NCBI GenBank assembly: GCA_964353785.1
Contig: CAYGWK010000003.1
Location: 17,303 to 81,302, forward strand
Direction of reading: 5' to 3'
Source: an uncultured Gammaproteobacteria bacterium
Lineage (GTDB): Bacteria; Patescibacteriota; Microgenomatia; CAYGWK01
Length of the DNA: 64,000 nt
In this document: one piece after another, positions 1-64,000 of the stretch
Position numbering within the stretch: the stretch's first letter is position 1
Layout: every line of letters begins with the position of its first letter
Notes under the pieces: generated by a model
Databases searched by the model: none
What the model was told of the DNA's origin: nothing
Seen by the model: only the letters and a program-made list of their open reading frames with translations
Program-made: the position numbers and the translations under genes

Positions 1-370
1 TCTGGAATTCAGACTTAAGCTCATATTGAGCCAAAAGAAGTCCAGTACTATCAGTACAGCTAGCAGCTCCACAAACACCGATAGTAGGATCGGCAGCAGA
101 AACCATATCCAAAGCATCTTCATTTTTCATTGTACTTCCAGACAGAGCTACCCAAGGAAATTTCTCTTGAGACGCATAGAACCGATCAATCGCGGCCAAG
201 AGTTGGGAGGCGTCGGATTCCATACCTGTATCTCGGGCTCGGTTTAACTGCTCTAAGGGATTAATGGCGGCTAAAACGGCGACTGCCAAAACCCCGATTA
301 GGGCAATAACAATCAAAAGCTCAACCAAAGTAAAACCCTTTTCCACTAAAAAACGGGCAGTTTTTCTCAT
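1..370 (-). CDS. Type IV pilin / pseudopilin with prepilin-type N-terminal cleavage/methylation domain, partial (runs off window start)
   Basis: Reverse-complement translation from ATG at 370..368 gives MRKTARFLVEKGFTLVELLIVIALIGVLAVAVLAAINPLEQL..., a classic class III signal (G|FTLVE). Not in the ORF track because it is truncated by the window edge. Heads the pilC-pilT-pilB cluster. Confidence 0.8.
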   Translation of the reverse strand, partial: MRKTARFLVEKGFTLVELLIVIALIGVLAVAVLAAINPLEQLNRARDTGMESDASQLLAAIDRFYASQEKFPWVALSGSTMKNEDALDMVSAADPTIGVCGAASCTDSTGLLLAQYELKSEFQ

Positions 371-402
371 TTTATTTTCTTTTTCTCACCCCCTTTCAAC
401 TT

Positions 403-1608
403 CTAAAATTGTGTGGTTAAATTATATATTGGCAAGATAACGGCAATAATCAAAAAACCAACTCCTAATCCTAATACTATCATGATAAGAGGCTCTATGG
501 CAGTTGTCAAGCCCTTGACCATCTGCTCTGATTCAGATTCAAAATAGCGCGAGAGTTTGGTTAAAACCTCATCAACCTTACCCGTTTCCTCACCAACAGA
601 AATCATCTGGGAAACAATTGGGGGAAATTCCTCATAGACTGACAAAGTGGCGGCTAAAGGCAATCCTTTTTCTACCTGCTTGGCTGCCTCTTTTAATTCT
701 TGCTCAATAATTGAATTACCCACTCCTTCGGAAACGATATTTAAGGCATCAATTATGGAGATTCCGGCGGCCACCAAAAGCCCTAGAGTTCGCGTCATCT
801 CGGTCATAATTATTTGTTTTTGTAAATTTCCGAAAATTGGCAAAGAAAGAAAAAGACCATCAATTTTTTTTCTACCCATAGGAGTCTTCCCAAAGCCACG
901 CAAAACATAAAGTCCAGCCATTGCTCCAACAAGCATCATCCACCAAAACTTAACCATAAAACTAGAAATTCCAATAAGAATTTTGGTCGGGGTAGGCAAC
1001 TCTGCCTGGAATTCTTGATAAAGCGATAAAAGTTTGGGAATAACAAAAATCATCATAATTCCACCAACTGCTATCATACCAACGACAATTATCACTGGAT
1101 AAATCATCGCTCCTTTGACCTTGCCTTGAAATTCTCGCTGCTTTTCCAGATTTTCTGCCAGGCGAGCCAAAATTTCGTCTAGGACCCCGGCTGCTTCTCC
1201 GGCTTTAACCAAAGAGACATAAACTCGGTTGAAGACCTTTGGATGGCGCGAGAGGGCGTCAGCCAAAGAAGAGCCTCCCTCAACAGCCCGCAGAACATCC
1301 TCAACAACCACTGCCAAGGCTGGAGAACTTTGATTCTTAAGGATTGTTAAAGCGTCATTTACCGTTAAACCAGCCGTAATCATGGTTGAAAGCTGCCTGG
1401 TGAAAGTGGCCAGGTCAGAGAGGGTAATTCGGCGAAGAACCTTATTGGTTAAATCTTTGAAGATATCCTGTCTGGCGGGAGAAAGTGAAAATGGAACAAG
1501 ACCTCGTTCTCTTAAGGTCAAGCGGGCTTGTTTTTCATCAGCCGCCTCAACCATCCCCGAAACTGTTTTTCCTCCTTTGTCTTTGGCTTTATAGGTAAAC
1601 TTCCTCAT
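403..1608 (-). CDS. pilC: Type IV pilus assembly platform protein PilC (GspF family)
   Basis: 401 aa, polytopic membrane protein with paired T2SS-F-like halves; lies between the pilin and pilT/pilB. Confidence 0.85.
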   Translation of the reverse strand: MRKFTYKAKDKGGKTVSGMVEAADEKQARLTLRERGLVPFSLSPARQDIFKDLTNKVLRRITLSDLATFTRQLSTMITAGLTVNDALTILKNQSSPALAVVVEDVLRAVEGGSSLADALSRHPKVFNRVYVSLVKAGEAAGVLDEILARLAENLEKQREFQGKVKGAMIYPVIIVVGMIAVGGIMMIFVIPKLLSLYQEFQAELPTPTKILIGISSFMVKFWWMMLVGAMAGLYVLRGFGKTPMGRKKIDGLFLSLPIFGNLQKQIIMTEMTRTLGLLVAAGISIIDALNIVSEGVGNSIIEQELKEAAKQVEKGLPLAATLSVYEEFPPIVSQMISVGEETGKVDEVLTKLSRYFESESEQMVKGLTTAIEPLIMIVLGLGVGFLIIAVILPIYNLTTQF

Positions 1609-1616
1609 TTATTTTT

Positions 1617-2687
1617 TTACTTACCCCTAATCTGCCTCATCAAATCTTCTGGGCGAAGGGCATAGGCTTGGGCAGTCTCAAGACTTATCTTTCCTTGTTT
1701 AACCAAAGAAGTAAGGTTTGTTTCCAAGGAAACCATTCCCAGTTCGGCTGAAGTTTGGATAATATTGTCAATCATATGGGTTTTACCTTCTCTGACAGAT
1801 GTTTGAACCGCTGGGGTGACGGTCATAATCTCGTAGGCAACCACCCGTCCTCCGGTTAAGCAGGGAAGAAGCCTTTGAGATAAAACTGCCTCAAGGGTTG
1901 AAGAAAGCTGCATCCGAACCTGACTTTTGGCATGCTCTGGAAAAACATCAACAATTCGGTCGACTGTTTGGGCGGCCGAGTTGGTATGCAAAGTGGCAAA
2001 AACCAAATGTCCAGTCTCGGCAATGGTTAAGGCTGAAGCAATCGTCTCGTAATCTCTCATTTCTCCAATCAAAACTACATTTGGGTCTTCTCGAAGGCAG
2101 GAACGAAGGGCTATTTCCCAGGAATGAGTATCACCATGGACTTCTCTTTGGGAGACAATCGATTTTCCTTTGGGTAGAACAAACTCAATCGGATCCTCAA
2201 TGGTAACAATATGTTCAGTCCGAGCCTGGTTTATTTCATTTAAGATGGCCGCCAGTGTTGTTGATTTTCCGTGTCCGGTTGGTCCAGTAACCAGAATAAA
2301 CCCCTGTTTTAAGGTAGCAAAGGTGTGGCAAATCTTGGGCAAGCCCAATTCATCTATGCCCCGAATCTCAAAAGGAATAAGTCGGAGTGAAGCTGCCATC
2401 GAGCCTCTTTGATGATAAGCATTAATCCTAAATCTGGCCTTTCCCTCAAATTCAAAAGAAAAGTCGAGTTCTTTATTGACAGCGAGAATTTCTTTCTGTT
2501 CGGCATTGGTTATTTGCCAAACTAATTCTTGAATTTTCTGGCCAGTTAAAACCTCTTTACCAGAAATCTGAAGCAAAACTCCGTTAACCCGAAGAGTAGG
2601 CGGGATACCGACTAAAAGATGAAGGTCTGAAGCCTTATTATCAATGGCTATTTGTAATAGTTCTTGAATATCCATGGGCAGTCTCAA
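1617..2687 (-). CDS. pilT: Twitching-motility / pilus retraction ATPase PilT
   Basis: 356 aa; Walker A GPTGHGKST; PilT-like N-terminus MDIQELLQIAIDNKASDLHL. Confidence 0.85.
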   Translation of the reverse strand: MRLPMDIQELLQIAIDNKASDLHLLVGIPPTLRVNGVLLQISGKEVLTGQKIQELVWQITNAEQKEILAVNKELDFSFEFEGKARFRINAYHQRGSMAASLRLIPFEIRGIDELGLPKICHTFATLKQGFILVTGPTGHGKSTTLAAILNEINQARTEHIVTIEDPIEFVLPKGKSIVSQREVHGDTHSWEIALRSCLREDPNVVLIGEMRDYETIASALTIAETGHLVFATLHTNSAAQTVDRIVDVFPEHAKSQVRMQLSSTLEAVLSQRLLPCLTGGRVVAYEIMTVTPAVQTSVREGKTHMIDNIIQTSAELGMVSLETNLTSLVKQGKISLETAQAYALRPEDLMRQIRGK

Positions 2688-4426
2688 TCCTGCGCTACGC
2701 GCAGTACTTCTTCTATGGTAGTTATTCCTTCGACTACTTTCAAGTACCCGTCCTGCTTCATAGTAATCATTCCTTCCTCAACCGCTTGTTTTTCAATTTC
2801 TGAGGCAGGAGAACGCTCTAAAATCAATCTTCCGACTTTCTCACTCACTGGTAAAACTTCAAAAACTCCAAGTCGGCCAAAATAACCAGTATTGTTACAT
2901 TCAGGGCAACCCTTTCCCCGAAAAAGTTTAAACTTCTCTCCCTTATTACCCAAAAGATTTCCCAAAACTTTTTTTATGTCCTCGATTACCTCCAAGGCCG
3001 GCTCGTATTCTTCTTTACAGGTTGGACAAATCCGCCGACAAATTCGTTGGGCAACGACAGCAGTCATAGAGGAAGCCAACAAAAACGGTTCGGCGTGCAT
3101 ATCCAAGAGTCGAGGTAGGGCACCGGAGGCAGAGTTAGTATGGAGGGTTGAGAAAACTAAATGACCAGTTAGAGAAGCCTGAATTGCCAAATCGGCGGTC
3201 TCCGTATCCCGAACTTCTCCAACCAAAATAATGTTTGGGTCCTGGCGTAAAAATGAGCGAAGACCTGAGGCAAAAGTCAAACCGGCTTGAGGATTAACCT
3301 GGACTTGATTAACTCCGGGGATTTGATACTCAACTGGGTCTTCCAAGGTGACAATATTGACCCTAGTGGTGTTTATTTTTGATAAAACAGCATATAAGGT
3401 AGTCGTTTTCCCTGACCCGGTTGGTCCACAAACAAGAATAATTCCATGAGGTCGAAGGATGGCATCTTCCAAATTTGCCAAAGCCTTACCCCGAAGTCCC
3501 AAATCTGGCAAGGTAGGTATTCCTCCGCTCTTTTTTAAAAGCCGCATAACAATTTTTTCTCCATAAACCGTGGGTAGAGAGGAAACCCGAAGATCAACTT
3601 CATCACCATCGGAGCGGAAATTAAATCGTCCATCCTGGGGAATTCTTTTTTCATCAATTTTCATTCCGGAAAGAATTTTAATCCGGGAGACAAGCGCCTC
3701 ATGAACATTTTTTGGCAGAATCAATTTCTCGTGCAAAATTCCGTCGATTCGGTATCTAATTCGAGTTTTGTCCTCTTGAGGTTCAAGGTGAATGTCTGAG
3801 GCTCTTGAGCGAACAGCAAATTCCAAAAGGGTCGAGACAATTTTGGCAATTGGGGCTTCTCTTATAATTTCGCCCAATTTTTTAATATCGACGGTCTTGA
3901 CTCCGATTTCTGGAGCGACTTCTTTTAAAGCAGCGGTCACATCGGTGGCTAGTCCTGCTCCGTAGCGCTCAACAATGGCATTTTTGACTTCCGAGGGAGT
4001 AGTCATAAAAGGCTTAACTTTGGCTCCTGTTTTTTTCTCGACAAACTCAACTGTCTCCAAATTAAGAGGGTCGGCCATGGCCAAAGAAAGTTCATTTTTC
4101 TTTTTGTTATAGGAAAATGGTAAAAGATTATTTGCTTCAGCGACTGACCTTGGAACCAAATTTAAAGCCTCGGGGGAAGAAGGAGTCTCCGAAAGAGAAA
4201 TATATGGAATATTATAAAACTGGGCTCGAGCCTGCGTTAAATCGCTCTCCGAGACAAGTTTACCTTCGGTGATTATCTGTTCAATTGGTTTGCCGGTGTT
4301 TATAAAGTCAAGTTTTATCTTTTCTGCTTTGTCAGGAGAAAGTTTTCCCGAAGCCGCCAAAATATCAACAATGGTTTTAGACGGAGCTTCTTGAGGCTGG
4401 GCAGCTTGAGCAGGCATTATTAACAT
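2684..4426 (-). CDS. pilB: Type IV pilus assembly ATPase PilB (GspE family)
   Basis: 580 aa; Walker A GPTGSGKTTT; C-terminal tetracysteine motif CPTC...CPECNNTGYFGRLGVFEV typical of GspE/PilB. Confidence 0.85.
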   Translation of the reverse strand: MLIMPAQAAQPQEAPSKTIVDILAASGKLSPDKAEKIKLDFINTGKPIEQIITEGKLVSESDLTQARAQFYNIPYISLSETPSSPEALNLVPRSVAEANNLLPFSYNKKKNELSLAMADPLNLETVEFVEKKTGAKVKPFMTTPSEVKNAIVERYGAGLATDVTAALKEVAPEIGVKTVDIKKLGEIIREAPIAKIVSTLLEFAVRSRASDIHLEPQEDKTRIRYRIDGILHEKLILPKNVHEALVSRIKILSGMKIDEKRIPQDGRFNFRSDGDEVDLRVSSLPTVYGEKIVMRLLKKSGGIPTLPDLGLRGKALANLEDAILRPHGIILVCGPTGSGKTTTLYAVLSKINTTRVNIVTLEDPVEYQIPGVNQVQVNPQAGLTFASGLRSFLRQDPNIILVGEVRDTETADLAIQASLTGHLVFSTLHTNSASGALPRLLDMHAEPFLLASSMTAVVAQRICRRICPTCKEEYEPALEVIEDIKKVLGNLLGNKGEKFKLFRGKGCPECNNTGYFGRLGVFEVLPVSEKVGRLILERSPASEIEKQAVEEGMITMKQDGYLKVVEGITTIEEVLRVAQD

Positions 4427-4447
4427 TTTAAGGTAAATTCTGCTAGA

Positions 4448-5140
4448 ATGTCAACAATGGCAAACTTTTTAATCGTTGGCGGAAATCTTAAAAGTCGGCA
4501 AAAGAAAATTGAAGAAATTTATCAAAAGGAAAAATCTCAAAAAATTGAAAAAGACCCTGATACTTTTGTTCTAGAGTCGCAAGAAAGTGCTGGAATAGAC
4601 CAAACAAGAAATTTAAAACATTGGCTTTCTCTTAAGCCTTATAGTCTTCCCCCAAAGGTTGCCATTATTTCTGAGGCTCAAAATTTAACCCCTGAGGCTC
4701 AAGCCTCTTTGGGCAAAATCTTAGAAGAACCGCCAGGGGAAACATTGATAATTTTGGCCAGTCCTAATCTTGAAACTCTCTTGCCAACAATTTCCTCAAG
4801 ATGCCAGACAGTCAACCTTCCTCCCCAGCCAGAAATAAGCCTTTCGGAGGAAGAAAAAAAAGATTACCAGTCTCTCCTTGAAAAAATTTTAAAATCCTCA
4901 CCTGGAGAAAGGATAAAGTTTGTCGAAGGAATAAAAGGAAGAGACGAAGCAGAAAATTTTTGCCAAATCCAACTTTTCCTGTGGCGAGAAATACTTTTAA
5001 AAAATCCAAATCTGGAAATTTCCAAAATTATTCGCCAAATTCAAAAAACCTTAAAACTCCTTAAGGCAAACGTCAACTATCGTTTGGCCCTAGAGAATCT
5101 TCTCTTTTCGTATCCTCAAATCGGCTTGCAAAAGAGGTAA
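4448..5140 (+). CDS. holB: DNA polymerase III delta-prime subunit (clamp-loader AAA+ lid protein)
   Basis: 230 aa; IISEAQNLTPEAQASLGKILEEPP and the SRCQ sensor motif. Confidence 0.65.
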   Translation: MSTMANFLIVGGNLKSRQKKIEEIYQKEKSQKIEKDPDTFVLESQESAGIDQTRNLKHWLSLKPYSLPPKVAIISEAQNLTPEAQASLGKILEEPPGETLIILASPNLETLLPTISSRCQTVNLPPQPEISLSEEEKKDYQSLLEKILKSSPGERIKFVEGIKGRDEAENFCQIQLFLWREILLKNPNLEISKIIRQIQKTLKLLKANVNYRLALENLLFSYPQIGLQKR

Positions 5141-5153
5141 TAAAAAGGTATAA

Positions 5154-7085
<1,932 letters not shown>

Positions 7086-7092
7086 TAATTAT

Positions 7093-7659
7093 ATGATGGA
7101 AACAAAAAAATTAGCAAAACAAAATCTTTGGCAACAAGTATCTTCTGGTGAAAAAATTCCTCAAGAAATAAACTGCCTGATTGAGATTCCCAAAGGGGGG
7201 ACCAATAAATATGAATACGATTCCCGATGGGGAACCTTCAGGCTTGACAGAGTCCTATATGAGGCAGTTTTTTATCCAACTGAATACGGAATTATTCCCC
7301 AAACCTGGAGCGAAAAAGACAAAGACCCTCTTGATGTTATGGTTTTATCAACTTTTCCAACTTTCCCAGGCTGCGTTATTCCTTGTCGACCAATTGGCGC
7401 TATCAGGCTTTTAGACACAGGTGAAGAAGACAATAAAATTGTCGCCGTGCCTGTCAATGATCCTCGTTTTGAACAAGTTAAAGATTTGTCGGATTTACCG
7501 CCTCATTCCAAAAAAGAGATCTCAAATTTCTGGGAAAATTACTCTGAACTTCAACCCGAGAAAAAAATCAAAGTTTTGGGTTGGAGCGCCAAAGAAAAAG
7601 CCTGGGAAATGATAAGAGAAGGAGTTGAAAGTTACCGGAAAATTTTTGGCGTCTCCTAA
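7093..7659 (+). CDS. ppa: Inorganic pyrophosphatase (family I)
   Basis: The track ORF 6973..7659 overlaps the gyrB 3' end. The likely start is ATG 7093 (MMETKKL...). Family I core IEIPKGGTNKYEYD. Confidence 0.8.
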   Translation: MMETKKLAKQNLWQQVSSGEKIPQEINCLIEIPKGGTNKYEYDSRWGTFRLDRVLYEAVFYPTEYGIIPQTWSEKDKDPLDVMVLSTFPTFPGCVIPCRPIGAIRLLDTGEEDNKIVAVPVNDPRFEQVKDLSDLPPHSKKEISNFWENYSELQPEKKIKVLGWSAKEKAWEMIREGVESYRKIFGVS

Positions 7660-7668
7660 AACTTCATT

Positions 7669-10245
7669 ATGGATATTGGCAAGATTCAACCAGTTGGAAT
7701 AACCGAGGAGATGCAGAAGTCTTACCTCGACTATGCCATGTCAGTCATTGTCGCTCGGGCCTTGCCCGATGTTCGAGATGGCTTAAAACCAGTTCATCGC
7801 CGAATCCTTTTTGCCATGCATCAGATGAGTCTTACCCACCAAGCCCATTTTTCAAAGAGCGCCAAAGTTGTCGGTGAAGTCTTAGGAAAGTACCATCCCC
7901 ATGGAGATATGCCAGTTTATGAGGCTTTAGTCCGCTTGGCTCAAGATTTCTCGATGCGGTATCCGTTAGTAGAAGGTCAGGGAAATTTTGGTTCAGTCGA
8001 TGGCGACCCTCCGGCAGCCATGCGTTATACTGAAACCAGGCTAGCCCAAATTTCTCAAGAAATGCTTTCTGACTTGGAAAAAGAAACCGTCCCCCAACTG
8101 GCAAATTTTGACGCCACCTTAACTGAACCAGTTTTTCTTCCGGCAAAATTACCAAATCTGCTCCTTATGGGTTCAGATGGAATTGCGGTTGGGATGGCCA
8201 CCAAAATTCCTCCTCATAATCTCTCTGAGGTTGTTGACGCCCTAACTTTTATGATTGAAAAGGGTAGGGCTTCTAAAGGAGCGGGTACACCTTTGGGAGA
8301 AGAGGGTTTTCAAAAAATTAAACTTGATAGGGAACCTCAAGAGACTTCGGTTTTTGAAAGTGACGTCTCAATCCAAGATTTACTTAAATACCTTAAAGGT
8401 CCTGATTTCCCAACTGGTGGAGAAATCTTTGACCTGGAACAAATTACCGAAGTTTACGCCACCGGAAGAGGGAGAATCTTAATCAGAGGAAAGGCAGAAA
8501 TTGAAGAGACAAAGTCAGGCCGTTTCCAGGTCATAGTTTCTGAAATCCCATATCAAGTCAACAAAGCCGAATTGGTCAAAAGAATCGCCAGCATGGCTAA
8601 AGAAAAAAGACTTGAGGGAATATCTGATTTAAGAGACGAATCAGACAGACATGGAATAAGAGTCGTCTTAGAACTTAAAAGAGACGCCAAACCAAAGGCG
8701 GTTTTAAACAATCTTTACAAATTAACTAGCCTTCAGACAGTTTTCCCGGCTAACTTTGTCGCCTTGGTTGATGGCGTTCCCCAAACCCTAAATCTCAAAC
8801 AGATTCTTACTTTATACATCCGCCACCGTCAGGAGATAGTCACCAAGAAAAGTGTTTTTGAACTGAGCCAAGCCAAAGCCAAGGCTCATATTTTAGAAGG
8901 CTTAAAAATTGCCCTTGATAATTTAGATGATGTTATCTTAACTATTAAGCGCTCCGAGGATGCCGAAGAGGCAAAGAAAAATTTAATGAAAAAGTTTTCT
9001 TTAACTGAAATCCAGGCAACTGCTATTTTGGATATGCAACTTCGAAGATTAGCCCACTTGGAAAGACAAAAAATTGAAGATGAATACAAAATGACCATGG
9101 AGGAAATTTCTTATCTTGAGGATTTACTGGCTCATCCAGAAAAAATCTTAAATGTTATAAAAAAAGAACTCCTTTATCTTAAAGAAAAATATGCAGACGG
9201 CAGAAAAACTCGGGTCTATGCCCAAAAACTAGGCGAATTTTCCGAGGAAGATTTAATTCCTAAAGAAGAGACGATTGTTACCATTACTACTTCAGGTTAT
9301 ATAAAACGAGTGCCCAGGGGGACTTTTCGGGTTCAGCGCCGAGGCGGAAAGGGAGTAATTGGGATGACAACTAAGGAGGAAGACCAAATTGCCCAGATTT
9401 TGACCGCCTCAACCCATGACAACATTTTATTCTTCACCGATAAAGGTCGGGTCTTCCGGCTTCGGGTTTGGGACTTACCTGAAGGAAGCCGCCAGAGCAA
9501 AGGTCAGGCGATTATAAATCTGATAAATATTGAATCAGGAGAACAGATTCAGTCAATTTTGACCACCTCAGCCGTTGAAAAAGATAAACAAAATAAACAA
9601 AAATTTCTTCTTTTGGTCACCAAAAAGGGGACCGTTAAAAAAACTCGTCTTGAGGACTATGAAAATATCCGCTCCTCTGGCCTTATCACCATTAAGCTTC
9701 TTCAAGGAGACGCTCTTTGTTGGACCCATGTCACTCAAGGATCAGACCTAGTTTTACTTGTTTCTTATCAGGGGAAATCAATTAAATTTTCCGAAAAAGA
9801 TATAAGACCGACTGCCCGAGATACTATGGGAGTTAGGGGAATTCAACTTAAGAAAGAAGACTACGTCGTCGGGATGGAAATTTTTCCAGAAAGAATAGAA
9901 AAACCAGCCGATGGTCGGAAAAAAGTTTTTCGAAACATTTTGGTGGTAATGGAGAAGGGGATAGGAAAAAGAACCGATTTGTCAGAATTTCCTTTACAAA
10001 AGCGAGGAGGTATGGGAGTTAAGGTAGCGGAAATTACTCAAAAAACCGGTAAGGTTTCTTGCGCCAAAATGGTCAATCAAAAAGTTGACCAGGTAATTTT
10101 AACTTCAAAATTTGCCCAGGTGATAAAACTTCCTTTGAAAAATATTCCCAAACTTGGCCGGGCCACCCAAGGGGTAATTTTGATGAGATTTTCCGACCCA
10201 GCCGACTCAATCGCCGCCGTTACTTGTCTTGAAAAAGAAAAGTGA
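7669..10245 (+). CDS. gyrA: DNA gyrase subunit A
   Basis: 858 aa; [19 protein letters not shown] catalytic-Tyr region and a C-terminal beta-pinwheel domain. TGA stop, so standard stop codons are in use. Confidence 0.95.
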
Positions 10246-11747
10246 AATTCCTACTCCTTTTTTTAGTTTATTTTTTAACCAGATTTTTTGCTCTTTCTTC
10301 TTTACCAATCTTCAATGACGAGTCAATTTACCTTCATTGGGGTCAAATCATGACCAATGTTCCGGGTCAGGCTTTTTATTCACTTTTTGACGGTAAACCA
10401 CCGCTTGTTCTTTGGGTTTTTGGAACTATCCAAAAATTTCCAATTGATCCGCTAGTCGCTGGAAGATTAATCTCAATTATTTTTGGGACCTTAACCATCT
10501 TTGGAATTTTAAAAATTTGCCAGCTCCTTAAATTTTCTCAAAAGACCCAAATTATTGCCGGTCTTTTATATATTTTAAGCCCCTTGACTTTATTTTTTGA
10601 TCGCCTAGCAATTTTAGATAGTCCAATTTCCACCATTTTTATTTGGATAGTCTATCTCTCTTTAAAAATTTCCCAATCCAAAATCATTAATCATAAGCAA
10701 AGCTTGTTGCTACGCAATAAATCATCAATCCTGCTTGGCTTGGTCCAGGCCGCTGGTCTTTGGATTAAAGGCACTTGCCGCATTTTTCTCTTTCTTCCAT
10801 TTATAATTCCAGTTTTAACTTTACTTGCCGACAAAAATAAAAAGGGGGCGAGTAGGGAAGCGGTATCTTTTTTTATCTCTTTCGCCTTAGCTCAAATTCT
10901 TTTTTTCCCAATCAGACTTAATTCTCTTTTCCCAATTTTCCAGAAAAGAGAAGCGGATTTTCTCCTACCTTTATCAGGGATATTTAGCCCAGTGGTCTGG
11001 TCTTCTCATCTCTTACTCTTAATTCTTACTTTGACTGTTTTTATCACCCCTTTGGTTTTAATTTTTGCTGTTTTTGGTTTTTATAAACTTTTTAAAACAG
11101 ATAAGAAAACGGCTCTGGTTTTATTATCGTTTTCAGTAATTCCTCTTGTAATTGAAATTTCAACCGCCCGCTTTTTTCTCTCTCGCTATTTTCTCTTTAC
11201 CATCTTGCCAATTTTTATTTTCTGCGCTTACGGACTTGAGCAAATTAAAAAATGGAAAAAAATCGCTGCCATTTTTACTTTCATTCTGCCAGTAACTCTT
11301 ACTCTATCTCTTACTCTCACTCCCTTCTCAACCCTTAAAACTTTGTCCCAGAATAAACATAGTTTGTTGCTTCGCAATAAAATTCTCGCCCAAGATTTAG
11401 AACAATATTTTACTGGCTGGACTTCAGGTTATGGGGTTAAGGAAGCAGCAGATTTTCTAGTCCAGGAGTCCCAAAAAGGCCCAATAATTGTTCTTCTTCG
11501 GGCCGACAGCGGTAACCCGGAAGATGGAATGTTTGTTTTCTTGGGAAAAAATAAAAATATAATTTTTGCTCAAGCGACTCAAAAACCAAAACCAGAAGAA
11601 CTTAAGGCTTTATCAAAATTTCCAATTTTCTTTGTCAGTCGCGGTCCGCAGTTTCTTGGGATGGAGAATTCGCTTTCCGAATTAGCAATATTTAAGAAGC
11701 CTCTCGGAGAAGAGTTTGTGGGAATCTATAAAATCAATTTTAAATAG
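10242..11747 (+). CDS. Polytopic membrane glycosyltransferase-like protein (GT39/ArnT/PMT-like fold), carrying two in-frame 27-bp element insertions
   Basis: GTG start overlapping the gyrA stop. 501 aa, >10 TM helices, N-terminus [19 protein letters not shown] resembles dolichyl-/undecaprenyl-phosphate sugar transferases. Contains KQSLLLRNK and KHSLLLRNK encoded by the dispersed 27-bp element. Confidence 0.55.
10695..10721 (+). repeat. 27-bp dispersed element, in-frame (KQSLLLRNK) in GT39-like gene
   Basis: AAGCAAAGCTTGTTGCTACGCAATAAA; in frame relative to the ORF start at 10242. Confidence 0.85.
11355..11381 (+). repeat. 27-bp dispersed element, degenerate copy, in-frame (KHSLLLRNK) in the same GT39-like gene
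   Basis: AAACATAGTTTGTTGCTTCGCAATAAA. Confidence 0.75.
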
Positions 11748-11755
11748 CAATCCTT

Positions 11756-12484
11756 TTACTTTCTTCCAAAGAAACTAGTAACGTAGTCTCTTAAGGCAAC
11801 ACATTCTTCCTTAGCTATACCTTTCTCTGACAAAGGAAGCGTATAAAGAGGAGTGGCTCCAATATAAACAACTCCTTGCGATTGTAATCCCTCTTGAGAA
11901 GAGGAGCTAATGACTACCCCTGAATTAAAACTAATTCGTTTCCTTCCAATTTCTTCATCCCAACAGACTTTAACTGTTGACATAGTGACCGATATTTCTC
12001 TGGGCGCCTTTTTCTTCATTTGAAAAAGAGCTTCATCGGCTGGCCTTCCCAAACCTTCGGCTGCCAGCCTTTCTTCTCGGGTTTCAGAAGGCTCTTGAAG
12101 AACAACGTAGAAACTAAGTTGAGTTATGGCTTTTGATTCTTTAGTAGGCAACTTATCGGGATCACCAGGTCGCTTCAATTTTAATGAATAACGATCTCCG
12201 TTTTCGTGAGATTCTGTTTTGACAACCATTTTAAATCCATCTGGGTCTTCAATAAATTCTCCCAATAATTTCTTTAATGCTTCAAGGTTAGCAGAGCATC
12301 TATCAAGATCTTTTTGAGGAATTTTCGCTAGTTGATATTCAGGGAAAAGTGACTTAACATCTAGCGCCAAAGTTTCTTTATAACGGTCAATTATGGGAAT
12401 TATTCTCCTCTCAACGACTTCAGGGATTGAAATTTCCTTGACTGGGATTTTTTCTCCCTCTCTAATCTCATTCATAAAAATCAT
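11756..12484 (-). CDS. Hypothetical protein (242 aa), divergent from the TrpR-like gene
   Basis: Long ORF with no recognisable motif. Shares the palindromic intergenic region with the 12570 ORF. Confidence 0.5.
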   Translation of the reverse strand: MIFMNEIREGEKIPVKEISIPEVVERRIIPIIDRYKETLALDVKSLFPEYQLAKIPQKDLDRCSANLEALKKLLGEFIEDPDGFKMVVKTESHENGDRYSLKLKRPGDPDKLPTKESKAITQLSFYVVLQEPSETREERLAAEGLGRPADEALFQMKKKAPREISVTMSTVKVCWDEEIGRKRISFNSGVVISSSSQEGLQSQGVVYIGATPLYTLPLSEKGIAKEECVALRDYVTSFFGRK

Positions 12485-12544
12485 TTTATCATAAATGATT
12501 AAATCTCTCCAGTTTTATTTTCTTACAAACTATTGATAAGTTTG

Positions 12545-12570
12545 TATATCATATATTAATATATGATATA
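12545..12570. promoter_or_regulatory. Perfect 26-bp AT-rich palindrome TATATCATATATTAATATATGATATA in the divergent promoter region of the TrpR-like gene (candidate operator)
   Basis: Exact dyad symmetry. Overlaps the annotated ATG of the HTH gene. Nearly identical copies occur at 12963..12984 and 55989..56008. Confidence 0.45.
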
Positions 12571-12959
12571 TGACACATGTTTCAAGAAAGAAACTACCAG
12601 ATAAAGTTCTTCGACAGATTTTAGAATCTTTTTTGTTTGTTTTAACCAGCACCAAGAAAAAGGAGGAAATGTCTAAATTCCTGGATGCCTTCTTATCGAA
12701 TACCGAAAAAATAATGTTAGCCAAAAGACTAGCGATCGTTTTTCTTTTATCCGAAGCGGTGGAGGAGACCAAAATTTCAGAAACTCTGTTGGTAACTCAG
12801 TCGACTGTCTCAAGAATAAAACTCTGGTATGAAACGAAGGGTTCAGGTTACAAAATTGCCATTACCAAACTTAAAAAACAAAAACTCCTTGGAGAACTAA
12901 AATTACTCGCTTTGGAAGTCGCTCGCCGTGGTATCCGAGCCGCCGGTGGTCGTCCCTAA
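12570..12959 (+). CDS. TrpR/YerC-YecD-like helix-turn-helix DNA-binding protein
   Basis: 129 aa (alternative start MSKFLD at 12672 would give ~95 aa). HTH segment ISETLLVTQSTVSRIK resembles TrpR-like YerC proteins. Flanked by the 21-bp direct repeat / palindrome GTATATCATATATTAATATAT. Confidence 0.5.
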   Translation: MTHVSRKKLPDKVLRQILESFLFVLTSTKKKEEMSKFLDAFLSNTEKIMLAKRLAIVFLLSEAVEETKISETLLVTQSTVSRIKLWYETKGSGYKIAITKLKKQKLLGELKLLALEVARRGIRAAGGRP

Positions 12960-12962
12960 CTC

Positions 12963-12984
12963 GTATATCATATATTAATATATC
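12963..12984. promoter_or_regulatory. Second copy of the 21-bp core GTATATCATATATTAATATAT (imperfect palindrome) immediately downstream of the TrpR-like gene
   Basis: 21/21 direct repeat of 12544..12564. The right half-site is degenerate (…ATATCGTATA). Confidence 0.4.
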
Positions 12985-13007
12985 GTATAAGTTATCTTCC
13001 CTAAAAA

Positions 13008-13466
13008 ATGTTACCACCTGAGAGTGAATTAAGAACTGAATTAAAACCGAAGATGCCAGTTAAGGGGCAGCTCCTGAAAATAATCGAGGAATCCGAAAGA
13101 TTGGGTTTACTTTCGGAAAAAGATAGGCAAAAACTTGCTCTTTGTTTTCCTCTTTGGGGAGTCCATGCTGTTTTGTCCAATTTAGGATTCGTCCTTGGTC
13201 CTGCTTCCGCCGCCATGGTTGCTTCAACCGAGAATCCTCTGGCCCTAGGGCTTAATCTTTTACCCAGCGCTTTACGGCTAGGTTCAATGTTAGCTACCGA
13301 GAAATTATTTAAGGTGAAGTTCAGTAGGCTCTCCAAAGCAATTGCATTTTGGCCCTTTGTCGGCGGTGGTTCAGCCATGCCCGTTGAGATTGCCTCAACC
13401 TTGGGTCTTTCCTACACTAAAACGATACCGGAAAAGATGAAAGACCTTCATCTTCCCTTCCCATGA
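13008..13466 (+). CDS. Hypothetical small membrane protein
   Basis: 152 aa with three hydrophobic segments. Preferred over antisense ORF 13001..13378. Weak RBS. Confidence 0.3.
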   Translation: MLPPESELRTELKPKMPVKGQLLKIIEESERLGLLSEKDRQKLALCFPLWGVHAVLSNLGFVLGPASAAMVASTENPLALGLNLLPSALRLGSMLATEKLFKVKFSRLSKAIAFWPFVGGGSAMPVEIASTLGLSYTKTIPEKMKDLHLPFP

Positions 13467-14437
13467 AAGGTTTCGTGGATTTCGCGGAGTTGACGATTTG
13501 TTACATGAGTGTAAATTTGGGTTGTTGAGATATTTTTGTGTCCTAACATTTCCTGGACCGAGCGAATATCTGCTCCAGCCATCAGTAAATCCGTGGCAAA
13601 AGTGTGGCGCAGTCCATGAGGAGTAATTTTAATCGGGAGCCTTGCTTTTTTAACATACTTTTCCACAATCCGCTGGACAGAGCGAGCAGTTAAGCGCATC
13701 TTCTCACCAGGGGTTGTTGGATCTACCGCTCCGGCTAACCGAACAAATAAAGGTTCCCAAGAATCATCCCGCGCATCCAGGTATTTACGGAGCCAGGAAA
13801 CTGCCCGCTCGGACAAAAACACCAGCCGCGATTTTCCTCCCTTACCAATTACTCCGAATTCTCTCCGCTCCAAATTGATTGAATCCCGATTAAGTTTTGT
13901 AAGTTCCGAAACCCGAAGTCCGGTTGAAAACAGGGTCTCCAGCATCGCCTTGTCTCTTAAACCTTGCAGTTTGGAAATATCTGGTTGAGAAAGCAAACGC
14001 TCAAGTTGTGAGGCATCCAAAAACTTTAAACTCCGTGATTCTCCTTTGGGCAAATCAATTTTTTCAGGCGCTAAAGTTTGGTAATCATTTTTAACTAACC
14101 AGCGCAAAAACGAGCGAAGAGCGATGACGTGATAAGCTTGGGTTTGGCGAGAAAGGGCCTTTCCAGATTTATCAGTGTAGCGGGCCAGGAAAACTCGGTA
14201 TTTTTTTACTGTTTCTAAATTAATATCAACAGGAGCAGGCTTGCCCGCCGAAGCTTTAGCGGAGGCGGGGGAGAGCCAGTTTAAAAAACGAGTTAAATAA
14301 TGCCGATAATCCCGAATAGTCAAGGCAGAACAATTTTTTTCAATTTCCAAGTATTCCAAAAATTCTTCAACTAGTTGAGAAAGCGGGGCAGACTTTGGCA
14401 TTACCCTAATTGTACGACAAACTAATCCTCTGGTCAA
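13448..14437 (-). CDS. Tyrosine site-specific recombinase (XerC/XerD family)
   Basis: 329 aa; C-terminal catalytic region HGLRHTFATDLLMAGADIRSVQEMLGHKNISTTQIYTHV with R..HxxR..Y signature; N-terminal SAM-like core-binding domain. Confidence 0.85.
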   Translation of the reverse strand: MTRGLVCRTIRVMPKSAPLSQLVEEFLEYLEIEKNCSALTIRDYRHYLTRFLNWLSPASAKASAGKPAPVDINLETVKKYRVFLARYTDKSGKALSRQTQAYHVIALRSFLRWLVKNDYQTLAPEKIDLPKGESRSLKFLDASQLERLLSQPDISKLQGLRDKAMLETLFSTGLRVSELTKLNRDSINLERREFGVIGKGGKSRLVFLSERAVSWLRKYLDARDDSWEPLFVRLAGAVDPTTPGEKMRLTARSVQRIVEKYVKKARLPIKITPHGLRHTFATDLLMAGADIRSVQEMLGHKNISTTQIYTHVTNRQLREIHETFHGKGR

Positions 14438-15448
14438 ACGATGCTTGTGGTGAGCGCAGCCGAACCATCAACATTGTGCGACACGACTTGTTAACTGGCA
14501 TTATAATTATTCTAAAGGTGAGAAAAGAGAAAGAAACTTTAGAAAATCAAAAAGCGGCTGCCCTTGAAGCTATAAGAAGACTGGGATACGTTCTGGTGAT
14601 ATATCAACACAGACACACAATTTCCGAAAAAGAACTTCTGCTGAAAAGCATTAAAGGATTAAAAGAAAGATTTTTTCCAGATAAAACCTGGAAAGAAATC
14701 TTTTCCAAACCTAACGAGCCCACCAGAGGCTCTAAAACGGCTTTTTGAGAAGGGAAAGCAGTAGAAAGGTCGTCTTGGGCGGGAATTTTAAGATTTAAAA
14801 CTTTTGCGGAGATTTTTTTAAAAAATTTTGATAAGAAAAATGTTGGGGGAGAGGGAAGAGTTTTATACCCCGCGAGTTTTGGGTTTTTTTCGGAAATCAG
14901 AAAAGTTGGAAAACTCTTATAAATGGAGAACAATAGAAAACATCTTATTAATCTCAAGACTAAATGAATAAGTTCTTTTTATGAATAAAAGACAAAGGCT
15001 GGTTTAACCCTCCTCCGAAGGAGACAGGAGGTACGTCGCAAAAGTATTATTGTGCGACAGTGTAAGAACTTCACTCCCTATCTTCCGTGTCTCTCTAAAT
15101 TTTTAGGTGGCGTCCCCTTGTGGGGAATAAAGGTAGAAGACTTCTTACGCCTCTGTGCCCCGGTAGAACACTCAGAAGAAATCTTAAACACTATTACAGC
15201 TTCTTTTAGACTCTCTTCAAAGAGAAGAGTACTCTAGCCCAAGTTATCCACAGGACTATATCAGACTATATCATTGATTTGTGCGGTAACATTGGCACAA
15301 TTAGCACTTTTTCTCCTCAATTGATAGACATGTGAAAAAAGCCGATAGTTTTCGTGAAAATTCCCGCACTTATTATAGGCTTCCCCATTAATTCCTACTT
15401 TCTATATCCACATCTACTCTGCTTCCCCTCTCCCCTGGTGGATGGGTG

Positions 15449-16246
15449 TCAAAAAATTTTGGAATTGCCTGTTATTGAATCTAATTGAAAACTTACCAAG
15501 AGTGCGTTAATTAAAAGATCTGGAACGACTTTTGTTTCAGGAGTAGTTTCGGGACTCTCCCCTTTCCTCACCTTTATCACCCTAGAAAGAATTCTAATAT
15601 TTTTCTTGACGTATTCATCTGCAAAGTTTTCTTCTCTTTGTCGAAGCTGCATTTCTACAGATTTCTTTTTATCCAGAATTGTATGTCCAAATTCATGTCC
15701 TAGAGTATCCGAAAGGATTACGCCCCGTTTTTTTTGAGAAATTTTTTCTTTTGGCAAAGTATTTATCACGATTAAGATTTCGCTCGATTCTAATAGAGTC
15801 CTTAAACCACCAAGAGGGTATTTGTACCCACTAATTACTTCTCCATTTCCAGCGTAATGGGGCAATTCGGCATCTGTAAAAACCAAAACGAGAGACGACC
15901 CCTTTAGAGATCCTATCTCTGGTAATTGAGACAGTCTCTTCCAGTTAACCTCAAAGTTAAATTTCTTCGAATGGTCAATAACTAAAACCCTCTTAAAATT
16001 AAGTATTTCTTCGGCTTTTTTATCCTGAAACTCCTCCATGCGCCGACCAAAAAGGCTTAATAAAAAATCTAGATCATTTATTTTCTCGTAAGGCCCCAAT
16101 TCTGGATTATGGTATCTGGTATAAAAATCACCCCCAACAGCCCCTACCATACCGCCTGCAACTAAGCACCTTATTAAAAAGGACAACGACGAGAGTTTTT
16201 TATCCGGGATTGGTGATAATTCTTTCGACATTCGTTTAAACAGCAA
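15449..16246 (-). CDS. Hypothetical membrane-anchored protein with HExxH zinc-metallopeptidase motif
   Basis: 265 aa; N-terminal TM helix; TLGHEFGHTIL motif. Confidence 0.45.
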   Translation of the reverse strand: MLFKRMSKELSPIPDKKLSSLSFLIRCLVAGGMVGAVGGDFYTRYHNPELGPYEKINDLDFLLSLFGRRMEEFQDKKAEEILNFKRVLVIDHSKKFNFEVNWKRLSQLPEIGSLKGSSLVLVFTDAELPHYAGNGEVISGYKYPLGGLRTLLESSEILIVINTLPKEKISQKKRGVILSDTLGHEFGHTILDKKKSVEMQLRQREENFADEYVKKNIRILSRVIKVRKGESPETTPETKVVPDLLINALLVSFQLDSITGNSKIF

Positions 16247-16345
16247 GAGAATTATATCATGCTACCTTTTTCTTGCAAAAACTATAAGGTTTTTATATAA
16301 TCTTCAACAAGCCCTTTGACAAAAAGATGAGAAAGGAGAAGAACC

Positions 16346-16741
16346 ATGAGGTGGAAAAGAACCTCGGTAAGCTTAAGGCAAGCGATCTTCTACAGCGCCT
16401 TACTCCTTGCCGCCAATTTCATTGACATGGTTGTAACAAAACTAGGGTTTTCTCTTGGTTATACAGAAAGAGGGATAGCGCCGGCCATTGCAAGCTGGAG
16501 TCATGTCTGGCATTGGAAGTGGCTGGTCTGCTTTACCCTAATTGTTTCTCTTTTTGCCGTCTGGAGAAAACCCAAAATTAGATGGTTTTTTGCCCAACTG
16601 GTTTTCGGAGTCGCCTTCGTTATGCTTTTCGTCCAGTTTATGTCAGTATTCGACATTGCCGCATTGAAGTACTGCGAGCAAATACTGGTGATTTTGAAAA
16701 ATATTCAGTTATTTGTCAGGGGGCTCTTAGGGCAGTCTTAA
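16346..16741 (+). CDS. Hypothetical small membrane protein (GC-richer than surroundings)
   Basis: 131 aa, 3-4 TM segments. Followed by a strong bidirectional hairpin. Confidence 0.4.
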   Translation: MRWKRTSVSLRQAIFYSALLLAANFIDMVVTKLGFSLGYTERGIAPAIASWSHVWHWKWLVCFTLIVSLFAVWRKPKIRWFFAQLVFGVAFVMLFVQFMSVFDIAALKYCEQILVILKNIQLFVRGLLGQS

Positions 16742-16770
16742 TTTGCTCAAAAAGTTTTAAAAGACTGCCC
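16730..16770. terminator. Bidirectional terminator hairpin between convergent genes
   Basis: 10-bp perfect stem GGGCAGTCTT / AAGACTGCCC with T-rich flank. Confidence 0.5.
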
Positions 16771-16793
16771 TAATTTAATATCTTTTTGGCTCA

Positions 16794-17108
16794 TTAAAAA
16801 GGTTCTGGCAATTTTCTCTGATGAGTTTTTTTAATTTCTTCCCTGAGTGCGCCATAGAATGTATTTTTATCTTTTGGGCTTCTTGGCACCCAGCCCGTAG
16901 GTGTTCCTCCAAACCAAAGCGCCCCATCGCCTATTTCTGTTGTTATCCAAGGAAACAACTCTCCTTCTTTTTTTGTGTATCTAATAAAATCTTTGCCTTC
17001 AAAGGAAGGTCTACAACTGACTGTTACTCCTCCAGGGACTCCAATTTTTTTAACTACTAAACCCTCTTTTACCTCTTTAGGTGTTTCGCTCATTTTTATC
17101 CTCCCCAT
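16794..17108 (-). CDS. Hypothetical protein (104 aa)
   Basis: ORF convergent with 16346..16741. No recognisable motif. Confidence 0.35.
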   Translation of the reverse strand: MGRIKMSETPKEVKEGLVVKKIGVPGGVTVSCRPSFEGKDFIRYTKKEGELFPWITTEIGDGALWFGGTPTGWVPRSPKDKNTFYGALREEIKKTHQRKLPEPF

Positions 17109-17866
17109 CTGGCTGTTCCAAGCATGACCAATAATACCACAATTCCAACCCCAAGATATTCATAAATTGTTTGCTTAAAAAGTCTCTCCTGAAATTCTGC
17201 CTGAACCAAACCTAAAGTCACATAAATTGAGGTGGTTAGAAAAAGCGAAGCCATAGCAATAGTCACTGGATAAAAGGAAATGATAAAAGCCATCTCTCCA
17301 GAAACCAAAGACAGAAAAATAGTATAATCTAAAATTCTTCTGGTTAATTTCTCTTCGAGATTAACCGACCAGAGTCCCTGAAGAAATAGAGGTAGAGAGA
17401 CCCCAAACACCAAAAGAGAATTCCACCATCCAGAAATTCTAAAGGAAAAAATGGTGTCAAAAAGAAAAAAGGCGGTCAAAAGGGTCAGTAAAAAACCAAC
17501 TGCGTGAGCGGCCCGGAGAAGTTGAATGGTGCGAATGGCAGCTACGGAAAAGATATTTTCTGTCAAAAGTAAAGCATAAATCCCAACTGCGTAAAGGGCA
17601 ACCACCGGCAGCTGGGAAAAAATGTTGGCCGGCAGTAAAAAATAAAAAAGTCCAACTCCGGCGGTAAAAAGAGTCGGCAGGATGGCAGTGGTCAGAAAAC
17701 GGATTCCAGACAAGGCTTCTTTAAGCGACCAAAGAGTTAAAAGAGCGGAGACTAGAGTTAAACCAAAAATTGCCTGATAACGAAACTCTGGCTCAAGTGT
17801 CTGGATTGCCAAAAGCCCACCAGCTAAAACTGCCGAGGTTAAAATGAATTTCTGTCTTTTAGACAT
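17096..17866 (-). CDS. Hypothetical polytopic membrane protein
   Basis: About 8 TM helices. Start placed at the second Met (MSKRQKF) to minimise overlap with yebC. Confidence 0.5.
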   Translation of the reverse strand: MSKRQKFILTSAVLAGGLLAIQTLEPEFRYQAIFGLTLVSALLTLWSLKEALSGIRFLTTAILPTLFTAGVGLFYFLLPANIFSQLPVVALYAVGIYALLLTENIFSVAAIRTIQLLRAAHAVGFLLTLLTAFFLFDTIFSFRISGWWNSLLVFGVSLPLFLQGLWSVNLEEKLTRRILDYTIFLSLVSGEMAFIISFYPVTIAMASLFLTTSIYVTLGLVQAEFQERLFKQTIYEYLGVGIVVLLVMLGTARWGG

Positions 17867-18596
17867 ATTCTTGCGGAATATCAAAATTGGCAAAAACTTT
17901 CTGAACGTCTTCCTGTTCTTCGATTTTCTCCAGAAAATCCAAAACTTTTTGGGCAGTTTCTTTATCCGGAATCGGGACTGTGGTTTTTGGTTTCATCGTT
18001 ATCTCAAAATTTGAGATTTTAAAACCGGCCTCGGTTAGTTTTTTCTTCATCTCTTCAAGATTTTCTACTTTAGCATAGACCTCAATCGCATCTTGAGCCT
18101 CTTCAACATCCTCTGCTCCAAGGTCGATAATAGACAAGATGCTTTCTTGCGGATTTTGGGGTTTCTCCAGAGTTATAAGAGCGGTCTTTTCAAACAGGAA
18201 AGACACCGACCCCGGCCCAACCAGCTTCCCCCCTCCCCTCTCAAAAATATTTTTAATTTCCTGGGCAGTCCTTTGTTTATTATCAGTGGCTGTCTCAACA
18301 ATTATGGCAGTCCCAGCCGGACCAAAACCTTCATAGGCTACTTCTTCCCACTTCTCACTTCCATCTTGCCCACTTCCTCTAGCGATTGCTTTTTGGATAT
18401 TTTCCTTGGGCATGTTCAAAGCCCTGGCTTTCTCAATTGCCAGTCTTAATTTGAAGTTTTTCTCCGGGTCAGTTATTCCGGTTTGGCGGACGGCTAAAGT
18501 TACGGCATTAGCCACTTTAGTCCAAGCCAGACCTTTTTTGGCATCAGTAGTCTCTTTTTGCCGGTGTATCGTCGCCCACTTCGAATGTCCAGACAT
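17859..18596 (-). CDS. yebC: YebC/PmpR family DNA-binding transcriptional regulator
   Basis: 245 aa; MSGHSKWATIHRQKETTDAKKG N-terminus is diagnostic for YebC. Confidence 0.9.
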   Translation of the reverse strand: MSGHSKWATIHRQKETTDAKKGLAWTKVANAVTLAVRQTGITDPEKNFKLRLAIEKARALNMPKENIQKAIARGSGQDGSEKWEEVAYEGFGPAGTAIIVETATDNKQRTAQEIKNIFERGGGKLVGPGSVSFLFEKTALITLEKPQNPQESILSIIDLGAEDVEEAQDAIEVYAKVENLEEMKKKLTEAGFKISNFEITMKPKTTVPIPDKETAQKVLDFLEKIEEQEDVQKVFANFDIPQEYV

Positions 18597-18680
18597 AAAT
18601 TAGTTATATTCTAACAGAATTTCCACTAAAAATCTGCGTTTGGAGACGAGGGCAGGTATAATTTTTGCGCTAGTCAAGAT

Positions 18681-18871
18681 GGCGAGGTAACAATTTTTGC
18701 GTTTTTTAATCTTTTAATAAGGGGGCGAGGGTAGAATTTTTGTGAAGGTTTCATCTGGCAAGCCCGAGGACAACGGAACACAACTCGACTTCCAGACTTC
18801 AGAATCCGAGGGCGGTCCGCCGATTCGGCGGAGGCCATGTCGAAACCGAACAACAAATTCCTACCCGAGCC
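18681..18871 (-). ncRNA. Paralog 1 of an unidentified ~160-190 nt structured RNA-like element (has a duplicated 5' arm)
   Basis: Shares conserved blocks with 36349..36505 and 56012..56176 (AACAATTTTTGCG, GGCAAGCC, CGGAACACAACT, AAATTC). Terminal helix GGCGAGGGTAG / CTACCCGAGCC and an internal hairpin CCGCCGA-TT-CGGCGG at the position where the paralogs have different but still paired sequences. Starts 4 nt after the LCP-gene stop. Strand is inferred from the flanking genes. Confidence 0.5.
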
Positions 18872-18875
18872 ACTT

Positions 18876-19859
18876 TCACTTCTGGCTTAACTTCTGCCAA
18901 TAATTTTCGCCTAAGATAACAGTTATCTCTGTTTTTCCTTCCTCTTTTTTCTCCTGCCAGCTGCAACCAAAAATTTTTATAATTTTCCTTACCGTATAAG
19001 TTTCTTTTTTATTCTTCCCGCTACCCACGACACACTTCTCACTTCCCGCTTCTGAATTCCCTACCCAAACCACTTCCCCACCTAAATTGGATAAAATTCT
19101 TGCTCCTTTTTCGGCCAAGCCCAAGTGAGTTGTTCCATTTAAAACCTCAATTGAAAATCCCTCTTGTTTAAAGGCTAAATCAGAAAAATATTTCTGAATT
19201 AGGGGATCAAGTATTGAAGAATCAATCTCAAAAACTACTGTTCCATCAGGCAGTTTACTTTGGGTCAAAACATTAAGTTTCCCTAAATCCAAAATTTCTA
19301 CATTCCCTGCTTTTACCTTTTTAATTTCCCACCAAAGCCTGGCTAAATCCCACCGGCTGAAATTGGTTATCTTTTTCTGAAAAATTTGATTTCCCATCTC
19401 GCAGAGAATTTTTTCTTTGACATTTGACATTTGACATTTGACATTTGACATTCCTATCCATCCTTCAACCGGCACAGCCAGAGATTCTTGGGCACTTTCC
19501 GCCAAAAGAGCTTCTCTCTTCTCGAGTTTTTCAAGACCAGGGATTGCCTCTACTTTATATTTTCCATAACCATGGCAAACTTCAAGTAGGGTTTGATTGG
19601 GAATCAGAATTAAGCTTAGATTCTCCTGGTTTGGCTCAAACGAGGCCAAAATCGTCTCTTCTCCTTTGAGTACAAAATTTATCCTATCTCGGCCATTCCA
19701 GAGGCTTCTCCGCACCAACTGAAATACTTTAAAAGTGATTCCTCCCAGAAGAAGCAGACAAATAACGAATAACCATAAACGGATAACCAAAAAGTTAATT
19801 TTTTGCTTTTTCTCTTTTTGTTCCTTTTGCCACCGAGGCTGGTTTGCTGCTTTAACCAT
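18876..19859 (-). CDS. LytR/CpsA/Psr (LCP)-like cell-envelope protein with LytR C-terminal domain; contains a 5x heptanucleotide repeat
   Basis: 327 aa; N-terminal TM anchor; C-terminal ...IEVLNGTTHLGLAEKGARILSNLGGEVVWVGNS resembles a LytR_C domain. Internal MSNVKCQMSNVK is encoded by (TTTGACA)5. Confidence 0.5.
   Translation of the reverse strand: MVKAANQPRWQKEQKEKKQKINFLVIRLWLFVICLLLLGGITFKVFQLVRRSLWNGRDRINFVLKGEETILASFEPNQENLSLILIPNQTLLEVCHGYGKYKVEAIPGLEKLEKREALLAESAQESLAVPVEGWIGMSNVKCQMSNVKEKILCEMGNQIFQKKITNFSRWDLARLWWEIKKVKAGNVEILDLGKLNVLTQSKLPDGTVVFEIDSSILDPLIQKYFSDLAFKQEGFSIEVLNGTTHLGLAEKGARILSNLGGEVVWVGNSEAGSEKCVVGSGKNKKETYTVRKIIKIFGCSWQEKKEEGKTEITVILGENYWQKLSQK
19416..19450. repeat. 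(TTTGACA)5 perfect heptanucleotide microsatellite inside the LCP-like gene
   Basis: Five exact 7-bp units. Encodes MSNVKCQMSNVK on the minus strand. Confidence 0.9.
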
Positions 19860-19868
19860 TTTAGTTTT

Positions 19869-21584
19869 CTACTCCATCCCGTGTTCAATTTTAATTCTTT
19901 TTATTTTCCCGGCCACCCCTTCTTTCTCTTCTCCAAAGGCTTGAAGAATTCGGTGAATCATTGAAAGTGAGGCCTCAAATTCCGGCATGATCACTGTCTG
20001 TACCCCTAAAGCCTTAAGTCTAGCTTGGTCTTCCTCAAAGTGGCTTCGGCAGATAATATTTATCTTAGAGTTTAAAGTCAGGGCGTTGCCGATAACTAAC
20101 TCTTGGGTATGTCTGTCCGGAATAGCAATCACGATTACCTTGGCCTTATCAACTTGGGCAAAATCCAAAACCTCCAAATCCGCTGGATCTCCATAAACTA
20201 CCGGAATCCCTTTCTCCTTTAAATCGGAAACCACTTTTTGATTAAAATCTAAAACAATAAAAGGAATTTCTGATATTTGACAAGCCCGACCAAGCCAGGA
20301 GCCAACCCGTCCATAACCACAAATAACAACATGATTTTCAAGCGGTAATTCTTCTTGAGCCTCTCTTCGATCAAATCTGGCAAAAACTAAAGAATAAATT
20401 TTGGGAAATCTGGTTGAAGTTGTCTTTCTTACTTTGGTATAAACTTTTGGCGCCAAGTTAAAGAAAAATGGAGTCAAAACAATTGTTAAAAGGGCCACCG
20501 ATAAAATATAAGAATACAAATCTGCGGTTATGAGATTTTGAGAGATTCCAGTTCGCGCCAAAACAAAAGAAAATTCCCCAACTTGAACTAAACCTACCCC
20601 AACGAGAAAGGCGGTCTTTGAGTGATAGCCAAGATATAAAACCAAAGCCATAACAATTAAAAGTTTGAGAATGATAACAACTAAGGAAAGCCCCAAAATC
20701 TGGCCAAGGTGGGAAAATAAAAATTCAGGTGCAAGCATCATTCCTAAGCTAACGAAAAAGACAATGGAAAAAATATCTCGCAAGGGCCTAATTTCGGAAA
20801 AAATCGCATGATTTTGCGAGGATTCGGAAATTAAAATTCCCGCTAAAAATGCTCCTAAAGCAAAAGAAAGTCCCAGAGCATAAGTTCCCGAGGCGGCCAA
20901 AAGGCATAAAGCCACCACTGCCAAAAGTAAGATTTCTCGAGAGTTGACCGCCGCCACCTTATCTAAAATTTTAGGAACTGCCTTTCTACCAACAACAAGA
21001 ATAAGAAAAAGAAAAACTCCGATTTTCCCAAGAGTCAGGGGAATTTGCCAAAGAGGCAGGCTTTCCAAAACAGCAATTTTTGGCAAGATTAAAAGCATTG
21101 GTAAAACCGTCAAATCCTGGACAAGTGACCAAGCAAGCATAATTTCTCCAGGCAAGGAATCCAGCATTCCCTTTTCGGCTAAAATCTTGGTGATAATCGC
21201 GGTTGAAGAGAGAGAAAAACAGGAGGCTAAAAATAAAGAAGAATAAAAGTCAAATCCAAAACGGGGGAAAATTAAAATCCCAAGAAAAATAAAAGCCAGA
21301 ATCTGAATTACTCCTCCCCAAAAAGCCACCGCCCGAACCCTCGCCAGTCTAGCAAAAGAAAATTCAATTCCTAAAGAAAACAAAAGCAAAGCCACCCCTA
21401 TTTCGGCTAAAGGCTCAAGCTGTCCCCTTCCGGAAATTGCCGAAACTGCCAAGGAACCAATCGTCACCCCGGCTAAGACATAACCCAAAATTAAAGGTTG
21501 ACGGAGTTTTCTGGCGATCCATCCGCCCAAAAAAGCCAAAGAAAGAATTATTAAAAGGTCAAAAACCAGGGTTAAGTCTGGCAT
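19869..21584 (-). CDS. Monovalent cation:proton antiporter (CPA2, Kef-type) with C-terminal TrkA-N/RCK domain
   Basis: 571 aa; about 12 TM helices followed by the Rossmann motif VVICGYGRVGSWLG. Confidence 0.8.
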   Translation of the reverse strand: MPDLTLVFDLLIILSLAFLGGWIARKLRQPLILGYVLAGVTIGSLAVSAISGRGQLEPLAEIGVALLLFSLGIEFSFARLARVRAVAFWGGVIQILAFIFLGILIFPRFGFDFYSSLFLASCFSLSSTAIITKILAEKGMLDSLPGEIMLAWSLVQDLTVLPMLLILPKIAVLESLPLWQIPLTLGKIGVFLFLILVVGRKAVPKILDKVAAVNSREILLLAVVALCLLAASGTYALGLSFALGAFLAGILISESSQNHAIFSEIRPLRDIFSIVFFVSLGMMLAPEFLFSHLGQILGLSLVVIILKLLIVMALVLYLGYHSKTAFLVGVGLVQVGEFSFVLARTGISQNLITADLYSYILSVALLTIVLTPFFFNLAPKVYTKVRKTTSTRFPKIYSLVFARFDRREAQEELPLENHVVICGYGRVGSWLGRACQISEIPFIVLDFNQKVVSDLKEKGIPVVYGDPADLEVLDFAQVDKAKVIVIAIPDRHTQELVIGNALTLNSKINIICRSHFEEDQARLKALGVQTVIMPEFEASLSMIHRILQAFGEEKEGVAGKIKRIKIEHGME

Positions 21585-21595
21585 TAAGTTTAATA

Positions 21596-22303
21596 TTAGA
21601 AGATATTCGCCTTCTCGTCAATTTTTAGGTCCTCTGGAAGCGGTAAGGAGAATTCAACCAGTTTTCCGGTTCTAGGGTGAAAAAATCCTAAATACGAAGC
21701 GTGCAAAAACATTCTCGGAAAAATTTTTCGGTCTTCTCTTGAGGTTTTTCGGCCAGCATATTTTTCGTCAGCGACAATTGGATACCCCAGATATTTCAGG
21801 TGAACCCGAATCTGATGAGTTCGACCGGTTTCGGGAGTAAGCTCAAGAAGGGTATAGATTTCAGATTCTAGATTATAGATTTTAGATACTCTGTATTTCG
21901 TCAAAGCTACCCTTCCTCCTGGCACCACTCCAAACTTTTCCCGGCTCCAGGGAATTCTGCCGACTGGCGCTTTTATCTCACCTTCGCCAGGTTCTACTTT
22001 CCCATGAACCAAGGCTAAATATTTTTTCTTTACCCTTCTTTCCTTAAATTGTTTCTGAAGATCTAAAAAATCCTCCGGAGTTTTGGCAACAAGCAAGATT
22101 CCCGAAGTCTCTTTATCTAACCGGTGAACAATGCCTGCTCTCCCACCAATTCCTAATTTCGAATTTCTAATTTCTAATTTCTTTTCCACCCAATCTTGAA
22201 CCGTCTCCTCGCCTCTGGTGGTTTCTGCTTTATTGACCACCATCCCCGCTGGTTTTTCCAAAACCAAAATCTCGTCGTCTTCAAATAAAATTTTAGGAAG
22301 CAT
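21596..22303 (-). CDS. RluA-family pseudouridine synthase
   Basis: HRLDKETSGILLVAK catalytic-Asp motif. Start moved to MLPKILFEDD to avoid overlap with the upstream zinc-finger gene; the track ORF extends to 22357. Contains two 7-bp-period repeat tracts. Confidence 0.75.
   Translation of the reverse strand: MLPKILFEDDEILVLEKPAGMVVNKAETTRGEETVQDWVEKKLEIRNSKLGIGGRAGIVHRLDKETSGILLVAKTPEDFLDLQKQFKERRVKKKYLALVHGKVEPGEGEIKAPVGRIPWSREKFGVVPGGRVALTKYRVSKIYNLESEIYTLLELTPETGRTHQIRVHLKYLGYPIVADEKYAGRKTSREDRKIFPRMFLHASYLGFFHPRTGKLVEFSLPLPEDLKIDEKANIF
21855..21889. repeat. 7-bp-period degenerate repeat ((T/C)AGATTN x5) inside the RluA-family gene
   Basis: Units TAGATTT CAGATTC TAGATTA TAGATTT TAGATAC. 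Confidence 0.7.
22154..22181. repeat. 7-bp-period repeat (TAATTTC x4) inside the RluA-family gene
   Basis: Units TAATTTC GAATTTC TAATTTC TAATTTC. Confidence 0.75.
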
Positions 22304-22328
22304 ATTCCTACCCGCAGAAGTTACTGAT

Positions 22329-22700
22329 TTACTTTTCTTTCTTTTTCTCGCACTCAATACAAAGCGTGGCTTCGGGTTTTATCATTAACCTGTCGGTATC
22401 AATCATTCTGCCGCACTTTTCACAAATCCCATATTTGCCAATTTTAATTTTAGTCAAGGCTTTTCTGATATCAATCAGTCTCCTATCAATTTCTTTTTTC
22501 ATCGCCTCTATCCTCGCATGACCAAACTGCTCCCTGGCATCGGAATCTGTAGCGGCATTGTCGGTCAGTCTTTCAGTATCGGCGAATGGGTCCTCTTTTT
22601 CAAGAACCTTTTTTCTTTCTTCAAGTTTTTTTGCTTCAAGATGAAGAAACTGTTTTATTGGTTTTAAAACACTCGCTGGAAAGGAAATTTTACTTCTCAT
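22329..22700 (-). CDS. DksA/TraR-family C4 zinc-finger protein
   Basis: 123 aa; C-terminal CEKCGRMIDTDRLMIKPEATLCIEC. Confidence 0.7.
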   Translation of the reverse strand: MRSKISFPASVLKPIKQFLHLEAKKLEERKKVLEKEDPFADTERLTDNAATDSDAREQFGHARIEAMKKEIDRRLIDIRKALTKIKIGKYGICEKCGRMIDTDRLMIKPEATLCIECEKKKEK

Positions 22701-23415
22701 TTTTCCTCCTTAATTTTAAAATATCCTCCTTTAAGTTTCTCTCTGATCTTTTATACAAAAATCCAAGACTTAAAAGTGCCAAAATGAAAATTCCTACCCT
22801 CTCCCAGTATATACTTTTTTGAAAGATGATTTCAAGTGAACCAAGAATTATCCAGAATATTCCCAAGGTTAAACAAGCGACAAAACCTGGTTTTCCGCTT
22901 TTATACCAAATAAACTTCCGGTAGGTTCTGGCAAAAACAAAAGATAAAACTAAAGCCAGGGCAGAGGAGGCAAAAAAGGCAAGAATGAATTTTTCTCCAG
23001 TTGCCAGTATTAAACCAATCTCAAAAATTACTAAAAACAAAAAAAATGCTTCTGTCAGATTATCTGCCACCAGCCAAAAATCCCAAGATTTTTTCTTTGA
23101 CCAAAGAAAAAGAATTAAAAGCAGAAGAACAACTACTCCTAAAAAAGAAAAGCCAGGCTCTGCTCTTAAGGAAAACCATTTCAAAGGCTGGAGATAAAGG
23201 CTTGGGTTTCCGACAATATAGAAAAGCCTTGCTCCTAAAATCGCTCCAAGAACAAGAAGAATGGTGAAGTTTAAAATATCATCTTCAAGATAATCTTCTT
23301 TAAGTCTTTGCCAAAGGAAAAATGAGGCAAACACGAAAGATAAAGCAGCGAAAAAGCTGGATGTTGAGATTATTATTGGCCCAAGTGTTAAAAGGACAGG
23401 AAACATGCTTGACAA
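22690..23415 (-). CDS. lgt: Prolipoprotein diacylglyceryl transferase-like membrane protein
   Basis: 241 aa; polytopic; LGAILGARLFYIVGNPSLY resembles the Lgt signature G-R-x-G-Y-x-x-F. Confidence 0.45.
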   Translation of the reverse strand: MSSMFPVLLTLGPIIISTSSFFAALSFVFASFFLWQRLKEDYLEDDILNFTILLVLGAILGARLFYIVGNPSLYLQPLKWFSLRAEPGFSFLGVVVLLLLILFLWSKKKSWDFWLVADNLTEAFFLFLVIFEIGLILATGEKFILAFFASSALALVLSFVFARTYRKFIWYKSGKPGFVACLTLGIFWIILGSLEIIFQKSIYWERVGIFILALLSLGFLYKRSERNLKEDILKLRRKNEK

Positions 23416-23437
23416 ACTAATTATATCATACTATACT
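23409..23437 (+). promoter_or_regulatory. Sigma70-like promoter (TTGACA - 17 bp - TATACT) upstream of the 23448 ORF
   Basis: Perfect -35 TTGACA at 23409-23414, 17-bp spacer, -10 TATACT at 23432-23437, 10 nt before the ATG. Confidence 0.5.
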
Positions 23438-23447
23438 TTTTCCTTGC

Positions 23448-23909
23448 ATGCTTGAACTGCCGCATACAATCGTTGGGGCAACTATCGCCACCAAGATTGG
23501 CAACCCCTACCTCGCCCTCCCATTTGCTTTAATCTCAAATCTCCTCATTGACCTTCTCCCTCACTGGAATCCTCACATTTACACGGAAATGAATCACGAT
23601 GGCAAAGTTTCCCCAAAATCAAAAAGAATTGTTATCGTCGACTCTAGTCTTGCTCTAATAACAGGCTTGCTTTTAGCCTTAAGATTTTATCCAAATTTAG
23701 GAAAAGTGGCAATAATTTTAGCAGGCTGTTTCCTAGCAGTTCTCTTTGATGTTTTAGAAGCCCCCTACTTTTTCCTGAAGTCAAAAAATAAATATATTTT
23801 AAAGTTAATTTCTATTCAGCGGAGATTCCAGTGGAACGTCTCTCCAATCCCCGGAATTCTCTCCCAAATTATTCTCATCGGAGTCTGCTTCTTTTTGCTT
23901 TTTACTTAA
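23448..23909 (+). CDS. Hypothetical small membrane protein
   Basis: 153 aa, four hydrophobic helices, good promoter immediately upstream. Confidence 0.45.
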   Translation: MLELPHTIVGATIATKIGNPYLALPFALISNLLIDLLPHWNPHIYTEMNHDGKVSPKSKRIVIVDSSLALITGLLLALRFYPNLGKVAIILAGCFLAVLFDVLEAPYFFLKSKNKYILKLISIQRRFQWNVSPIPGILSQIILIGVCFFLLFT

Positions 23910-24483
23910 CCCTCTCCACATATTCTCCAGTTCTTGTATCCACCAAAATTCTCTCTCCTTGATTTATAAAAAGAGGAATTTTAATTTTTAAGCCATTATC
24001 CAAAACCGCTGGTTTAAAAATATTCGTAGCACTATCCCCTTTTACCCCTGGTCCAGTTTCTTTAACCTCAAATTCCATTTTGGGCGGAAGCTCGATCGAT
24101 AAAGGTTTTTCAGACCAGAACAAAACATCAACCATCGCCTGTTCACGCAAAAATGGTGCTTGGTCAGAGATTAAATCTCTGGGAATTTCAAGTTGTTCAA
24201 AAGTTTTCGGGTCCATAAAGTAAAAATTATCTTTGCAATAAGCAGAGCTTGTTGCTCCGCAATAAAGATATTGAAGTTTGCGTTTGACAGTAGAAATCTC
24301 AGAAACCTTGGCTCCGGAAATAAAGGTTTTTTCAAGAACCGCCCCAGTTTTTAAATTTCGCACCTTGACTTTTATATTGGCCGTCCCCCGCCCCATTTTT
24401 AAATGCTCATATTTCAAAACCACAAAAGGCTCGCCATTCTCTTCAAAAGTTCTTCCGCTTCTTAGTTCCGTTACAGAAATCAT
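23902..24483 (-). CDS. efp: Translation elongation factor P, with an in-frame insertion derived from the 27-bp element
   Basis: Start taken at MISVTELRSGRTF (ATG 24483), directly after the tRNA-Leu. KMGRGTANIKVKVRNLKTG and the C-terminal OB domains are present. YCGATSSAYCK is encoded by the antisense copy of the element at 24240..24266. Confidence 0.85.
   Translation of the reverse strand: MISVTELRSGRTFEENGEPFVVLKYEHLKMGRGTANIKVKVRNLKTGAVLEKTFISGAKVSEISTVKRKLQYLYCGATSSAYCKDNFYFMDPKTFEQLEIPRDLISDQAPFLREQAMVDVLFWSEKPLSIELPPKMEFEVKETGPGVKGDSATNIFKPAVLDNGLKIKIPLFINQGERILVDTRTGEYVERVK
24240..24266 (+). repeat. 27-bp dispersed element, antisense and in-frame (YCGATSSAYCK) inside efp
   Basis: AAGCAGAGCTTGTTGCTCCGCAATAAA. 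Confidence 0.85.
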
Positions 24484-24486
24484 CGG

Positions 24487-24573
24487 TGCCGAGGAGAGGA
24501 GTCGAACCTCCACGGTCCTTTAGGGACCACAAGTTTTTGAGACTTGCCTGTCTACCAGTTCCAGCACCTCGGC
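24487..24573 (-). tRNA. tRNA-Leu (anticodon CAA), type II with long variable arm
   Basis: Hand-folded: acceptor GCCGAGG/CCTCGGC, anticodon stem CAAGT/ACTTG with loop CTCAAAA (CAA), variable stem GGTCC/GGACC, T-arm GAGG-TTCGACT-CCTC, discriminator A. No encoded CCA. Confidence 0.8.
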
Positions 24574-24616
24574 GCAATGACAATTATATCAAACTTTTGA
24601 GAAATTAGCTTGGAAA

Positions 24617-25933
24617 TTATTCTTTCACCCTTCTAACTTCCATTCCGTAGAAGGAAATTCGGGCCGGAACGAAGCGAAGCTTAAAAGAACCGGTTGGTCC
24701 GTTTCGGTGTTTGGCAATTTCAGCGGTCACATTTTCGGGAGTTTCTTCCTCTTCCCGATAAAGAAAAACGACCACATCCGCATCCTGTTCAATTGAACCA
24801 CTCTCCCGAAGGTCAGCCAAACGAGGTCTGGCTCCTCCCCTAACCTCAACTGCCCGAGAAAGTTGGGAAACTGCCAGAACCGGAATTTTTAATTCCCGAG
24901 CCAGATTTTTAAGCCCCATGGAAATTTCGGAAACTTCCTGAACTCGATTTTCAAGTTGCCTCCCCCGAAGAAGTTGAAGATAGTCAACAATGATAAGTTT
25001 TAATCCTTGCTCAACCTGAAGCCTACGAGCCTTGGTCCTCATCTCCAAAATGGAAATTGCCGGCGTGTCATCAATAAAAAGTGGGGCTTCGGCCAAAACT
25101 CCCATGGCATCAGAAAGCCGAGTAAAATCCTCTTCCTCAAGTCTGCCGGTTTTAAGTTTCCAAGCATCAATATCTGCCTGACGAACCAAAAGTCGGTCAA
25201 CCAACTCCTCTTTACTCATCTCAACCGAAAAAATTCCCACTGGTTCTTTTTCTTCGACCGCTAAATATCTAGCCACATTTAAGACTAAAGCAGTTTTTCC
25301 TAAGCCTGGTCTGGATGCCAAAATGATTAAGTTTGACTGCTGCAGTCCGGCAAGCATGTTATCCAAATCTTTAAAACCAGTTGCTACTCCCCGAAGACCC
25401 CCGGCTTTTTTATGAAGTTCGTCTAAGCGGTCAAAACTCTCCGCTAAAGCATCTTTAACCGGCATAAAAACCTGTTTTAAGTGGGCTTGAGAAAGAGCGA
25501 AAACCCGCTGCTCGGCCTTGTCCAAAACCTCGGTTGCTTCAGACGCCTCATCAAACGCTTGCTCGGTGATTTTTGAGGCAGCCGAAATTAATTCTCTTTT
25601 GGTGTAGTCATTTTTAACAATTCTTCCATATTCTTCAACATTGGCGGCAGTGGGGACAAGGGAGGCAAGCTCGGAAAGATAACCTGCTCCGCCAACCCGA
25701 GTTAAATCTTTTTGTTTTTTAAGTTTTTCCGTTAAAGTGACAATGTCAACTGGCGAACGCTCCTCGTATAGGGAAAGAATTGCCCGAAAAATGCAACCGT
25801 TTTTTTCATCATAAAAATGCTCTGGTCGCAGAAATTCGGCCACGGCAACGATGGCGTCTTTGTCAATTAAACAGGCGCCGATGACAGATTTTTCGGCCTC
25901 ATCTGAATGTGGAGGAATTCGGACTTCAGGCAT
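24617..25933 (-). CDS. dnaB: Replicative DNA helicase DnaB
   Basis: 438 aa; Walker A SRPGLGKTA, DnaB N-terminal domain, C-terminal RecA-like domain. Confidence 0.9.
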   Translation of the reverse strand: MPEVRIPPHSDEAEKSVIGACLIDKDAIVAVAEFLRPEHFYDEKNGCIFRAILSLYEERSPVDIVTLTEKLKKQKDLTRVGGAGYLSELASLVPTAANVEEYGRIVKNDYTKRELISAASKITEQAFDEASEATEVLDKAEQRVFALSQAHLKQVFMPVKDALAESFDRLDELHKKAGGLRGVATGFKDLDNMLAGLQQSNLIILASRPGLGKTALVLNVARYLAVEEKEPVGIFSVEMSKEELVDRLLVRQADIDAWKLKTGRLEEEDFTRLSDAMGVLAEAPLFIDDTPAISILEMRTKARRLQVEQGLKLIIVDYLQLLRGRQLENRVQEVSEISMGLKNLARELKIPVLAVSQLSRAVEVRGGARPRLADLRESGSIEQDADVVVFLYREEEETPENVTAEIAKHRNGPTGSFKLRFVPARISFYGMEVRRVKE

Positions 25934-26579
25934 TTTTTCTCTCCAAAACTATAATTTTTGTTTCCATTGGCAGACTTTCCCGACTGACTAAAAGTTTTGG
26001 CAAAAATTCTCCTTTTTCACCCATCTCTTTCAAAAAATCCTCAAGGGTTGACATTTTTCCAAAAATCTCCTGATTTAACCCTGGAAAATTATAGTGCATG
26101 GGGATAATAATCTTCGGTTCAAGTTGAGAAATTACCTCCCCTGCCTCCTTTGGTCCAATAGTGTAAAATCCGCCAACAGGGATAAACAAAATATCCACTC
26201 CATTTAGTTCTTCAAGTTCGCGGTCAAAAAGTCGGTGACCCAAATCTCCCAAATGACAAACCCGCAGGTTATCCATTTCCATTAAATAAATTGTATTTTG
26301 CCCGCGCTCTGAACCTTCTTTGGCGTCATGAAATGAAGAAATTCCAAAAATGGAAACATTTTTAACCTCATACTCTCCTGGAGCAGAAATAACAAAAGGA
26401 GAACCTTGAACCTGGTCTTTTTGGTTATGATCCTGATGGTCATGGGAGACAGTCACAATATCTGCCTCAACTTTGGGGAATTTTAAGCCGGTCGCCTCCG
26501 GAGAATAGGGATCGGTGACAACCGTGGCTGTTTTCCCTTTAAGCTTAAAAGATGAATGACCAAGGTATGAAATTTCCAT
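25926..26579 (-). CDS. MBL-fold metallo-hydrolase (UPF0173-like)
   Basis: 217 aa; HDHQDH metal-binding motif. Confidence 0.7.
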   Translation of the reverse strand: MEISYLGHSSFKLKGKTATVVTDPYSPEATGLKFPKVEADIVTVSHDHQDHNQKDQVQGSPFVISAPGEYEVKNVSIFGISSFHDAKEGSERGQNTIYLMEMDNLRVCHLGDLGHRLFDRELEELNGVDILFIPVGGFYTIGPKEAGEVISQLEPKIIIPMHYNFPGLNQEIFGKMSTLEDFLKEMGEKGEFLPKLLVSRESLPMETKIIVLERKNA

Positions 26580-26613
26580 TTTGTCAAAGTTAGATTATCA
26601 TAAAGCTTTCCTC

Positions 26614-26642
26614 TTGACAAGACCCCCAATTTAGGTTATAGT
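26614..26642 (+). promoter_or_regulatory. Sigma70-like promoter (TTGACA - 17 bp - TATAGT) upstream of the 26654 ORF
   Basis: -35 at 26614-26619, -10 at 26637-26642, ATG at 26654. Confidence 0.45.
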
Positions 26643-26653
26643 GTCTGCCTGTC

Positions 26654-27082
26654 ATGAGAAAGGAAGTTCTAGTTGCTATCTTTGTTGGTTTTGCTCTTGG
26701 CCTTGTTATTACCTTTGGTATCTGGTCAGCCAACAAGGCTTTAACTTCAAAAAAACCCCCGGCTGCCCCCGAAGAAGAAGTTGCCGCCCCAGAGGAGATT
26801 ACGCCAACGCCCGCTTTTTCTTTAGTCATTTCAAAACCTGAAGATGAGAGTATCTCAAGCGCTGACAAAGTTACTGTTTCTGGAACAACCGAGCCCGAAG
26901 TATATGTTGTCATCATGGGAGAAAAGGGAGAAGAAATTTTGGAGGCAGATGAGAAGGGAATTTTCTCAACTGAAGTATCTTTGGTTTCGGGAACAAACGA
27001 AATTACGATTAGTGCTTTTTCGGAAAATGGGGATGAGGTCTCAAAAACCTTAAATGTAGTTTACTCAACGGCGGAAATATGA
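26654..27082 (+). CDS. Hypothetical membrane-anchored / secreted protein
   Basis: 142 aa; N-terminal TM/signal anchor then a Pro/Glu/Ala-rich linker. Preferred over antisense ORF 26590..26916. Confidence 0.45.
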   Translation: MRKEVLVAIFVGFALGLVITFGIWSANKALTSKKPPAAPEEEVAAPEEITPTPAFSLVISKPEDESISSADKVTVSGTTEPEVYVVIMGEKGEEILEADEKGIFSTEVSLVSGTNEITISAFSENGDEVSKTLNVVYSTAEI

Positions 27083-27786
27083 GAAAAATAATTTTGCTTT
27101 TTACTTTTTACTTTTTACTTTTTACTTTCCCGCTTTTGGCGCTCGCCCAATCTCCTACTCCGACTGGGGTTCGCGAGGAAATTAAGGAAAAGGTTCAAGA
27201 AAGAATTGAGCAAATCCAAACCGAATTCAAAAAAAGAGCCTTCTGGGGAACATTAAAAGAAATCACCAATTCAACTTTGGTTCTTGACACTCCAAGAGGA
27301 GAAAGACGGGTCAAAACCGACGAAGAAACCAAATTCTTCGGAGCCAGTAAAAAAGAAATAAAATTAGCTGACCTTGAAATTGGCAACTTTATTATTGCCT
27401 TGGGATACTGGCAAGAAAATGGCACTCTTGAGGGAAAAAGAATAACTGCCTTAACACAAGCACCAAAACCAGCTGTCCGCCGATACGCAGTTTATGGGAG
27501 AGTGGCTGACATATCAGAAGAAGAGAAAATTCTTTCAATTGTTCATCCATTAAAAAGCGATGTCACCTACCAGGTTGGAGTAGAAAGTTCAACCATTATT
27601 ACTAAAAAGGTTGAGGGGAAAATTAAAAAAGTAACTTTTTCCGAAATTGAGATTGGCGACCGGGTGGTTTGCGTTGGCACTAAAGAAGAAGAAAACGAAA
27701 CCATCACTGCCAAACTCATTCATGTTATTCCTGGAAAAGTCAGTCCTACCCCAACAAAGAAACCCACCCCCACCCCAGCCGAGTAA
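27079..27786 (+). CDS. Hypothetical secreted protein
   Basis: 235 aa; cleavable-looking signal peptide ...FPLLALAQSP; Pro/Thr-rich C-terminus. The signal-peptide region is encoded by a (TTTTTAC)4 repeat. Confidence 0.5.
   Translation: MRKIILLFTFYFLLFTFPLLALAQSPTPTGVREEIKEKVQERIEQIQTEFKKRAFWGTLKEITNSTLVLDTPRGERRVKTDEETKFFGASKKEIKLADLEIGNFIIALGYWQENGTLEGKRITALTQAPKPAVRRYAVYGRVADISEEEKILSIVHPLKSDVTYQVGVESSTIITKKVEGKIKKVTFSEIEIGDRVVCVGTKEEENETITAKLIHVIPGKVSPTPTKKPTPTPAE
27098..27125. repeat. (TTTTTAC)4 repeat encoding the signal peptide of the 27079 ORF
   Basis: Four exact units plus one degenerate unit upstream. Confidence 0.8.
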
Positions 27787-27851
27787 GTCTTTCTCAGAGA
27801 AAGTTCTGCTTTCAGGTTTTTAATTTCTCAAAAAAATGCTATCATTTAACT

Positions 27852-29165
27852 ATGGCAAAACTTAAATTTCAACCAGTTAAGGGAACGAGGGATTTTTATC
27901 CGGAAGAGATGGCTTTCCGGAACTTCCTATTTGGAAAAATGAGAGAAGCTTCCAAAAAATTTGGCTACCAAGAATACGAAGGTCCGATTCTTGAACCCCT
28001 AGAACTCTATGCGGCCAAATCAGGCGAGGACCTGGTTAAAAAACAAACTTTTGTTTTAACAGACCGAGGAGGGAGAAAACTGGCTTTAAGACCAGAGATG
28101 ACTCCAACTTTGGCGCGGATGGTTGGACAAAGGGAAGCAGAACTTCCAAAACCAATCCGCTGGTTTTCCATTGGTCCCAGGTTTCGCTACGAACAACCCC
28201 AAAAAGGAAGATTAAGAGAATTTTATCAATGGGATATTGATATTTTGGGCTCAGAAAGCCCAGAGGCAGATGCGGAGATTATTGCTATCGCGGCCGAATT
28301 CTTAAAAAGTATCGGCCTAACCCCCAAAGAAGTAAAAATTAAAGTTAATGACCGCTCTTTGATGGAACAAAAATTATCTTTGATTGAGATTCCTAAAACA
28401 AAGATTCAAGAAGTTTTCAAAGCAGTGGACAAGAAGGAAAAAATTGCCGAGGAAGAATGGGATAAATGGCTTAAAGAGATAGGATTAACCAGTCTTCAGG
28501 TTAAGGATCTTAAGGGAATCTTAAAAGACCGCGATTTCAGTCGAGAGTCAGAAAACCTAACCAGAATCTTTTCTACTCTTTCTGATTTGGGAGTTTCGGA
28601 TTTTGTCGAATTTGATCCAAATGTTGTTCGCGGGCTTGATTATTATACCGGAATAGTTTTTGAGGCAAGAGACGCCAAGGGTAAGTTCAGAGCGATTCTT
28701 GGTGGAGGAAGATATGATAATTTAGTTGAGGTTGTTGGCGGTCCAAAAATTGCCGGGACTGGATTCGCCGCTGGAGATGTCGTTATCGAGGAGGTTTTAA
28801 AAGAATATAAGCAAAGCTTGTTGCTTCGCAATAAAAAAACTCCCAAGATTTCTCCTGGCAATACCAGAGTATTAGTTACAGTTTTTGACGAATCAACCTT
28901 CCGCGATTCACTCAAAGTTACTTCATTACTGCGCAGTAATAGAGTAAATACAGAAATATATATTAATCCGGAAAAACTTGACAAACAATTAAAATACGCT
29001 AGCCAGAAAGAGATCCCCTTCGTGGTGATTATTGGCCCAGAGGAAGAAAAATCTGGAACAGTAACGATTAAAAATATGGAAAAAGGCTCGCAAGAAACTA
29101 TACCCCAGGAAAAACTTTCAGACTACTTTTCCACCAAAGGCGGATCCGCCTCTGGCGGAAAATAA
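27852..29165 (+). CDS. hisS: Histidine--tRNA ligase, with in-frame KQSLLLRNK insertion
   Basis: 437 aa; class II motifs (…RYEQPQKGRLREFYQWDIDILG…, GGGRYDNL); C-terminal anticodon-binding domain. The 27-bp element at 28809..28835 lies between the catalytic and anticodon-binding domains. Confidence 0.9.
   Translation: MAKLKFQPVKGTRDFYPEEMAFRNFLFGKMREASKKFGYQEYEGPILEPLELYAAKSGEDLVKKQTFVLTDRGGRKLALRPEMTPTLARMVGQREAELPKPIRWFSIGPRFRYEQPQKGRLREFYQWDIDILGSESPEADAEIIAIAAEFLKSIGLTPKEVKIKVNDRSLMEQKLSLIEIPKTKIQEVFKAVDKKEKIAEEEWDKWLKEIGLTSLQVKDLKGILKDRDFSRESENLTRIFSTLSDLGVSDFVEFDPNVVRGLDYYTGIVFEARDAKGKFRAILGGGRYDNLVEVVGGPKIAGTGFAAGDVVIEEVLKEYKQSLLLRNKKTPKISPGNTRVLVTVFDESTFRDSLKVTSLLRSNRVNTEIYINPEKLDKQLKYASQKEIPFVVIIGPEEEKSGTVTIKNMEKGSQETIPQEKLSDYFSTKGGSASGGK
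28809..28835 (+). repeat. 27-bp dispersed element, in-frame (KQSLLLRNK) inside hisS
   Basis: AAGCAAAGCTTGTTGCTTCGCAATAAA. Confidence 0.85.
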
Positions 29166-29195
29166 TTAAACCCAGCTTAGCTGGGTAAACTGCCC

Positions 29196-30122
29196 ATGAC
29201 AAAGAAACGCCTAACTGCTTATCTTCTTTTAATCTTAACTTCAATCATTTGGGGAATTGCTGGACCAGTTATTAAGCACACTCTGCAATTTATTCCTCCT
29301 TTTACCTTTTTATTCTGGCGATTTTTGCTTGCCTCGCTGATATTTCTGCCTTTTTTTATCTTTCTGGCCAGAAAAGAAAAAGAAACTCTAAGAAGTCTTT
29401 TACCAATTATCCCCATCGGCTTTTTAGGAATCCCTTTCTGTCTAAGTTTTGTTTTTCTTGGCTTTGAGAGAACTTCTGCTTTGGATGGAACAATTCTTTC
29501 GGCTCTGGCGCCAATTTTTATTGTCTTAGCCGGGGTCTTTTTTTTAAAAGAGAAAGTAACCAGGATTGAGGCGGCTGGTTTGGCGATTGCTATTTCGGGC
29601 TCGGTGGTCATGGTCTCCCAACCGCTTTTGGAGGGAGGGGCATTTGCTCAAAGAAATTTAACTGGTAATCTTTTAATTATAATCTCAGACCTTATTTGGA
29701 CTGTTTATGTTGTTCTTTCAAAAGTTGAATTCAAAAAACACTCCCCTTTTATCATCACCGCTGTCTCCTTTTTTACTGGACTTTTAGTAATTTTTCCCCT
29801 TGCTTTTCTAGAAAGTGGCCCACAAATTTTCAATTTTCAATTCTCAATTCTCAATTCTGGCGCCCTCTGGGGCGTCCTTTACATGGTAATCCTCTCCTCG
29901 GTTCTGGCTTATTTCGCTTTTGAATCGGGACTTAGACTTATCGAGGCTTCGGAAACCACTCTTTTTGCCTATCTTCAGCCAATTTTTGCCGCCCCAGTGG
30001 CCATCCTTTGGCTTGGAGAGCGTATCACTTCTCCATTTTTGCTTGGGGCCGCCATCGTTGCCATCGGAATATTTCTCTCCGAATTCCGCAGACCACGGGT
30101 TGCCTCAAAGCAGGAAAAATGA
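29196..30122 (+). CDS. DMT-superfamily (EamA-like) transporter
   Basis: 308 aa; 10 TM helices in two EamA halves. Contains a 7-bp x ~5 repeat encoding [12 protein letters not shown]. Confidence 0.7.
29823..29858. repeat. 7-bp-period repeat (CAATT(T/C)T x~5) inside the DMT transporter gene
   Basis: Units CAATTTT CAATTTT CAATTCT CAATTCT CAATTCT. Confidence 0.8.
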
Positions 30123-30138
30123 TAGAATAGATTTTGTT

Positions 30139-30456
30139 ATGAAGGCTGATATTCATCCAAAATGGTATCCAGAGGCTCGCGTTACCTGCTCTTGCGGAGC
30201 AAGTTTTACCGTGGGTTCAACCAAGCCTGAAATTCAAGTTGAAATCTGTTCAAAATGCCATCCCCTCTTTACTGGAGAGATGAAATATGTTGATACTGCT
30301 GGAAGAGTAGAAAAATTTCAAGAAAAGCAAAAGAGAGTCCAGCCCCAAAAACTAATTAAGAAAAAGCAAAGAAGGCTTCTTAAAAAACTTGAAGAAGAAA
30401 AAGAGGAAGAAAAACGCCCCAAATCCTTGAAAGAAATGCTACAAAAGAAATCCTAA
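30139..30456 (+). CDS. rpmE: 50S ribosomal protein L31 with ~45-aa K/E-rich C-terminal extension
   Basis: [46 protein letters not shown] closely matches the L31 zinc-ribbon. Extra tail [37 protein letters not shown]. Confidence 0.85.
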
Positions 30457-30457
30457 A

Positions 30458-31141
30458 ATGAATCCAGACAACGCTATTTTAGAAATAAGGCCAGGAACTG
30501 GTGGTGAGGAAGCCCGCCTTTGGGCCTCTGATTTATTGCGGATGTATACCAGGTTTGCTAATTCCCAGGGGTGGAAAGTATCCCAGATTGATGAGGGAGT
30601 GATTAAAATCCAAGGTGCAGGTATTTTTGAAAAATTAAAAAATGAAGCCGGAGTTCACCGAGTCCAAAGAATCCCAAAAACTGAACGCTATGGTCGGATT
30701 CATACCTCAACTGCCACGGTGGCCGTTTTACCAGAAATTCCCGAAAACCAGATTTTTATCAATCCAGCCGATTGCCAGTGGCAATTTTATCGTGCCTCAA
30801 CCCAAGGAGGACAAAATGTTCAGAAGGTCTCCTCTGCCGTCCGCCTGCGCCACGTTCCAACCGGTATTGTCGTCTCAAGTCAGCAAGAACGAACCCAAGA
30901 ACAGAATCGCCAAATCGCTTTGGAGCTACTTCGGGCAAAACTTTTCGCCAGACAGGAAGAAGAAAAAGAGAAAACCGTTGCTGGTTACCGTTCCGTCATT
31001 GGTCGCGGCATGCGCCCCGAAAAAATCCGCACCTACAATTTTCCGCAAAACAGAATTACTGACCACAGAATAAATAAATCGTGGAAGAATTTAGAAGAGA
31101 TTTTAGAGGGGAAATTAGAGAAAATTATTGCCTCTCTCTAG
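30458..31141 (+). CDS. Class I peptide chain release factor homolog lacking N-terminal domain 1 (RF1-type PxT = PKT, GGQ present)
   Basis: 227 aa starting at EIRPGTGGEEA (beginning of RF domain 2). VHRVQRIPKTERYGRIHTSTATVAVLPE matches the RF1 PxT region; GGQNVQKVSSAVRLRHVPTGIVV is the GGQ domain. The 1-nt gap to the L31 stop leaves no room for a domain-1 coding region. Confidence 0.75.
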   Translation: MNPDNAILEIRPGTGGEEARLWASDLLRMYTRFANSQGWKVSQIDEGVIKIQGAGIFEKLKNEAGVHRVQRIPKTERYGRIHTSTATVAVLPEIPENQIFINPADCQWQFYRASTQGGQNVQKVSSAVRLRHVPTGIVVSSQQERTQEQNRQIALELLRAKLFARQEEEKEKTVAGYRSVIGRGMRPEKIRTYNFPQNRITDHRINKSWKNLEEILEGKLEKIIASL

Positions 31142-31209
31142 GCTCTGGGTGTAGAAGTTCTGGTGGTGTCATAAACAGATTGGCAAAATATTTTCCTAAT
31201 GCTGTCAAC

Positions 31210-31305
31210 TCAATTGTTCTTAAGGAGAGCTTGGCTGCTAGTGGCACATATATAATTTCCCTCCTTAATTGGTGTTCGTTCTTCTTCTTTTCTTATTAGA
31301 GACAT
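31210..31305 (-). CDS. Possible 31-aa small ORF / leader peptide behind a strong RBS
   Basis: MSLIRKEEERTPIKEGNYICATSSQALLKNN*; preceded by GGGAGGTGAGGAAAG-ATG, the same hairpin+SD module found upstream of the next gene. Confidence 0.25.
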   Translation of the reverse strand: MSLIRKEEERTPIKEGNYICATSSQALLKNN

Positions 31306-31311
31306 CTTTCC

Positions 31312-31351
31312 TCACCTCCCTTTCAAAAATCGCTGCCGGTTGGGCAACACG
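31312..31351 (-). promoter_or_regulatory. Conserved hairpin + Shine-Dalgarno leader module, copy A
   Basis: Minus-strand RNA GUUGCC-CAAC-CGGCAGC hairpin (one G.U pair), then GAUUUUUGAAAGGGAGGUGAGGAAAG-AUG. About 85% identical to copy B, with a compensatory change in the stem. Confidence 0.4.
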
Positions 31352-31371
31352 AGATAAATACCCCAATCGCT

Positions 31372-31788
31372 CTATCTTTTTATCTCGCCGCTAATTTCCC
31401 CACCACGATTAATTTTGATCACCGCGTTATCTAAACTAATTACCAATGTTGGTTCTACGTCAAGCTCAATATCGTCAGGGTTCAAAGCTTCAATCATGCG
31501 GACAGGATACCCCTCAATCACGAGATCCTTCAGCCATACACCACGCGCTACCCTTATATGTTTAAATTCAGGATACCTTTCGTCACTTTTTAAATCCACA
31601 GCGGTACTCCTCTTATTATCCTTGTTTTCTATTGTTAACAAAAACCTTTCATCATCGCATGTAAATTTAACACCACTATCTTTCCCCCAATTAAAAAGCA
31701 TACCTGGAACTTCTTTACCCCAACCCAGTCTGGAAAAAGTTTCAGTCAACGCCGCCAACTCTTGTGAATCTGGAGTTTCCTTTTTCAT
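31372..31788 (-). CDS. Hypothetical protein (138 aa)
   Basis: Strong RBS AAGGAGGTGA. No recognisable motif. Confidence 0.5.
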   Translation of the reverse strand: MKKETPDSQELAALTETFSRLGWGKEVPGMLFNWGKDSGVKFTCDDERFLLTIENKDNKRSTAVDLKSDERYPEFKHIRVARGVWLKDLVIEGYPVRMIEALNPDDIELDVEPTLVISLDNAVIKINRGGEISGEIKR

Positions 31789-31794
31789 TTTTTC

Positions 31795-31835
31795 TCACCT
31801 CCTTTTTAAAAAATCGCTGCTGGTTGGGCAGCGCG
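31795..31835 (-). promoter_or_regulatory. Conserved hairpin + Shine-Dalgarno leader module, copy B
   Basis: Minus-strand RNA GCUGCC-CAACCA-GCAGC hairpin, then GAUUUUUUAAAAAGGAGGUGAGAAAAA-AUG. Confidence 0.4.
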
Positions 31836-31875
31836 GGACTAGAGTAACCTATCAAAATCAAAAAGTCAAGCGGAT

Positions 31876-33015
31876 TTAACCTTCGGTTTCAACCAGAACT
31901 GTTCTAACTTTTGACTCTTGTCCATTTCGCCAAATGGTTAACTCAACTGTCTCTCCCACTTTTTTCTCGGAAATTATTTTTGCCAATCCTCCCTCTGCTT
32001 CTTGAATTCTTTTTCCATCCATATAAGTTAAGATATCACTTACTTTAATTCCGGCTCTATCAGCTGGCGAACCAGAAATTACTTCAACTACATAAGCTCC
32101 TTCGGGAACTTCATTTAAAATGGCCACCTCTTTGGAAATCATTCGGTAGCGGACTCCCAAAAATGGCCGAGAAAACTGACCAGTTTCATTGAAATTTGTA
32201 ATCGACTCCTTAACGATATTTATTGGCAGGGCAAAACCAATATTTTGTCCTTCTAAAGAAACAGCCACATTAATTCCAATCACTTGTCCAGCAGAATTTA
32301 AAAGCGGTCCGCCAGAATTTCCCATATTGATGGCCGCATCAGTCTGGATAACATTATCGAGTTGCTCAACATAGCCCTCTAAGGGAGAGCCGGCGGTGAT
32401 TGACCGGCCAATTCCTGAAATTACTCCGGTGGTGACGGTATGGCGAAACTCGCCTAAAGCTGTTCCTATAGCAACAACAAATTGACCAACCTTTAAGTTT
32501 CCCGAATCTCCCATCTCTGCAGGTTTTAAACCTGAAGTATCAATCTTTAAAATAGCAATATCATTGGCTGGGTCGCGGTAAATTTTTTTCACCTCATAGG
32601 TTTTGTCGTCTTTAGTAATAATTTTGTATTTGGCTGAGGTGTCAGAAACTACATGTTTGTTGGTCACAATCAAACCATCTTGGGAGATAACAAATCCACT
32701 GGCAATGTCTTGCTCTATTTGTTGTTGGGTACCTTGAGGAACACCAAAGTAAAAAGGTAGCTGTCCAAATCCGGGAAGTTCAAGGGTCTTTTGGGTTGTA
32801 CTGATGCTAATAGTTACCACCGAGGGAGAAACATTCTCAGCCACATCAATAACGACCGACTCTTCATTTAAGATACGTTGGGTCTCGGTCGGAATTCGAA
32901 AGCCAACCTGTTCTTTTTTGGGAAAAATTCTATCCGAAACCGCCCCGCCTAAAACAGCGACAAAGACCACAATTACACAAGCAGCAATGATTAAAAATTT
33001 TCGAAATCTCTTCAT
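31876..33015 (-). CDS. HtrA/DegP-family periplasmic serine protease with PDZ domain
   Basis: 379 aa; N-terminal TM anchor, trypsin-like core with GNSGGPLLNSAGQVIGIN, one C-terminal PDZ. Confidence 0.85.
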   Translation of the reverse strand: MKRFRKFLIIAACVIVVFVAVLGGAVSDRIFPKKEQVGFRIPTETQRILNEESVVIDVAENVSPSVVTISISTTQKTLELPGFGQLPFYFGVPQGTQQQIEQDIASGFVISQDGLIVTNKHVVSDTSAKYKIITKDDKTYEVKKIYRDPANDIAILKIDTSGLKPAEMGDSGNLKVGQFVVAIGTALGEFRHTVTTGVISGIGRSITAGSPLEGYVEQLDNVIQTDAAINMGNSGGPLLNSAGQVIGINVAVSLEGQNIGFALPINIVKESITNFNETGQFSRPFLGVRYRMISKEVAILNEVPEGAYVVEVISGSPADRAGIKVSDILTYMDGKRIQEAEGGLAKIISEKKVGETVELTIWRNGQESKVRTVLVETEG

Positions 33016-33019
33016 AACC

Positions 33020-34261
33020 TTATTTTATTTTAAGCAATTCTATTGCTTTTTCAAGTTGGGGGTCACGCGTTTGATCTTTTTCATCCATTTCAACCTCAAA
33101 ATCCGGTTTTATTCCTTCCTTGTCAATATTTTTTCCTGAAGGCAGAAGCCATTTGGCAACCGTTATATGAAGTCCAGAACCGCCAAGAAGTTCTTCTGCC
33201 TCCTGAATTGTTCCCTTACCAAATGATTTCTCCCCCACCACCTTTGCTCTTCCTCGCTCTTGAAGAGCCCCGGCCACAATTTCCGAAGCCGAGGCCGAAC
33301 CTTGATTAATTAAAACCACCAAAGGAACGTCTAAAAGTCTCCCTTTCCGGTTTACTGAAAAAGTTTCCACTCCTCCGTCTCGGCTTTTTTCCTGCTTAAC
33401 CACCACCCCATCTTTTAAGAATTCTGAAGTAATAAACACCGCCCCATCTAAAAATCCTCCCGGATTATTTCTTAAATCAAGAATAACTCCGTTTACTTCA
33501 GGGTGATGGTCAATGATTGATGAAACAGCTTCCTCCCACTCCTCATAAGTTCTCTCCCCAAAGCGAAGAAGTTTTAAATGGGCTGCCTCATCTTTAAAAG
33601 AAACCTCAACGCTTTTAACAACAATCGTTTGGCGGATAAGCTCCACTTCAAATTCGCCTTTATCTTCGCGAAAAATTGTCAAGGTCACCTTTGACCCTTG
33701 GGGTCCGCGAATTATTGTTACCGCCTCAGGAAGTGACATTTCGGCTGTCTCTCTGTCAATTTTTTTTGCTTCATCTTTAATCCGCAAAATCAAATCTCCG
33801 GCTTTTACTCCTGCCTTTTCCGCCGGTGTTCCGGATAAAGGAGCAATAACGGCGACTTTTGAATCCTTGTATCCAAGCTGAATCCCTACCCCTTCAAAAG
33901 CACCAGATAAATCTTCTTTTGATTGTTTTTGCTCTTGGGGTGGTAAAAAAACTGTATATGGATCGCCAAGTGAGGAAACCATTCCCGAAATGGCTCCATA
34001 AACCATTTTTTGATAATCAATTTTTGATTTGTCAAGATAAGATTGCTCAAGTTTATCCCAAACATCCCAAAACAAAGAAAAGGAAACGTCCTCTTTTCCT
34101 AAAGGCACTTTTCTCTCTAAAGTTACCTTGGGTTTATAATCTAAAAAAGTGATTTCTAATTTTCTTTGACCAAGAAAGTATCCTGTCCCGAAAGAGGCAA
34201 TTAAAATTGCAAAAATTAAAATTACTTTTCTTGCTTGGGAAAGCGTCATTCTAATCTTCAT
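33020..34261 (-). CDS. C-terminal processing peptidase (S41 family, CtpA-like) with PDZ domain
   Basis: 413 aa; S41 catalytic region LINQGSASASEIVAGALQ with the Ser-Lys dyad context; PDZ domain. Confidence 0.85.
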   Translation of the reverse strand: MKIRMTLSQARKVILIFAILIASFGTGYFLGQRKLEITFLDYKPKVTLERKVPLGKEDVSFSLFWDVWDKLEQSYLDKSKIDYQKMVYGAISGMVSSLGDPYTVFLPPQEQKQSKEDLSGAFEGVGIQLGYKDSKVAVIAPLSGTPAEKAGVKAGDLILRIKDEAKKIDRETAEMSLPEAVTIIRGPQGSKVTLTIFREDKGEFEVELIRQTIVVKSVEVSFKDEAAHLKLLRFGERTYEEWEEAVSSIIDHHPEVNGVILDLRNNPGGFLDGAVFITSEFLKDGVVVKQEKSRDGGVETFSVNRKGRLLDVPLVVLINQGSASASEIVAGALQERGRAKVVGEKSFGKGTIQEAEELLGGSGLHITVAKWLLPSGKNIDKEGIKPDFEVEMDEKDQTRDPQLEKAIELLKIK

Positions 34262-35073
34262 TGTAGGTTTTTAGGAAAAAACAAAAATTTTTCCTCTCCA
34301 GAAAGCAAAGCTTCTTTACCTTTTCTTTTTTCCAATTCTTGCCAAATTTCTTTTGGGACAGATCCGTCGTTGCCTCCTAGAGAAACTATTGTCAATTCAT
34401 TTGCCTCCGCTTCAGGGGAAATTGAACCTCCAACAAGTCCGGCTATCCCCAAAGCTTCGGCCTTATGGCAAATCCCAAGAGAAATTTTACCACCGGCAAC
34501 CAAAATTTTCCCTTTATCTTCTGGTCTAAGTTGAGAAAGTTTGACCTCTTCGTCTCTTTCTCCCAAAACATCAAGAATTCCAAAAACTTTTCCTCCTCTT
34601 CCCCAACCTCCTTCAATTTTTTCTCCCTCAAATTCCAAAACCAAAAGATTTCCTTTTTTTTCTTTTATTGCGGAGCAACAAACTTTGTTTATTTTACCGG
34701 AGAAAGGACTTAAGAGTTCTTTTTTCTCGCTTTTTGTTTTTATCTTTAAAATCCCTTTATCAGAAAGGCCGACAAACACTCCGGCAACTGGACTTTTAAA
34801 AATCGTTCCTTTCCCAAAAAGTCCTTTTTTAATGGCCACAATCTGGCCCTTTTCAATTTTTGCCCCCGGAGAAATCGAAAGAATCTTACTTACTTTTTTT
34901 GGAGAAATCGAAAAAAAGCCCGCCAAATCAAATTCTTCAAATTCTTCCACCTCTTCGGTTGCCAAAACTTTTCCTTTCAAAACCTCATCTCCCTCACTTA
35001 CCAAAATTTTTGCCTCTTTTGGAAGAGGAAAAGAAAAGAGAGAGCTAGAGATTTCAAAGGCAGGGTTTGTCAT
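34258..35073 (-). CDS. Hypothetical protein (271 aa) with in-frame 27-bp element insertion (NKVCCSAIK frame)
   Basis: Translationally coupled between the S41 peptidase gene and rpsR. Element at 34664..34690 read in the +1 frame relative to the KQSLLLRNK copies. Confidence 0.5.
   Translation of the reverse strand: MTNPAFEISSSLFSFPLPKEAKILVSEGDEVLKGKVLATEEVEEFEEFDLAGFFSISPKKVSKILSISPGAKIEKGQIVAIKKGLFGKGTIFKSPVAGVFVGLSDKGILKIKTKSEKKELLSPFSGKINKVCCSAIKEKKGNLLVLEFEGEKIEGGWGRGGKVFGILDVLGERDEEVKLSQLRPEDKGKILVAGGKISLGICHKAEALGIAGLVGGSISPEAEANELTIVSLGGNDGSVPKEIWQELEKRKGKEALLSGEEKFLFFPKNLQ
34664..34690 (-). repeat. 27-bp dispersed element (sense on the minus strand), +1-frame reading (NKVCCSAIK) inside the 34258..35073 gene
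   Basis: The minus-strand sequence is AAACAAAGTTTGTTGCTCCGCAATAAA. Confidence 0.8.
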
Positions 35074-35306
35074 TTCACCTTGGTTATAAATGGAAAAAGG
35101 GCTAAATATCTTGCTCTTTTTACTGCTTTGGCCAGTCTTCGCTGATGTTTAGCGCAAAGAGAAGACCGAAGCCTTGAAAGGATTTTGCCCCGTTCACTGA
35201 CAAATTTGGAAAGATTTTCTATATCTTTCCAATCGGGATTGGTTTTATTTTCACAAAAATGACATTTTCCCCTTTTGGGGCGGATAAAAGTTTTTCTTCT
35301 TATCAT
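35070..35306 (-). CDS. rpsR: 30S ribosomal protein S18
   Basis: 78 aa; CHFCENK... / RYLALFPF typical of S18. Confidence 0.9.
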   Translation of the reverse strand: MIRRKTFIRPKRGKCHFCENKTNPDWKDIENLSKFVSERGKILSRLRSSLCAKHQRRLAKAVKRARYLALFPFITKVK

Positions 35307-35309
35307 GCT

Positions 35310-35849
35310 TTAAAACGGTATATCCTCGGTTGGATTTATCTCTTCAGCAGATTTTTTCTCTTCAGTGCCCTCGGTGATGCTCTTTTTCTTTTTCTTCTTA
35401 GTCTCAGCTGGCACTGTCGCTGGGGTAACCGCCGCTGGTTCGGCTGGTATCTCTGGAGCGACCGCCGCCGGAGCCTCTCTGGTTGGCGCTGCTATCTCTT
35501 CCCCAAGCTGCCTCCGACTATCCAAAATAATCATATCCTCAATAACAATTTCCGTTGTCTGCCGCTGCGTTCCGTCTTGGGCAGTCCAGGCTCTTGTCTG
35601 GAGTCTTCCCTCAACATAAACTTTTCTTCCCTTAAACAAAAGTTGGGCACAAAGTTCGGCCAATTTGTTCCACGCCACAATTCGGTGAAACTCGGTCTCT
35701 TCTCTCTTTTCTCCTGCTTCTGTAACCCAATATCTGTTTGTGGCTAATCCTAATGTGCAAACAGCTGTTCCCTGAGGGGTATAGCGCAGTTCCGGATCCC
35801 GAGTCAAATTGCCAATTAAGCAAACCTTATTCAAACTTCTCGTCGCCAC
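35310..35849 (-). CDS. ssb: Single-stranded DNA-binding protein
   Basis: GTG start; OB-fold N-terminus MATRSLNKVCLIGNLTRDPELRYTPQGTAVC; acidic C-terminal tip EDIPF. Confidence 0.9.
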   Translation of the reverse strand: MATRSLNKVCLIGNLTRDPELRYTPQGTAVCTLGLATNRYWVTEAGEKREETEFHRIVAWNKLAELCAQLLFKGRKVYVEGRLQTRAWTAQDGTQRQTTEIVIEDMIILDSRRQLGEEIAAPTREAPAAVAPEIPAEPAAVTPATVPAETKKKKKKSITEGTEEKKSAEEINPTEDIPF

Positions 35850-35892
35850 GTTTTATCTTTTTCACCTCCCTCCGGGAGGCCGGAGGCCTCCT

Positions 35893-36189
35893 TTAATCAA
35901 CTCTGACCAACAAATATCTTAAAACTTTTTCATTTAGACGCAACTTTTTTCCAATTTCTACCGGAACTTCTTGGGAAAGTTCTAAATTGAAAAGAAAATA
36001 AATTCCTTCTTTAGACTTTTTACCCGCTTTTCTAATCGGGTAAGCCAGTTCCTTTTTTCCCCATTCATCTACCTTCTCAACCTTTCCTTTCGCCTTTTCA
36101 ATCTCCCCTTTTATCTCTTCAACCAATTTCTTCCTTTCATCTTCTTTTAAATCCGGGTCTAAGACTACTGCCATTTCATATTTTCGCAT
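35893..36189 (-). CDS. rpsF: 30S ribosomal protein S6
   Basis: MRKYEMAVVLDPDL...; classic rpsF-ssb-rpsR order. Confidence 0.9.
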   Translation of the reverse strand: MRKYEMAVVLDPDLKEDERKKLVEEIKGEIEKAKGKVEKVDEWGKKELAYPIRKAGKKSKEGIYFLFNLELSQEVPVEIGKKLRLNEKVLRYLLVRVD

Positions 36190-36226
36190 AAAGGAAAGTA
36201 TAACAAATAATTAGAAATTAGTAAAT

Positions 36227-36322
36227 AAGCAGAGCTTGTTGCTTTGCAATAAGCAGAGCTTGTTGCTTTGCAATAAGCAGAGCTTGTTGCTTTGCAATAA
36301 GCAGAGCTTGTTGCTTTGCAAT
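36227..36322. repeat. Perfect 4x tandem array of the 24-nt core (AAGCAGAGCTTGTTGCTTTGCAAT) of the dispersed 27-bp element, in the rpsF 5' leader
   Basis: Four identical head-to-tail copies and no spacers. Each unit can form a GCAGAGC/GCTTTGC 7-bp hairpin with one G.T pair. Followed by a short GTAATTAG-type repeat. Confidence 0.9.
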
Positions 36323-36348
36323 AGTAATTAGTAATTAGGTAGTAATTA

Positions 36349-36505
36349 GGCGGAGAGGTAACAATTTTTGCGCAGGATTTAGGTGGCAAGCCGCGACCCC
36401 ATCGGAACACAACTTGAGTTTCAAGCTGCCCAGTCGCGAGCTGGTCCCGCGTCAAACGCGGGAGCCATCTTTAAATCCAAGCAACAAATTCGTTACCGAA
36501 CCGCC
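36349..36505 (-). ncRNA. Paralog 2 of the unidentified structured RNA-like element
   Basis: Terminal helix GGCGG-AGA-GGTAAC-AATTT / AAATT-C-GTTACC-GAA-CCGCC; internal hairpin CCCGCG-TCAAA-CGCGGG. Starts 12 nt after the ychF stop and sits with the tandem array in the rpsF leader. Confidence 0.5.
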
Positions 36506-36517
36506 ACACACAAATCC

Positions 36518-37435
36518 TCAAACTCCCGTTTTAAACTCAATCACATCCCCATCACAAACTTTATAATCTCTTCCTTCAAGTCTGATTAATCCTTTCTCCT
36601 GCGCTTTACTCCATGACCCAACTTTTTCTAATTCCTCAAAAGAAATCACTTCGGCTTTAATAAAATTTTTGGCAAAGTCGGTGTGAACCACTCCAGCTGC
36701 ATCCAACGCGGTTTGTCCAGATTTTAAAGACCAAGCCTGAGTCTGTTTTCCTCCTTTAATAGTAAAAAAGGTAAGTAAATCTAAAAGTTTGTAGGCTGCC
36801 TGAATAACCTTGTCTAGCCCAGTTTCCTTAATCCCTAACTCTGTCAGATATTGCCTTCTTTCCTCTGGCTTAAGTTCGACCAAGTCCATTTCTAATTTGG
36901 CGCAGACCTGGATGACTGGATAATTGGATGACTGGATAATTGGAATCGTCTTAATCTGATTATCTAGTTCTCTAGTCATCTGATTTTCCGATATATTTAT
37001 CACGTATATTGTCGGTTTTTTAATCTCTGCCATCTCAAGTTCCAAATTGACAATCTTGATGTCTTCTTGGGGGTCAATTTTTCCGTGGACATGGGAAACA
37101 TTGGGATTGGTAAATCCCCTGACAATATGAACAATAGCATCAACTTCGCGAATATGGCCGAGAAATTTATTGCCCAAACCTTCTCCTTTATGAGCCCCTT
37201 TAACCAAGCCAGCAATATCAATAAATTTAACTGCTGCCGGAACAACTTTTTCCGGCTTAAGGAGCTCTGCCAACTTAGCCAGTCTCTCGTCAGGAACTTC
37301 AACTATTCCTGTGTTTGGCTCAATGGTGGTAAAAGGATACTCTGCCACCTGGGCAATCTGCCGCGAAAGAAGGGCATTAAAAAGGGTAGATTTTCCACTA
37401 TTCGGAAGACCGACAATGCCAACTGAAAGTGACAT
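36518..37435 (-). CDS. ychF: Ribosome-binding ATPase YchF (Obg-family GTPase), short form
   Basis: MSLSVGIVGLPNSGKSTLFNAL G1 motif; C-terminal TGS domain. Contains a 2x16-bp in-frame duplication (IIQSSNYPVIQ). Confidence 0.85.
   Translation of the reverse strand: MSLSVGIVGLPNSGKSTLFNALLSRQIAQVAEYPFTTIEPNTGIVEVPDERLAKLAELLKPEKVVPAAVKFIDIAGLVKGAHKGEGLGNKFLGHIREVDAIVHIVRGFTNPNVSHVHGKIDPQEDIKIVNLELEMAEIKKPTIYVINISENQMTRELDNQIKTIPIIQSSNYPVIQVCAKLEMDLVELKPEERRQYLTELGIKETGLDKVIQAAYKLLDLLTFFTIKGGKQTQAWSLKSGQTALDAAGVVHTDFAKNFIKAEVISFEELEKVGSWSKAQEKGLIRLEGRDYKVCDGDVIEFKTGV
36910..36941. repeat. 2x16-bp direct tandem duplication (GGATGACTGGATAATT) inside ychF
   Basis: Exact duplication with the frame preserved by flanking sequence. 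Confidence 0.8.
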
Positions 37436-37450
37436 GATAGCCTGATTTTA

Positions 37451-38749
37451 TCACAAAGAGACTAAATCTTTTTCGCTTTTAATTTGAAGAAATTTTTTGA
37501 GACGCTCTGCGTCTGTTTTACTAAACGCTTCAAAAACCAATTTTCCCAAAGCCGCTAAATTCCCCTCTTCCAATTCTAGTGGAGGCTCGATGTAACTTGA
37601 ATATACCTTTCCCAAATCTCGGCGAAAACTCCAAAGATCGCTCTCCCAGTGGAGTTTGGCAACCCGACTAAAATCCATCGCTCCTTGCCAAAGTTTTGGC
37701 CAATCTGAGTCTGGATGTTCAAGATTAACAATTGCCTGGAGAAATTCGGGATATCCCATCGGAACAACCTCCTTTTTTTCAAGACCCACTTTCTCTAATT
37801 CTCCTAAAAACCGGTAAGATGCCCATTCAGCAAAAAATTCCTCTTCAACTCGTCCTTCGACAGTTAAACTTTCACCCTTTGGCGGCGGAAGATTGCGTAA
37901 AAAGCCTCTTCGACTGAAAACTTTAAATCGTCCTACTATCCCATAATCCTCTTCTGGCCTACTACAGAGTCGAGGGAAGACTTCAAATCTGTGAACATTC
38001 ATATGAGCCACCTCGTGGTCTATCCTTCCCACCCAAGAACGGATAGGCATTTTACTGGCAGATAATTGTTTCCACTCTTCTTCACTAAAATTAAGACAGG
38101 TAAGTATCTCTCCTCCGAAAAAGGTTGGTGAACAAGCGGTAAAGGCATCAGTCTCCTTGTCAGTATCAGGTTGACAAATAGCCCGAAATTCCTCTTCATT
38201 AAGAATTTTGAACATTCCCTTAGCATATTCTTTTGCTTTCTTTGGACTCTCTCCTAATAACTGGGCTGCCTGATAGGCAGTAGCTGTTAGTAAAATATCT
38301 GCTTCTCCTGGGGAAGGTATCTTGCCTTCTAGACGATTAATCAGCGTGGCCAACTCAGATAAAGAAAGTTCGGCAATTTTCTTATTCTTCTCTGGCGGGA
38401 ATGGCAAGCCGCTAAGAAATTCTTCTACCTCTTTTCTTCTCTCCCACCAATTAAAGGATTCACCAACAGCTAAGCCAGTAGCCGCTCCTCCTAAAGCATT
38501 ACGAATAACACTAAAGAGTTCTCTTCTAGTTATCTTTTTTTCTGGAGATTCTCTTATTTGGAACCAGGCGGCAATTCCACCTCCAACGGCTCCTCCAGTC
38601 AACATCGAAATCGCATCCGCTTTCAAGTCATAAGAGTTTCGACCCAAAAAGCACCCCTGACCAAGAGAAAAAAGAGCAGCACCTTTTAAAAAGTCTCTGC
38701 GATCAGTCTCTTTAGAAGCCATAAATTTTATCAGAGTGTATTTTAACAA
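37451..38749 (-). CDS. Hypothetical Tat-signal protein with HExxH motif
   Basis: 432 aa; twin-arginine signal TDRRDFLKGAALFSLG; glycine-zipper-like segments; IDHEVAHMNVH. Confidence 0.45.
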   Translation of the reverse strand: MLKYTLIKFMASKETDRRDFLKGAALFSLGQGCFLGRNSYDLKADAISMLTGGAVGGGIAAWFQIRESPEKKITRRELFSVIRNALGGAATGLAVGESFNWWERRKEVEEFLSGLPFPPEKNKKIAELSLSELATLINRLEGKIPSPGEADILLTATAYQAAQLLGESPKKAKEYAKGMFKILNEEEFRAICQPDTDKETDAFTACSPTFFGGEILTCLNFSEEEWKQLSASKMPIRSWVGRIDHEVAHMNVHRFEVFPRLCSRPEEDYGIVGRFKVFSRRGFLRNLPPPKGESLTVEGRVEEEFFAEWASYRFLGELEKVGLEKKEVVPMGYPEFLQAIVNLEHPDSDWPKLWQGAMDFSRVAKLHWESDLWSFRRDLGKVYSSYIEPPLELEEGNLAALGKLVFEAFSKTDAERLKKFLQIKSEKDLVSL

Positions 38750-38773
38750 ACGAAATGAAACTTGTCCAGAAGA

Positions 38774-39436
38774 TTACTCCAGAATAATCTTTAGTCTTGG
38801 CGAGGTAAAGTTAACTACATTTCCACTTGAGCCTTTGGCTTGAATTCGGTATAAATTATTTCCTCGCCAAATTGTTAAATTTCCTGATTGCAGATATTCA
38901 AATGAGGAAGAACGCGTAGTCAATTCGCTGCCATCAATCGCTCTTTTATTGGTGACATCATAAAGTCTGATGTAAGCAGGATCAGATGAAAGATAAGACT
39001 GAAGTGAAATCTCCCAGCGGACTGCCTTAGCAGAGGGATAATCAGCTAAATCAAAATAAAAATCAGTCCCCGAAATATCAGTCCATGAAGTGCTTGAAGT
39101 TGAACCAGTTGAACCAATAGTTATATAAGAAACTTTTGAACTAGATGGTGTCGTTGTTGCTTTTGGGGTTGGGGTAACTGCTTTTGTCGGAATTGAGGAA
39201 ATCGCCTCTGAAACTTGTTCCTCTATATATGTTTTACATTGAGGGGCGCAGGTTTCGCCTGTTGAAATACCTGGAGTCAGGGTTGGCGTTGGTGTCTCAA
39301 AAGTTGTTTGGGCAGTTTCCGTAATTTTTGCTTCTCTCTTTTTACTTGAAACCCAGACAAAATCTAAAAGAAGCAGGTTTAAAAGCAACAAAAATCCACT
39401 AACCCAGGGTAAAATTTTTAAAATTCTTTCTGTCAT
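38774..39436 (-). CDS. Hypothetical membrane-anchored Ser/Thr/Pro-rich protein
   Basis: 220 aa; N-terminal TM; T/P-rich linker. Confidence 0.45.
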   Translation of the reverse strand: MTERILKILPWVSGFLLLLNLLLLDFVWVSSKKREAKITETAQTTFETPTPTLTPGISTGETCAPQCKTYIEEQVSEAISSIPTKAVTPTPKATTTPSSSKVSYITIGSTGSTSSTSWTDISGTDFYFDLADYPSAKAVRWEISLQSYLSSDPAYIRLYDVTNKRAIDGSELTTRSSSFEYLQSGNLTIWRGNNLYRIQAKGSSGNVVNFTSPRLKIILE

Positions 39437-39475
39437 AGTGGTTCGACTTTGCTCACCATAAAGCAGTTTAATTAA

Positions 39476-40888
39476 TTAAAGTGACTTTTTAACCTTCGGT
39501 CCCTCCGGTGTATCCTCAATAATAAAACCAGATTTCTCAATTTCTTTTCTTGTCTCATCCGCCTCTTCCCATTTTCCCTGTTTTCTTAATTCTTCCCTCT
39601 TTTCAACCAGTTTTTTTATTTCCTTTGGTACTTTTGATATCTTTGTTACTTTTGATACTTCCTCAAGTTTAAGTCCTAAAACTTGATCAAAATCCAAAAG
39701 CAAATCAAGTTTATCAGGGTCGGGAATATTTGATTTGGCCATTTCCCAAACTATTGCCAAGGCTTCAGGGATATTTAAATCATCATTTATTTTTTTCTGA
39801 AATTTTTTTCTAAAATTATCAATTTTCCCAACATCAACCTCCGAAACAACTTGTCTCCCTCCTCTCCTCCAGCTTCTTGTCATTTCTACTAATTTTTGAT
39901 AAGCAACTTGGGCTCCCTCCAACCCTTTCCAAGTAAAATTCATTTTTGAGCGATAATGGCAAGTTAGGAAAAGATAACGAAGCGCCAAAGGCTCAAATCC
40001 TTTCTCTTCAATATCGTGGATGTTGCAGAAATTTTTTAAAGACTTACTCATTTTTTCTCCTTCAACAAGCAAGAACTCGTTATGAACCCAGTAGTTGACT
40101 ACCTGATGGCCGGTGGCAGCCTCATTTTGGGCGATTTCATTAGTATGATGAATAGGAACGTGGTCTACTCCGCCGGTATGAATGTCAAAATTCTCACCCA
40201 AATATTTCATTCCCATGGCCGAGCACTCAATATGCCAACCAGGAAACCCGATTCCCCACGGCGACTCCCATTCCATCTGTCTTTTTGGTCCTGTTTTTGG
40301 CGAAAACTTCCAAAGAGCAAAATCAGTTGGGTTTTTCTTTCCCGAAACCATCTCAACCCGCGCCCCGGCCAAAATCTTGTCTCTCGGCATATTAGTCAGT
40401 TTCCCATAATCAGAAAGTTTTGAAGTATCAAAATAAATTCCGTCCGAAATTTTATAAGTAAAACCTTTTTCCTCAAGTTGCTTGACCAAATCAATCATTT
40501 CTTTAATATGTTCGGTGGCTCGACAGACAATCGTTGGTTTTAGGATATTCAGTTTTTCCAGCGCCTCGAAGAACTCATTCTCATAAAATTTAGCAATTTG
40601 CCAGGCGTCTTTCTTTTCTCTTTTTGAGGCTTGCTCCATTTTGTCCTCACCAGTATCCGCTTGCGAAGTTAAATGGCCAACATCAGTAATATTCATTACG
40701 TGTTTAACCTTAAAGCCCGCAAACTCAAGGGCTCTTCTTAGGGTGTCCACAAAAACATAGGCTCTTAAATTGCCAATATGAGGATAATCTGAAACCGTCG
40801 GACCACAAGAATACATCCCCACGTCGGGTGGGTCTATGGGTTTGAAAACCTCTATATTGCGGGTTAGTGTGTTAAATAATTTAACCAT
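39476..40888 (-). CDS. cysS: Cysteine--tRNA ligase
   Basis: 470 aa; HIGN (HIGH-class) motif CGPTVSDYPHIGNLR and KMSKS. Confidence 0.9.
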   Translation of the reverse strand: MVKLFNTLTRNIEVFKPIDPPDVGMYSCGPTVSDYPHIGNLRAYVFVDTLRRALEFAGFKVKHVMNITDVGHLTSQADTGEDKMEQASKREKKDAWQIAKFYENEFFEALEKLNILKPTIVCRATEHIKEMIDLVKQLEEKGFTYKISDGIYFDTSKLSDYGKLTNMPRDKILAGARVEMVSGKKNPTDFALWKFSPKTGPKRQMEWESPWGIGFPGWHIECSAMGMKYLGENFDIHTGGVDHVPIHHTNEIAQNEAATGHQVVNYWVHNEFLLVEGEKMSKSLKNFCNIHDIEEKGFEPLALRYLFLTCHYRSKMNFTWKGLEGAQVAYQKLVEMTRSWRRGGRQVVSEVDVGKIDNFRKKFQKKINDDLNIPEALAIVWEMAKSNIPDPDKLDLLLDFDQVLGLKLEEVSKVTKISKVPKEIKKLVEKREELRKQGKWEEADETRKEIEKSGFIIEDTPEGPKVKKSL

Positions 40889-40900
40889 GTTGCAAGATTT

Positions 40901-41326
40901 TCATCCGCTTACTCCCATAATTTTTCTCTCGCCAGTGCCGCCCTTTTTCTTAGCCAACTCGACCATCGGCGGTAATTTTTTCTTCTCTTCCTTTTCAATT
41001 TGGATTTGTTTAATTGCTTTTTCTTCTGAGAAACCAGGTTTTCCGCTTATCTGTCTTGGTAATTCTTGGGTCTGTTTTTGCTGCAATGCCTTAAGTTCTG
41101 TCTGAAGGGAGGAAAGTCTTTGTTTTTCTTTCTCTCTCTTTTGCGCCATTTGCGCCGGAGTTAATCCCTTGCCTTGCGGTTGTTCAATACCAGGCTCTGG
41201 TTTTATCCCTGCTTGTCTGGCGGCAGTCTCGGCCACTTTTCCAGGCTCCCCAACAATCTGCTTCCCTGTCTGTTTAACTGTCTGTCCTAATTGTTCAAAA
41301 GTTTCGCCGATTATTTGTTTTGGCAT
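40901..41326 (-). CDS. Hypothetical Lys/Gln-rich coiled-coil protein
   Basis: 141 aa, low complexity. Confidence 0.4.
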   Translation of the reverse strand: MPKQIIGETFEQLGQTVKQTGKQIVGEPGKVAETAARQAGIKPEPGIEQPQGKGLTPAQMAQKREKEKQRLSSLQTELKALQQKQTQELPRQISGKPGFSEEKAIKQIQIEKEEKKKLPPMVELAKKKGGTGERKIMGVSG

Positions 41327-41328
41327 GT

Positions 41329-41967
41329 TTAGTATTCCCTTCTTCCCTCAATCGCCCGCGAGAGGGTGACTTCATCAGCATACTCTAAATCCGCTCCGGT
41401 CGGAAGTCCTTGCCCCAGTCTGGTTATCTTAATTGCTGAATTGCTTAATTTCTCAATTTCTTTTTTTATATAAAGGGCGGTTGCTTCACCCTCCATATTC
41501 GGATTAGTGGCGAGGATGATTTCACTGATTGGCAACCGATTAGCACTGATTCTGCCTAATAATTGTTTTATGTATAACTCATCTGGTCCGATGTTTTCCA
41601 AAGGCGAAATGGCTCCGTGTAAAACATGATAAACTCCTTTATAATTTCCTGCTCGCTCCAAAGCCAAAACATCTAAAGGTTGTTCAACCACACAAATAGT
41701 CCCTTTATCCCGAGTTTGGTCAGCACAAATTGGACAAGGGTCGCTTTCAGCCACATTAAAACAAATTGAACATAAAACCGTGTCTTTTTTTAATTTTTGG
41801 AGAGCCCCGGCAAACTCCTCAAGTTCTTCTTGGGGAACATGAAGCAAATAAAAAGTCAGTCTGGCCGCTGTTTTTGGCCCAATCCCCGGCAATCTCTCAA
41901 ACGCCTCAATCAATCTTCTAATCGGCTTAGCAAGTTGCATTAAGAAAATTATATCACAGATTGACAT
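41329..41967 (-). CDS. recR: Recombination protein RecR
   Basis: 212 aa; C4 zinc finger CSICFNVAESDPCPIC plus Toprim domain. Confidence 0.9.
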   Translation of the reverse strand: MSICDIIFLMQLAKPIRRLIEAFERLPGIGPKTAARLTFYLLHVPQEELEEFAGALQKLKKDTVLCSICFNVAESDPCPICADQTRDKGTICVVEQPLDVLALERAGNYKGVYHVLHGAISPLENIGPDELYIKQLLGRISANRLPISEIILATNPNMEGEATALYIKKEIEKLSNSAIKITRLGQGLPTGADLEYADEVTLSRAIEGRREY

Positions 41968-42102
41968 TAAGCCTGGGTTAAACTATAATCCCGCCAAAGC
42001 ACCTTGATTTAATAATAGACCGGATTCTAGTCCCGAGAATAGCCTTGGGATTTAGAAAATATATCTCCTGGTCCGCCGACCCCAGGAGGAAGGAGAAGAA
42101 AA

Positions 42103-42420
42103 GTGATAACAATTATCATTTTCTACCCAGAGGACCCCACTCACATAACGCGAGAGGAAATGCAGGAGATTTGCGAACACATGACTACATTTCCGTCCTT
42201 GCGTTGTCTCCCATCTAACGTTATGGTTGGAGGAAGTCCTCTCGTAGTGTTCTCTATGATAAACCAAAGAAGTCTCCCAGTCTTGGTATGGAATGACATA
42301 CCCAGAGCACAGGTAGAAGTGAAAGAGATCAGGGCAAGGGTAAAGCAGGCACTAACGACCGTGCTAAGAGAGCTTGGGAAATACGGCTGGGAAGACGCGA
42401 TTACAGTCAGAGTACTCTGA
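42103..42420 (+). CDS. Hypothetical 105-aa protein, GC-richer insert between ybaB and recR (opposite strand)
   Basis: GTG start 6 nt after AGGAG. Interrupts the otherwise contiguous dnaX-ybaB-recR order. No motif recognised. Confidence 0.45.
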   Translation: MITIIIFYPEDPTHITREEMQEICEHMTTFPSLRCLPSNVMVGGSPLVVFSMINQRSLPVLVWNDIPRAQVEVKEIRARVKQALTTVLRELGKYGWEDAITVRVL

Positions 42421-42554
42421 GTGCTCTGAAAACCCATACTTGCGCGAAAGATGGTCGGCAAAGTGGCGGCGGCGAAATCTGGTAAAAATCTGGTTAATCC
42501 AGAAAAACCAGAAACTAGCCGCCGTCTCACTTTCTAAACCGGAGTTCGTAATTA

Positions 42555-42836
42555 TTATTTGCCCAAAAGTCCGCCTAAGCCGCCGGACATCTCTTGGAGT
42601 TTTTGGGCAGCCACTTCTTGAGAGCGTTTAATTGCCTTATTTAAAACATCAATTAGTCGATTTTGTCCTTGACCATCAATTGTTATCTCCTCAACCCTCT
42701 GGTCACCAGTCATAACCACTTTTATTCCCTGCTCTTCAACCTCAATTCGCTCCTCCGCCAGGGCTTTTTGAATTTGCATCGCCTGGTCCCGCATTTTCTT
42801 AAGTTCACCGAGTTGTTTTAGTTTATCGAAAACCAT
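42555..42836 (-). CDS. ybaB: Nucleoid-associated protein YbaB/EbfC
   Basis: 93 aa; typical YbaB sequence, directly after dnaX. Confidence 0.9.
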   Translation of the reverse strand: MVFDKLKQLGELKKMRDQAMQIQKALAEERIEVEEQGIKVVMTGDQRVEEITIDGQGQNRLIDVLNKAIKRSQEVAAQKLQEMSGGLGGLLGK

Positions 42837-42837
42837 A

Positions 42838-44451
42838 CTACTCCACTATACCAGAAAAAATTTCTTTGGCAACTTCAACAATATCTTCATCGGTCGTCTC
42901 TCCATTTCCTGGAACCACGGGTTCCACTGGTTTTTCCGTGTATTCCTCTTTCTTTTCCGTGATTTCCGTGGTTTTGGGTCTTTCTCCCAAAATACATTTT
43001 AAGTTGATTGGCATTCCTAAAAACTCCGAAGCCACCTCTTCAACAATTTTTCGACATTTTTCAGTTTCAAGTTGGTCTTTATGAAACTTGTAAAAAACTT
43101 CCAAAGTTAAAACTCCACCGGCAAGGTTAATTGGCCGAGTTGCTCGAAGTAAAGCTTCAACCGAATGATTTCTGGGTCGAACTGCCAAAAGAACTTCTTT
43201 CCAATGACCCTGAATCTCTTCTAAAGAAACACTTCCTCTACTTTTAAAACGCGGGGAGGACTGGCTTTCTGCGAAAACTTCAGTTGTTTGAGGCAAGCCC
43301 GAGTGAGATAAAGTCGAGTCCGAAGGACGAGCGGAGTCTCCGAGGGCTGGTGTCGCCTTCGGCGACAGCCGAGTTTGAAGTTGAGCAGAAGACTGTCCGA
43401 CCTTAGCATCCATCCTTCCGCACCACTCTACTACCGCCAACTCAAGCGGAAGTTGAGGAATAACGGCGTCTTTTAATTCCAAAGCAGCTTTGGAAAAAAT
43501 CTCAATCAAAGCTTTTATTTCGCCAGTTTCCAATTTCCAGTTTCCAATTTCCAGTTCATCCTGAACCACCCCAAACTTTTCAAGCAAAGCAGTTCGGAGA
43601 ATTTCAAGCAGACCTTCAGTATAAACCCTTAAGTTTCCTCCTGTTTCAACCACCCGACCAATTTCCGAAATTCCTCCTTTAATATCTTTGGCCGCCAAAA
43701 ACTCAAGCAATTTCTCCGGCGCTAGGCCAACCGTTTGTCCTAAAAGTTCTTTTATTTGCTCAACCGTTATCTTCGTTCCAGAAAACGAGGCCTGTTCCAA
43801 AATTTTTTGGGCATCGCGAAAACTACCAGAAACGCTTCTTGAGATTTCTCGCAGAGCCCCCGCTTCCACTTCAAGTTTTTCCACCTCGCAAATTTTCTCA
43901 AGTTTTGCCACAATCTCGGCAATGGTCGCTCTTTTAAAATTGAATCTTAGGCAACGAGAAATTATTGTTTCGGGAAGTTTTTCTGGAGCGGTGGTGCAGA
44001 GAATAAAGATAGCATGGGCAGGCGGCTCTTCCAAGGTTTTTAAAAGGGCATTGAAGGCTTCCAAAGTTAACATATGAGCCTCATCAATAATATAAACTTT
44101 GTATTTTGCTGACGCAGGAGCCAATTTTATTTTTTCTCTTAAGGATCTGATGTCATCAATTCCCCGATTTGAGGCGGCATCGATTTCTAGAACATCCAGG
44201 TTTGTTCCAGCGGTAATTGAAAGACATTGGTCGCAACTGTTACATGGTTCAAAATCTTTTTTCTTAAGACAATTGACCGCTTTGGCAATAATCCTCGCCG
44301 CTGAAGTTTTCCCAGTTCCTCTTGGTCCACAAAATAAAAAAGCATGAGGGATTTTTCCGGATTTTAAAACTTTTTCCAAACCTTCACGGACAGAAGTTAG
44401 GTCTAGTTCGGAAATTTTCTGCGGTCGATATTTGGTTGTATAGTCACTCAT
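42838..44451 (-). CDS. dnaX: DNA polymerase III subunit gamma/tau
   Basis: 537 aa; AAA+ GPRGTGKTS, zinc module C..C..C..C. Contains a 7-bp-period x5 repeat. Confidence 0.9.
   Translation of the reverse strand: MSDYTTKYRPQKISELDLTSVREGLEKVLKSGKIPHAFLFCGPRGTGKTSAARIIAKAVNCLKKKDFEPCNSCDQCLSITAGTNLDVLEIDAASNRGIDDIRSLREKIKLAPASAKYKVYIIDEAHMLTLEAFNALLKTLEEPPAHAIFILCTTAPEKLPETIISRCLRFNFKRATIAEIVAKLEKICEVEKLEVEAGALREISRSVSGSFRDAQKILEQASFSGTKITVEQIKELLGQTVGLAPEKLLEFLAAKDIKGGISEIGRVVETGGNLRVYTEGLLEILRTALLEKFGVVQDELEIGNWKLETGEIKALIEIFSKAALELKDAVIPQLPLELAVVEWCGRMDAKVGQSSAQLQTRLSPKATPALGDSARPSDSTLSHSGLPQTTEVFAESQSSPRFKSRGSVSLEEIQGHWKEVLLAVRPRNHSVEALLRATRPINLAGGVLTLEVFYKFHKDQLETEKCRKIVEEVASEFLGMPINLKCILGERPKTTEITEKKEEYTEKPVEPVVPGNGETTDEDIVEVAKEIFSGIVE
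43523..43557. repeat. 7-bp-period repeat (CCA(G/A)TTT x5) inside dnaX
   Basis: Units CCAGTTT CCAATTT CCAGTTT CCAATTT CCAGTTC; encodes ELEIGNWKLETGE. Confidence 0.8.
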
Positions 44452-44812
44452 GATTTTCTCCCAGTAAATGTCTTAACCCGTGCTCTACCAATTCATCAAT
44501 TTTCTCATCCACCATTTTTCCTTCCTCTCCGGCCTGCCCTCTTGCCTTTGGATAGCAGATAACAATGTCCCCAAGCCTTAAAATTCCATCTTCATCCCTT
44601 GGCGCTTCAAGAGGAAAAGCTAAAACATCCGTCTCTTCATCAATTTTTCTAAAAACACGATTTAACTCTCTTATTTTTCTTGTCCCAACAATTAAAATAC
44701 TTACCTCAGCCTCGTCAAGTCCTGCCTGCCCCAACAAATTTTGCACCAGTTTGCGGATTTTTTCTCTATTTATCTTATATCTTGATTCTGAAGATATTAA
44801 AACTGATATCAT
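44444..44812 (-). CDS. ybeY: rRNA maturation endoribonuclease YbeY
   Basis: 122 aa; HxxxHxxxxxH zinc motif. Confidence 0.85.
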   Translation of the reverse strand: MISVLISSESRYKINREKIRKLVQNLLGQAGLDEAEVSILIVGTRKIRELNRVFRKIDEETDVLAFPLEAPRDEDGILRLGDIVICYPKARGQAGEEGKMVDEKIDELVEHGLRHLLGENHE

Positions 44813-44855
44813 ATGAGGCTGTCAACTAGCAAATAACCAATATAAACTATATCAA

Positions 44856-45320
44856 TTAAGCGGACTGTCCCAGCTTTTCCTTAACAATTTTAGCCACTTT
44901 TTGGCCTTCTGCCTGTCCTTTAACTTTTGCCATTACTTCTCCCATGACTTTGCCAAAATCTCTTGGTCCAGTTGCTCCTGTCTCCAAAATTTCTTCTTCA
45001 ACCACTTTAGTCAACTCACCTTGGGAAATTTGTTGAGGTAAATAATTGTTCAAAATCTCAAGTTCTCCCTGCTCTTTCTTGACTAAATCATCTCGCTTAC
45101 CAGTTTTAAATGCTTCAATTGATTCCTTTCTAAGTTTTACTTGTTGCCTAATTACTTCTACCACCTCTTCGTCAGGTAAATTTTTACCCTGAGCGCAGCG
45201 AAGGGCGATCTCTTTATTATGAATAGCCGACAGCAAAAATCGCAAGGTCGAAACCCTCGCCTCATCTTTGGCTTTCAAAGCCTGTTTTAAATCATTTTTG
45301 ATTTTTTCTAAAAGCATCAC
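44856..45320 (-). CDS. GatB/YqeY domain protein
   Basis: 154 aa; YqeY-like N-terminus ...DLKQALKAKDEARVSTLRFLLSAI. Confidence 0.75.
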   Translation of the reverse strand: MMLLEKIKNDLKQALKAKDEARVSTLRFLLSAIHNKEIALRCAQGKNLPDEEVVEVIRQQVKLRKESIEAFKTGKRDDLVKKEQGELEILNNYLPQQISQGELTKVVEEEILETGATGPRDFGKVMGEVMAKVKGQAEGQKVAKIVKEKLGQSA

Positions 45321-45505
45321 CAGTACCTTCTTGGCTTTCTTTTCTTTAGGGCTTTTTCCCGTTCATACCGCTTTCGTGAGGGTTTTAAATAAAATTCCCT
45401 CTCTTTCATTTCCTCCAAAACTTCTTCATTTAAGATTTTTTTTCTAAATTGAGCAATTAAAGAATCTTCAGATTGTCCTGGTCTTTTTTTGACAATGGTT
45501 GCCAT
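45317..45505 (-). CDS. rpsU: 30S ribosomal protein S21
   Basis: Start at MATIVKKRPGQSED..., just after the HIT gene stop. Basic C-terminus KRKPRRYW. Confidence 0.8.
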   Translation of the reverse strand: MATIVKKRPGQSEDSLIAQFRKKILNEEVLEEMKEREFYLKPSRKRYEREKALKKRKPRRYW

Positions 45506-45509
45506 AAAC

Positions 45510-45848
45510 TCACCGAACACCCCCTTCCCATCCTCCAATCAAATGAACATGCAAATGGAAAACTAGCTGTCCTCCAGCCTTACCAACATTTATCCCAATC
45601 CGGTAACCTTTATCGGCAATTTTTTCTTGCTCAGCCAGTTTTTTCGCCAAGAGAAGCACCTCTCCCAAAAGTTCTCTGTCTTTTTCGTTTGCCTCCGCCA
45701 GACTGGGAATGTGTTTTTTTGGGACAATTAAAATATGAACTGGGGCGATTGGTTTGATGTCTTTGAAGGCAACTAAATTTTCGTCTTGATAAACAAATTT
45801 TGTCGGAATTTCACCGCTTGAGATTTTGCAGAAAATACATTCATCCAT
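45510..45848 (-). CDS. HIT-family (Hint-like) hydrolase
   Basis: 112 aa; CIFCKI N-terminus; histidine triad HLHVHLI. Confidence 0.85.
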   Translation of the reverse strand: MDECIFCKISSGEIPTKFVYQDENLVAFKDIKPIAPVHILIVPKKHIPSLAEANEKDRELLGEVLLLAKKLAEQEKIADKGYRIGINVGKAGGQLVFHLHVHLIGGWEGGVR

Positions 45849-45903
45849 TAAAAATCACAAATTGATTATAATTCTTCTCTGAAAAATTGACAAGAGCCAA
45901 AAA

Positions 45904-46740
45904 TTAGGCTTTCTCAAGGATTTTGATGATTTCCGAAAGAGAGAGTTTGGTGGGAACCCGGTTGGGATCGCCTCGGCTACCATTTAAAAGAAGATGTTTG
46001 GTTGGGTGAAGATACCAGGTTGCTTTCGGGTCTTTGTTTTTAAACTCTTCATAAGCGCGAGTTAAATCAACTTTTTTATCCCAACGGCTGTAAATTCGTA
46101 AATGTTTCGTTTTTGGATTTTTTCTGGCCACCAAAACAAAACCTTGTTTTTGACCAACCATTAAAACCTGTTCAGCAAAACTTTCAACTGCCACTGCTTT
46201 CCCCCACCTCGTCCTAAAAACTTTGCCTTCTTCTTCCAAAATTTTCTCAGCTATTACTTTATCTTTTAAAACTTTAAAGACTCCATCAAGACAAGAAAGT
46301 CCCAAAGAAATTATCGCCTCGTCTCCTCCTTCTTTCTCAAATCCAGAAAGTAAATTATGAAGACAAAATTCGTATCTGTCCGAAGAAGCATTCTCCCAAG
46401 TTATCATTCTTCCATTATCAATCTCCGTAATCACCGCTACTAATCTTTCCAAGGTTTTTTTATCAACTTCTCTTAAATCTCTTTCTTTTTTAATTTTTTT
46501 CAAAACCAAACCAGCAGCCGAGCTATATTCTCCTTTTTGGTGGTGGTCTAATTTCCCGTGTCCGGTATCAACATGCAAAATCTCTGGGTCCGAGTCTGGT
46601 GGCGCCCCTCTAAAAGTCTCTCCAGCGGAAACGAATTTTACCTCGGCTTTTGTCCAACCAGGCAAAAATCTCTTTATCAGCCAAACAGCGGTGACCGCAT
46701 CTAAATCTGGATAAAAATGGGTAACAATAATTTTTGCCAT
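45904..46740 (-). CDS. DHH-family phosphoesterase-like protein
   Basis: 278 aa; DHH-type motifs (…YPDLDAV…, …HVDTGHG…, …KLDHHQ…). Confidence 0.5.
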   Translation of the reverse strand: MAKIIVTHFYPDLDAVTAVWLIKRFLPGWTKAEVKFVSAGETFRGAPPDSDPEILHVDTGHGKLDHHQKGEYSSAAGLVLKKIKKERDLREVDKKTLERLVAVITEIDNGRMITWENASSDRYEFCLHNLLSGFEKEGGDEAIISLGLSCLDGVFKVLKDKVIAEKILEEEGKVFRTRWGKAVAVESFAEQVLMVGQKQGFVLVARKNPKTKHLRIYSRWDKKVDLTRAYEEFKNKDPKATWYLHPTKHLLLNGSRGDPNRVPTKLSLSEIIKILEKA

Positions 46741-46742
46741 AT

Positions 46743-47753
46743 TTAAAAAAGACTGACTAAAACTTTGGCGATTTTTGAAGGATCGTGGCGGATAAGTTTA
46801 CCTGAAGTGGCAAAAGAGCCAGTGATAATTTTAACGTCAGAAATTTTTTCTTTATCAAATTTGACTGGTCCAGATTTATATTTTTTATACCAGCGGGCAA
46901 CTGAAACTGGCAGTTTAAGTTTTTTATTGACTATCGCCACCGAAAGTTTTCTCCCTGCTCTACCTAAATATTTTTTAATTTCTCTTAAAAAATCAGAAAC
47001 AGTAAAATTATTTGTTTCGCCGTGTTTGGTCATTAAGTTACAGACATAAACTAATTTTGCTCCAGAACCAGCAATGGCCTGGTTTACTCCAGAAACTAAA
47101 AGATTGGGAATAATTGAAGTATATAAATCTCCTGGTCCTAAGACTATCAAATCAGCCTCAAGAATTGCTTTTTTTGCTCCGGGAAAAATTTTTCCTTTTG
47201 GAGAAAGATAAACTTTTTCAATTGGAATTTCTGGTTTAATTTTTCTGACATCAATATTTGTTTCTCCTTTAATAATAGTTCCATCCGTAAGTTCTGCAAC
47301 TAATTCCGTGTTATCGGTGGTTACCGGTAAAACTTGACCAGAGACTTCTAAAATTTTTGAGGCTTCGGAAATGGCTAAGTCAGGCCGACCGGTAATTTGC
47401 GTCAAAGCAGCTAGCAAAAGATTTCCTAGAGAATGACCAGCTAACTCACCATTGTTGAAACGAAAATCAAAAAGTGTTTTTAAGGTTTTTTTCTTAATAT
47501 GAAGACTAGACAAAGCCAAAAGGGTTCTTCTGATATCTCCTGGAGGCAAAATCCCTAAATCTTGCCGAAGCCTGCCCGAAGAACCGCCGGAGTCAGACAT
47601 GGTCACAATGGCAGTTAAATCAACTGGATATTTTTTTAAGCCCAAAAGAATCTGGTAAGTTCCCGTCCCTCCACCAATACAAACAATTTTGGGTCGCTTC
47701 TTCACTAAGGGTATATTATACCAGACACGAAAAAGGGGCTTCCCATTTTGCAA
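46743..47753 (-). CDS. yvcK: YvcK/CofD-like (UPF0052) gluconeogenesis-factor family protein
   Basis: 336 aa; KIVCIGGGTGTYQIL...MSDSGGSSGRLR. Confidence 0.8.
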   Translation of the reverse strand: MQNGKPLFRVWYNIPLVKKRPKIVCIGGGTGTYQILLGLKKYPVDLTAIVTMSDSGGSSGRLRQDLGILPPGDIRRTLLALSSLHIKKKTLKTLFDFRFNNGELAGHSLGNLLLAALTQITGRPDLAISEASKILEVSGQVLPVTTDNTELVAELTDGTIIKGETNIDVRKIKPEIPIEKVYLSPKGKIFPGAKKAILEADLIVLGPGDLYTSIIPNLLVSGVNQAIAGSGAKLVYVCNLMTKHGETNNFTVSDFLREIKKYLGRAGRKLSVAIVNKKLKLPVSVARWYKKYKSGPVKFDKEKISDVKIITGSFATSGKLIRHDPSKIAKVLVSLF

Positions 47754-47789
47754 TGAAAAGCCCCTCTGGGCGGGTCAAGGCAAGAGAAC

Positions 47790-48056
47790 TTAGATTGGCG
47801 AATGATAAATGGTGTAGGTCATCTCCCTATTTTTCCTCTCAGCCACTAGGGTCGGTATTGTCGGTCTCACTCCGTCTTCTGTCAAGAACAAAACCAACCC
47901 CCGAGGAAGAGCGTAGTAACGTATTCTTTTGGCTGTGGTGTCGCCTTGAGGACGCAAGAGAAGATGGACCATACCGTCTCCTACAAACCACCCGCGCGAC
48001 ACGATATCGTACTTTCCTTCTTCTACCCGATTAAGCGGACTACCTCTCATTTCCAT
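47790..48056 (-). CDS. Hypothetical 88-aa protein, GC-richer
   Basis: Good RBS (AAGGAG, 7-nt spacer). About 48% GC versus ~38% in flanks. Confidence 0.4.
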   Translation of the reverse strand: MEMRGSPLNRVEEGKYDIVSRGWFVGDGMVHLLLRPQGDTTAKRIRYYALPRGLVLFLTEDGVRPTIPTLVAERKNREMTYTIYHSPI

Positions 48057-48095
48057 CTCTTTCTCCTTCTCGGCTTTTGCCGAAATTTTTCTGTG

Positions 48096-48506
48096 TTAGG
48101 TTTTGATTGCCAGATCTTCCTCGACCACCTCTCTCTGCCAGAACAAGTCAAACAGATCTGTTAGGGGCCAACCCGCGACAACCAGTGCACCGAGAACATT
48201 CACCACTAAAGGTTCTCCTCGAGAAAGCTCTGTCTCTTTAATGAATAAAAGTGATGCCACCACCATAGCCAAAGCAAGACAAACAGCTAAGGTGTTCAGA
48301 GTGGGAACCTTGCGGTCAAGAATCATGGTCACCTTGACCAAGAAAGAGAGAAGGAACCAGCCCAGGGTCAGAACGAAAAGAAACAGAAAAATACGGGGTG
48401 GGATTGATTGGTAATAAATCTCCTCTTCTGTCAAGGGATGCTGGAAGGCGCCATAACAAAACAGGCCTCCTATCACTAAAGCAATAATTCCCACCAACCT
48501 TCTCAT
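48096..48506 (-). CDS. Hypothetical membrane protein (136 aa)
   Basis: Four hydrophobic helices. Confidence 0.45.
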   Translation of the reverse strand: MRRLVGIIALVIGGLFCYGAFQHPLTEEEIYYQSIPPRIFLFLFVLTLGWFLLSFLVKVTMILDRKVPTLNTLAVCLALAMVVASLLFIKETELSRGEPLVVNVLGALVVAGWPLTDLFDLFWQREVVEEDLAIKT

Positions 48507-48677
48507 TTTTTTCCTCCTCTATTTAGAATTTGTTTTTTTGTCTTGAATATTTAAAAGAGCGATAGGTTTTGGCAAAGAGAAAACCGCATTATAGTCTTCC
48601 TTCGCTCGAAAACCTTTAAAAAAGAAACTGGCAGCATTCTATCAGAAACTATGGGGCTTTGTCAATTAAATGAAGAT

Positions 48678-50117
48678 TTAATACGCTTGGGCGAAAAGCC
48701 AGCGGCAAGAAGCATCTTTGCCACAATAAATGCACTTTCCTTTTTCTTTTTGAGAATCTTTGGGTAAAAGACGAATACTTGCCTTGGTTTCTTCTTTAAT
48801 TTTTTCTTCGCATTTCGAGTCCTCACACCAAAAAGCCAAAATTGCTCCCCGTTTTTCTTTCATAATTTCCTTAAATTCCTGATAATCCCAAACTTCATGG
48901 GTATTTTCTTGCAAAAATTTTTCTGCATTTTGTAAAAGGTCTTTTTGCATTTTCCCTAAGATGCTTTCAACTTTTTCCCCAACATCTTCTAAAGAAGTTT
49001 CTTCTTTTGAAATTTTCACTTTTCCCTGTTTTACTTCCTCTGGTCCAACTGGAATAATTAAGGAAATCCCTTTTATCTCGGCCTCATTTGCTTTCCAGCC
49101 AAAAGTTTGTTCTTGGTCGTCCCAAACCTCAACCGCCCCAGGAAATTCGCTTCCTTTTTTCTCCTCAATTTTTTCTTTGACTTTTTGAGCAAAAACCAAA
49201 ACTTCTTTATCATCCTTCCCAAATATAGGAATAATCACCACCTTAACCGGAGCCACTTTAGGAGGAAAAACCAAGCCATTATCATCTCCGTGAGCCATAA
49301 TCAAGGCCCCGATTGAACGGGTGGAAAATCCCCAGCAAGTCTGCCAGACATACTCAAGCCTACCTTTTTTGTCTTGAAATTGAATCTTGAAGGGCTTTGA
49401 GAAATTCTGGCCTAAATCATGAGAAGTGCATCCTTGAAGAACTTTGCCGTCAGGCATAAGCATCTCGTAAGCATAGGTATCAACTGCTCCGGGAAATTTT
49501 TCTGTTTCTGATTTTTTGCCCATAAAACCAGGAAGAGCCAGATATTCTTGATAAAGCTTGGCATACGTATTTAAAGCCCGCTCAACTTCCTTCTTTGCCT
49601 CATCCCAAGTGGCATGGCAAGTATGTCCTTCTTGCCATAAAAATTCAGTTGTCCGCAAAAATAGATAAGTTCTTTTTTCCCAGCGAACAATGTTACACCA
49701 CTGATTAAGCCGCAAAGGCAAATCTCGCCAAGAGGAAATCCATTTAGAAAACATTGAATAAATAACTGTTTCTGAAGTTGGTCTGATGACCAGTTTTTCC
49801 CCAAGTTCTTCTCCACCACCAATAGTGACCACGGCCAACTCTGGGGAAAAACCTTTGACATGTTCTTTTTCTTTTTTAAGAAAACTTTCGGGAATAAAAA
49901 GAGGAAAATAGGCATTGGGAATTCCGGCAGATTTAATCATTCCATCTAGGGCTTTTTGGATATTCTCCCATAAAGCATAACCATAAGGCCGAATAACCAT
50001 GCAACCTTTAACCGGAGCATAATCAGCCAGTTCGGCCTTCAAAATTACATCAGTGTACCAGCGCGAGAAATCTTTTGATTTTTTGGTGATCTCTTTTTTT
50101 TCAAATTTTTCTTCCAT
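48678..50117 (-). CDS. proS: Proline--tRNA ligase (archaeal/eukaryote-like class II form)
   Basis: 479 aa; N-terminus ...FSRWYTDVILKAELADYAPVKGCMVIRPYGYALWE; C-terminal zinc-binding domain CIYCGK. Confidence 0.85.
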   Translation of the reverse strand: MEEKFEKKEITKKSKDFSRWYTDVILKAELADYAPVKGCMVIRPYGYALWENIQKALDGMIKSAGIPNAYFPLFIPESFLKKEKEHVKGFSPELAVVTIGGGEELGEKLVIRPTSETVIYSMFSKWISSWRDLPLRLNQWCNIVRWEKRTYLFLRTTEFLWQEGHTCHATWDEAKKEVERALNTYAKLYQEYLALPGFMGKKSETEKFPGAVDTYAYEMLMPDGKVLQGCTSHDLGQNFSKPFKIQFQDKKGRLEYVWQTCWGFSTRSIGALIMAHGDDNGLVFPPKVAPVKVVIIPIFGKDDKEVLVFAQKVKEKIEEKKGSEFPGAVEVWDDQEQTFGWKANEAEIKGISLIIPVGPEEVKQGKVKISKEETSLEDVGEKVESILGKMQKDLLQNAEKFLQENTHEVWDYQEFKEIMKEKRGAILAFWCEDSKCEEKIKEETKASIRLLPKDSQKEKGKCIYCGKDASCRWLFAQAY

Positions 50118-50235
50118 TGAATTGATTATATGAAGAAAATTTTAAAGAAGCAAATTTCAGCCCCGTAGAACCTTACCGTTCGCCTTTTCAGTATTATTCA
50201 TACACGGCTCACGGAGCGGTTTTAACGGGGTAAAC

Positions 50236-50284
50236 AAAAAAAGACCCCAGTTGAAAATGCTTTTCAGCAAATCCCCAACTGGGG
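50236..50284 (-). terminator. Rho-independent terminator downstream of the Cys-rich small ORF
   Basis: Minus-strand CCCCAGUUG ... CAACUGGGG stem (inner GCUGAAAAGCA sub-hairpin) followed by U7. Confidence 0.55.
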
Positions 50285-50295
50285 CCCTTCGCACC

Positions 50296-50487
50296 CTATG
50301 CCAAAATTGTTCCCTTAATACTCCCTCCATTTCTTTCAAGTATATTGTTTACTTCTTCTCTCTCGGATCGAACTACGACGGAGCAGTAATCAGCAGCCCA
50401 GCATCCTGCACAGCGAATAGGCGAAGCACCTCCGTATGGACAACTTCTTGGCCTGATTCTTCTTCTGTGTTTCTTTTCTTTATTCAT
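50296..50487 (-). CDS. Hypothetical 63-aa basic Cys-rich protein (C-x9-C-x2-C-x5-C)
   Basis: MNKEKKHRRRIRPRSCPYGGASPIRCAGCWAADYCS.... Followed by a clean terminator. Lies in an insert between rseP and proS. Confidence 0.35.
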   Translation of the reverse strand: MNKEKKHRRRIRPRSCPYGGASPIRCAGCWAADYCSVVVRSEREEVNNILERNGGSIKGTILA

Positions 50488-50847
50488 TTTACTACTCCTT
50501 GTTAAATTTATTTGGCTAAAAGGTGCGAAAACAAAAAAGCCTAAGATTTAAGCAATATAAATCCAGGCTGAATTTTCTGAATAAAGTATATCAAGAATTT
50601 TTCTCAAAGTCAACTCTATGGGCTTTTTCCACGAAAAAGCCCCACTGTTTATAAAATCCCTATTCATCGGGAAAACCCAGCGGGGCTCGCAATACGAAGC
50701 AGGAAAGTCATTTTTATCTCCTCCCAGCCAAAGCTGAAAAGGGAATCAATCCCCTATTTTTTTACGGTAGCCGGGGTATTCTACCAACCGTCTTTTGGAT
50801 TTTGGGTCTTCACCCATAGAGGCGCGGAGTCCTCCCTGAGCCTTGCG

Positions 50848-51453
50848 TTATTTAACCGTGATCTCCATGAATTTAAAGATCGCAGATGTGATCTCCTCTG
50901 GGGTGTATTCATGCCGGTCGGTCAGACGCGGCAACCCCGAGACCTGGAGGATAATGATGCTATCTCCAGGATTCAAGGAAATCTGTGGGGGTGTCTCTGG
51001 GATTTCAACTTCAATCCTGTATTTAACCCTCAACGCGTCGATTGTGCTCTGATGCGAAGGGTTCAGACATACCTCCACGCCGGCAGAGATGGCCCTTTTG
51101 ACCTCTTCGATAGCCAAGTCTTCCTTGACCATCTCCACTTTCCCCGACGGCAACATTGAAGCGGAAAATGCAAGACCAAGGAAAGTTTTCGCCTGTTGAT
51201 TGAGGTGAATACGGTAAAGAGATCCACCTCCAAGATTGGGCCATCCTTCAGGGAGTTCCCTTTGGTCAAACTTCCGCCGACCTGCTTCTGGCAATTGGCG
51301 GCGAATTTGACGCTCAACCACTCGCTCAAACTCTTGCCCTGTGACTTGTCTTGGAACATGACCCCAAAACCATAGCGGGCCATATTCCCCATCGGGTAGT
51401 CTGTTTCTTCCTTCCCAACGGCCGGAACCTCCTCTAAGAACTTCGATCTCCAT
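50848..51453 (-). CDS. Hypothetical 201-aa protein, compositionally distinct (~50% GC)
   Basis: Long ORF with markedly higher GC than the genome. Located between rseP and proS, where conserved synteny normally has no such gene. Confidence 0.5.
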   Translation of the reverse strand: MEIEVLRGGSGRWEGRNRLPDGEYGPLWFWGHVPRQVTGQEFERVVERQIRRQLPEAGRRKFDQRELPEGWPNLGGGSLYRIHLNQQAKTFLGLAFSASMLPSGKVEMVKEDLAIEEVKRAISAGVEVCLNPSHQSTIDALRVKYRIEVEIPETPPQISLNPGDSIIILQVSGLPRLTDRHEYTPEEITSAIFKFMEITVK

Positions 51454-51816
51454 CTTCCCTCTCCTTCAAAAATTTATTCTGCTTTTGAGAGCAGTTCTTT
51501 AGATACTTCCAGAGAAATACCCAAAGTGCTGCTCTCAAGCAGAACTTAAAGGAGAAATTTACTTTCCTGCTTATGTCAACGTGCTTCAAGCATCCTTCTC
51601 CTGCCTCATCAAGCAATAAAAAATGGGCAGAAGAAAAGAAGACTTGATTTTAAAATGTGGCAAAATTATAGCACAAAATCCTTAAGAAGTCAAGTCTATA
51701 GGATGAAATATAGATATTGAGAGATTGAGAAATTAAGATATTAAGTAATTAACTAAGTTTTGCTCGGAAATATCGCCTCACGCGAGGTTCAACCTCGTTC
51801 GTCTGGAAATATCCGC

Positions 51817-52998
51817 TCAGAATGGCAAGAGGGATTTGAGGTGGGCGACAAAGCCTGAAGAGGATAAAATTCTAACAATATCATTAATTGTTACCAAAAG
51901 AATTAAAAATAGCAAGAATACCATCCCGACAGTGTGGGCCCAGCGTTCAAATCGAGCATGAGAACGTTTGCCGGTAATTGCTTCAATTCCTAAAAACAAA
52001 AGTCTTCCCCCATCCAAAGCCGGTAAAGGCAAAATATTTATAACCGCCAAATTAACTGAAAGAATTCCCAAAAACTGCAAGACCGATAAAATTCCAGTTT
52101 TGGCTACGTAACCTGTTATCTGAAAAATCCCCACTGGTCCAGCCACATCTTTGGGAACAGTTCCGAATCTTATAAGTTGCCAAAGCATCGCCCCCAGGGC
52201 GCCAACAATCATTCCTGTCCAAGCAAAAGCTTCTTTAAATCCCTCAATCACTCCTTTGGGAATCATAAGCCACAGAGGATAAAATTTCATCTCTACTTGA
52301 GAAATGGCGACTCCCAAAGGTCCTTCTCCTTCTGGCGGCGCTTCTCTTGGAACAATTGTTAAAACCAAATTTTCTCCTTTGCAGGAAATCTCAAGTCCCG
52401 GCCAGGCGCCCAAAACGCCTTCTTTACAAGGATTTTCTTTTTCCCGGCTAATTTCCAAAGTCATCGGCTTGCCAGCATATTTTTGGGTAATCTCCACAAA
52501 ACTTTCAGTATTTTTAATTTCCTCCCCACCAGCCGAAAGAGCGATATCGTCTTCTTTAAGTCCCGCTTCTTGGGCCGGAGAACCAGGAGCAACACCAACA
52601 ATTGTTACCTTATCAGTCTTTGTTGGAATACCAAGTTTGGCGTAAATGGCGGAAAAAGCAAAAACCGCCAATAAAAAGTTCATTATGACACCTGAAACAA
52701 TTACTGCCAACCTGACCTTTTTTGATTTTTGCCAAAACATTCCCTCCTTGCCCTCCGAAGCCTTGGCGAAGGAGGGATCCGTGTCTTCCCCCGCTAATTT
52801 GACAAACCCGCCAATCGGCAAAGCGTTAAGAGAATAAACTGTTTCACCAATCTTTTTAGCAAAAATTCTTGGAGGAAGCCCAAAACCAAATTCCTCAACC
52901 CCAATTCCGGTTTTTTTTGCCAGCAAAAAATGCCCAAATTCATGGACAAAAACCAAAATAGAAAGAATAATTAAAAAAGTGATAATTGTTAAAAGCAT
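51817..52998 (-). CDS. rseP: RIP site-2 zinc metalloprotease RseP
   Basis: 393 aa; HEFGHFLLAK at the N-terminus, PDZ domain, C-terminal TM helices. Confidence 0.9.
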   Translation of the reverse strand: MLLTIITFLIILSILVFVHEFGHFLLAKKTGIGVEEFGFGLPPRIFAKKIGETVYSLNALPIGGFVKLAGEDTDPSFAKASEGKEGMFWQKSKKVRLAVIVSGVIMNFLLAVFAFSAIYAKLGIPTKTDKVTIVGVAPGSPAQEAGLKEDDIALSAGGEEIKNTESFVEITQKYAGKPMTLEISREKENPCKEGVLGAWPGLEISCKGENLVLTIVPREAPPEGEGPLGVAISQVEMKFYPLWLMIPKGVIEGFKEAFAWTGMIVGALGAMLWQLIRFGTVPKDVAGPVGIFQITGYVAKTGILSVLQFLGILSVNLAVINILPLPALDGGRLLFLGIEAITGKRSHARFERWAHTVGMVFLLFLILLVTINDIVRILSSSGFVAHLKSLLPF

Positions 52999-53000
52999 GG

Positions 53001-53600
53001 TTATACCGCCAGAAGCTCTGCTTCTTTCTTCTTCCCCATCTCTTCAATTTTTCCCACAAATTCATCAGTTTCTTTTTGTAAATCTTGCTCTAAACGAAAT
53101 TTTTCATCCTCATTTAGTTCTTTGGCTTCAAAAGCTCTTTTAATATCAATCATTTTGTCGTGGCGAATTTGCCTAATCATAATTTTGCCATTCTCAAGTT
53201 GCTGATGAAGAAGCTTGATAAACTCTTGGCGTCTTTCTTGCGATAAAGGCGGGATTTGAATTCTGACTATTTCTCCATCAATAATTGGGGTTAAACCAAC
53301 ATTGGCTTTCTCAATCCCCTGGCGGATTTCGCCAATAATTGAGACATCAAAAGGTTGAATGGTAACTCTCCCGGGGTCAGGAGTGGAGATGGTTCCAAGT
53401 TCGACCACTTTTAAATTCTGGGTTCCCCCATAAACTGAACAGACAATATTTTCAACTAAAGAAGGAGTGGCCCGACCGGTGTGAATTGAAGAAATTTCCG
53501 CTCGGACAATTTCAAGAGCCTTTTCCATCCTTGAAGAAATATCAGATAAATCAATTGCCATAACTTTAGAAATTATATCACCAAGAGGAAAAATGGGCAA
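53001..53600 (-). CDS. frr: Ribosome recycling factor
   Basis: 199 aa; typical RRF sequence throughout. Confidence 0.9.
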   Translation of the reverse strand: MPIFPLGDIISKVMAIDLSDISSRMEKALEIVRAEISSIHTGRATPSLVENIVCSVYGGTQNLKVVELGTISTPDPGRVTIQPFDVSIIGEIRQGIEKANVGLTPIIDGEIVRIQIPPLSQERRQEFIKLLHQQLENGKIMIRQIRHDKMIDIKRAFEAKELNEDEKFRLEQDLQKETDEFVGKIEEMGKKKEAELLAV

Positions 53601-53675
53601 AAAAAGAGAGGGGGTTGCGACTTACATAGAGATTACGGTCTCTACCGCACAACCCCATCGGGCCTTCCTTTTATT

Positions 53676-54050
53676 TTATCTTCTTCCTCCTTTTGCTGTT
53701 TTTTTGCTGTTTTGGTCGCGTAGATTTTGGCAACCAATGCATGTCGTTGCCTCTGGTAGGGCCATTAACCGTCGAGGGTCGATTTCCCCACCGCAATCTT
53801 CGCAGATGCCATAGTTGCCGTTTTCGATCGCGTCTAGACCCGCTTCGCATTGAGCAATTGTGGTCATATCTGCCTGGAGTGTAGCGAACGCCATCGGATC
53901 TGAGCTAGGGACCAACCTGTCATCGGTGCTAACATGAACCTCGAGGGACGACTCGCCAACTCTCTTTGTTCTACTCCTGGCCAAAGCCAGCGTCTGCTCT
54001 ATTTGCTCTCTTGCTAAATCAGGAGAAACACCCCCGGGAGTGTCTGGCAT
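53676..54050 (-). CDS. DksA/TraR-family C4 zinc-finger protein, GC-rich paralog inserted between tsf and frr
   Basis: 124 aa; YGICEDCGGEIDPRRLMALPEATTCIGC. About 52% GC. Occupies the position where pyrH usually sits. Confidence 0.6.
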   Translation of the reverse strand: MPDTPGGVSPDLAREQIEQTLALARSRTKRVGESSLEVHVSTDDRLVPSSDPMAFATLQADMTTIAQCEAGLDAIENGNYGICEDCGGEIDPRRLMALPEATTCIGCQNLRDQNSKKTAKGGRR

Positions 54051-54216
54051 TCTATGTTCTCCTTCTGCAGAATTTTGAGAGTGGACTAAATCCTAAATCC
54101 GCATCACCCCTTTCTCTTTACTTTTTAAAGGTCTGACAGAAACAGAGAGATTCTCTCGCTTTTGAAAGTTCCTCCTTTCTGTGTATTTTGGAAAGCCAAA
54201 GAAGATTATATCAGAA

Positions 54217-54681
54217 TTATTCTCCTAAAACAAATCTCTCAAGCCGAGAAATTTTGATATTTTCCCCAAATTGGGCGATTTTTTCTTTGAGTAAATCAGA
54301 AATTTTTTTAGTTTCATCCCGAATCCAGGACTGCTCCAGGAGTTCTTCGATATTTTTTGGGTTCATGGCCGCTACTTGCAAAGCCAGTTCATGAACAAAA
54401 TTTTTAAAATCCTCGTTCCTGGCGACAAAATCAGTCTCGCATAAAACCTCTACCAAAACTCCAATTTTCCCATCTGTATGAGTATAGGCTTCAACTAGTC
54501 CAGCCCCGACTTTTCTTTGCGATTTTTTATCCGCTTTTTCAAGCCCTTTTGCCTTAAGCCATTCTTTGGCTTTTTTCTCACTCCCTTCGTATTTTTCCAA
54601 AGCAATTCGGCACTCCATAATCGGAGCCCCAGTCTCCTCTCTTAGTTTTTTAACTTGGTCAATGGTTATTTTCGTTTGCAT
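54217..54681 (-). CDS. tsf: Elongation factor Ts (short form)
   Basis: 154 aa; ITIDQVKKLREETGAPIMECRIALE. Confidence 0.85.
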   Translation of the reverse strand: MQTKITIDQVKKLREETGAPIMECRIALEKYEGSEKKAKEWLKAKGLEKADKKSQRKVGAGLVEAYTHTDGKIGVLVEVLCETDFVARNEDFKNFVHELALQVAAMNPKNIEELLEQSWIRDETKKISDLLKEKIAQFGENIKISRLERFVLGE

Positions 54682-55340
54682 GCATCTCCTATTACTCCCA
54701 CAATCAGTTCAATTGATTTTTGGGCATCATCATTTCCAGGTATAACATAGTCTACCAAATCTGGGTCAGAATTGGTATCAACAATCCCGACTACTGGAAT
54801 TTCTTTTCGACTTGCTTCCTGAACTGCGCCGGCCTCGGTTTTAACATCAACCACAAAAAGAGCCTCGGGTAATTTCTCAAGAGAGGTTAGTCCACCAAAA
54901 AATTTCTCTAAACGAACAATCTCTCGGTCAATCAATAAATTTTCTTTTTTTGTATACTCTTTATATTTGCTTTCTTCCTTTTCTTTTTTCAAAGTTTCAA
55001 GTTTCTCAAGCGATTTTTGAATTTGCTCAAAATTCGTCAATGTTCCTCCAAGCCAACGTTCGGAAACATAGGGCATCCCTGCCTTTTTGGCGGTTTTTTC
55101 AATAATTTCTTTTGCTTGTCTTTTAGTGCCGACAAAAAGAATCTTTTTTCCTTGGCTCGCCGTAGCTTTAACAAAAGCGCAGGCGGCCTCTAGTCCTTCT
55201 TTGGTTTTTACCAAGTCAAAAATATGAATCCCTTCCCTGGCCTCAAAAATATAGGGCTTCATCTTCGGATTCCACCTAACAGTCTGGTGTCCAAAATGAC
55301 ACCCTGCTTCAAGAAGTTCTTTTAAGGTAATCTTTTTCAT
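54666..55340 (-). CDS. rpsB: 30S ribosomal protein S2
   Basis: 224 aa; LLEAGCHFGHQTVRWNPKM. Confidence 0.9.
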   Translation of the reverse strand: MKKITLKELLEAGCHFGHQTVRWNPKMKPYIFEAREGIHIFDLVKTKEGLEAACAFVKATASQGKKILFVGTKRQAKEIIEKTAKKAGMPYVSERWLGGTLTNFEQIQKSLEKLETLKKEKEESKYKEYTKKENLLIDREIVRLEKFFGGLTSLEKLPEALFVVDVKTEAGAVQEASRKEIPVVGIVDTNSDPDLVDYVIPGNDDAQKSIELIVGVIGDACKRK

Positions 55341-55432
55341 TTGAGACTACTCCTTTATTCCGCCATCCGACCGAAGAACTCAAGGAGTCTGTCGGATGTG
55401 TGTAATTTGAAAAATTATAACAAAACTTTATC

Positions 55433-55993
55433 TTAAAAGCAAGACAAAATTTTCTCGATTTCTTCTTTGAATTTTTCCACAAATTTTTCATCTTTGACTT
55501 GAGAAAGATTTATTCTGACATTTTCCAGGGCTCCATAAATTGCCGCGGTTGCCAGTTCAATTCCGCATCTGGCGTCAGAAACCGCGTTTTGATTTCCTTT
55601 GGCAGCCACAAATGAAGCCAGGCGCAAAACTTCAAGCGATTTTTTGGCCGTTTCCAGCGGAACTTCGGCGGCATTCTTTAGGGCTTCCTGTATCTTCTTG
55701 TTCCTTGTCTCTTGTTGCTCTTCCTCTTCTTTTGGTAATCGATAAGCCTTAACCACTTCATTGTATGCTTGACAATCTTTATCTGAAAGTTCTAATAATT
55801 CACTTCTTAATTTGTCTGCTTTTTGAGTGATTTTTGAAACCTCTAGGTTTTCTTTTGTTAATCTGGCAACTTTTCCAACCAAGGCCGCTCCCATTGCTCC
55901 CGCCAACGCCGCACTTGCTCCTCCGCCAGGTGTCGGCGCCTTTGAAGAAACTTCTTCTAAAAATTTCTTTATTTTTTGCTCTCGAATTATCAT
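55433..55993 (-). CDS. Formiminotetrahydrofolate cyclodeaminase-like protein (FtcD C-terminal domain homolog)
   Basis: Start taken at MIIREQKIKK (ATG 55993). The longer track ORF (to 56155) reads through the RNA-like element. TPGGGASAALAGAMGAAL motif. Confidence 0.7.
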   Translation of the reverse strand: MIIREQKIKKFLEEVSSKAPTPGGGASAALAGAMGAALVGKVARLTKENLEVSKITQKADKLRSELLELSDKDCQAYNEVVKAYRLPKEEEEQQETRNKKIQEALKNAAEVPLETAKKSLEVLRLASFVAAKGNQNAVSDARCGIELATAAIYGALENVRINLSQVKDEKFVEKFKEEIEKILSCF

Positions 55994-56008
55994 ATATTGA
56001 TATATGAT
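55989..56008. promoter_or_regulatory. AT-rich palindrome ATCATATATTGATATATGAT overlapping the cyclodeaminase start codon
   Basis: Differs at one position from the perfect palindrome found upstream of the TrpR-like gene at 12548..12567. Confidence 0.4.
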
Positions 56009-56011
56009 GTC

Positions 56012-56176
56012 AGTAATGGATGGCGAGGGAACAATTTTTGCGCAGGATTTATGTGGCAAGCCGCGACCCAACCGGAACACAACTTGAGTTTCAAATAACC
56101 TAGTCGCGAGCTGGTCCCGCACCAATTTTGGTGCGGGAGCCATCTCTAAATCCAAGCAATAAATTCGTTCCCGAGC
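56012..56176 (-). ncRNA. Paralog 3 of the unidentified structured RNA-like element
   Basis: Terminal helix GGC-GAG-GGAAC-AATTT / AAATT-C-GTTCC-CGA-GCC (compensatory versus paralog 2). Internal hairpin CCCGCACCAA-TT-TTGGTGCGGG is longer than but nested on that of paralog 2. Starts 7 nt after the formiminotransferase stop. Confidence 0.5.
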
Positions 56177-56183
56177 CAGCCTC

Positions 56184-57137
56184 CTAAAGTCTGTTTTCTA
56201 AGACCTGCTCGTTTTTAAAGTCAATTAATTGTAATTCTTCCAAATTTATTCCTCCCAAGGCTTTTTTTGGAACCATGCCATAGATTTCTGAACCCAAAAC
56301 CTTAACTCCTCTTTTCCCCGCTTCCTCTTTAATTTTTCGGAAAACTTTGTCCATATTTGTCTTCTCAAAATCACATAAATTCATGGAAACTTGAACATAG
56401 CCTTTATTGCGGAGCAACAAGCTCTGCTTATCTTTAATTTCAAAACCCAAAGCCTTAATCGCCGGAAAACCGCCATCTTTTTCCCGAACAATTTTGGCTA
56501 AATCTTTGGCAATTTGAACATCTTTGGTATCTAAATTAACATTGTAGGCAATTAAAAATTTCCTCGCCCCCACCACCATTGCTCCGGCTGTGGGATGCAT
56601 TTTTTGCGGACCAAAATCAGGTTTTCTTTCTGGATTTGTCTGGATTTCAGATTTTAGCCCCTCGTACTCGCCTCGTCTGACATCTGCCAAATTAACTCTA
56701 TCAGGTCTGGTGGCGGCCGCCTCATATAGGAAAACTGGAATTTTCAATTCCTGGCCAATTTTTTTTCCTAATCTTTTTGCCAATGCAACACACTCTTCCA
56801 TGGAAACTCCAGAAACTGGAATAAAGGGAACAACATCAGTGGCCCCAATCCGGGGATGCTCACCTTGATGTTTTTCCATATCAATCAAGCGAGTAGCCAC
56901 TTTTATCATTTCCCAAACTGCCTGGAAAACCATCTCTGGTTCACCAACAATTGTGGTTAGCATCCGGTTATGGTCAGGGTCTGACTCAATATCCAAAATC
57001 TTAACCCGCCTAAATATTCCGCCAGAATTTTTGGCGGGTGAACTTTTCCCAGTCCGGGCGGCATCAACAATGGCTTTAATTTTTTCTTTATCTCGTCCCT
57101 CGGAAAAATTTGGAACACACTCAATAATTTTTTCCAT
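56184..57137 (-). CDS. Glutamate formimidoyltransferase (FtcD N-terminal domain homolog), with in-frame KQSLLLRNK insertion
   Basis: 317 aa; ECVPNFSEGRD N-terminus. 27-bp element at 56402..56428. Confidence 0.8.
   Translation of the reverse strand: MEKIIECVPNFSEGRDKEKIKAIVDAARTGKSSPAKNSGGIFRRVKILDIESDPDHNRMLTTIVGEPEMVFQAVWEMIKVATRLIDMEKHQGEHPRIGATDVVPFIPVSGVSMEECVALAKRLGKKIGQELKIPVFLYEAAATRPDRVNLADVRRGEYEGLKSEIQTNPERKPDFGPQKMHPTAGAMVVGARKFLIAYNVNLDTKDVQIAKDLAKIVREKDGGFPAIKALGFEIKDKQSLLLRNKGYVQVSMNLCDFEKTNMDKVFRKIKEEAGKRGVKVLGSEIYGMVPKKALGGINLEELQLIDFKNEQVLENRL
56402..56428 (-). repeat. 27-bp dispersed element (sense on the minus strand), in-frame (KQSLLLRNK) inside the formiminotransferase gene
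   Basis: The minus-strand sequence is AAGCAGAGCTTGTTGCTCCGCAATAAA. Confidence 0.85.
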
Positions 57138-57153
57138 ATTGGGATATTATATA

Positions 57154-57744
57154 TTATTCACCAAACCGAAGCGAACAATCCCCTTGAAGAAGCATTAAAA
57201 GCATAATGCCATAGTTGGCTAAATCCAAAGCGGTATCAGGAATTTTCTCATCTTGGACTTTTCTTTTGTACCGTTTTTTGGAAAGTTGAGTCAGTCTCAA
57301 ATATTTATCACCAATGCGAACAACGAGTCCTGGAATTCCCCAAAAAAGAAAGGCACTGCCGTAATCTGCATTCTTGCGAACAAACGTAAATCGCATCTCC
57401 CGTATTAAGCGCCCCAGCGATTTTTCGTCGGAAATGTTCAAAAGGCGTGGCTGAAAAAAATTAAGGTGAAAGTTAACAGTATTTAAGACCATCAGTTCGG
57501 CAGTTTTCCGAATTTCATTTCGCAGACTCTTTTCGTTTCGTACTTTTTGGGCCTTAACCAGGAGGTTCGCAAGCTCTAAATAATTCTCTCTAACATTTTT
57601 TAAGGGATCATCATGGTTAAAATAAAAAATTTGCTTTTTACTTTCAGAAAAAATCCGCTCGACTATCTCATCCCAACTTTCCCGATTCTTTTTTTGAGAA
57701 ATCTTAATCGTTTTCTTTATTTTCTTCATTTTCTTAGAGTTCAC
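57154..57744 (-). CDS. Hypothetical protein (196 aa) at the end of the nucleotide-salvage cluster
   Basis: Long ORF co-directional with tmk. No motif recognised. Confidence 0.45.
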   Translation of the reverse strand: MNSKKMKKIKKTIKISQKKNRESWDEIVERIFSESKKQIFYFNHDDPLKNVRENYLELANLLVKAQKVRNEKSLRNEIRKTAELMVLNTVNFHLNFFQPRLLNISDEKSLGRLIREMRFTFVRKNADYGSAFLFWGIPGLVVRIGDKYLRLTQLSKKRYKRKVQDEKIPDTALDLANYGIMLLMLLQGDCSLRFGE

Positions 57745-57946
57745 AGATATTGATATCTTCAGGTTTCATTCCTGAGTTCAGCAGCTTGGCTGCTTTTTCT
57801 GCTTTCTCCGGATCATAGAAAAGTTGGTTACGCTCTCTAAAACTAACTATCCGCTCCCCATTATCGGTGTCAATAACGTGAGTATGTGTTTCAGTTTGTC
57901 CCTTTATGTGTCCCACTTGAAATCTCTCTCTTTCAATCTGTTTCAT
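57734..57946 (-). CDS. Hypothetical 70-aa protein
   Basis: Short ORF overlapping its neighbours by 4/11 nt (operon-like). Confidence 0.35.
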   Translation of the reverse strand: MKQIERERFQVGHIKGQTETHTHVIDTDNGERIVSFRERNQLFYDPEKAEKAAKLLNSGMKPEDINICEL

Positions 57947-58578
57947 TTTTTCATCCTCCTAAATTTTGAGTGGTTTTTGATGAGGGATAAAATTTCTTCG
58001 GTTATTTCCTCTTTTTTTCTTTCTCCATCTAAAACGGCAATCTGGGCCCACCAAAATTTTTGGGCTAGCCAATGATAAGTGTCCCAAGTTTGAGTTAAAT
58101 GTTCTTCTTCCTCAAAAAGTTCAACCCCTTTTCTCTCTTGTTTCAGACGCGCAAGGCAGACTTCTGGAGAAACCTCAATAAAAATGGTTAGGTCAGGCAA
58201 AATAAAATCACGATTTAACTCCAAAAGCCATTCTTTGGAAAGATAAACTGAACCAAAGGCAATGGAAGCCCAGGCATAGCGGTCAGTAATAACCATTTTT
58301 CCTTTTTCAAGTTTGGGAATAATTTCTTCATTTAAATGCCTTCCCCTATCGGCAGCAAAAAGTAACTGGACAGAAGCAGGCGGAAGGGAGTTCCATTGAC
58401 CCTCAAGGGCAGAGCGAACCAATTTTCCAATCGGTCCTTTAGTTGGTTCTTTAGTTAAATAGGGCTTGACGCCTTCTTTCTTTAAAACCTTTGCCACCAG
58501 TTTCACTTGAGTGCTTGCTCCTGAACCATCCAGCCCTTCAATATCCACAAAAAATCCCGAAAAATTGTGAATTTTCAT
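57943..58578 (-). CDS. tmk: Thymidylate kinase
   Basis: 211 aa; P-loop FVDIEGLDGSGAST; DRY/LID region. Confidence 0.85.
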   Translation of the reverse strand: MKIHNFSGFFVDIEGLDGSGASTQVKLVAKVLKKEGVKPYLTKEPTKGPIGKLVRSALEGQWNSLPPASVQLLFAADRGRHLNEEIIPKLEKGKMVITDRYAWASIAFGSVYLSKEWLLELNRDFILPDLTIFIEVSPEVCLARLKQERKGVELFEEEEHLTQTWDTYHWLAQKFWWAQIAVLDGERKKEEITEEILSLIKNHSKFRRMKK

Positions 58579-59399
58579 AAAAATCTCTTAACGTTTTCTA
58601 ACAAAATAGGGTCTAAGACATACCTAATTTCTTCCTGCTGACATCGTCTATAAATTTCCAATTCTTGAACTGCCCAACCGACTAAGGCCATCATCTTCCC
58701 TTTTCTGGTAAAAGCATCCTCGAAAGCCCGGCGGGCACTAAGTCTTAAATTCCCAACAATTGAGGTCTCCCACATATCTGCCCTCAGAGGATTTTCAGCG
58801 TCTGAGAAAAAAGGCAAACCTTTTCTTGAAGAAAACTCAATCGTTCTTCTCAAACCTACGTCTCCAGTGGCAAAAAAGGAATCCGCTTCTCGCAAGATTC
58901 TCAATTCGGTAAGAAAACCAAGTTTTGCCACCACTTCCCCTCTTTGTCTAATCTGTTTTTCTCTCAACAACGGTTCTCCTCCTCTTGATTTAAGAGGATA
59001 AGTAAAGGCGGTGTTATCATGCATCCAAATCAGTATTAAAATTCCTGCTTTTTCCCTTTGAGAAAGACCAAAATTCTTATCAATTATTCTTTTGATTATT
59101 TTTACTCCTTCACTCTGGTGTTCAAATTTGTCAAGAGAGTTTCTTTCTCCAGCGGTATAACCAACATCATGACTCAAGGCAGCCAAAGTTAAAACTAGTG
59201 GGTTGATTTTTATTTTTTCTCCTCTTGCTTTTGCTTCCCGACAAGCCATCCCCAAAACTTCAATTGTCCTTTTTTCAACCTCAAGGACATGATTTAGTCC
59301 ATGAACATCCTCGGGAGGGTATAATTTTCCCAATTCTTCCAAAAACATCTTTCTTTCTGGGACTGCCCTATTTAAAACTTGTTCAAATTCAGGACTCAT
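58575..59399 (-). CDS. HD-domain phosphohydrolase (possible 5'-deoxynucleotidase)
   Basis: 274 aa; H...HD motif (LSHDVGY). Confidence 0.6.
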   Translation of the reverse strand: MSPEFEQVLNRAVPERKMFLEELGKLYPPEDVHGLNHVLEVEKRTIEVLGMACREAKARGEKIKINPLVLTLAALSHDVGYTAGERNSLDKFEHQSEGVKIIKRIIDKNFGLSQREKAGILILIWMHDNTAFTYPLKSRGGEPLLREKQIRQRGEVVAKLGFLTELRILREADSFFATGDVGLRRTIEFSSRKGLPFFSDAENPLRADMWETSIVGNLRLSARRAFEDAFTRKGKMMALVGWAVQELEIYRRCQQEEIRYVLDPILLENVKRFL

Positions 59400-61084
59400 G
59401 CCACCTCCGTGGACAAAGACTGCCTAACAAAACCTTCTGGCTGACCAAGACAACTTGGGTGTTCTTGACAACAGACTGGTTCATATTCGCTGTCTCCTGC
59501 CAAAAATGTAACATCGTTATACTGGGCAATTTCTCCAGTTTCAACCTTCACTCTTCTTGTCCCCCTGGCAGGTCGACCGCAATACTTACATCTTGTTCTC
59601 ATTTCAATTTGGTTCCAATTTAAATTATCTAGGGACTTCCCAATCAACTCGTGCATAAAAGTAAAAGGTTCTTCTTGAAAAGTATAATCAATACCATCAA
59701 CGACGATATTGAATCCCTTCATCCGAAGATGCTCAAGATAGAGTATGGCGTCGTCAGCTTCAGTTTTATGAAATAGCATTATTTCGTCAATGAATATAAA
59801 CGGATACTTATTTGGGGCAATGTTTTCTTTTTCGATATAGAGAACAACATCTTTCAGGTTATTACTTTCAATGGTAATCCCTTTAATTTTTCTTCTATCT
59901 CTGGTCATCACGTGGGTCCTTTGCTCTTCACCGTACCTTAAAGCAGCTTCTGGTTGGAGGGAAATTATTTTATTCTCTCCTATTCGTTCTATTTGTTGTT
60001 CAAGTTCCAAGAAAACAGTCGTTTTACCCGTGAACATACTTTTACTATGAACAATCATCACTTGCCCTTTTTCTTTTTCGGCAAAGACTGCCATAATTCT
60101 ATCGGCAACCTCTTTAGGCTGAGGATTGAGCAAATCTTTAAGAAGACCAAGCTCCCCTCGTATTTTATAGATTTCTCTGTATCTTATCGAAGGATTTTTA
60201 TAAGTTTCAATTGGGTCGATAACAATCGGTAAAACTTTAACCTGCCATTCTTGAGGCAACCTCTCAATAAGTTCTTTGATTAAGCGCGTCTCCATATCTA
60301 AATCGTCCACAGTGAACACTCTTTCACTTTCTCGATGGGGCTGGTCTTTGAGACGCTCCCTTACCCCAAAGTATAAATTCTCAACTTTATCAGGCAGAAG
60401 AGCAACCAGAAGAGTTGGTCTTAGAATAAGAGGTTTAAAAAGTTCAACCGTTTGTCTGTATACCTTATATTCTTCTTCGGATAATTTTCCCATCGACTTA
60501 TACCATGGAACCCATTGCTCAATATCAGTTATAGGACACATCTCAGAGACCCCAATTCCTTTTCTTACCATGGTTCCCAAACCAAGACTTATGTTTGTTG
60601 ATAGAAAATAAATTTGGGAGCGAAGCATAAAGCAAGAATCTTCTTGTGATTTTGCCCAAAATGGATTTTCCTCGTAAGGGTCTTTTAAAAATAACTCCGC
60701 GTTCAAATCTTCAGCTAAAACACGAGCGATTGTGCTTTTTCCCACCCCTAGCGGTCCAATAAACTCAATTCTCACCATATCTTTCTGTTCTAGCATGGTA
60801 GCGACAGCGCCATGAATCGGTGATAGATTATGTTTAACAGCAAAAAGTTCCAATGTTTTCCAAAAAAGAACTTTTTCTTCCAAGGAAAAGCTTTTACTCA
60901 AAAGTTTTTTTGTCAATTCTTCTCTTTGGGAAAGTAAAAAATGCTCCTTTTCTTTAGCTGAAAAACCAGATAAATTTTCCTCTGATTGGAAAAGTCTACC
61001 AATATAATCTTTATAGGCTTCCAGAAAACGAATTCTTTCTTCTTCAGGAGAAATTAAATTTTCCCCTCTTCGTTCTAAAGTCAT
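59396..61084 (-). CDS. Fusion protein: deoxynucleoside kinase (dNK family) + thymidine kinase (TK1 type, Zn-ribbon)
   Basis: N-terminal half has the dNK P-loop IEFIGPLGVGKSTIARVLAEDL. C-terminal half has the TK1 P-loop MIVHSKSMFTGKTT plus the TK1 zinc ribbon CKYCGRPARGTRRV...CCQEH. Confidence 0.7.
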   Translation of the reverse strand: MTLERRGENLISPEEERIRFLEAYKDYIGRLFQSEENLSGFSAKEKEHFLLSQREELTKKLLSKSFSLEEKVLFWKTLELFAVKHNLSPIHGAVATMLEQKDMVRIEFIGPLGVGKSTIARVLAEDLNAELFLKDPYEENPFWAKSQEDSCFMLRSQIYFLSTNISLGLGTMVRKGIGVSEMCPITDIEQWVPWYKSMGKLSEEEYKVYRQTVELFKPLILRPTLLVALLPDKVENLYFGVRERLKDQPHRESERVFTVDDLDMETRLIKELIERLPQEWQVKVLPIVIDPIETYKNPSIRYREIYKIRGELGLLKDLLNPQPKEVADRIMAVFAEKEKGQVMIVHSKSMFTGKTTVFLELEQQIERIGENKIISLQPEAALRYGEEQRTHVMTRDRRKIKGITIESNNLKDVVLYIEKENIAPNKYPFIFIDEIMLFHKTEADDAILYLEHLRMKGFNIVVDGIDYTFQEEPFTFMHELIGKSLDNLNWNQIEMRTRCKYCGRPARGTRRVKVETGEIAQYNDVTFLAGDSEYEPVCCQEHPSCLGQPEGFVRQSLSTEVA

Positions 61085-61139
61085 ACCTGCCCTCTTTTCA
61101 CAAATACCACTAATTTAGAAGTTCGTCAACTAGCAAAAA

Positions 61140-62654
61140 CTAGGTCAAATTATCTAACCAACGTTCTTCTTGAAGAAACGGCCATCCTTTTTTTAAAGCC
61201 ATTTCCGCCCAGCCCAAATGAATTCCTATCTCCAAGGCATGAGAAATCTGACTGATGGCATCGGCCCTCGCGATTAACTGAACTAGTTCATGGGCAGTTC
61301 TACCTCTAAACTCCTGAAGAATCTTCCCTGACCCGTCGGGTGGGACTAACCTAGCTACTATTTCTCCCTTTTCGAGGCTAAGCAAGAAATTACCTCTAGG
61401 GTCCCATCCCTCCTTGGTCTTTCCTTTATGTTGTTTTACCAAGTATTCTGCTATTTCTCTGGCACTTTGATAAATATGAGTCCTGGTTGAAAAGGTAATT
61501 AACGAACCCATGGTCAGGTCTTTATATTTAGTCTTAACTCTTTCTAAAATGAGGTTTTGGATTCGCCTTAAACCAAAGGCATTCCAGGGCCAAGCATTAG
61601 CCATGTCATTTGAGCGAAAAATTCCGGTTAAGAAAAGTTTATCTTGCTCAATTGAAGCCTGAAAAGCATAGAGACATGGGTTGCGCAAGGCCTTATTGTC
61701 TTTGTTGGGATCATACAAAACCGCAATTGCTCCTCTATCATTTGGGTCTTTTAAAAGTTTGCCCACTACTGCCTCAAACTGGTTGATTTTTTGGGGTCCA
61801 AAAGCGAAAATCCTCTCCCCATAGGTATACCATTCTCCTTTGGGTAATTCTTGGGTCAAAAAGTTTTTTTGAATATAGTCCTCAACTTGAGATTTGGTGA
61901 ACGGTAATATTTGCCAGCTAGTCTTGTCTTCAACCTCTCGATCAGTGATGGTAATAATGTTTAAAACGTCCTCTGCTTCCTGACCATAGTTAGTCATGGC
62001 TGAGGGACCGAAACGTAAAATCTTTTCTAAGATTTGAACGTAGGCTTCGGCTATTGTTGGTGTAATCACCAGCTCGGCCCCTACCTTCCGGGGAAATTTT
62101 TCTCTCCCCACTTCAGGCAAAGGCAACAAAACGGCCTCGCTCTGTGGACCCTTATAGGGGGATTTGCTGATTGTCTCCTGAATTTTTACCGGATCAACAA
62201 CTCCCCGAAGATCAACAAGGGCAATATTTTCTCTGAATTTATCAATTTCCTCAAACGGAATTGTGTCTGAGATTTTTGCTCCTTCAGGCCCGCCTGTTAT
62301 GTTCCTCTTCTGATCAACTCCATTTTCCACTAAATTCATCAATGCTTGACCCCCAACGCCTTCTTTCATTTCCCTCCCACAAACCACTAGATATCTTATC
62401 GCCCTATTGGAAGCACAGGTTCGGATGATACCATCTATGCCGGCCCCAGAGGTTTTTAGCTGACCGATCGCGGCAATTTTTTTCTGATCGAGTTCTGGCC
62501 AGATAGTATCAACAGGAGTCCAGAGAGTAACAACTCCTACACAAGCATCTGGGTTGCCAACCCGAAGCTCAGGTACTTCCCCGCCCATAAAATAAGGAGG
62601 CCAATTTTCAATCCGGACTCGCCTTTCACTCGATAGTCTTTCCTGTCTACTCAT
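61140..62654 (-). CDS. Thymidylate synthase (ThyA-fold) domain flanked by a ~200-aa N-terminal and a ~75-aa C-terminal domain of unknown function
   Basis: The middle region aligns by eye to the ThyA core: ...NPCLYAFQ... (P-C-H-like catalytic Cys) and ...FRSNDMANAWPWNAFG... (R-S-x-D ... N, so dUMP-type specificity). The N-terminal 200 aa are neither DHFR- nor ThyX-like. Confidence 0.6.
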   Translation of the reverse strand: MSRQERLSSERRVRIENWPPYFMGGEVPELRVGNPDACVGVVTLWTPVDTIWPELDQKKIAAIGQLKTSGAGIDGIIRTCASNRAIRYLVVCGREMKEGVGGQALMNLVENGVDQKRNITGGPEGAKISDTIPFEEIDKFRENIALVDLRGVVDPVKIQETISKSPYKGPQSEAVLLPLPEVGREKFPRKVGAELVITPTIAEAYVQILEKILRFGPSAMTNYGQEAEDVLNIITITDREVEDKTSWQILPFTKSQVEDYIQKNFLTQELPKGEWYTYGERIFAFGPQKINQFEAVVGKLLKDPNDRGAIAVLYDPNKDNKALRNPCLYAFQASIEQDKLFLTGIFRSNDMANAWPWNAFGLRRIQNLILERVKTKYKDLTMGSLITFSTRTHIYQSAREIAEYLVKQHKGKTKEGWDPRGNFLLSLEKGEIVARLVPPDGSGKILQEFRGRTAHELVQLIARADAISQISHALEIGIHLGWAEMALKKGWPFLQEERWLDNLT

Positions 62655-63465
62655 TTTTAATTTTTGCTATCTGAACCTTACTTTTCTGCAAAAGGAGCAG
62701 TCCTTTTCTATCATAATACTCCTTGTCAAACACAACTCTTTTTATCCCTGCCTCAATAATTTCTTTAGCGCATTCTTCGCAGGGGCAACTAGTAACATAA
62801 AGAGAGGCACCATCTAAAGAGATTCCTTTCCGCGCTGCTCGGGCTATTCCTATTTTTTCGGAGTGGATCCCATCACAAAAAGAAATTTTTTCTCCTGGAG
62901 CTAAAAAAATGTCTGCTGGTCTTATAGGCAACTCCTTGCAATTTGTTTGCCAAGGAGTGAAGCAAGCACCGGTCATAATTACTTCTTCATTTAACACAAA
63001 CACGCAGGCTGTCGGTCGCCACCAGCAGGTACTTTCAGACAAAAGCCTCTGGGCTTCTAACATAAATTGGCGGTCTAAAGGATCGGAAGTTTGCTTAACC
63101 TCAACCTCCTCAGCAAATACTTCTGTTGGGGGTAAAAGTTTCTTCTTTGACAAGATAACTTCTCCAAATTGCTCTACTTGACCAAATTCGCCAGCCACCA
63201 ACTGTTCTAGTTCCTGTTCAGAACAAGCAAACACCGCCTCCACCCCCTCCATTGATGCCAGAATTTGGGCTTTGGCCAGACCCCGGCTACCCGGCGTCAA
63301 TTCTTGATTCGCCATAACGATTATTGTTCCTGGCTTCTCCTTAATGATCCTGGACAAGTAAGTTAAATTCCGACAGCGGATTGCCTCCTCACCCAAAAGA
63401 ACAATTTGGGCGGAGCGTAATTTTTCTGGAGGCAGTTGGTAGAATGGTCTTATTCTCTCAACCAT
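62647..63465 (-). CDS. dCMP deaminase (cytidine/deoxycytidylate deaminase zinc-binding domain) fused to an unknown ~130-aa N-terminal domain
   Basis: C-terminal HSE...SCPCEECAKE (H-x-E / PC-x-x-C zinc site). The N-terminal Rossmann-like segment is unassigned. Confidence 0.65.
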   Translation of the reverse strand: MVERIRPFYQLPPEKLRSAQIVLLGEEAIRCRNLTYLSRIIKEKPGTIIVMANQELTPGSRGLAKAQILASMEGVEAVFACSEQELEQLVAGEFGQVEQFGEVILSKKKLLPPTEVFAEEVEVKQTSDPLDRQFMLEAQRLLSESTCWWRPTACVFVLNEEVIMTGACFTPWQTNCKELPIRPADIFLAPGEKISFCDGIHSEKIGIARAARKGISLDGASLYVTSCPCEECAKEIIEAGIKRVVFDKEYYDRKGLLLLQKSKVQIAKIKNE

Positions 63466-63931
63466 TTCTTTTCCGTAAAAGTCTGGCTAGTTCTTCCGGA
63501 GCAAGTTTAACCTCTTGATAATGCCAAGTAACCAAGCCTTTAACAAAGGGCATAATCTGCCAATGAAGGTGTTTAACTGTTTTTCCAGTTTGTTTTCCCT
63601 CGCGAAGCAAAAACCAAACACTATCGATATCTAATACCTCCCGCAACAATTTAAGGCTCTTTTTCGCTAAACGGTGATAAGCCATTATCTCATTTTCGCT
63701 TAAATCAAGATAGTTTTCTATATGTCTTTTAGGAATCACCAGTAGATGCCCATCAATATAAGGAAAAAGATTGGTGGTTAAAACCAAACCAGAGTCCTCG
63801 GCGACAATGTATTTTTCTTTCAAATCACAAAAAACACATTTACCCACGTTTTTGGCAATCTCATCATATTTTCCTTTTGTCCTGGCACTTAATTGCCATT
63901 TTTTATTGAAAAAATCTTTCTTTTTTTTCAC
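63458..63931 (-). CDS. HIT-family hydrolase (second paralog)
   Basis: 157 aa; CVFCDL N-terminus; HLHWQIMP histidine triad. Confidence 0.7.
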   Translation of the reverse strand: MKKKKDFFNKKWQLSARTKGKYDEIAKNVGKCVFCDLKEKYIVAEDSGLVLTTNLFPYIDGHLLVIPKRHIENYLDLSENEIMAYHRLAKKSLKLLREVLDIDSVWFLLREGKQTGKTVKHLHWQIMPFVKGLVTWHYQEVKLAPEELARLLRKRNG

Positions 63932-64000
63932 CGGTTTGTCCTTTCAAAGCCAGTCAGCATTTTCTCTAATTTTCTGAATAATTTTGGACGTCGAGACCAT

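Follow-up and report, generated by a model that had tools for sequence, protein, structure and literature searches.

Why does a 24-nt sequence stand four times head to tail upstream of rpsF, and why does the same sequence recur, one copy at a time and in frame, within genes such as those of EF-P and HisRS? In the window, the whole 64,000-nt stretch of DNA that was analysed, the unit AAGCARAGCTTGTTGCTNCGCAAT was observed at seven loci: six single copies in five genes and one array of four units, a density of about 1 locus per 9 kb. A 27-mer consensus matches the window ten times with 0–3 mismatches each (plus strand, 10695, 11355, 24240 and 28809; minus strand, 34664 and 56403; four matches in 36227–36325), whereas dinucleotide-preserving shuffles give a chance expectation of 0.00. 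These matches confirm the original prediction of a ~27-bp element at seven loci in 64 kb. Its coordinates hold for all copies but the one in the formiminotransferase gene, which lies at 56403 rather than 56402, and its five genic copies become six copies in five genes. No further or decayed copy was found in the window when the consensus was relaxed to 8 mismatches, and a covariance model scored at every window position added none. True copies score 46–51 bits in this model and the next unrelated hit less than 12 bits; the lone intermediate score, 14 bits, is a partial match to the last unit of the array.

The GT39-like membrane protein gene (10242–11747, plus strand) carries two copies, a unit at 10695..10718 (plus strand), read in sense frame 0 as KQSLLLRN, and an A/T-subtype unit (AAACATAGTTTG...) at 11355..11378 (plus strand), read in the same frame as KHSLLLRN. 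KQSLLLRN is also encoded in sense frame 0 by the copies in the HisRS gene (27852–29165, plus strand; unit 28809..28832, plus strand) and in the formiminotransferase gene (56184–57137, minus strand; unit 56406..56429, minus strand). The EF-P gene (23902–24483, minus strand) contains a unit on the opposite strand (24240..24263, plus strand), which is read antisense as CGATSSAY, and a hypothetical gene (34258–35073, minus strand) reads an A/T-subtype unit (34667..34690, minus strand) in sense frame 1 as NKVCCSAI. These translations agree with the peptides named beforehand (KQSLLLRNK four times, INKVCCSAIK and antisense YCGATSSAY). The array occupies 36227..36322 on the plus strand between genes. 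By strand, five loci are plus and two are minus, all on one replichore. Pfam confirms the predicted identities of HisRS, formiminotransferase (FTCD), EF-P and rpsF. The GT39-like ORF of 501 aa has no Pfam hit of its own, and its predicted identity stands through homologs only, which carry PF13231/PF02366 (PMT/PMT_2) domains and are named glycosyltransferase family 39. A sequencing or assembly artefact is ruled out, as the repeat recurs at target-consistent sites in independent JGI, ENA, Logan and NCBI assemblies, and a CRISPR is ruled out by the absence of spacers. Rfam at the gathering threshold gave no known RNA family in the whole window, and its E-value mode returned only sub-threshold miRNA/snoRNA noise over the array.

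Judged by sequence alignment, each of the six genic copies is a lineage-specific insertion of exactly 8 aa (24 nt). Close orthologs of EF-P, HisRS, the GT39-like protein and the hypothetical protein, 77–90% identical, have no insert. The reading frame is preserved as predicted, with exact 8-codon gaps in the protein and DNA alignments of orthologs, and the net gain is 8 aa rather than the 9 aa first proposed, because the ninth residue is the host's own target codon AAA. Both copies in the GT39-like protein correspond to exact 8-aa gaps in homologs of 77–82% identity, and the second (11355..11378) to a clean 24-nt gap against the DNA of ortholog L147. NKVCCSAI is missing as an exact 8-aa gap from 9 of 9 aligned homologs of the hypothetical protein. 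The formiminotransferase comparison, which consists of two solved mammalian structures only, likewise has an 8-residue gap at the site (PDB homolog 1qd1). The prediction that orthologs of efp and hisS would mark the insertion as lineage-specific was borne out, since the segments are missing from close relatives. In HisRS, the insert falls in the linker that joins the catalytic domain to the anticodon-binding domain, and an 86%-identical Shapirobacteria ortholog (L146) is without KQSLLLRN. Around a clean 24-nt gap, the DNA of the two agrees at 100% of 76 nt (58 nt upstream, 18 nt downstream), which argues for a very recent gain or loss. As a separate observation, the C-terminus of the window HisRS (29100–29165) bears about 9 extra residues (…STKGGSASGGK) that are not in the closest orthologs.

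The EF-P site is polymorphic among relatives. Orthologs that are 86–90% identical read QYLY|KDEENF or QYLY|HDKDNF with no insert, the window EF-P reads QYLY-CGATSSAY-C-KDNF, and a 91%-identical ortholog contains two units, CEASSSAY-CKATSSAY. The empty site has the DNA sequence CTTTAT|AAAGAT in orthologs P0003 and P0004, and the 2-unit ortholog P0002 exceeds it by exactly 48 nt. The window allele corresponds to one unit plus a TGC remnant, with GCAAT at 24235–24239 left over from a second unit; loss of 27 nt from a 2-unit allele would explain this arrangement. The QYLY site is occupied in four orthologs altogether (62–91% identity), and the insert at this site in L145 was confirmed as the same DNA element. 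When mapped on structure, as the original prediction had proposed, the EF-P insert is placed by an AlphaFold (AF2) model of the window protein in a 10-residue loop (76–85) between two beta strands, and the insert loop is modelled less confidently than its surroundings. Hits on the same proteins recur elsewhere: KQSLLLRN follows AIDK in the HisRS of other lineages (P0129/P0130), and the EF-P ortholog P0043 has an antisense frame-0 reading, IAKHQALL, in another loop.

Further features were observed in and around EF-P. A tRNA-Leu(CAA) gene (24485–24573) lies one base upstream of the true EF-P start, which is assigned to 24483 (MISVTELR) because the longest mechanical ORF (23902–24513) runs into the tRNA. 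A second EF-P loop, after LFW, contains other short in-frame inserts (SFAGAQDK, SFTGAQDK, PFDSTGSK and PFDSFGSTQDKSAQGK). The orthologs concerned are P0006, P0038, P0051, P0058 and P0094, and also L145 (1017–1625), and P0035 and P0055 have additional inserts at the QYLY site. A second in-frame family with a 24-nt unit was considered for the SFTGAQDK insert of some orthologs, but its DNA has no other copy among the loci examined. These EF-P inserts may be signs of additional insertion families in Microgenomates.

Each copy has AT in front of it, closes with AAT and has AA behind it, so that a filled site reads ATAA-20 nt-ATAA. Empty sites have a single ATAA, and filling adds a net 24 nt. The predicted target-site preference is therefore real: ATAA is present at both ends of every window copy and at 96–99% of 113 unique sites among the matches listed, a figure scored from the left-flank AT and unbiased because this AT is outside the search pattern. 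Since the repeat is constant, duplication of the target and an ATAA carried by an element that lands beside another ATAA look alike. Among the six frames of the unit, the single stop triplet is the TAA of the ATAA repeat. An ATAA in the stop frame cannot exist in an intact gene, and the unit is 24 nt long; stop-free in-frame insertion is thus automatic. The earlier proposal that five open frames of six explain why insertions are tolerated is correct about the five frames, and the openness is partly a by-product of the ATAA target.

Among the matches listed, 88 of the 113 sites (78%) are in ORFs of at least 120 aa, and all five stop-free frames are used. Sense copies in ORFs occupy frame 0 at 43 sites, frame 1 at 11 sites and the frame containing TAA at 0 sites; antisense copies occupy their three frames at 13, 11 and 10 sites. 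Many sense copies lie two to five codons past the start codon, before a hydrophobic segment, as in MRN-(KQSLLLRN)x5. The repeat could be kept for its encoded peptide, KQSLLLRN, or as a palindromic protein-binding or regulatory site, for example upstream of rpsF. Frame 0 is over-represented among the sense copies (43/54, or 80%, versus 59–65% expected; p 0.001–0.02), the variable positions 3, 6, 9 and 18 are synonymous in this frame, and the array upstream of rpsF keeps its position in a relative with 67% DNA identity, which are features that a maintained peptide or site would share. Against such maintenance, which we consider improbable, the copies use five frames and both orientations and occupy loops, linkers and N-termini of unrelated proteins, close orthologs function without the insert, and the compensatory changes at 14:22 and 16:20 are non-synonymous.

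The pairing pattern of the copies supports, at the level of sequence, a unit in which two mini-hairpins, AAGC-ANA-GCTT and (G)TTGC-TNC-GCAA(T), stand side by side and account for its whole length. The pair 3:9 is G-C in 124 copies and A-T in 59, with 5 mixed cases (Fisher p about 1e-42), a covariation that could partly reflect two old subfamilies and involves, with positions 15 and 21, synonymous third positions of the commonest frame. Compensatory or wobble changes at 14:22, 15:21 and 16:20 were observed in copies free of search-pattern constraint; the copies at large were collected with a fixed pattern, which inflates the conservation of most positions. On the top strand, 97.6% of cells are paired when G-U is counted, with double changes at 4 pairs, and the observed twin-hairpin covariation was reached by 0 of 500 shuffles. 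The twin hairpins covary on the bottom strand as well, where 85.3% of cells are paired. The central nucleotide of each triloop (position 6 or 18) is variable, and the second loop of the bottom strand, G-N-A, is closed by C-G in 87% of copies. A G-N-A loop closed in this way is a motif of very stable DNA mini-hairpins. The 7-bp hairpin proposed originally (GCAGAGC...GCTCCGC) is indeed the predicted minimum-energy fold, but it has no support from covariation on either strand: across 52 distinct copies, its pairing is no better than that of column shuffles. The related proposal that the genic copies are older and decaying is not upheld, as their differences sit in loops or are compensatory and two window copies (24238–24267 and 56402–56431) are identical at 30 of 30 nt.

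The array was predicted to be a perfect fourfold head-to-tail repeat of the 24-nt core at 36227..36322, and it is exactly that; Tandem Repeats Finder reports 36224–36323 with period 24, 4.2 copies and 100% matches. It is located between rpsF (35893–36189, minus strand) and a 155-nt structured repeat followed by ychF, at 35–134 nt upstream of the rpsF start codon. The array abuts the -35-like hexamer of a putative rpsF promoter that lies immediately downstream on the minus strand, outside the element (36197..36225; -35 TTTACT and extended -10 TGnTATACT), and both hexamers are conserved at the orthologous locus L064. From its position directly upstream of this conserved -35/-10-like pair, the array is probably upstream of the rpsF promoter rather than in the rpsF leader, to which it had been assigned. 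L064, which is 67% identical in DNA, contains an array at the orthologous site, with 2 units of unlike subtype as opposed to the four identical units of the window. This difference is consistent with an element that regenerates its own target and with later resizing of arrays by slippage. Clusters elsewhere are also direct head-to-tail arrays. Among the matches listed, 18 distinct tandem arrays were counted, 8 of which mix the G/C and A/T subtypes, suggesting repeated insertion rather than duplication.

Could the repeat have spread with no dedicated machinery, by slippage, template switching at hairpins and gene conversion between copies? The identity of the four window units, the window EF-P allele as a 27-nt deletion product and a (GCAAATAA)n run adjoining the copy in L009 are what such processes would leave. 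Slippage can resize arrays but not place new copies at over 100 unlinked ATAA sites, and it gives no account of arrays in which subtypes distinguished by a compensated pair occur together; we assign little probability to this explanation. The L009 run (about 1565–1640) is a microsatellite derived from a two-unit junction and present on both sides of a single 24-nt copy, which suggests slippage at unit junctions.

Other repeats surround the array. Short tandem repeats (TAATTAG and TAGTAATTAGG) are present on both of its sides (36322–36350 and 36205–36226), and 'tagaaattag'-like flanks also adjoin arrays in L063 and L084. The window also contains another repeat family, of about 155 nt, at 36349–36502, 56019–56177 and 18678–18871, with further copies in L064 (1800–1940) and L009 (about 6330–6480); all copies are intergenic and in the same orientation. 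One of them directly abuts the 24-nt array, and the position is the same at the orthologous L064 locus. The ends of this repeat pair in a long closing stem (RNAalifold, 36 pairs, 7 with compensatory changes). Rfam gave no match, and the repeat may be either a structured RNA or an element of the MITE type. Finally, an AT-rich perfect palindrome of 27–29 nt (GTATATCATATATTAATATATGATATAC) is found at 12544–12573, 12961–12989 and 55985–56011. The first two copies flank a small Trp-repressor-like HTH gene (12570–12959) and the third adjoins a 155-nt repeat. The palindrome could be an operator, a terminator or the ends of a mini-cassette.

Beyond the window, the unit is abundant, as the original prediction required of a genome-wide search. 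An exact-pattern scan of one genome per species, a set that leaves out the window's own genome, identified seven carriers, which comprise Patescibacteria, Woesebacteria and Shapirobacteria MAGs and two MAGs labelled 'Gammaproteobacteria'. The unit is also present in at least 120 metagenome contigs. IMG/VR, searched for a phage or plasmid vehicle, gave no match to it. The hosts are Microgenomates, in agreement with the predicted CPR-like genome, and the HisRS closest to that of the window is from a Shapirobacteria MAG. Spread to Gammaproteobacteria, suggested by the labels of the two MAGs (CAZLKE and CAYIUX), was considered and, for CAZLKE, set aside, its label having been found wrong. A 507-aa protein of L002 (CAZLKE010000011.1) is identical to a protein of Candidatus Daviesbacteria GW2011_GWA2_38_24, which identifies this 'uncultured Gammaproteobacteria bacterium' as a CPR genome. 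The loci from the two MAGs are L002, and L001, L010, L011, L015, L016 and L018.

A conserved sequence of about 24 nt that is common to related species and frequent in genes in several frames recalls the DNA uptake or recombination signals of Neisseria (DUS) and Haemophilus (USS), whose copies would build up through homologous replacement and biased uptake instead of transposition. CPR bacteria are thought to depend on DNA uptake, which would favour such a signal. DUS/USS copies form in situ through base substitutions and are recognised in the duplex, and they occur about once per kb. The copies described here are clean 24-nt insertions flanked by ATAA rather than products of point mutation, and they conserve complementarity through pairing-preserving covariation, not base identity. 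Their density is low, at about 1 locus per 9 kb, and head-to-tail arrays of mixed subtype exist. We regard an uptake signal as very improbable.

These observations support the core of the original prediction, that a short structured repeat inserts in frame into conserved genes of a CPR bacterium: the segments are missing from close relatives, and the unit is found in other genomes. The reading that we favour, and judge somewhat more probable than not, is a non-autonomous mobile element family of Microgenomates that integrates at ATAA via a folded single-stranded intermediate, with an enzyme acting in trans. The 24-nt single strand would fold into two back-to-back mini-hairpins and integrate at ATAA. 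As ATAA would be regenerated at both ends, new copies would land beside old ones and build head-to-tail arrays, which slippage would then homogenise or resize. Selection would retain only those copies that the host can tolerate, for instance in loops, in linkers between domains and at N-termini that precede membrane helices. We infer the single-stranded hairpin intermediate and catalysis in trans by an enzyme encoded elsewhere. Our best guess for this enzyme is a single-strand transposase of the HUH/Y1 type (IS200/IS605- or RAYT-like), since this family recognises small hairpins and a fixed target of 4–5 nt. No Y1 transposase was found by Pfam among 20 small ORFs of the window. With three Y1 transposases of solved structure as queries, tblastn and HMM searches of 0.97 Mb around 146 loci were likewise negative, in a sample where a single-copy gene is easily missed. 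No REPtron-like gene flanked by pairs of the element was found; the genes between paired copies are glycosyltransferases according to Pfam.

One feature counts against a simple DNA transposition model. Sense copies in ORFs exceed the availability of ATAA (61% observed versus 37% expected, p about 4e-6), which this model does not predict. The excess would be accommodated by an RNA intermediate, with reverse transcription of a transcript of the unit or an insertion coupled to transcription, as proposed for the cyanobacterial SDRs. The orientation of the window copies, which follows the strand of the host gene and not the replichore, and the better pairing of the top strand when G-U is counted (97.6% versus 85.3%) point in the same direction. 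Nevertheless, 39% of the genic copies are antisense, and the G-N-A triloop closed by C-G on the bottom strand belongs to a stable DNA mini-hairpin type. We consider an RNA route unlikely and retain the single-stranded DNA element as the preferred reading.

The unit constitutes a new family, which is distinctive among very small structured repeats in being mainly genic, in frame by construction and hosted by a phylum whose mobile DNA is little known. Literature searches returned no earlier description of this sequence, of its peptide or of such repeat elements in CPR bacteria, so that the family is probably undescribed for this lineage, as had been supposed. The tiny genomes of CPR/Patescibacteria are considered poor in mobile elements. 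In the present case, a 24-nt repeat has repeatedly entered essential genes (EF-P and HisRS) without inactivating them. A more far-reaching reading, possible but on balance doubtful, would make it one of the smallest mobile elements known and the first to be described in CPR bacteria, its length and sequence shaped for harmless colonisation of coding sequence. The mechanism would then lie outside REP/RAYT, MITE and IS, possibly coupled to transcription in view of the sense bias, and the element would continually supply the essential proteins of reduced genomes with 8-aa insertions in loops and at N-termini. The family accounts for odd 8-residue inserts in CPR proteins that would otherwise be mistaken for lineage-specific adaptation or alignment noise. 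It also serves as a warning to expect parasitic peptide segments when genes are called and structures predicted in Microgenomates genomes. The unit is usable as a marker for strain-level typing and recent activity, and it provides a sequence-defined system for asking how ultra-small elements move, a question that dates from the SDRs.

How does this family compare with known systems? The palindromic elements (RPEs) of Rickettsia are roughly 100–150 bp long and belong to alphaproteobacteria (Rickettsiales). Their insertion in frame into protein genes (Ogata et al. 2000) is described as summarised in PMC3733652 and PMC3184786. Like the RPEs, the 24-nt unit inserts in frame into conserved, essential genes of a reduced genome and is translated as an extra peptide. 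It differs in length (an RPE is about five times longer), in its ATAA target and in its Microgenomates hosts, and there is no sequence similarity. The parallel drawn in the original prediction thus extends to the insertion behaviour and not to sequence or size. REPs are imperfect palindromes of 21–65 bp with a GTAG or CGTC tag, which are G+C-rich, mostly extragenic with some inside genes, often in inverted pairs and linked to RAYTs (PMC3116915, PMC3733652, PMC3184786). The unit shares with REPs and REPINs a short imperfect palindrome, a conserved tetranucleotide at one end and presumed single-stranded hairpins. Unlike REPs, it is flanked by ATAA, contains neither GTAG nor CGTC, is AT-rich and mostly genic (88/113) and is arranged in direct tandem repeats; neither the window nor the 0.97 Mb around 146 loci yielded a RAYT.

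The ends of IS200/IS605 elements (IS608 TnpA, PDB 2a6m/2vju) resemble the unit in their small one-strand hairpins, their fixed tetra- or pentanucleotide target and their precise insertion and excision. The trait of a fixed adjacent target of 4–5 nt is represented here by ATAA at 96–99% of sites. IS200/IS605 elements differ in being at least several hundred bp long, in having two different ends and in encoding TnpA, of which no homolog was found in 0.97 Mb around 146 loci. MITEs are IS-derived elements of 70–300 bp with terminal inverted repeats of 15–30 bp. The unit does not belong to this class: it is 24 nt long and has two internal palindromes, and its ends (AAGC... and ...GCAAT) are not mutual inverted repeats. 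By this comparison, the closest systems in kind appear to be the 21–27-nt SDRs of Nostocales. SDR1–8 are said to have been described by Elhai et al. in 2008 as small dispersed repeats (21–27 nt) of heterocyst-forming cyanobacteria, in a paper (Genome Res 18:1484) to which PMC3116915 and PMC4390886 refer. They reportedly form hairpins with compensatory changes, insert precisely at a fixed short target, next to or within their own copies, and are confined to one clade, mostly in intergenic repeats, HIP1 sites and mini-transposons. Their movement is said to have been ascribed to an RNA or transcription-coupled route, and to our knowledge no mobilising enzyme has been identified for them. Homology to SDR1–8 is unlikely, as the host phylum differs. 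The likeness is one of form: both are dispersed units of about this size, with hairpins maintained by compensatory changes and a fixed insertion site, and the 24-nt unit is set apart by residing mainly inside protein genes, in frame.

Follow-up and report, generated by a model that had tools for sequence, protein, structure and literature searches.

Three intergenic gaps in the window (the whole 64,000-nt stretch of DNA analysed) carry copies of one structured repeat, all on the minus strand: between the gene for a LytR_C-domain protein and yebC, between ychF and rpsF (protein S6), and between the coding regions for FTCD_N and FTCD_C (Table 1). These domains bear out the gene names first given to the flanks, namely LCP/yebC, ychF/rpsF and formiminotransferase/cyclodeaminase. 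The upstream stop codon is separated from the element by 4, 12 and 6 nt, respectively, the range of 4–12 nt reported in the first-pass annotation, and rpsF is served by a promoter of its own, a conserved TGTTATACT, which lies downstream of copy 2. A search of the window for GGCAAGCC-N(6-14)-CGGAACACAAC gave exactly three matches, at 18757, 36385 and 56055, with a shuffle expectation of 0.00. The first-pass annotation had placed the three elements correctly, and the conserved blocks, the terminal helices (GGTAAC/GTTACC, GGAAC/GTTCC and GGTAG/CTACC) and the three different internal hairpins that it described were all found. Its boundaries had to be redrawn to those of Table 1; for copy 2, the core spans 36352-36502, and the basal stem is extended by GGCGG/CCGCC to the full interval. 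The extra arm sequence at copy 1, previously taken for a duplicated 5' arm, exists as two solo arms lying 3' of the element on its sense (minus) strand. The earlier count of three copies was incomplete, since a degenerate fourth copy lies within dnaX.

Table 1. Copies of the repeat, solo arms and internal features located in the window.
Feature	Position	Strand	Context and score
Copy 1 (subtype B)	18724..18871	-	LytR_C protein gene / yebC gap; covariance-model score 85.9 bits
Copy 2 (subtype A)	36349..36505	-	ychF 3' flank, upstream of rpsF promoter; 172.5 bits
Copy 3 (subtype A)	56022..56177	-	FTCD_N / FTCD_C gap; 167.5 bits
Copy 2 P3 hairpin	36446..36462	-	CCCGCG-loop-CGCGGG; hypervariable perfect GC stem at three-way junction
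Copy 2 junction strand GGCTTGCC and motif AGTTGTGTTCCG (sense strand)	36385..36414	-	
Solo 3' arm beside copy 1, subtype-A-like, ...CGCAAAAATTGTTACCTCGCC	18681..18701	-	
Second solo 3' arm beside copy 1, more diverged, GCGCAAAAATTATACCTG...	18653..18670	-	
Degenerate fourth copy in dnaX	43253..43403	-	32.3 bits, E 1e-5 over 237 kb

The three elements are true copies of a previously undescribed family of palindromic repeats, ~145–160 nt in length and Y-shaped. About 20 distinct copies were collected, all from Shapirobacteria-like Patescibacteria, and four subtypes (A–D) can be distinguished by pairwise identity. A scan of one genome per species returned 13 matches, four of them real and all in the Patescibacteria genome MAG191, a relative (YebC 84% identical to that of the window). 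A metagenome scan yielded seven further distinct copies on related contigs, and profile and covariance-model searches of fetched DNA added subtypes C and D. The window contains subtypes A and B, and MAG191 contains all four; two copies on separate MAG191 contigs are 96% identical. Judging from the names attached to YebC and YchF homologues, the host lineage is probably close to Candidatus Shapirobacteria. The sampled sequence amounts to ~300 kb. The core motif had zero matches in viral contigs, and text searches of the paper library used here turned up no account of MITEs or structured repeats from Patescibacteria.

All subtypes share one architecture, in which a basal stem (P1) and a short P2 lead into a three-way junction that carries a GC-rich hairpin (P3) and a second, longer one (P4), the tip of which (P5) is less regular. 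The two ends of the element pair with each other over ~35 bp; P1 comprises ~30 pairs, and its interruptions are a 2x2 UC/UC loop, a bulged G and one further internal loop of small size. The inverted-repeat arms possess an A/T-rich core that does not vary, GAATTTGTTGC / GCAAAAATT, flanked by subtype-specific outer bases, with ends such as GGGAAC/GTTCCC, GGGTAG/CTACCC and GGAGAC/GTCTCC. The junction strand GGCTTGCC and the motif AGTTGTGTTCCG are both kept in subtypes A and B; the motif is missing from part of subtype C and from subtype D. A sense strand can be defined in every subtype by CTCG, or a close variant of it, on both arms of one strand, together with the bulged G on the 5' arm. An internal conserved segment, ...GTTGTGTTCCG, was considered as an alternative partner of the 5' arm and rejected, since the segment is the same in copies whose arms differ. 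The elements were also considered as hammerhead or other small ribozymes, an idea that was dropped given a junction of just 1 + 3 + 1 unpaired bases and the empty Rfam searches described below.

Folded as RNA, copy 2 is far more stable than its shuffles on the minus (z = -6.2) and plus (z = -7.1) strands, and folding of the sense strand with DNA parameters gives z = -6.8. The compensatory stem changes noted in the first pass are real and extensive. In a plain alignment of 17 copies, 98.6% of the P1/P2 cells are paired, with 11 pairs changed on both sides, and pairing falls to 40–55% when the partners are slid. A MAFFT alignment of all subtypes was structurally inconsistent in P3–P5; a covariance model was therefore built from subtype A, and all copies were realigned to it. 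The resulting alignment of 23 matches, which is biased towards the subtype-A model in a way that the plain-alignment result for P1 is not, has 92.3% of cells paired, against 78% in shuffled and at most 50% in slid controls, and 34 of its 54 pairs show double changes. P3 (helix 5) is paired in 100% of cells, with four of five pairs covarying. Its sequence and length vary in nearly every copy, yet the stem is almost always perfect: the copy 2 ortholog in L040 has GCCGCC-loop-GGCGGC at this place and differs elsewhere mainly at bulges, and identical P3 variants are common to different subtypes.

A stable, conserved structure is what an independent family of small RNA genes, or a riboswitch-like leader of the downstream gene, would possess, and ribosomal-protein operons such as that downstream of copy 2 are known to carry regulatory leaders. 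We nevertheless regard this explanation as very improbable. Rfam release 15 gave 0 matches at the gathering score over the whole window; when E was raised to 10, the sole matches of copy 2 were chance ones, all on the adjacent tandem array, and at E up to 1 none fell on the element at four loci with subtypes A and B. Inspection by eye found no acceptable -35/-10 pair within the element, and its proximity to the stop codon leaves no room for a shared promoter. No copy is followed by a T run, and a terminator scan of the ychF–rpsF gap on the sense strand found no terminator-like site. An RNA gene is thus unlikely for want of promoter room, a terminator and an Rfam match. As for a leader, the rpsF promoter lies downstream of the element, the downstream genes are unrelated (yebC, rpsF, FTCD_C, nrdD, nrdR, comEC, a LOG-family gene and lon form no single class), and the element is missing at orthologous sites in relatives. 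The missing T run also tells against an intrinsic terminator, which would be a GC-rich hairpin with a U tract behind it.

The kind of covariation bears on the molecule in which the fold acts. G-U pairs occupy 11 of 733 cells in P1–P3 (about 1.4% in the main helices), and A-C mismatches likewise 11. The covariation is almost wholly from Watson-Crick to Watson-Crick pairs, and many of the swaps are transversions, A-T becoming T-A or C-G becoming G-C, for example. Conserved G-U pairs do exist in P4/P5 on the sense strand, and a comparison of the strands weakly favours the sense strand, with summed energies of -961 vs -936 kcal/mol and 59 G-U vs 38 A-C cells, the cell counts having been obtained on a model built from the sense strand. 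Both strands fold about equally well.

The placement of the copies is strongly patterned. At 11 of 13 scorable sites, the element starts 3–14 nt past a stop codon, which answers in the affirmative whether it consistently follows stop codons. Its orientation agrees with that of the flanking genes at 15 of 16 independent sites; only a FemAB/FemAB gap (L012, L024) departs from this. Several sites lie within probable operons, as in nrdR/nrdD, where the spacers are just 6 and 13 nt. These regularities speak for a different explanation, a cis-acting structured RNA of 3' UTRs and intercistronic regions that is transcribed together with the upstream gene and spreads because it is useful to the host. 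Its long basal duplex and Y-shaped tip could be processed by an RNase III-type enzyme, stabilise the 3' end or form a block just behind the terminating ribosome. The maintenance of structure across subtypes while the sequence changes, and the conserved G-U pairs of P4/P5, speak for it too. E. coli REPs within ~15 nt of a stop codon reportedly lower expression via ribosome stalling, an effect ascribed to a 2015 study by Liang, Rudd and Deutscher, and it lends this explanation further weight. Within transcripts, RNase III or RNase E is known to cleave Correia and ERIC repeats (PMC10969869), which provides a precedent for such a role, and the role may coexist with mobility. As an account of the family as a whole, the cis-acting RNA is a serious candidate that we still consider unlikely, on the evidence of the near-absence of G-U from the main helices, where A-C mismatches are equally rare, and of the site turnover, coding copy and strand polarity presented in the following paragraphs.

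The flanking gene pairs are unrelated to one another (NrdR/NrdD, ComEA/ComEC, GAPDH/LOG, YkuD/Lon, YchF/S6, LytR_C/YebC, FTCD_N/FTCD_C, FemAB/FemAB and a site at efp), and no function is common to them, which argues against a cis-acting RNA. Orthologous gaps, moreover, differ in content between close relatives. In the ychF–rpsF gap, subtype A is present in the window and L040 (YchF 91% identical), subtype B in L019/L032 (87%) and other arm-derived inserts in L039 and L034; L038 (78%) and L036 (70%) have nothing there. Similarly, the LytR_C–yebC gap contains a full copy and two solo arms in the window, a single subtype-B arm directly past the stop codon in L041 (YebC 90% identical), and no insert in L045 (80%). 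Only in MAG191 is the efp site occupied, and this genome also has a solo subtype-B arm beside a subtype-C copy at a position where another genome carries a subtype-B copy. Empty sites in close relatives and the occupation of one site by different subtypes both weigh against a cis-acting RNA, as does the L031 copy, which lies downstream of a canonical terminator. Solo and nested arms were found at several sites. Consecutive gaps are filled in MAG191 (a 253-residue ORF, nrdR and nrdD in one run, and comEA/comEC followed by two copies). No flanking direct repeats indicative of target-site duplication were present at ~17 insertions, and neither a conserved target motif nor a tetranucleotide was found upstream of them, where the flanks are T-rich. 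The ~300 kb sampled contained neither an excision product nor, from any single species, a filled site with its clean empty counterpart, a point against mobility.

The degenerate copy in dnaX occupies the linker of the encoded protein, at about residues 350–400, and retains the P3 and P4 hairpins. It is present in the window, L019 and L036, and absent from L034; in L019, the 5' arm has been lost by a 36-nt deletion. The reading frame is intact in all three, and the P3 stem has been rewritten with compensation between the window and L036. A copy inside coding sequence is a further point against a cis-acting RNA of untranslated regions. That this copy really is translated, and that the ORFs 36165-36455 and 55433-56155 run through two of the intergenic copies, could suggest instead that the conserved blocks are protein-coding segments, namely N-terminal extensions of the downstream genes. 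This is practically out of the question. Copies differ in length, through indels, by numbers of bases that three does not divide; the dnaX frame is not open in copy 3; the FTCD_C domain begins only at residue 61 of ORF 55433-56155; and conservation follows pairing, not codons. For the intergenic copies, these observations refute a coding role, and the two read-through ORFs are artefacts.

The orientation of the elements can be related to replication. GC3 skew cleanly separates the replication strands in these genomes, minority-strand genes being negative in their own sense. By this measure, the sense strand of the element coincides with the G-rich strand at all 17 loci, including L012 and L024, where the FemAB genes are minority-strand genes with negative GC3 skew. 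The G-rich strand conventionally corresponds to the leading-strand sequence and hence to the template of lagging-strand synthesis. The data are thus suggestive of an element whose sense strand is the lagging-strand template and whose orientation tracks replication, with the leading strand assigned from GC3 skew, not from a mapped origin, and with the replication and transcription rules told apart by one independent site only, FemAB/FemAB. At this site, the element is antisense to its genes, contrary to what a cis-acting RNA predicts, and yet fits the replication rule. Insertion sequences of the IS200/IS605 family provide a parallel, in that they excise and insert on the lagging-strand template (PMC5027513).

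We favour the interpretation that the family is a lineage-specific, non-coding and non-autonomous palindromic interspersed repeat, similar in kind to REPINs, Rickettsia palindromic elements and the hairpin ends of IS200/IS605, and probably acting as single-stranded DNA, and we assign it a probability of about 0.6. Five observations lead to this preference: covariation almost confined to Watson-Crick pairs, unrelated flanks, turnover at orthologous sites, a copy in coding sequence and replication-linked orientation. Of the three possibilities originally offered for the elements (an RNA gene, a structured UTR element or a hairpin-dependent mobile element), the last is therefore favoured and the first unlikely, while an RNA effect in UTRs or between cistrons may exist as a by-product or as a function taken on secondarily. 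The fold would act in the single-stranded DNA exposed on the lagging-strand template, where a strand-specific enzyme may recognise it, an HUH/Y1-type transposase being the obvious candidate. The conserved asymmetries, that is, CTCG on both same-strand arms and the bulged G, might serve as features for recognition or cleavage. Perfect hairpins could be kept or regenerated by processes at the level of DNA, such as template switching within the palindrome and recombination between copies. Copies would survive only where they are harmless, a few bases past a stop codon and ahead of the promoter or ribosome site of the next gene; insertions presumably persist there because the rest of a short spacer holds the signals of that gene, as exemplified by the rpsF promoter. 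Within operons, the elements may be carried passively in the mRNA.

Candidates for the enzyme were sought in the same lineage. RAYT-like Y1 genes occur in relatives, MAG191 among them, and those in L034, L036, L042 and L043 score 46–53 bits against NF047646, the cut-off of which is 80; the 64-kb window has none. No link connects them with the family: the hairpins on either side of them bear no relation to the arms and were found only beside those genes. A parent insertion sequence or transposase gene bounded by family arms was not found in ~300 kb of fetched sequence.

In descriptive terms, the family has the attributes by which a MITE is recognised, being short (145–160 nt), non-coding, multi-copy (~20 copies) and bounded by terminal inverted repeats (arms 98.6% complementary). 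It could be a classical MITE, descended by deletion from an insertion sequence with a DDE transposase that binds the ~22-bp terminal inverted repeats in double-stranded form, in which case the covariation of the arms would reflect the co-evolution of two identical binding sites. Inverted-repeat arms with an invariant A/T-rich core and subtype-specific outer bases, solo and nested arms, and purely Watson-Crick covariation are all as such an element would have them. We judge it improbable all the same, with zero target-site duplications at ~17 insertions and no arm-bounded transposase gene in the sampled sequence. The internal hairpins P3 and P4 covary as well, which a terminal binding site does not need, and strand asymmetries with strict replication polarity are unexpected for double-stranded cut-and-paste transposition. 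The Correia, ERIC and BOX MITEs resemble the family in size (100–160 bp), terminal inverted repeats, transcribed intergenic sites by gene ends and long transcript hairpins open to RNase cleavage (PMC10969869), but unlike the family they are flanked by target duplications (TA in the case of Correia) and are found in either orientation.

The closest analogies to the favoured mobile hairpin repeat are with REPINs, which form hairpins in single-stranded DNA or mRNA, commonly show compensatory changes and leave singlets as remnants (PMC3116915). Like them, the family is a short non-coding intergenic repeat composed of two inverted arms and a spacer that form a long hairpin (PMC3116915), with compensatory changes, single-arm remnants, tandem clusters and no target duplication. 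Conserved stem mismatches are a further likeness; TnpA-REP acts on one of the two strands and requires such mismatches, which give the REP system its strand specificity (PMC8266576). The presence of RAYT-like genes in the same lineage completes the resemblance to REPIN/RAYT systems. The interior of the family, however, is a three-way junction with two covarying hairpins, whereas that of a REPIN is a simple spacer. Nor do the arms conform to the definition of REP units as 20–50-nt sequences preceded by a conserved tetranucleotide, usually GTAG (PMC8266576): GTAG is confined to some subtype-B arms (GGGTAGGAAT), and the arms of A, C and D have GGGAAC, GGAGAC and GCGCAC instead. No cognate RAYT flanked by family repeats was found in the sequence sampled, the RAYT-like genes seen being below the cut-off and accompanied by other hairpins.

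Rickettsia palindromic elements (RPEs) are the second analogue. They comprise several families of ~150 bp in a reduced genome, and occur both between genes and in frame within unrelated housekeeping genes (PMC10969869). Size, the existence of several types, a small genome and an in-frame coding copy (here in dnaX) are shared, and a transposase is known for neither. The two are unrelated in sequence and belong to different phyla; the likeness is functional, and membership is not claimed. RPEs also differ in having dozens of coding insertions in Rickettsia, against one here, and the copies described here lie mostly just past stop codons with strict replication polarity. With IS200/IS605, the family shares hairpins, the lack of terminal duplication and an orientation to the lagging-strand template (PMC5027513), separated from transcription at one site only for the family, as well as one short motif (CTCG here) on a single strand at both ends. 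The ends of IS200/IS605 elements, in contrast, are two different short subterminal hairpins with no terminal inverted repeats, whereas the family ends pair mutually; the family also lacks a conserved target tetranucleotide upstream, and no cognate TnpA was found.

Folded imperfect palindromes with bulged bases, located just past stop codons and co-oriented with the gene, also recall integron attC sites, the bulges of which define the active strand and the long forms of which have variable terminal structure. If the elements were attC-like recombination sites marking gene cassettes, the occupation of consecutive gaps in L003 and L005, and the conservation of structure rather than sequence, would follow. 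This explanation is highly improbable. The core boxes R'' (RYYYAAC) and R' (GTTRRRY) are neither present nor conserved on either strand; the cassette context is missing, the flanking genes being syntenic housekeeping genes that are present in element-free relatives too; and no IntI-type integrase adjoins the elements. The integrase-family genes that were seen encode 311–312-residue Phage_integrase-domain proteins, located away from the elements at one syntenic position in L041–L043 and L045/L046, and are probably Xer-type recombinases.

The family is hence a sequence member of none of the REPINs, RPEs or IS200/IS605 elements, and it fails the defining features of REP/RAYT, IS200/IS605 and attC systems. 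What stands out is a three-way-junction fold maintained across four sequence subtypes, a same-strand CTCG asymmetry and a swappable, perfect P3; the stop-codon-proximal position and strict replication polarity, in a minimal-genome phylum, are also unusual. There is a small chance that the family lies outside known transposase families altogether, as a new strand-specific mobile element or functional module of candidate-phyla-radiation bacteria, or as an operon-punctuating RNA device recruited by the host. In that event, the Y-shaped fold would be the substrate of a novel enzyme that places the element directly behind stop codons, with a placement that might be coupled to replication or to the termination of transcription or translation; the key features would be CTCG on both arms, the bulged G and the swappable, always-perfect P3.

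For the mobile hairpin repeat that we favour, the consequences concern both the organisms and their annotation. Compensatory changes alone are no proof of an RNA gene; the discriminating signals here are near-absent G-U pairs and replication-linked orientation. The family probably also breaks assemblies and gives rise to false ORF extensions, and this window has two such extensions. The covariance model is directly usable for a census of other genomes, and the polarity and asymmetries of the elements make the family tractable for studying how hairpin repeats with no known transposase spread. Patescibacteria genomes are very small and tightly packed, and the turnover of the family, by gap filling, subtype swaps at one site, single-arm scars and entry into dnaX, shows active genome change in this lineage.

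A promoter-like site with an extended -10, TGTTATACT (TGCTATACT in L038), belongs to rpsF itself and is kept in relatives both with and without the Y-shaped palindromic element. Copy 2, found in the ychF/rpsF gap, is therefore part of the 3′ region of ychF, not of the rpsF leader. At a related locus, L031, a canonical intrinsic terminator, CCCGCCAAAAGGCGGGATTTTTT, has a stem nearly identical to one variant (CCCGCC...GGCGGG) of P3, the hypervariable GC-rich hairpin at the element's three-way junction.

The 3′ end of ychF in two relatives (L034 and L039) carries a hairpin, termed 'X', that supplies a replacement C-terminus and has a direct repeat of 11-14 nt on both sides. In it a conserved loop of 20 nt joins a 3′-arm-like segment to a 5′-arm-like one, an arm order swapped with respect to that of the Y-shaped element, as where two tandem copies meet or at the junction of a circle.

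Four related loci encode RAYT-like Y1 tyrosine transposases of 214-225 residues that match PF01797, each gene bordered by short hairpins of its own; the three scanned with NF047646 (L036, L042 and L043) scored 46-53 bits, below the cut-off of 80. The LytR_C/yebC gap, site of copy 1 in the window, is taken up by such a gene in L043. In L041, a 90%-identical relative, yebC is followed by a gene encoding an Avd-like protein (PF05635 / bAvd, the accessory protein of diversity-generating retroelements); the window has no Avd-like counterpart at this position.

Coordinates of repeats, genes and signals in the window and at loci (L-numbers) from related genomes and metagenome contigs
Feature	Coordinates	Remarks
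RAYT-like Y1 genes	L034:3448-4092; L036:3232-3876; L042:14063-14731; L043:9042-9719	
Intrinsic terminator	L031:~480-530	minus strand; between upstream gene and element
Avd-like protein gene	L041:7181-7552	
rpsF promoter-like site	window 36197-36225; L032:~1870-1890; L036:~10957-10970; L038:~1155-1170	minus strand in window
'X' hairpin	L034:10903-10990; L039:3824-3910	
AT-rich palindrome	window 12544-12570, 12963-12989, 55985-56011; L042:14940-14965	
~28-nt hairpin, tandem array	window 36224-36320	four 24-nt units
~28-nt hairpin, single copies	window 10693, 11353, 24238, 28807	
~28-nt hairpin, reverse orientation	window 34663, 56404	

Two further repeats were observed. A hairpin of ~28 nt, ATAAGCAGAGCTTGTTGCTYYGCAATAAA (stem GCAGAGC/GCTYYGC), forms a family distinct from and unrelated to the Y-shaped element; the better-pairing strand varies from copy to copy, and the hairpin may represent either a REP-like repeat or a bidirectional terminator of weak strength. 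A perfect AT-rich palindrome (core ATCATATATTAATATATGAT) is found repeatedly between genes, both in the window and in MAG191, a related Patescibacteria genome; one copy separates copy 3 from the start of FTCD_C. The palindrome resembles an operator bound by a dimeric regulator.

Across the window (1-64000), almost every minus-strand gene has a positive third-position GC skew, and almost every plus-strand gene a negative one, with one short plus-strand ORF as the exception. This split identifies the minus strand, which carries 52 of the 67 long ORFs, as the G-rich (leading-sequence) strand throughout.

Mechanical ORF calls traverse copies 3 and 2 (55433-56155 and 36165-36455, respectively). Gene callers are likely to over-extend FTCD_C by ~55 codons at the former, and at the latter to report a spurious ORF of 96 residues that covers copy 2 together with the tandem array.

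What the first reader, a model, noticed from the sequence alone, without database searches (positions are those of the whole stretch)
57154..63931. Compact pyrimidine deoxynucleotide salvage / thymidylate island with unusual fusion enzymes, adjacent to split FtcD folate genes
Eight co-directional minus-strand genes: HIT hydrolase; dCMP deaminase fused to an unknown N-terminal domain; a ThyA-fold thymidylate synthase-like core embedded between ~200-aa N-terminal and ~75-aa C-terminal domains of unknown function; a deoxynucleoside kinase fused to a TK1-type thymidine kinase; an HD phosphohydrolase; tmk; and two hypotheticals. Immediately downstream sit the formiminotransferase and cyclodeaminase halves of FtcD, which supply one-carbon folate. 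Together this is a complete dC/dT to dTDP route built from non-canonical fusion proteins. The extra domains on the ThyA-like and dCMP-deaminase proteins are not DHFR-like. ThyA homologs with accessory domains are also the entry enzymes of pyrimidine hypermodification pathways (dUMP/dCMP hydroxymethylases), so a modified-base pathway cannot be excluded.
Basis: partly seen in the sequence, partly recalled or inferred. Interest (0 to 1): 0.6.

Follow-up and report, generated by a model that had tools for sequence, protein, structure and literature searches.

The report
Thymidylate operon with three-domain ThyA
This is a housekeeping operon for making thymidine nucleotides in a tiny-genome (CPR-type) bacterium; its thymidylate synthase has an unusual three-domain build that is widespread in poorly known microbes, and I found no experimental study of it.

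Summary
The eight co-directional minus-strand genes are real and packed like an operon. It is a pyrimidine deoxynucleotide / thymidylate island next to folate genes.

The "unknown" domains on the ThyA-like protein are recognisable: an MtrA-like Rossmann domain at the N-terminus and a PterinBD-DUF4346 domain at the C-terminus, around a short archaeal-type ThyA core. This fusion is a large family, found in at least 417 species genomes (CPR, DPANN, Chloroflexales, Thaumarchaeota and others).

In CPR genomes it sits in a conserved operon: ATP-cone/cytidylyltransferase-like, HIT, dCMP deaminase, TS, Tmk. SHMT+FolD often follow, DHFR abuts it once, and one member is fused to Tmk.

The nucleotide-side catalytic residues, including the uracil-specifying Asn, are conserved. 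The MtrA cobalt ligands His84 and Glu54 are absent in all 53 members examined.

Best reading: a genuine folate-dependent dUMP-to-dTMP synthase whose flanking domains probably handle the pterin cofactor. Hypermodification is unlikely.

The dNK–TK1 and HD genes are a lineage-specific insertion. The deaminase N-domain is a rare Rossmann-like domain of unknown role. One "hypothetical" carries DUF1599, which also accompanies ThyX in viruses.

The operon is ordinary. The TS architecture is an uncharacterised variant worth biochemical study.

The parts
63944..64000 (-). 3' end (last 18 codons plus the stop codon) of the first operon gene, an ATP-cone + cytidylyltransferase-like protein of 261 aa. The rest lies beyond the window end.
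   Evidence: L001 is the same contig and maps exactly onto the window. Pfam gives ATP-cone at 4.7e-17 and CTP_transf_like at 3.9e-14. The gene is conserved upstream of HIT in L086-L088 and in 15 of 26 CPR loci.
63458..63931 (-). HIT-family protein of 157 aa with motif H121-L-H-W-Q (HxHxQ).
   Evidence: PF01230 at 1.1e-14; motif found. HIT lies next to the TS fusion in 21 of 83 loci.
62647..63465 (-). dCMP deaminase of 272 aa. A lineage-restricted Rossmann-like N-domain (aa 1-130, window 63076-63465) is fused to a zinc deaminase domain (aa 131-270) with H201-S-E and P228-C-E-E-C.
   Evidence: PF00383 at 2.9e-16; motifs. The N-domain family has only about 11 representative clusters, almost all about 270 aa. 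The AF2 model has pLDDT 77.5 and a beta-alpha alternation. There is no significant fold or sequence match.
61140..62654 (-). Three-domain thymidylate synthase of 504 aa.
62145..62609 (-). MtrA-like Rossmann domain (aa 16-170) lacking the cobalt ligand His84 and its partner Glu54.
   Evidence: PF04208 at 4.3e-22. PDB 5laa, 8q3v and 5l8x match at 1e-18 to 1e-14. No family member has His at position 84 (0 of 53), and Glu54 is Lys in 30 of 53. The residue roles come from PMC4915002.
61425..62069 (-). Short archaeal-type ThyA catalytic core (aa 196-410) with Y278, R307, C327, R347, S348, D350, N358, H393 and Y395.
   Evidence: TIGR03283 at 1.1e-37 covers profile positions 3-196 of 201. PF00303 at 6.8e-14. 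Foldseek matches to ThyA and MilA at about 1e-12. Residue mapping.
61167..61403 (-). PterinBD-DUF4346 domain (aa 418-496), topology beta-beta-beta-alpha-alpha, with a conserved D-P-R-G-N start.
   Evidence: PF14251 at 7.3e-11. Secondary structure, conservation. Other DUF4346 proteins are named dihydropteroate synthase(-like), MtrA or thymidylate synthase by their sources.
59396..61084 (-). Fusion kinase of 562 aa: an unknown N-terminal ~100 aa, a dNK-type deoxynucleoside kinase (P-loop G110-PLGVGKS), and a TK1-type thymidine kinase (aa ~336-542, with CKYC at 499).
   Evidence: PF00265 at 2.7e-15 and PF01712 at 3.8e-06; motifs. It is absent from relatives L086 and L087, where Tmk follows the TS gene directly.
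58575..59399 (-). HD-domain phosphohydrolase of 274 aa.
   Evidence: PF01966 at 4.1e-05, 24.3 bits against a cut-off of 22. Weak PDB hits to HD proteins 3dto and 2qgs. HD motif at aa 77.
57943..58578 (-). Thymidylate kinase of 211 aa with an atypical P-loop, GSGAST (no Walker-A Lys).
   Evidence: PF02223 at 1.5e-41. TIGR00041 scores 146 bits, above its cut-off of 83. P-loop comparison.
57734..57946 (-). 70-aa ORF without database matches. It overlaps both neighbours by 4 and 11 nt.
   Evidence: No homologue in the 83 other loci.
57154..57744 (-). 196-aa protein with a Lys-rich N-terminus and a DUF1599 ('nucleotide modification associated domain 1') at aa 124-184.
   Evidence: PF07659 at 1e-06; phrog_1485 at 4.5e-18. 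The same domain occurs in a dUTPase-ThyX-DUF1599 block of Asgard viruses.
56184..57137 (-). Glutamate formiminotransferase (FtcD N-terminal half).
   Evidence: FTCD_N at 9.3e-74 and FTCD at 3.1e-22.
55433..56155 (-). Formiminotetrahydrofolate cyclodeaminase (FtcD C-terminal half). The Pfam match starts at aa 61, so the true start is probably the ATG at about 55993.
   Evidence: FTCD_C at 1.2e-60, aa 61-234; sequence.

Best explanation
The region is the downstream two-thirds of a housekeeping operon. It supplies thymidine nucleotides to a small-genome, CPR/Patescibacteria-like bacterium that depends on salvage.

Inferred flow:
1. Deoxycytidine and thymidine are phosphorylated by the dNK-TK1 fusion kinase.
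2. dCMP is deaminated to dUMP by the zinc deaminase.
3. dUMP is methylated to dTMP by the three-domain ThyA-type synthase, using 5,10-methylene-tetrahydrofolate.
4. Tmk makes dTDP.
5. The adjacent formiminotransferase and cyclodeaminase feed the folate one-carbon pool. Other CPR genomes have SHMT and FolD at that position.

The synthase works like ThyA on the nucleotide side. It has the Cys327 nucleophile, Arg347/Ser348 for the phosphate and Asn358 for uracil. It lacks the canonical folate-contact elements (Trp80, Trp83 and the C-terminal tail).

I infer that the MtrA-like N-domain and the DUF4346 C-domain replace these elements and hold or position the pterin cofactor. The MtrA-like domain has lost the cobalt-ligating His/Glu pair. 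A methyl-cobalamin mechanism like that of MtrA is therefore not expected.

Shown: the domain composition, residue conservation, gene linkage and family distribution. Inferred: the substrates, the folate dependence and the role of the flanking domains.
For: - Domains.
- Structure: the AF2 model has pLDDT 90 and pTM 0.84, with ThyA-fold matches at E of about 1e-12 to 1e-13.
- Catalytic residues across 53 family members: Y94 in 52, C146 in 52, R166 in 52, S167 in 51, D169 in 50, N177 in 52.
- Gene linkage across 83 loci: dCMP deaminase 29, Tmk 22, HIT 21, CTP_transf_like 21, dUTPase/DCD 13, SHMT 6, FolD 4.
- SHMT+FolD lie downstream of the TS operon, before rpsB-tsf, in L003, and directly after the TS gene in L019 and L034.
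- A bona fide DHFR (PF00186, 2.7e-45) abuts the TS gene in L022.
- P0022 is the same fusion with Tmk added.
- The conserved operon order holds in close relatives L086-L088.
- The rest of the window is housekeeping.
- His84 is absent in all 53 members and Glu54 is mostly Lys, against the residue roles given in PMC4915002.
- DUF4346 recurs in proteins that sources name dihydropteroate synthase(-like), MtrA or TS.
Against: - No member of the fusion family has been characterised, as far as the searchable literature shows.
- The ThyA core scores below the trusted cut-offs of all equivalog models: TIGR03283 gives 129.5 bits against 174.55.
- Its best model is the methanogen type, whose cofactor (folate or methanopterin) is itself unresolved (PMC9012536).
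- Fold comparison cannot separate methylase from hydroxymethylase chemistry.
- The alignment to E. coli ThyA is unreliable in the N-terminal third, so the loss of R21, E58 and W80 is not firmly established.
- The island's Tmk lacks the Walker-A lysine.
- The role proposed for the flanking domains rests on domain association only. I could not inspect the inter-domain contacts of the model.
- DHFR adjacency was seen in only 1 of 83 loci.
Confidence: 0.7

Rival explanations
1. Self-sufficient or differently cofactored synthase. The MtrA-like and DUF4346 domains add a second chemical function. This could be re-reduction of the dihydropterin product (a non-homologous counterpart of DHFR in DHFR-TS), or use of a one-carbon carrier other than folate. 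Either way the enzyme would not depend on FolA.
For: - DUF4346 is attached to enzymes that make or use dihydropterins and pterins: DHPS-like proteins, MtrA-like proteins and ThyA.
- The MtrA-like domain is a Rossmann-type cofactor-binding fold with a strongly conserved loop (G64, L66 and G72 invariant).
- The N-domain/TS order mimics DHFR-TS.
- Many thyA-positive lineages lack folA (PMC11974145).
- No DHFR is present in this 64-kb window.
Against: - A canonical DHFR abuts the fusion gene in L022.
- CPR genomes are reported to commonly carry folA (PMC11974145).
- There is no detectable similarity to any reductase. The long Foldseek alignments to DHFR-TS have rmsd of about 21 A and TM of about 0.32.
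- No redox-cofactor motif was identified.
- 64 kb is too little sequence to infer that folA is absent from the genome.
Confidence: 0.15
2. Entry enzyme of a modified-pyrimidine pathway. The ThyA-like protein would hydroxymethylate dUMP. The extra kinases, the HD hydrolase and the DUF1599 protein would process the modified nucleotide for incorporation into DNA.
For: - ThyA-fold hydroxymethylases score as well as thymidylate synthases in fold searches: MilA 5jnh at 8e-13 and T4-type gp42 at 1.4e-11.
- The Trp80/Trp83 counterparts that shield the methylene intermediate are not detectable.
- DUF1599 is named 'nucleotide modification associated domain 1'.
- The island has extra kinases and an atypical Tmk.
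Against: - The same fusion is the TS-like gene of at least 417 cellular genomes, in housekeeping contexts next to ribosomal genes.
- It is linked to Tmk, dUTPase, SHMT, FolD and DHFR, and once fused to Tmk.
- There are no glycosyltransferase, DNA-kinase, glycosylase or phage genes in the window.
- The methanogen-type ThyA core also lacks those Trp residues.
- DUF1599 accompanies ThyX in a block read as plain dTMP synthesis.
- The kinase and HD genes are a recent insertion absent from close relatives.
Confidence: 0.05
3. Corrinoid-dependent methyl transfer. The MtrA-like domain would bind a cobamide and deliver a methyl group to dUMP, with DUF4346 binding methyl-pterin, by analogy with the Mtr complex.
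For: - There is significant sequence similarity to the cobalamin-binding domain of MtrA: PF04208 at 4e-22, and PDB 5laa at about 1e-18.
- The loop corresponding to the cobalamin-site loop of MtrA is highly conserved in the fusion family.
Against: - No member has the cobalt ligand His84 (0 of 53).
- Glu54 is replaced, mostly by Lys.
- The GAIPF/Y-x-EN motif is not kept (residue roles from PMC4915002).
- The complete ThyA covalent-catalysis set, including Asp169, which contacts the pterin in ThyA, is retained.
- CPR bacteria are not known to make corrinoids (own knowledge).
Confidence: 0.03

Closest known systems
Methanogen/archaeal-type short thymidylate synthase (NCBIfam TIGR03283, thy_syn_methano)
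   Same: It is the best-scoring model for the catalytic core (1.1e-37), covering profile positions 3-196 of 201. Both are short ThyA cores without the canonical N-terminal and C-terminal folate-contact elements.
   Different: The score of 129.5 bits is below the family cut-off of 174.55. The window protein is embedded between an MtrA-like domain and a DUF4346 domain, and it comes from a bacterium whose neighbouring genes are folate genes, not methanopterin genes.
Canonical ThyA (E. coli, B. subtilis; PF00303)
   Same: The fold is shared (Foldseek E of about 1e-12). The nucleophile Cys, Arg166, Ser167, Asp169, Asn177 and Tyr94 are conserved, and His207 and Tyr209 mostly so.
   Different: Identity is only about 18%. 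Only profile positions 94-224 of 266 match in Pfam. No counterpart of Trp80, Trp83 or the C-terminal tail was found, Arg127 is mostly Gly, and there are two extra domains.
Bifunctional DHFR-TS of protozoa and plants
   Same: Both have an N-terminal alpha/beta cofactor-binding domain followed by a TS domain in one chain of about 500 aa. This is an analogy of layout only.
   Different: The N-domain is MtrA-like, not DHFR (no PF00186 hit). The structural superposition over the full length is meaningless, with rmsd of about 21 A. There is an additional C-terminal DUF4346.
MtrA, corrinoid subunit of methyl-H4MPT:CoM methyltransferase (PDB 5laa, 5l8x, 8q3v)
   Same: The N-domain aligns over about 155 residues at E of about 1e-18 and shares the Rossmann-like fold family.
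   Different: It lacks His84, Glu54 and the GAIPF/Y-x-EN motif. It has no membrane anchor, it is not in an mtr operon, and it is fused to ThyA.
dUTPase-ThyX-DUF1599 block of Asgard archaeal viruses (bioRxiv 10.1101/2021.07.29.453957)
   Same: A DUF1599 protein is encoded together with a thymidylate synthase and dUMP-supplying enzymes.
   Different: There the synthase is the flavin-dependent ThyX and the context is viral. Here it is ThyA-type and chromosomal.
Phage dCMP/dUMP hydroxymethylase-based hypermodification clusters (T4 gp42 type)
   Same: They use a ThyA-fold enzyme plus nucleotide kinases, and the fold-search scores are similar.
   Different: Asn, not Asp, sits at the base-specificity position. 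The context is cellular housekeeping, with no glycosyltransferases or DNA-level modification enzymes.

Membership tests
ThyA / thymidylate synthase superfamily (PF00303) | Pfam gathering score reached | tested here: met
   52.1 bits against a cut-off of 24.3, but only profile positions 94-224 of 266 match.
ThyA / thymidylate synthase superfamily (PF00303) | ThyA fold | tested here: met
   AF2 model with pLDDT 90. Foldseek probability 1.00 and E of about 1e-12 to 1e-13 to many ThyA and MilA structures, with about 225-260 aligned columns.
ThyA / thymidylate synthase superfamily (PF00303) | Catalytic Cys146 nucleophile with Arg166, Ser167, Asp169 and Tyr94 | tested here: met
   C327, R347, S348, D350 and Y278 in the window protein, conserved in 50-52 of 53 family members.
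ThyA / thymidylate synthase superfamily (PF00303) | Asn177 (uracil) rather than Asp (cytosine) at the base-specificity position | tested here: met
   N358 in the window protein; Asn in 52 of 53 members. The meaning of Asn versus Asp is from established ThyA and dCMP-hydroxymethylase knowledge.
ThyA / thymidylate synthase superfamily (PF00303) | Canonical folate-contact elements (Trp80, Trp83, C-terminal carboxylate tail) | tested here: not met
   No aligned counterparts, and the C-terminus continues into DUF4346. The alignment in this region is of low reliability.
ThyA / thymidylate synthase superfamily (PF00303) | dUMP + CH2-H4folate -> dTMP + H2folate activity | not testable with these tools
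   Needs an enzyme assay or complementation.
Methanogen-type thymidylate synthase (TIGR03283 equivalog) | Score above the curated cut-off | tested here: not met
   129.5 bits against 174.55. It is the best model but below threshold.
MtrA (corrinoid-binding subunit; PF04208 / TIGR01111) | Pfam gathering score reached | tested here: met
   79 bits against a cut-off of 25. PDB 5laa matches at about 1e-18.
MtrA (corrinoid-binding subunit; PF04208 / TIGR01111) | His84 lower axial cobalt ligand, hydrogen-bonded to Glu54 (PMC4915002) | tested here: not met
   His is present in 0 of 53 members. The Glu54 position is Ser in the window protein and Lys in 30 of 53 members.
MtrA (corrinoid-binding subunit; PF04208 / TIGR01111) | Conserved GAIPF/Y-x-EN meander motif | tested here: not met
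   Only the Ala is partly kept (23 of 53).
MtrA (corrinoid-binding subunit; PF04208 / TIGR01111) | Equivalog score; membrane anchor; mtr operon context | tested here: not met
   TIGR01111 gives 77.4 bits against 249.15. The domain is followed by ThyA, not a transmembrane helix, and there are no mtr genes in the window.
Bifunctional DHFR-TS | DHFR domain (PF00186) N-terminal to TS | tested here: not met
   No DHFR hit. Full-length Foldseek alignments have rmsd of about 21 A and TM of about 0.32.
dCMP hydroxymethylase (T4 gp42 type) | Asp at the position of ThyA Asn177; phage context | tested here: not met
   Asn358. The context is a chromosomal housekeeping one.
dUMP hydroxymethylase (hypermodification entry enzyme) | Hydration instead of hydride transfer to the exocyclic methylene intermediate | not testable with these tools
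   I know of no sequence signature that decides this, and fold scores do not discriminate.
dCMP deaminase (zinc-dependent, ComEB/Dctd type) | H(A/S)E and PCxxC zinc/catalytic motifs and the Pfam score | tested here: met
   H201-S-E and P228-C-E-E-C. PF00383 gives 59.7 bits against a cut-off of 25. The equivalog TIGR02571 is below its cut-off, 54 against 219.
Thymidylate kinase (TIGR00041) | Equivalog score | tested here: met
   146.2 bits against a cut-off of 83.25.
Thymidylate kinase (TIGR00041) | Walker-A GxxGxGK[ST] lysine | tested here: not met
   The window has GLDGSGAST. Relatives L086 and L003 also lack the Lys, while 19 other neighbouring Tmk proteins keep it.
TK1-type thymidine kinase (PF00265) | Pfam score, P-loop GKT and zinc-ribbon cysteines | tested here: met
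   57.1 bits against a cut-off of 20.6, aa 347-540. The sequence has ...MFTGKTT... and CKYC at 499, plus a later CC..H.
Cytidylyltransferase-like / HUP nucleotidyltransferase fold (for the deaminase N-domain) | Sequence or profile similarity and the HxGH motif | tested here: not met
   No Pfam hit. hhalign probability is 0.3%, and there is no HxGH motif. Foldseek gives only weak hints: TagD 1coz at probability 0.93, E = 0.059 and TM 0.42-0.44, among generic Rossmann hits.

The most novel reading that the evidence does not exclude
The MtrA-like and DUF4346 domains would give this widespread thymidylate synthase a second, so far unknown cofactor function. This could be built-in regeneration or channelling of the reduced pterin (a non-homologous analogue of DHFR-TS), or use of a non-folate one-carbon carrier. 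That could help explain how some thyA-positive, folA-negative microbes make thymidylate.
Probability: 0.15. Interest if true: 0.8.

Novelty: new variant of a known kind. Interest (0 to 1): 0.5.

Why it matters
Thymidylate synthesis is essential and is a classic drug target. Only two enzyme families, ThyA and ThyX, are known, and the cofactor handling of archaeal-type ThyA is still unresolved (PMC9012536, PMC9931769).

This window shows a third recurrent layout: an MtrA-like domain, a short ThyA core and DUF4346. It is the thymidylate synthase candidate in hundreds of CPR, DPANN, Chloroflexales and Thaumarchaeota genomes, and I found no description of it in the searchable literature.

Working out what the two extra domains do would have three benefits:
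1. It would assign a function to DUF4346 and to the non-corrinoid branch of the MtrA fold.
2. It would clarify folate dependence in ultra-small symbionts.
3. It could bear on the 'ThyA without FolA' puzzle.

The conserved but unexplained partners are further leads into nucleotide salvage in these organisms. They are the ATP-cone/cytidylyltransferase-like protein, the HxHxQ HIT protein, and a Tmk without the Walker-A lysine.

The island as a whole is ordinary housekeeping. It is not evidence for modified DNA.

Tried and rejected
1. Cobalamin-dependent mechanism for the MtrA-like domain. Rejected because His84, Glu54 and the conserved motif are absent in all 53 members.
2. My own by-eye idea that the deaminase N-domain is a degenerate cytidylyltransferase. 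It is not supported by Pfam, a PDB profile search or hhalign (probability 0.3%). Foldseek gives only weak, non-significant HUP-class hints among generic Rossmann hits. It is left as 'Rossmann-like, unknown'.
3. The N-domain of the equally long deaminase in L002 is not detectably related to the window's N-domain.
4. Long Foldseek alignments to DHFR-TS. Discarded, with rmsd of about 21 A and TM of about 0.32.
5. A viral structure search to separate synthase from hydroxymethylase. Not discriminating.
6. PDB sequence searches for the DUF1599 and HD proteins. Nothing useful, or only weak hits.
7. Promoter and terminator scans. At chance level.
8. Rfam scan of the window. No hits.
9. Literature searches for DUF4346, MtrA + thymidylate synthase, and MtrA + corrinoid + TS. 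Nothing relevant.
11. The word-indexed search with the deaminase N-domain found one relative only. The exhaustive search found 11.
12. The minus-strand coordinates printed were in reverse-complement numbering. This was corrected and the counts are unaffected.

Full report
**Observation**

They are packed like an operon, with junctions of -8, -8, +55, -4, -4, -4 and -11 nt. The formiminotransferase gene follows after +16 nt and the cyclodeaminase ORF after +28 nt.

Pfam and NCBIfam identify the following proteins:

| Window coordinates | Protein |
|---|---|
| 63458-63931 | HIT protein |
| 62647-63465 | 272-aa protein; aa 131-246 are a dCMP/cytidine deaminase domain, aa 1-130 match nothing |
| 61140-62654 | 504-aa ThyA-like protein |
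| 59396-61084 | 562-aa dNK + TK1 fusion |
| 58575-59399 | HD protein (weak hit) |
| 57943-58578 | Tmk |
| 57734-57946 | 70-aa ORF with no match |
| 57154-57744 | 196-aa protein with DUF1599, 'nucleotide modification associated domain 1' |
| 56184-57137 | FTCD_N + FTCD |
| 55433-56155 | FTCD_C |

After the FtcD genes come rpsB, a short tsf, frr and rseP.

The rest of the window is housekeeping: ProRS, a CofD-family protein, DnaX, RecR, CysRS, YchF, two PDZ proteases, RF2, an EamA transporter and HisRS. There is one tRNA-Leu and no Rfam hit.

The GC content of about 40%, the 154-aa EF-Ts and the closest relatives of the genes point to a CPR/Patescibacteria-type bacterium.

**The ThyA-like protein is a three-domain fusion, not a core with unknown flanks**

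- Residues 16-170 match MtrA (PF04208, 4e-22; PDB 5laa, 8q3v and 5l8x at 1e-18 to 1e-14).
- Residues 196-397 match the methanogen-type short thymidylate synthase TIGR03283 over nearly its whole length (1.1e-37). The score of 129.5 bits is below the trusted cut-off of 174.55.
- Residues 418-496 match PterinBD-DUF4346 (7e-11).

An AlphaFold2 model built on a 53-sequence family alignment is confident, with mean pLDDT 90 and pTM 0.84. Foldseek returns ThyA and CMP-hydroxymethylase structures at E of about 1e-12 to 1e-13 over about 225-260 columns. The longer alignments to DHFR-TS have rmsd of about 21 A and carry no information about the flanks.

**Catalytic residues**

Mapped on E. coli ThyA (reference sequence and numbering from my own knowledge), the nucleotide-side machinery is conserved in the window protein and across 53 family members:

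| E. coli ThyA residue | Window residue | Conserved (of 53) |
|---|---|---|
| Tyr94 | Y278 | 52 |
| Arg126 | R307 | 50 as Arg or Lys |
| Cys146 | C327 | 52 |
| Arg166 | R347 | 52 |
| Ser167 | S348 | 51 |
| Asp169 | D350 | 50 |
| Asn177 | N358 | 52 |
| His207 | H393 | 35 |
| Tyr209 | Y395 | 40 |

Asn at position 177 is the uracil-specifying residue. dCMP hydroxymethylases have Asp there (established knowledge).

I found no counterparts of Trp80, Trp83 or the C-terminal tail that closes over the folate. The alignment is weak in that part of the protein.

**The MtrA-like domain**

For MtrA, the structure paper (PMC4915002) defines His84 as the lower cobalt ligand, Glu54 as its hydrogen-bond partner and GAIPF/Y-x-EN as the conserved motif.

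In the fusion family His84 is absent in all 53 members, Glu54 is mostly Lys, and the motif is not kept. The corresponding loop, GQLYTKxGIN, is nevertheless highly conserved, with invariant G64, L66, G72 and W45.

The domain therefore very probably still binds something, but not a His-ligated cobamide.

**Distribution**

- A word-indexed search found 79 full-length relatives at 26-90% identity, all with the same architecture. One of them (P0022) has Tmk added at the C-terminus.
- A scan of one genome per species found 417 genomes with a relative. They include Woese-, Pace-, Micr-, Aenigm- and Nanoarchaeota, and many CPR lineages (Kerfeld-, Falkow-, Shapiro-, Buchanan- and Abawacabacteria, WWE3 and 'Saccharibacteria'). 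They also include Chloroflexales such as the cultured Ca. Oscillochloris fontis, as well as Thaumarchaeota, Nitrospinota and Acidobacteriota.
- Databases label these proteins 'thymidylate synthase', 'DUF4346 domain-containing protein' or 'hypothetical'.
- I found no paper in the searchable library that mentions DUF4346 or an MtrA-thymidylate synthase fusion.
- Two recent papers state that archaeal ThyA biochemistry and cofactor specificity are essentially unstudied (PMC9012536; PMC9931769).

**Gene neighbourhood**

Counts within +/-8 kb of the fusion gene, across 83 independent loci:

| Neighbour | Loci (of 83) |
|---|---|
| dCMP deaminase | 29 |
| Tmk | 22 |
| HIT | 21 |
| Cytidylyltransferase-like | 21 |
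| dUTPase/DCD | 13 |
| Small P-loop kinase | 9 |
| SHMT | 6 |
| FolD | 4 |
| DHFR | 1 |

- The linkage is concentrated in CPR. The deaminase is present in 19 of 26 CPR loci, and HIT and CTP_transf_like in 15 of 26 each. It is absent in Chloroflexota, where the gene stands alone.
- Close relatives of the window (L086-L088, with 43-66% TS identity) show the order topA | ATP-cone+CTP_transf_like - HIT - deaminase (260-276 aa) - TS, followed by Tmk or a TK1 protein.
- The same first gene lies just beyond the window end. Its last 18 codons and stop are at 63944-64000.
- In L003, SHMT and FolD lie downstream of the TS operon and precede rpsB-tsf. That is the position occupied here by the two FtcD halves. 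In L019 and L034 SHMT and FolD follow the TS gene directly.
- In L022 a canonical DHFR (PF00186, 2.7e-45) abuts the 3' end of the TS gene.

Five observations together argue that the enzyme makes dTMP with a folate one-carbon donor:
1. The dUMP-supplying enzymes lie upstream.
2. Tmk lies downstream.
3. Folate one-carbon enzymes and a DHFR lie alongside.
4. One family member is a TS-Tmk fusion.
5. The specificity residue is Asn, which specifies uracil.

**Lineage-specific parts of the island**

- The dNK-TK1 fusion, HD, the 70-aa ORF, DUF1599 and the FtcD genes were found next to the TS gene in none of the other 83 loci.
- In L086 and L087 a Tmk 61-66% identical to the window's follows the TS gene directly. 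The dNK-TK1 + HD pair is therefore an insertion specific to the window's lineage.
- The kinase fusion has an intact dNK P-loop (G110-PLGVGKS), a TK1 P-loop (MFTGKTT) and zinc-ribbon cysteines.
- The deaminase has its H-S-E and PCEEC motifs.
- DUF1599 hits phrog_1485 (4.5e-18). In Asgard viruses it forms a dUTPase-ThyX-DUF1599 block that the authors interpret as thymidylate synthesis. It accompanies both kinds of synthase and is not specific evidence for hypermodified bases.

**The deaminase N-domain**

- An exhaustive HMMER search of 1.84 billion representatives found only 11 related clusters. Almost all are about 270 aa long with the same N-domain + deaminase layout.
- The family has an invariant Cys31 and a G59-x4-A64-K65-A66 motif.
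- A profile search of PDB sequences and hhalign against a cytidylyltransferase-like neighbour were negative.
- An AF2 model (pLDDT 77.5, with the core at 80-90) shows an alternating beta/alpha Rossmann-like fold.
- Foldseek finds nothing significant. The best E is 0.035, and the hits are generic Rossmann folds, including HUP-class enzymes such as TagD (probability 0.93, TM 0.42-0.44) and short-chain dehydrogenases.
- Its role is unknown. Because dCMP deaminases are classically regulated by dCTP and dTTP, a nucleotide-binding regulatory or oligomerisation role is my guess, not a result.

**Mechanism**

Most likely (about 0.7), the operon works as follows. dC and dT are phosphorylated by the dNK-TK1 fusion. 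dCMP is deaminated to dUMP. dUMP is methylated by the fusion synthase with CH2-H4folate. Tmk then gives dTDP. FtcD (or SHMT and FolD elsewhere) feeds the folate pool.

I infer that the MtrA-like and DUF4346 domains replace the missing folate-contact elements and hold the pterin cofactor. The grounds for this inference are:
- DUF4346 recurs on proteins that sources name dihydropteroate synthase(-like), MtrA and thymidylate synthase.
- From my own knowledge of TIGR00284, DUF4346 also forms the C-terminal part of the archaeal DHPS-related protein.

This step is inference. I could not inspect the inter-domain contacts of the model.

**Rivals**

| Rival | Probability | Main points |
|---|---|---|
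| A second cofactor function, such as built-in dihydropterin recycling or another one-carbon carrier | about 0.15 | Attractive because many thyA-positive lineages lack folA. Weakened by the DHFR neighbour in L022 and by the reported commonness of folA in CPR. |
| A dUMP hydroxymethylase feeding a modified-base pathway | about 0.05 | See the rival explanation for the evidence on both sides. |
| A corrinoid-dependent methyl transfer | about 0.03 | Contradicted by the lost ligands. |

**Verdict**

The island is an ordinary, conserved housekeeping operon of CPR bacteria with a lineage-specific kinase/HD insertion. It is not evidence for DNA hypermodification.

Its thymidylate synthase belongs to a widespread three-domain variant that, as far as the literature I could search shows, has not been characterised experimentally. 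That variant is the part worth following up.

Noticed in passing
window 57943-58578 (-); also L086 8889-9521 and L003 12253-12900: The island's Tmk has GSGAST where the Walker-A motif normally reads GxGK[ST]T, so the P-loop lysine is missing. Two relatives share this (GSGSST and GSGSDK). The 19 other Tmk proteins next to the fusion TS keep the Lys. The protein still scores above the dTMP-kinase equivalog cut-off.
   Followed up: partly
window 63944-64000 (-) and beyond; L001 486-1271; L086-L088; L003 7179-9416: The operon starts with an ATP-cone + cytidylyltransferase-like protein (HFGH motif, an RfaE-domain-II/TagD-like sequence). It is followed by a HIT protein with an HxHxQ motif. The pair is conserved upstream of dCMP deaminase + TS in 15 of 26 CPR loci, and in L003 it is fused to an APH-type kinase (745 aa). 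Its role in deoxynucleotide metabolism is unexplained.
   Followed up: partly
L022 9413-9892 (-): A canonical DHFR (PF00186, 2.7e-45) lies 3 bp from the end of the fusion TS gene in an archaeal-labelled MAG. It is the only DHFR found in 83 loci.
   Followed up: yes
P0022 (746 aa): A four-domain protein, MtrA-like + ThyA + DUF4346 + thymidylate kinase. As a 'Rosetta-stone' fusion it links the synthase to dTMP phosphorylation.
   Followed up: yes
window 36168-36470 (-): A short ORF of about 100 aa is similar to the cyclodeaminase (FTCD_C-like) protein of the island (phmmer 3.7e-14). It has no Pfam hit at E <= 1e-3. It may be a fragment or a diverged paralogue.
   Followed up: partly
window 45513-45854 (-): A second, canonical small HIT/Hint-type protein of 114 aa (PF01230, 2e-28). 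It is distinct from the HxHxQ HIT protein of the operon.
   Followed up: partly
window 30458-31141 (+), with 29920-30456 (+): The release-factor ORF matches PCRF only from profile position 100 onward. An adjacent ORF in another frame ends 2 nt before it starts. This looks like the usual programmed +1 frameshift of prfB (RF2).
   Followed up: no
window 55433-56155 (-): The cyclodeaminase ORF as listed starts at a TTG, but the Pfam match begins at aa 61. An in-frame ATG at about 55993 (sequence MIIREQK...) is the more likely start. That would leave about 190 nt between the two FtcD genes.
   Followed up: partly
L005 (archaeal contig with P0042): In a DPANN-like archaeon the fusion TS sits among eIF-1A, Topo VI and tRNA-intron endonuclease genes. 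It is near a form III RuBisCO / AMP phosphorylase / R15P isomerase set, which is the archaeal nucleotide-salvage AMP pathway.
   Followed up: no
L002 6300-7121: Another CPR genome has an equally long (273 aa) dCMP deaminase. Its N-terminal 135 aa are unrelated to the window's N-domain and give a weak TIR-like hit (PF10137, 0.0036). Different N-terminal add-ons to the deaminase appear to have arisen independently.
   Followed up: partly
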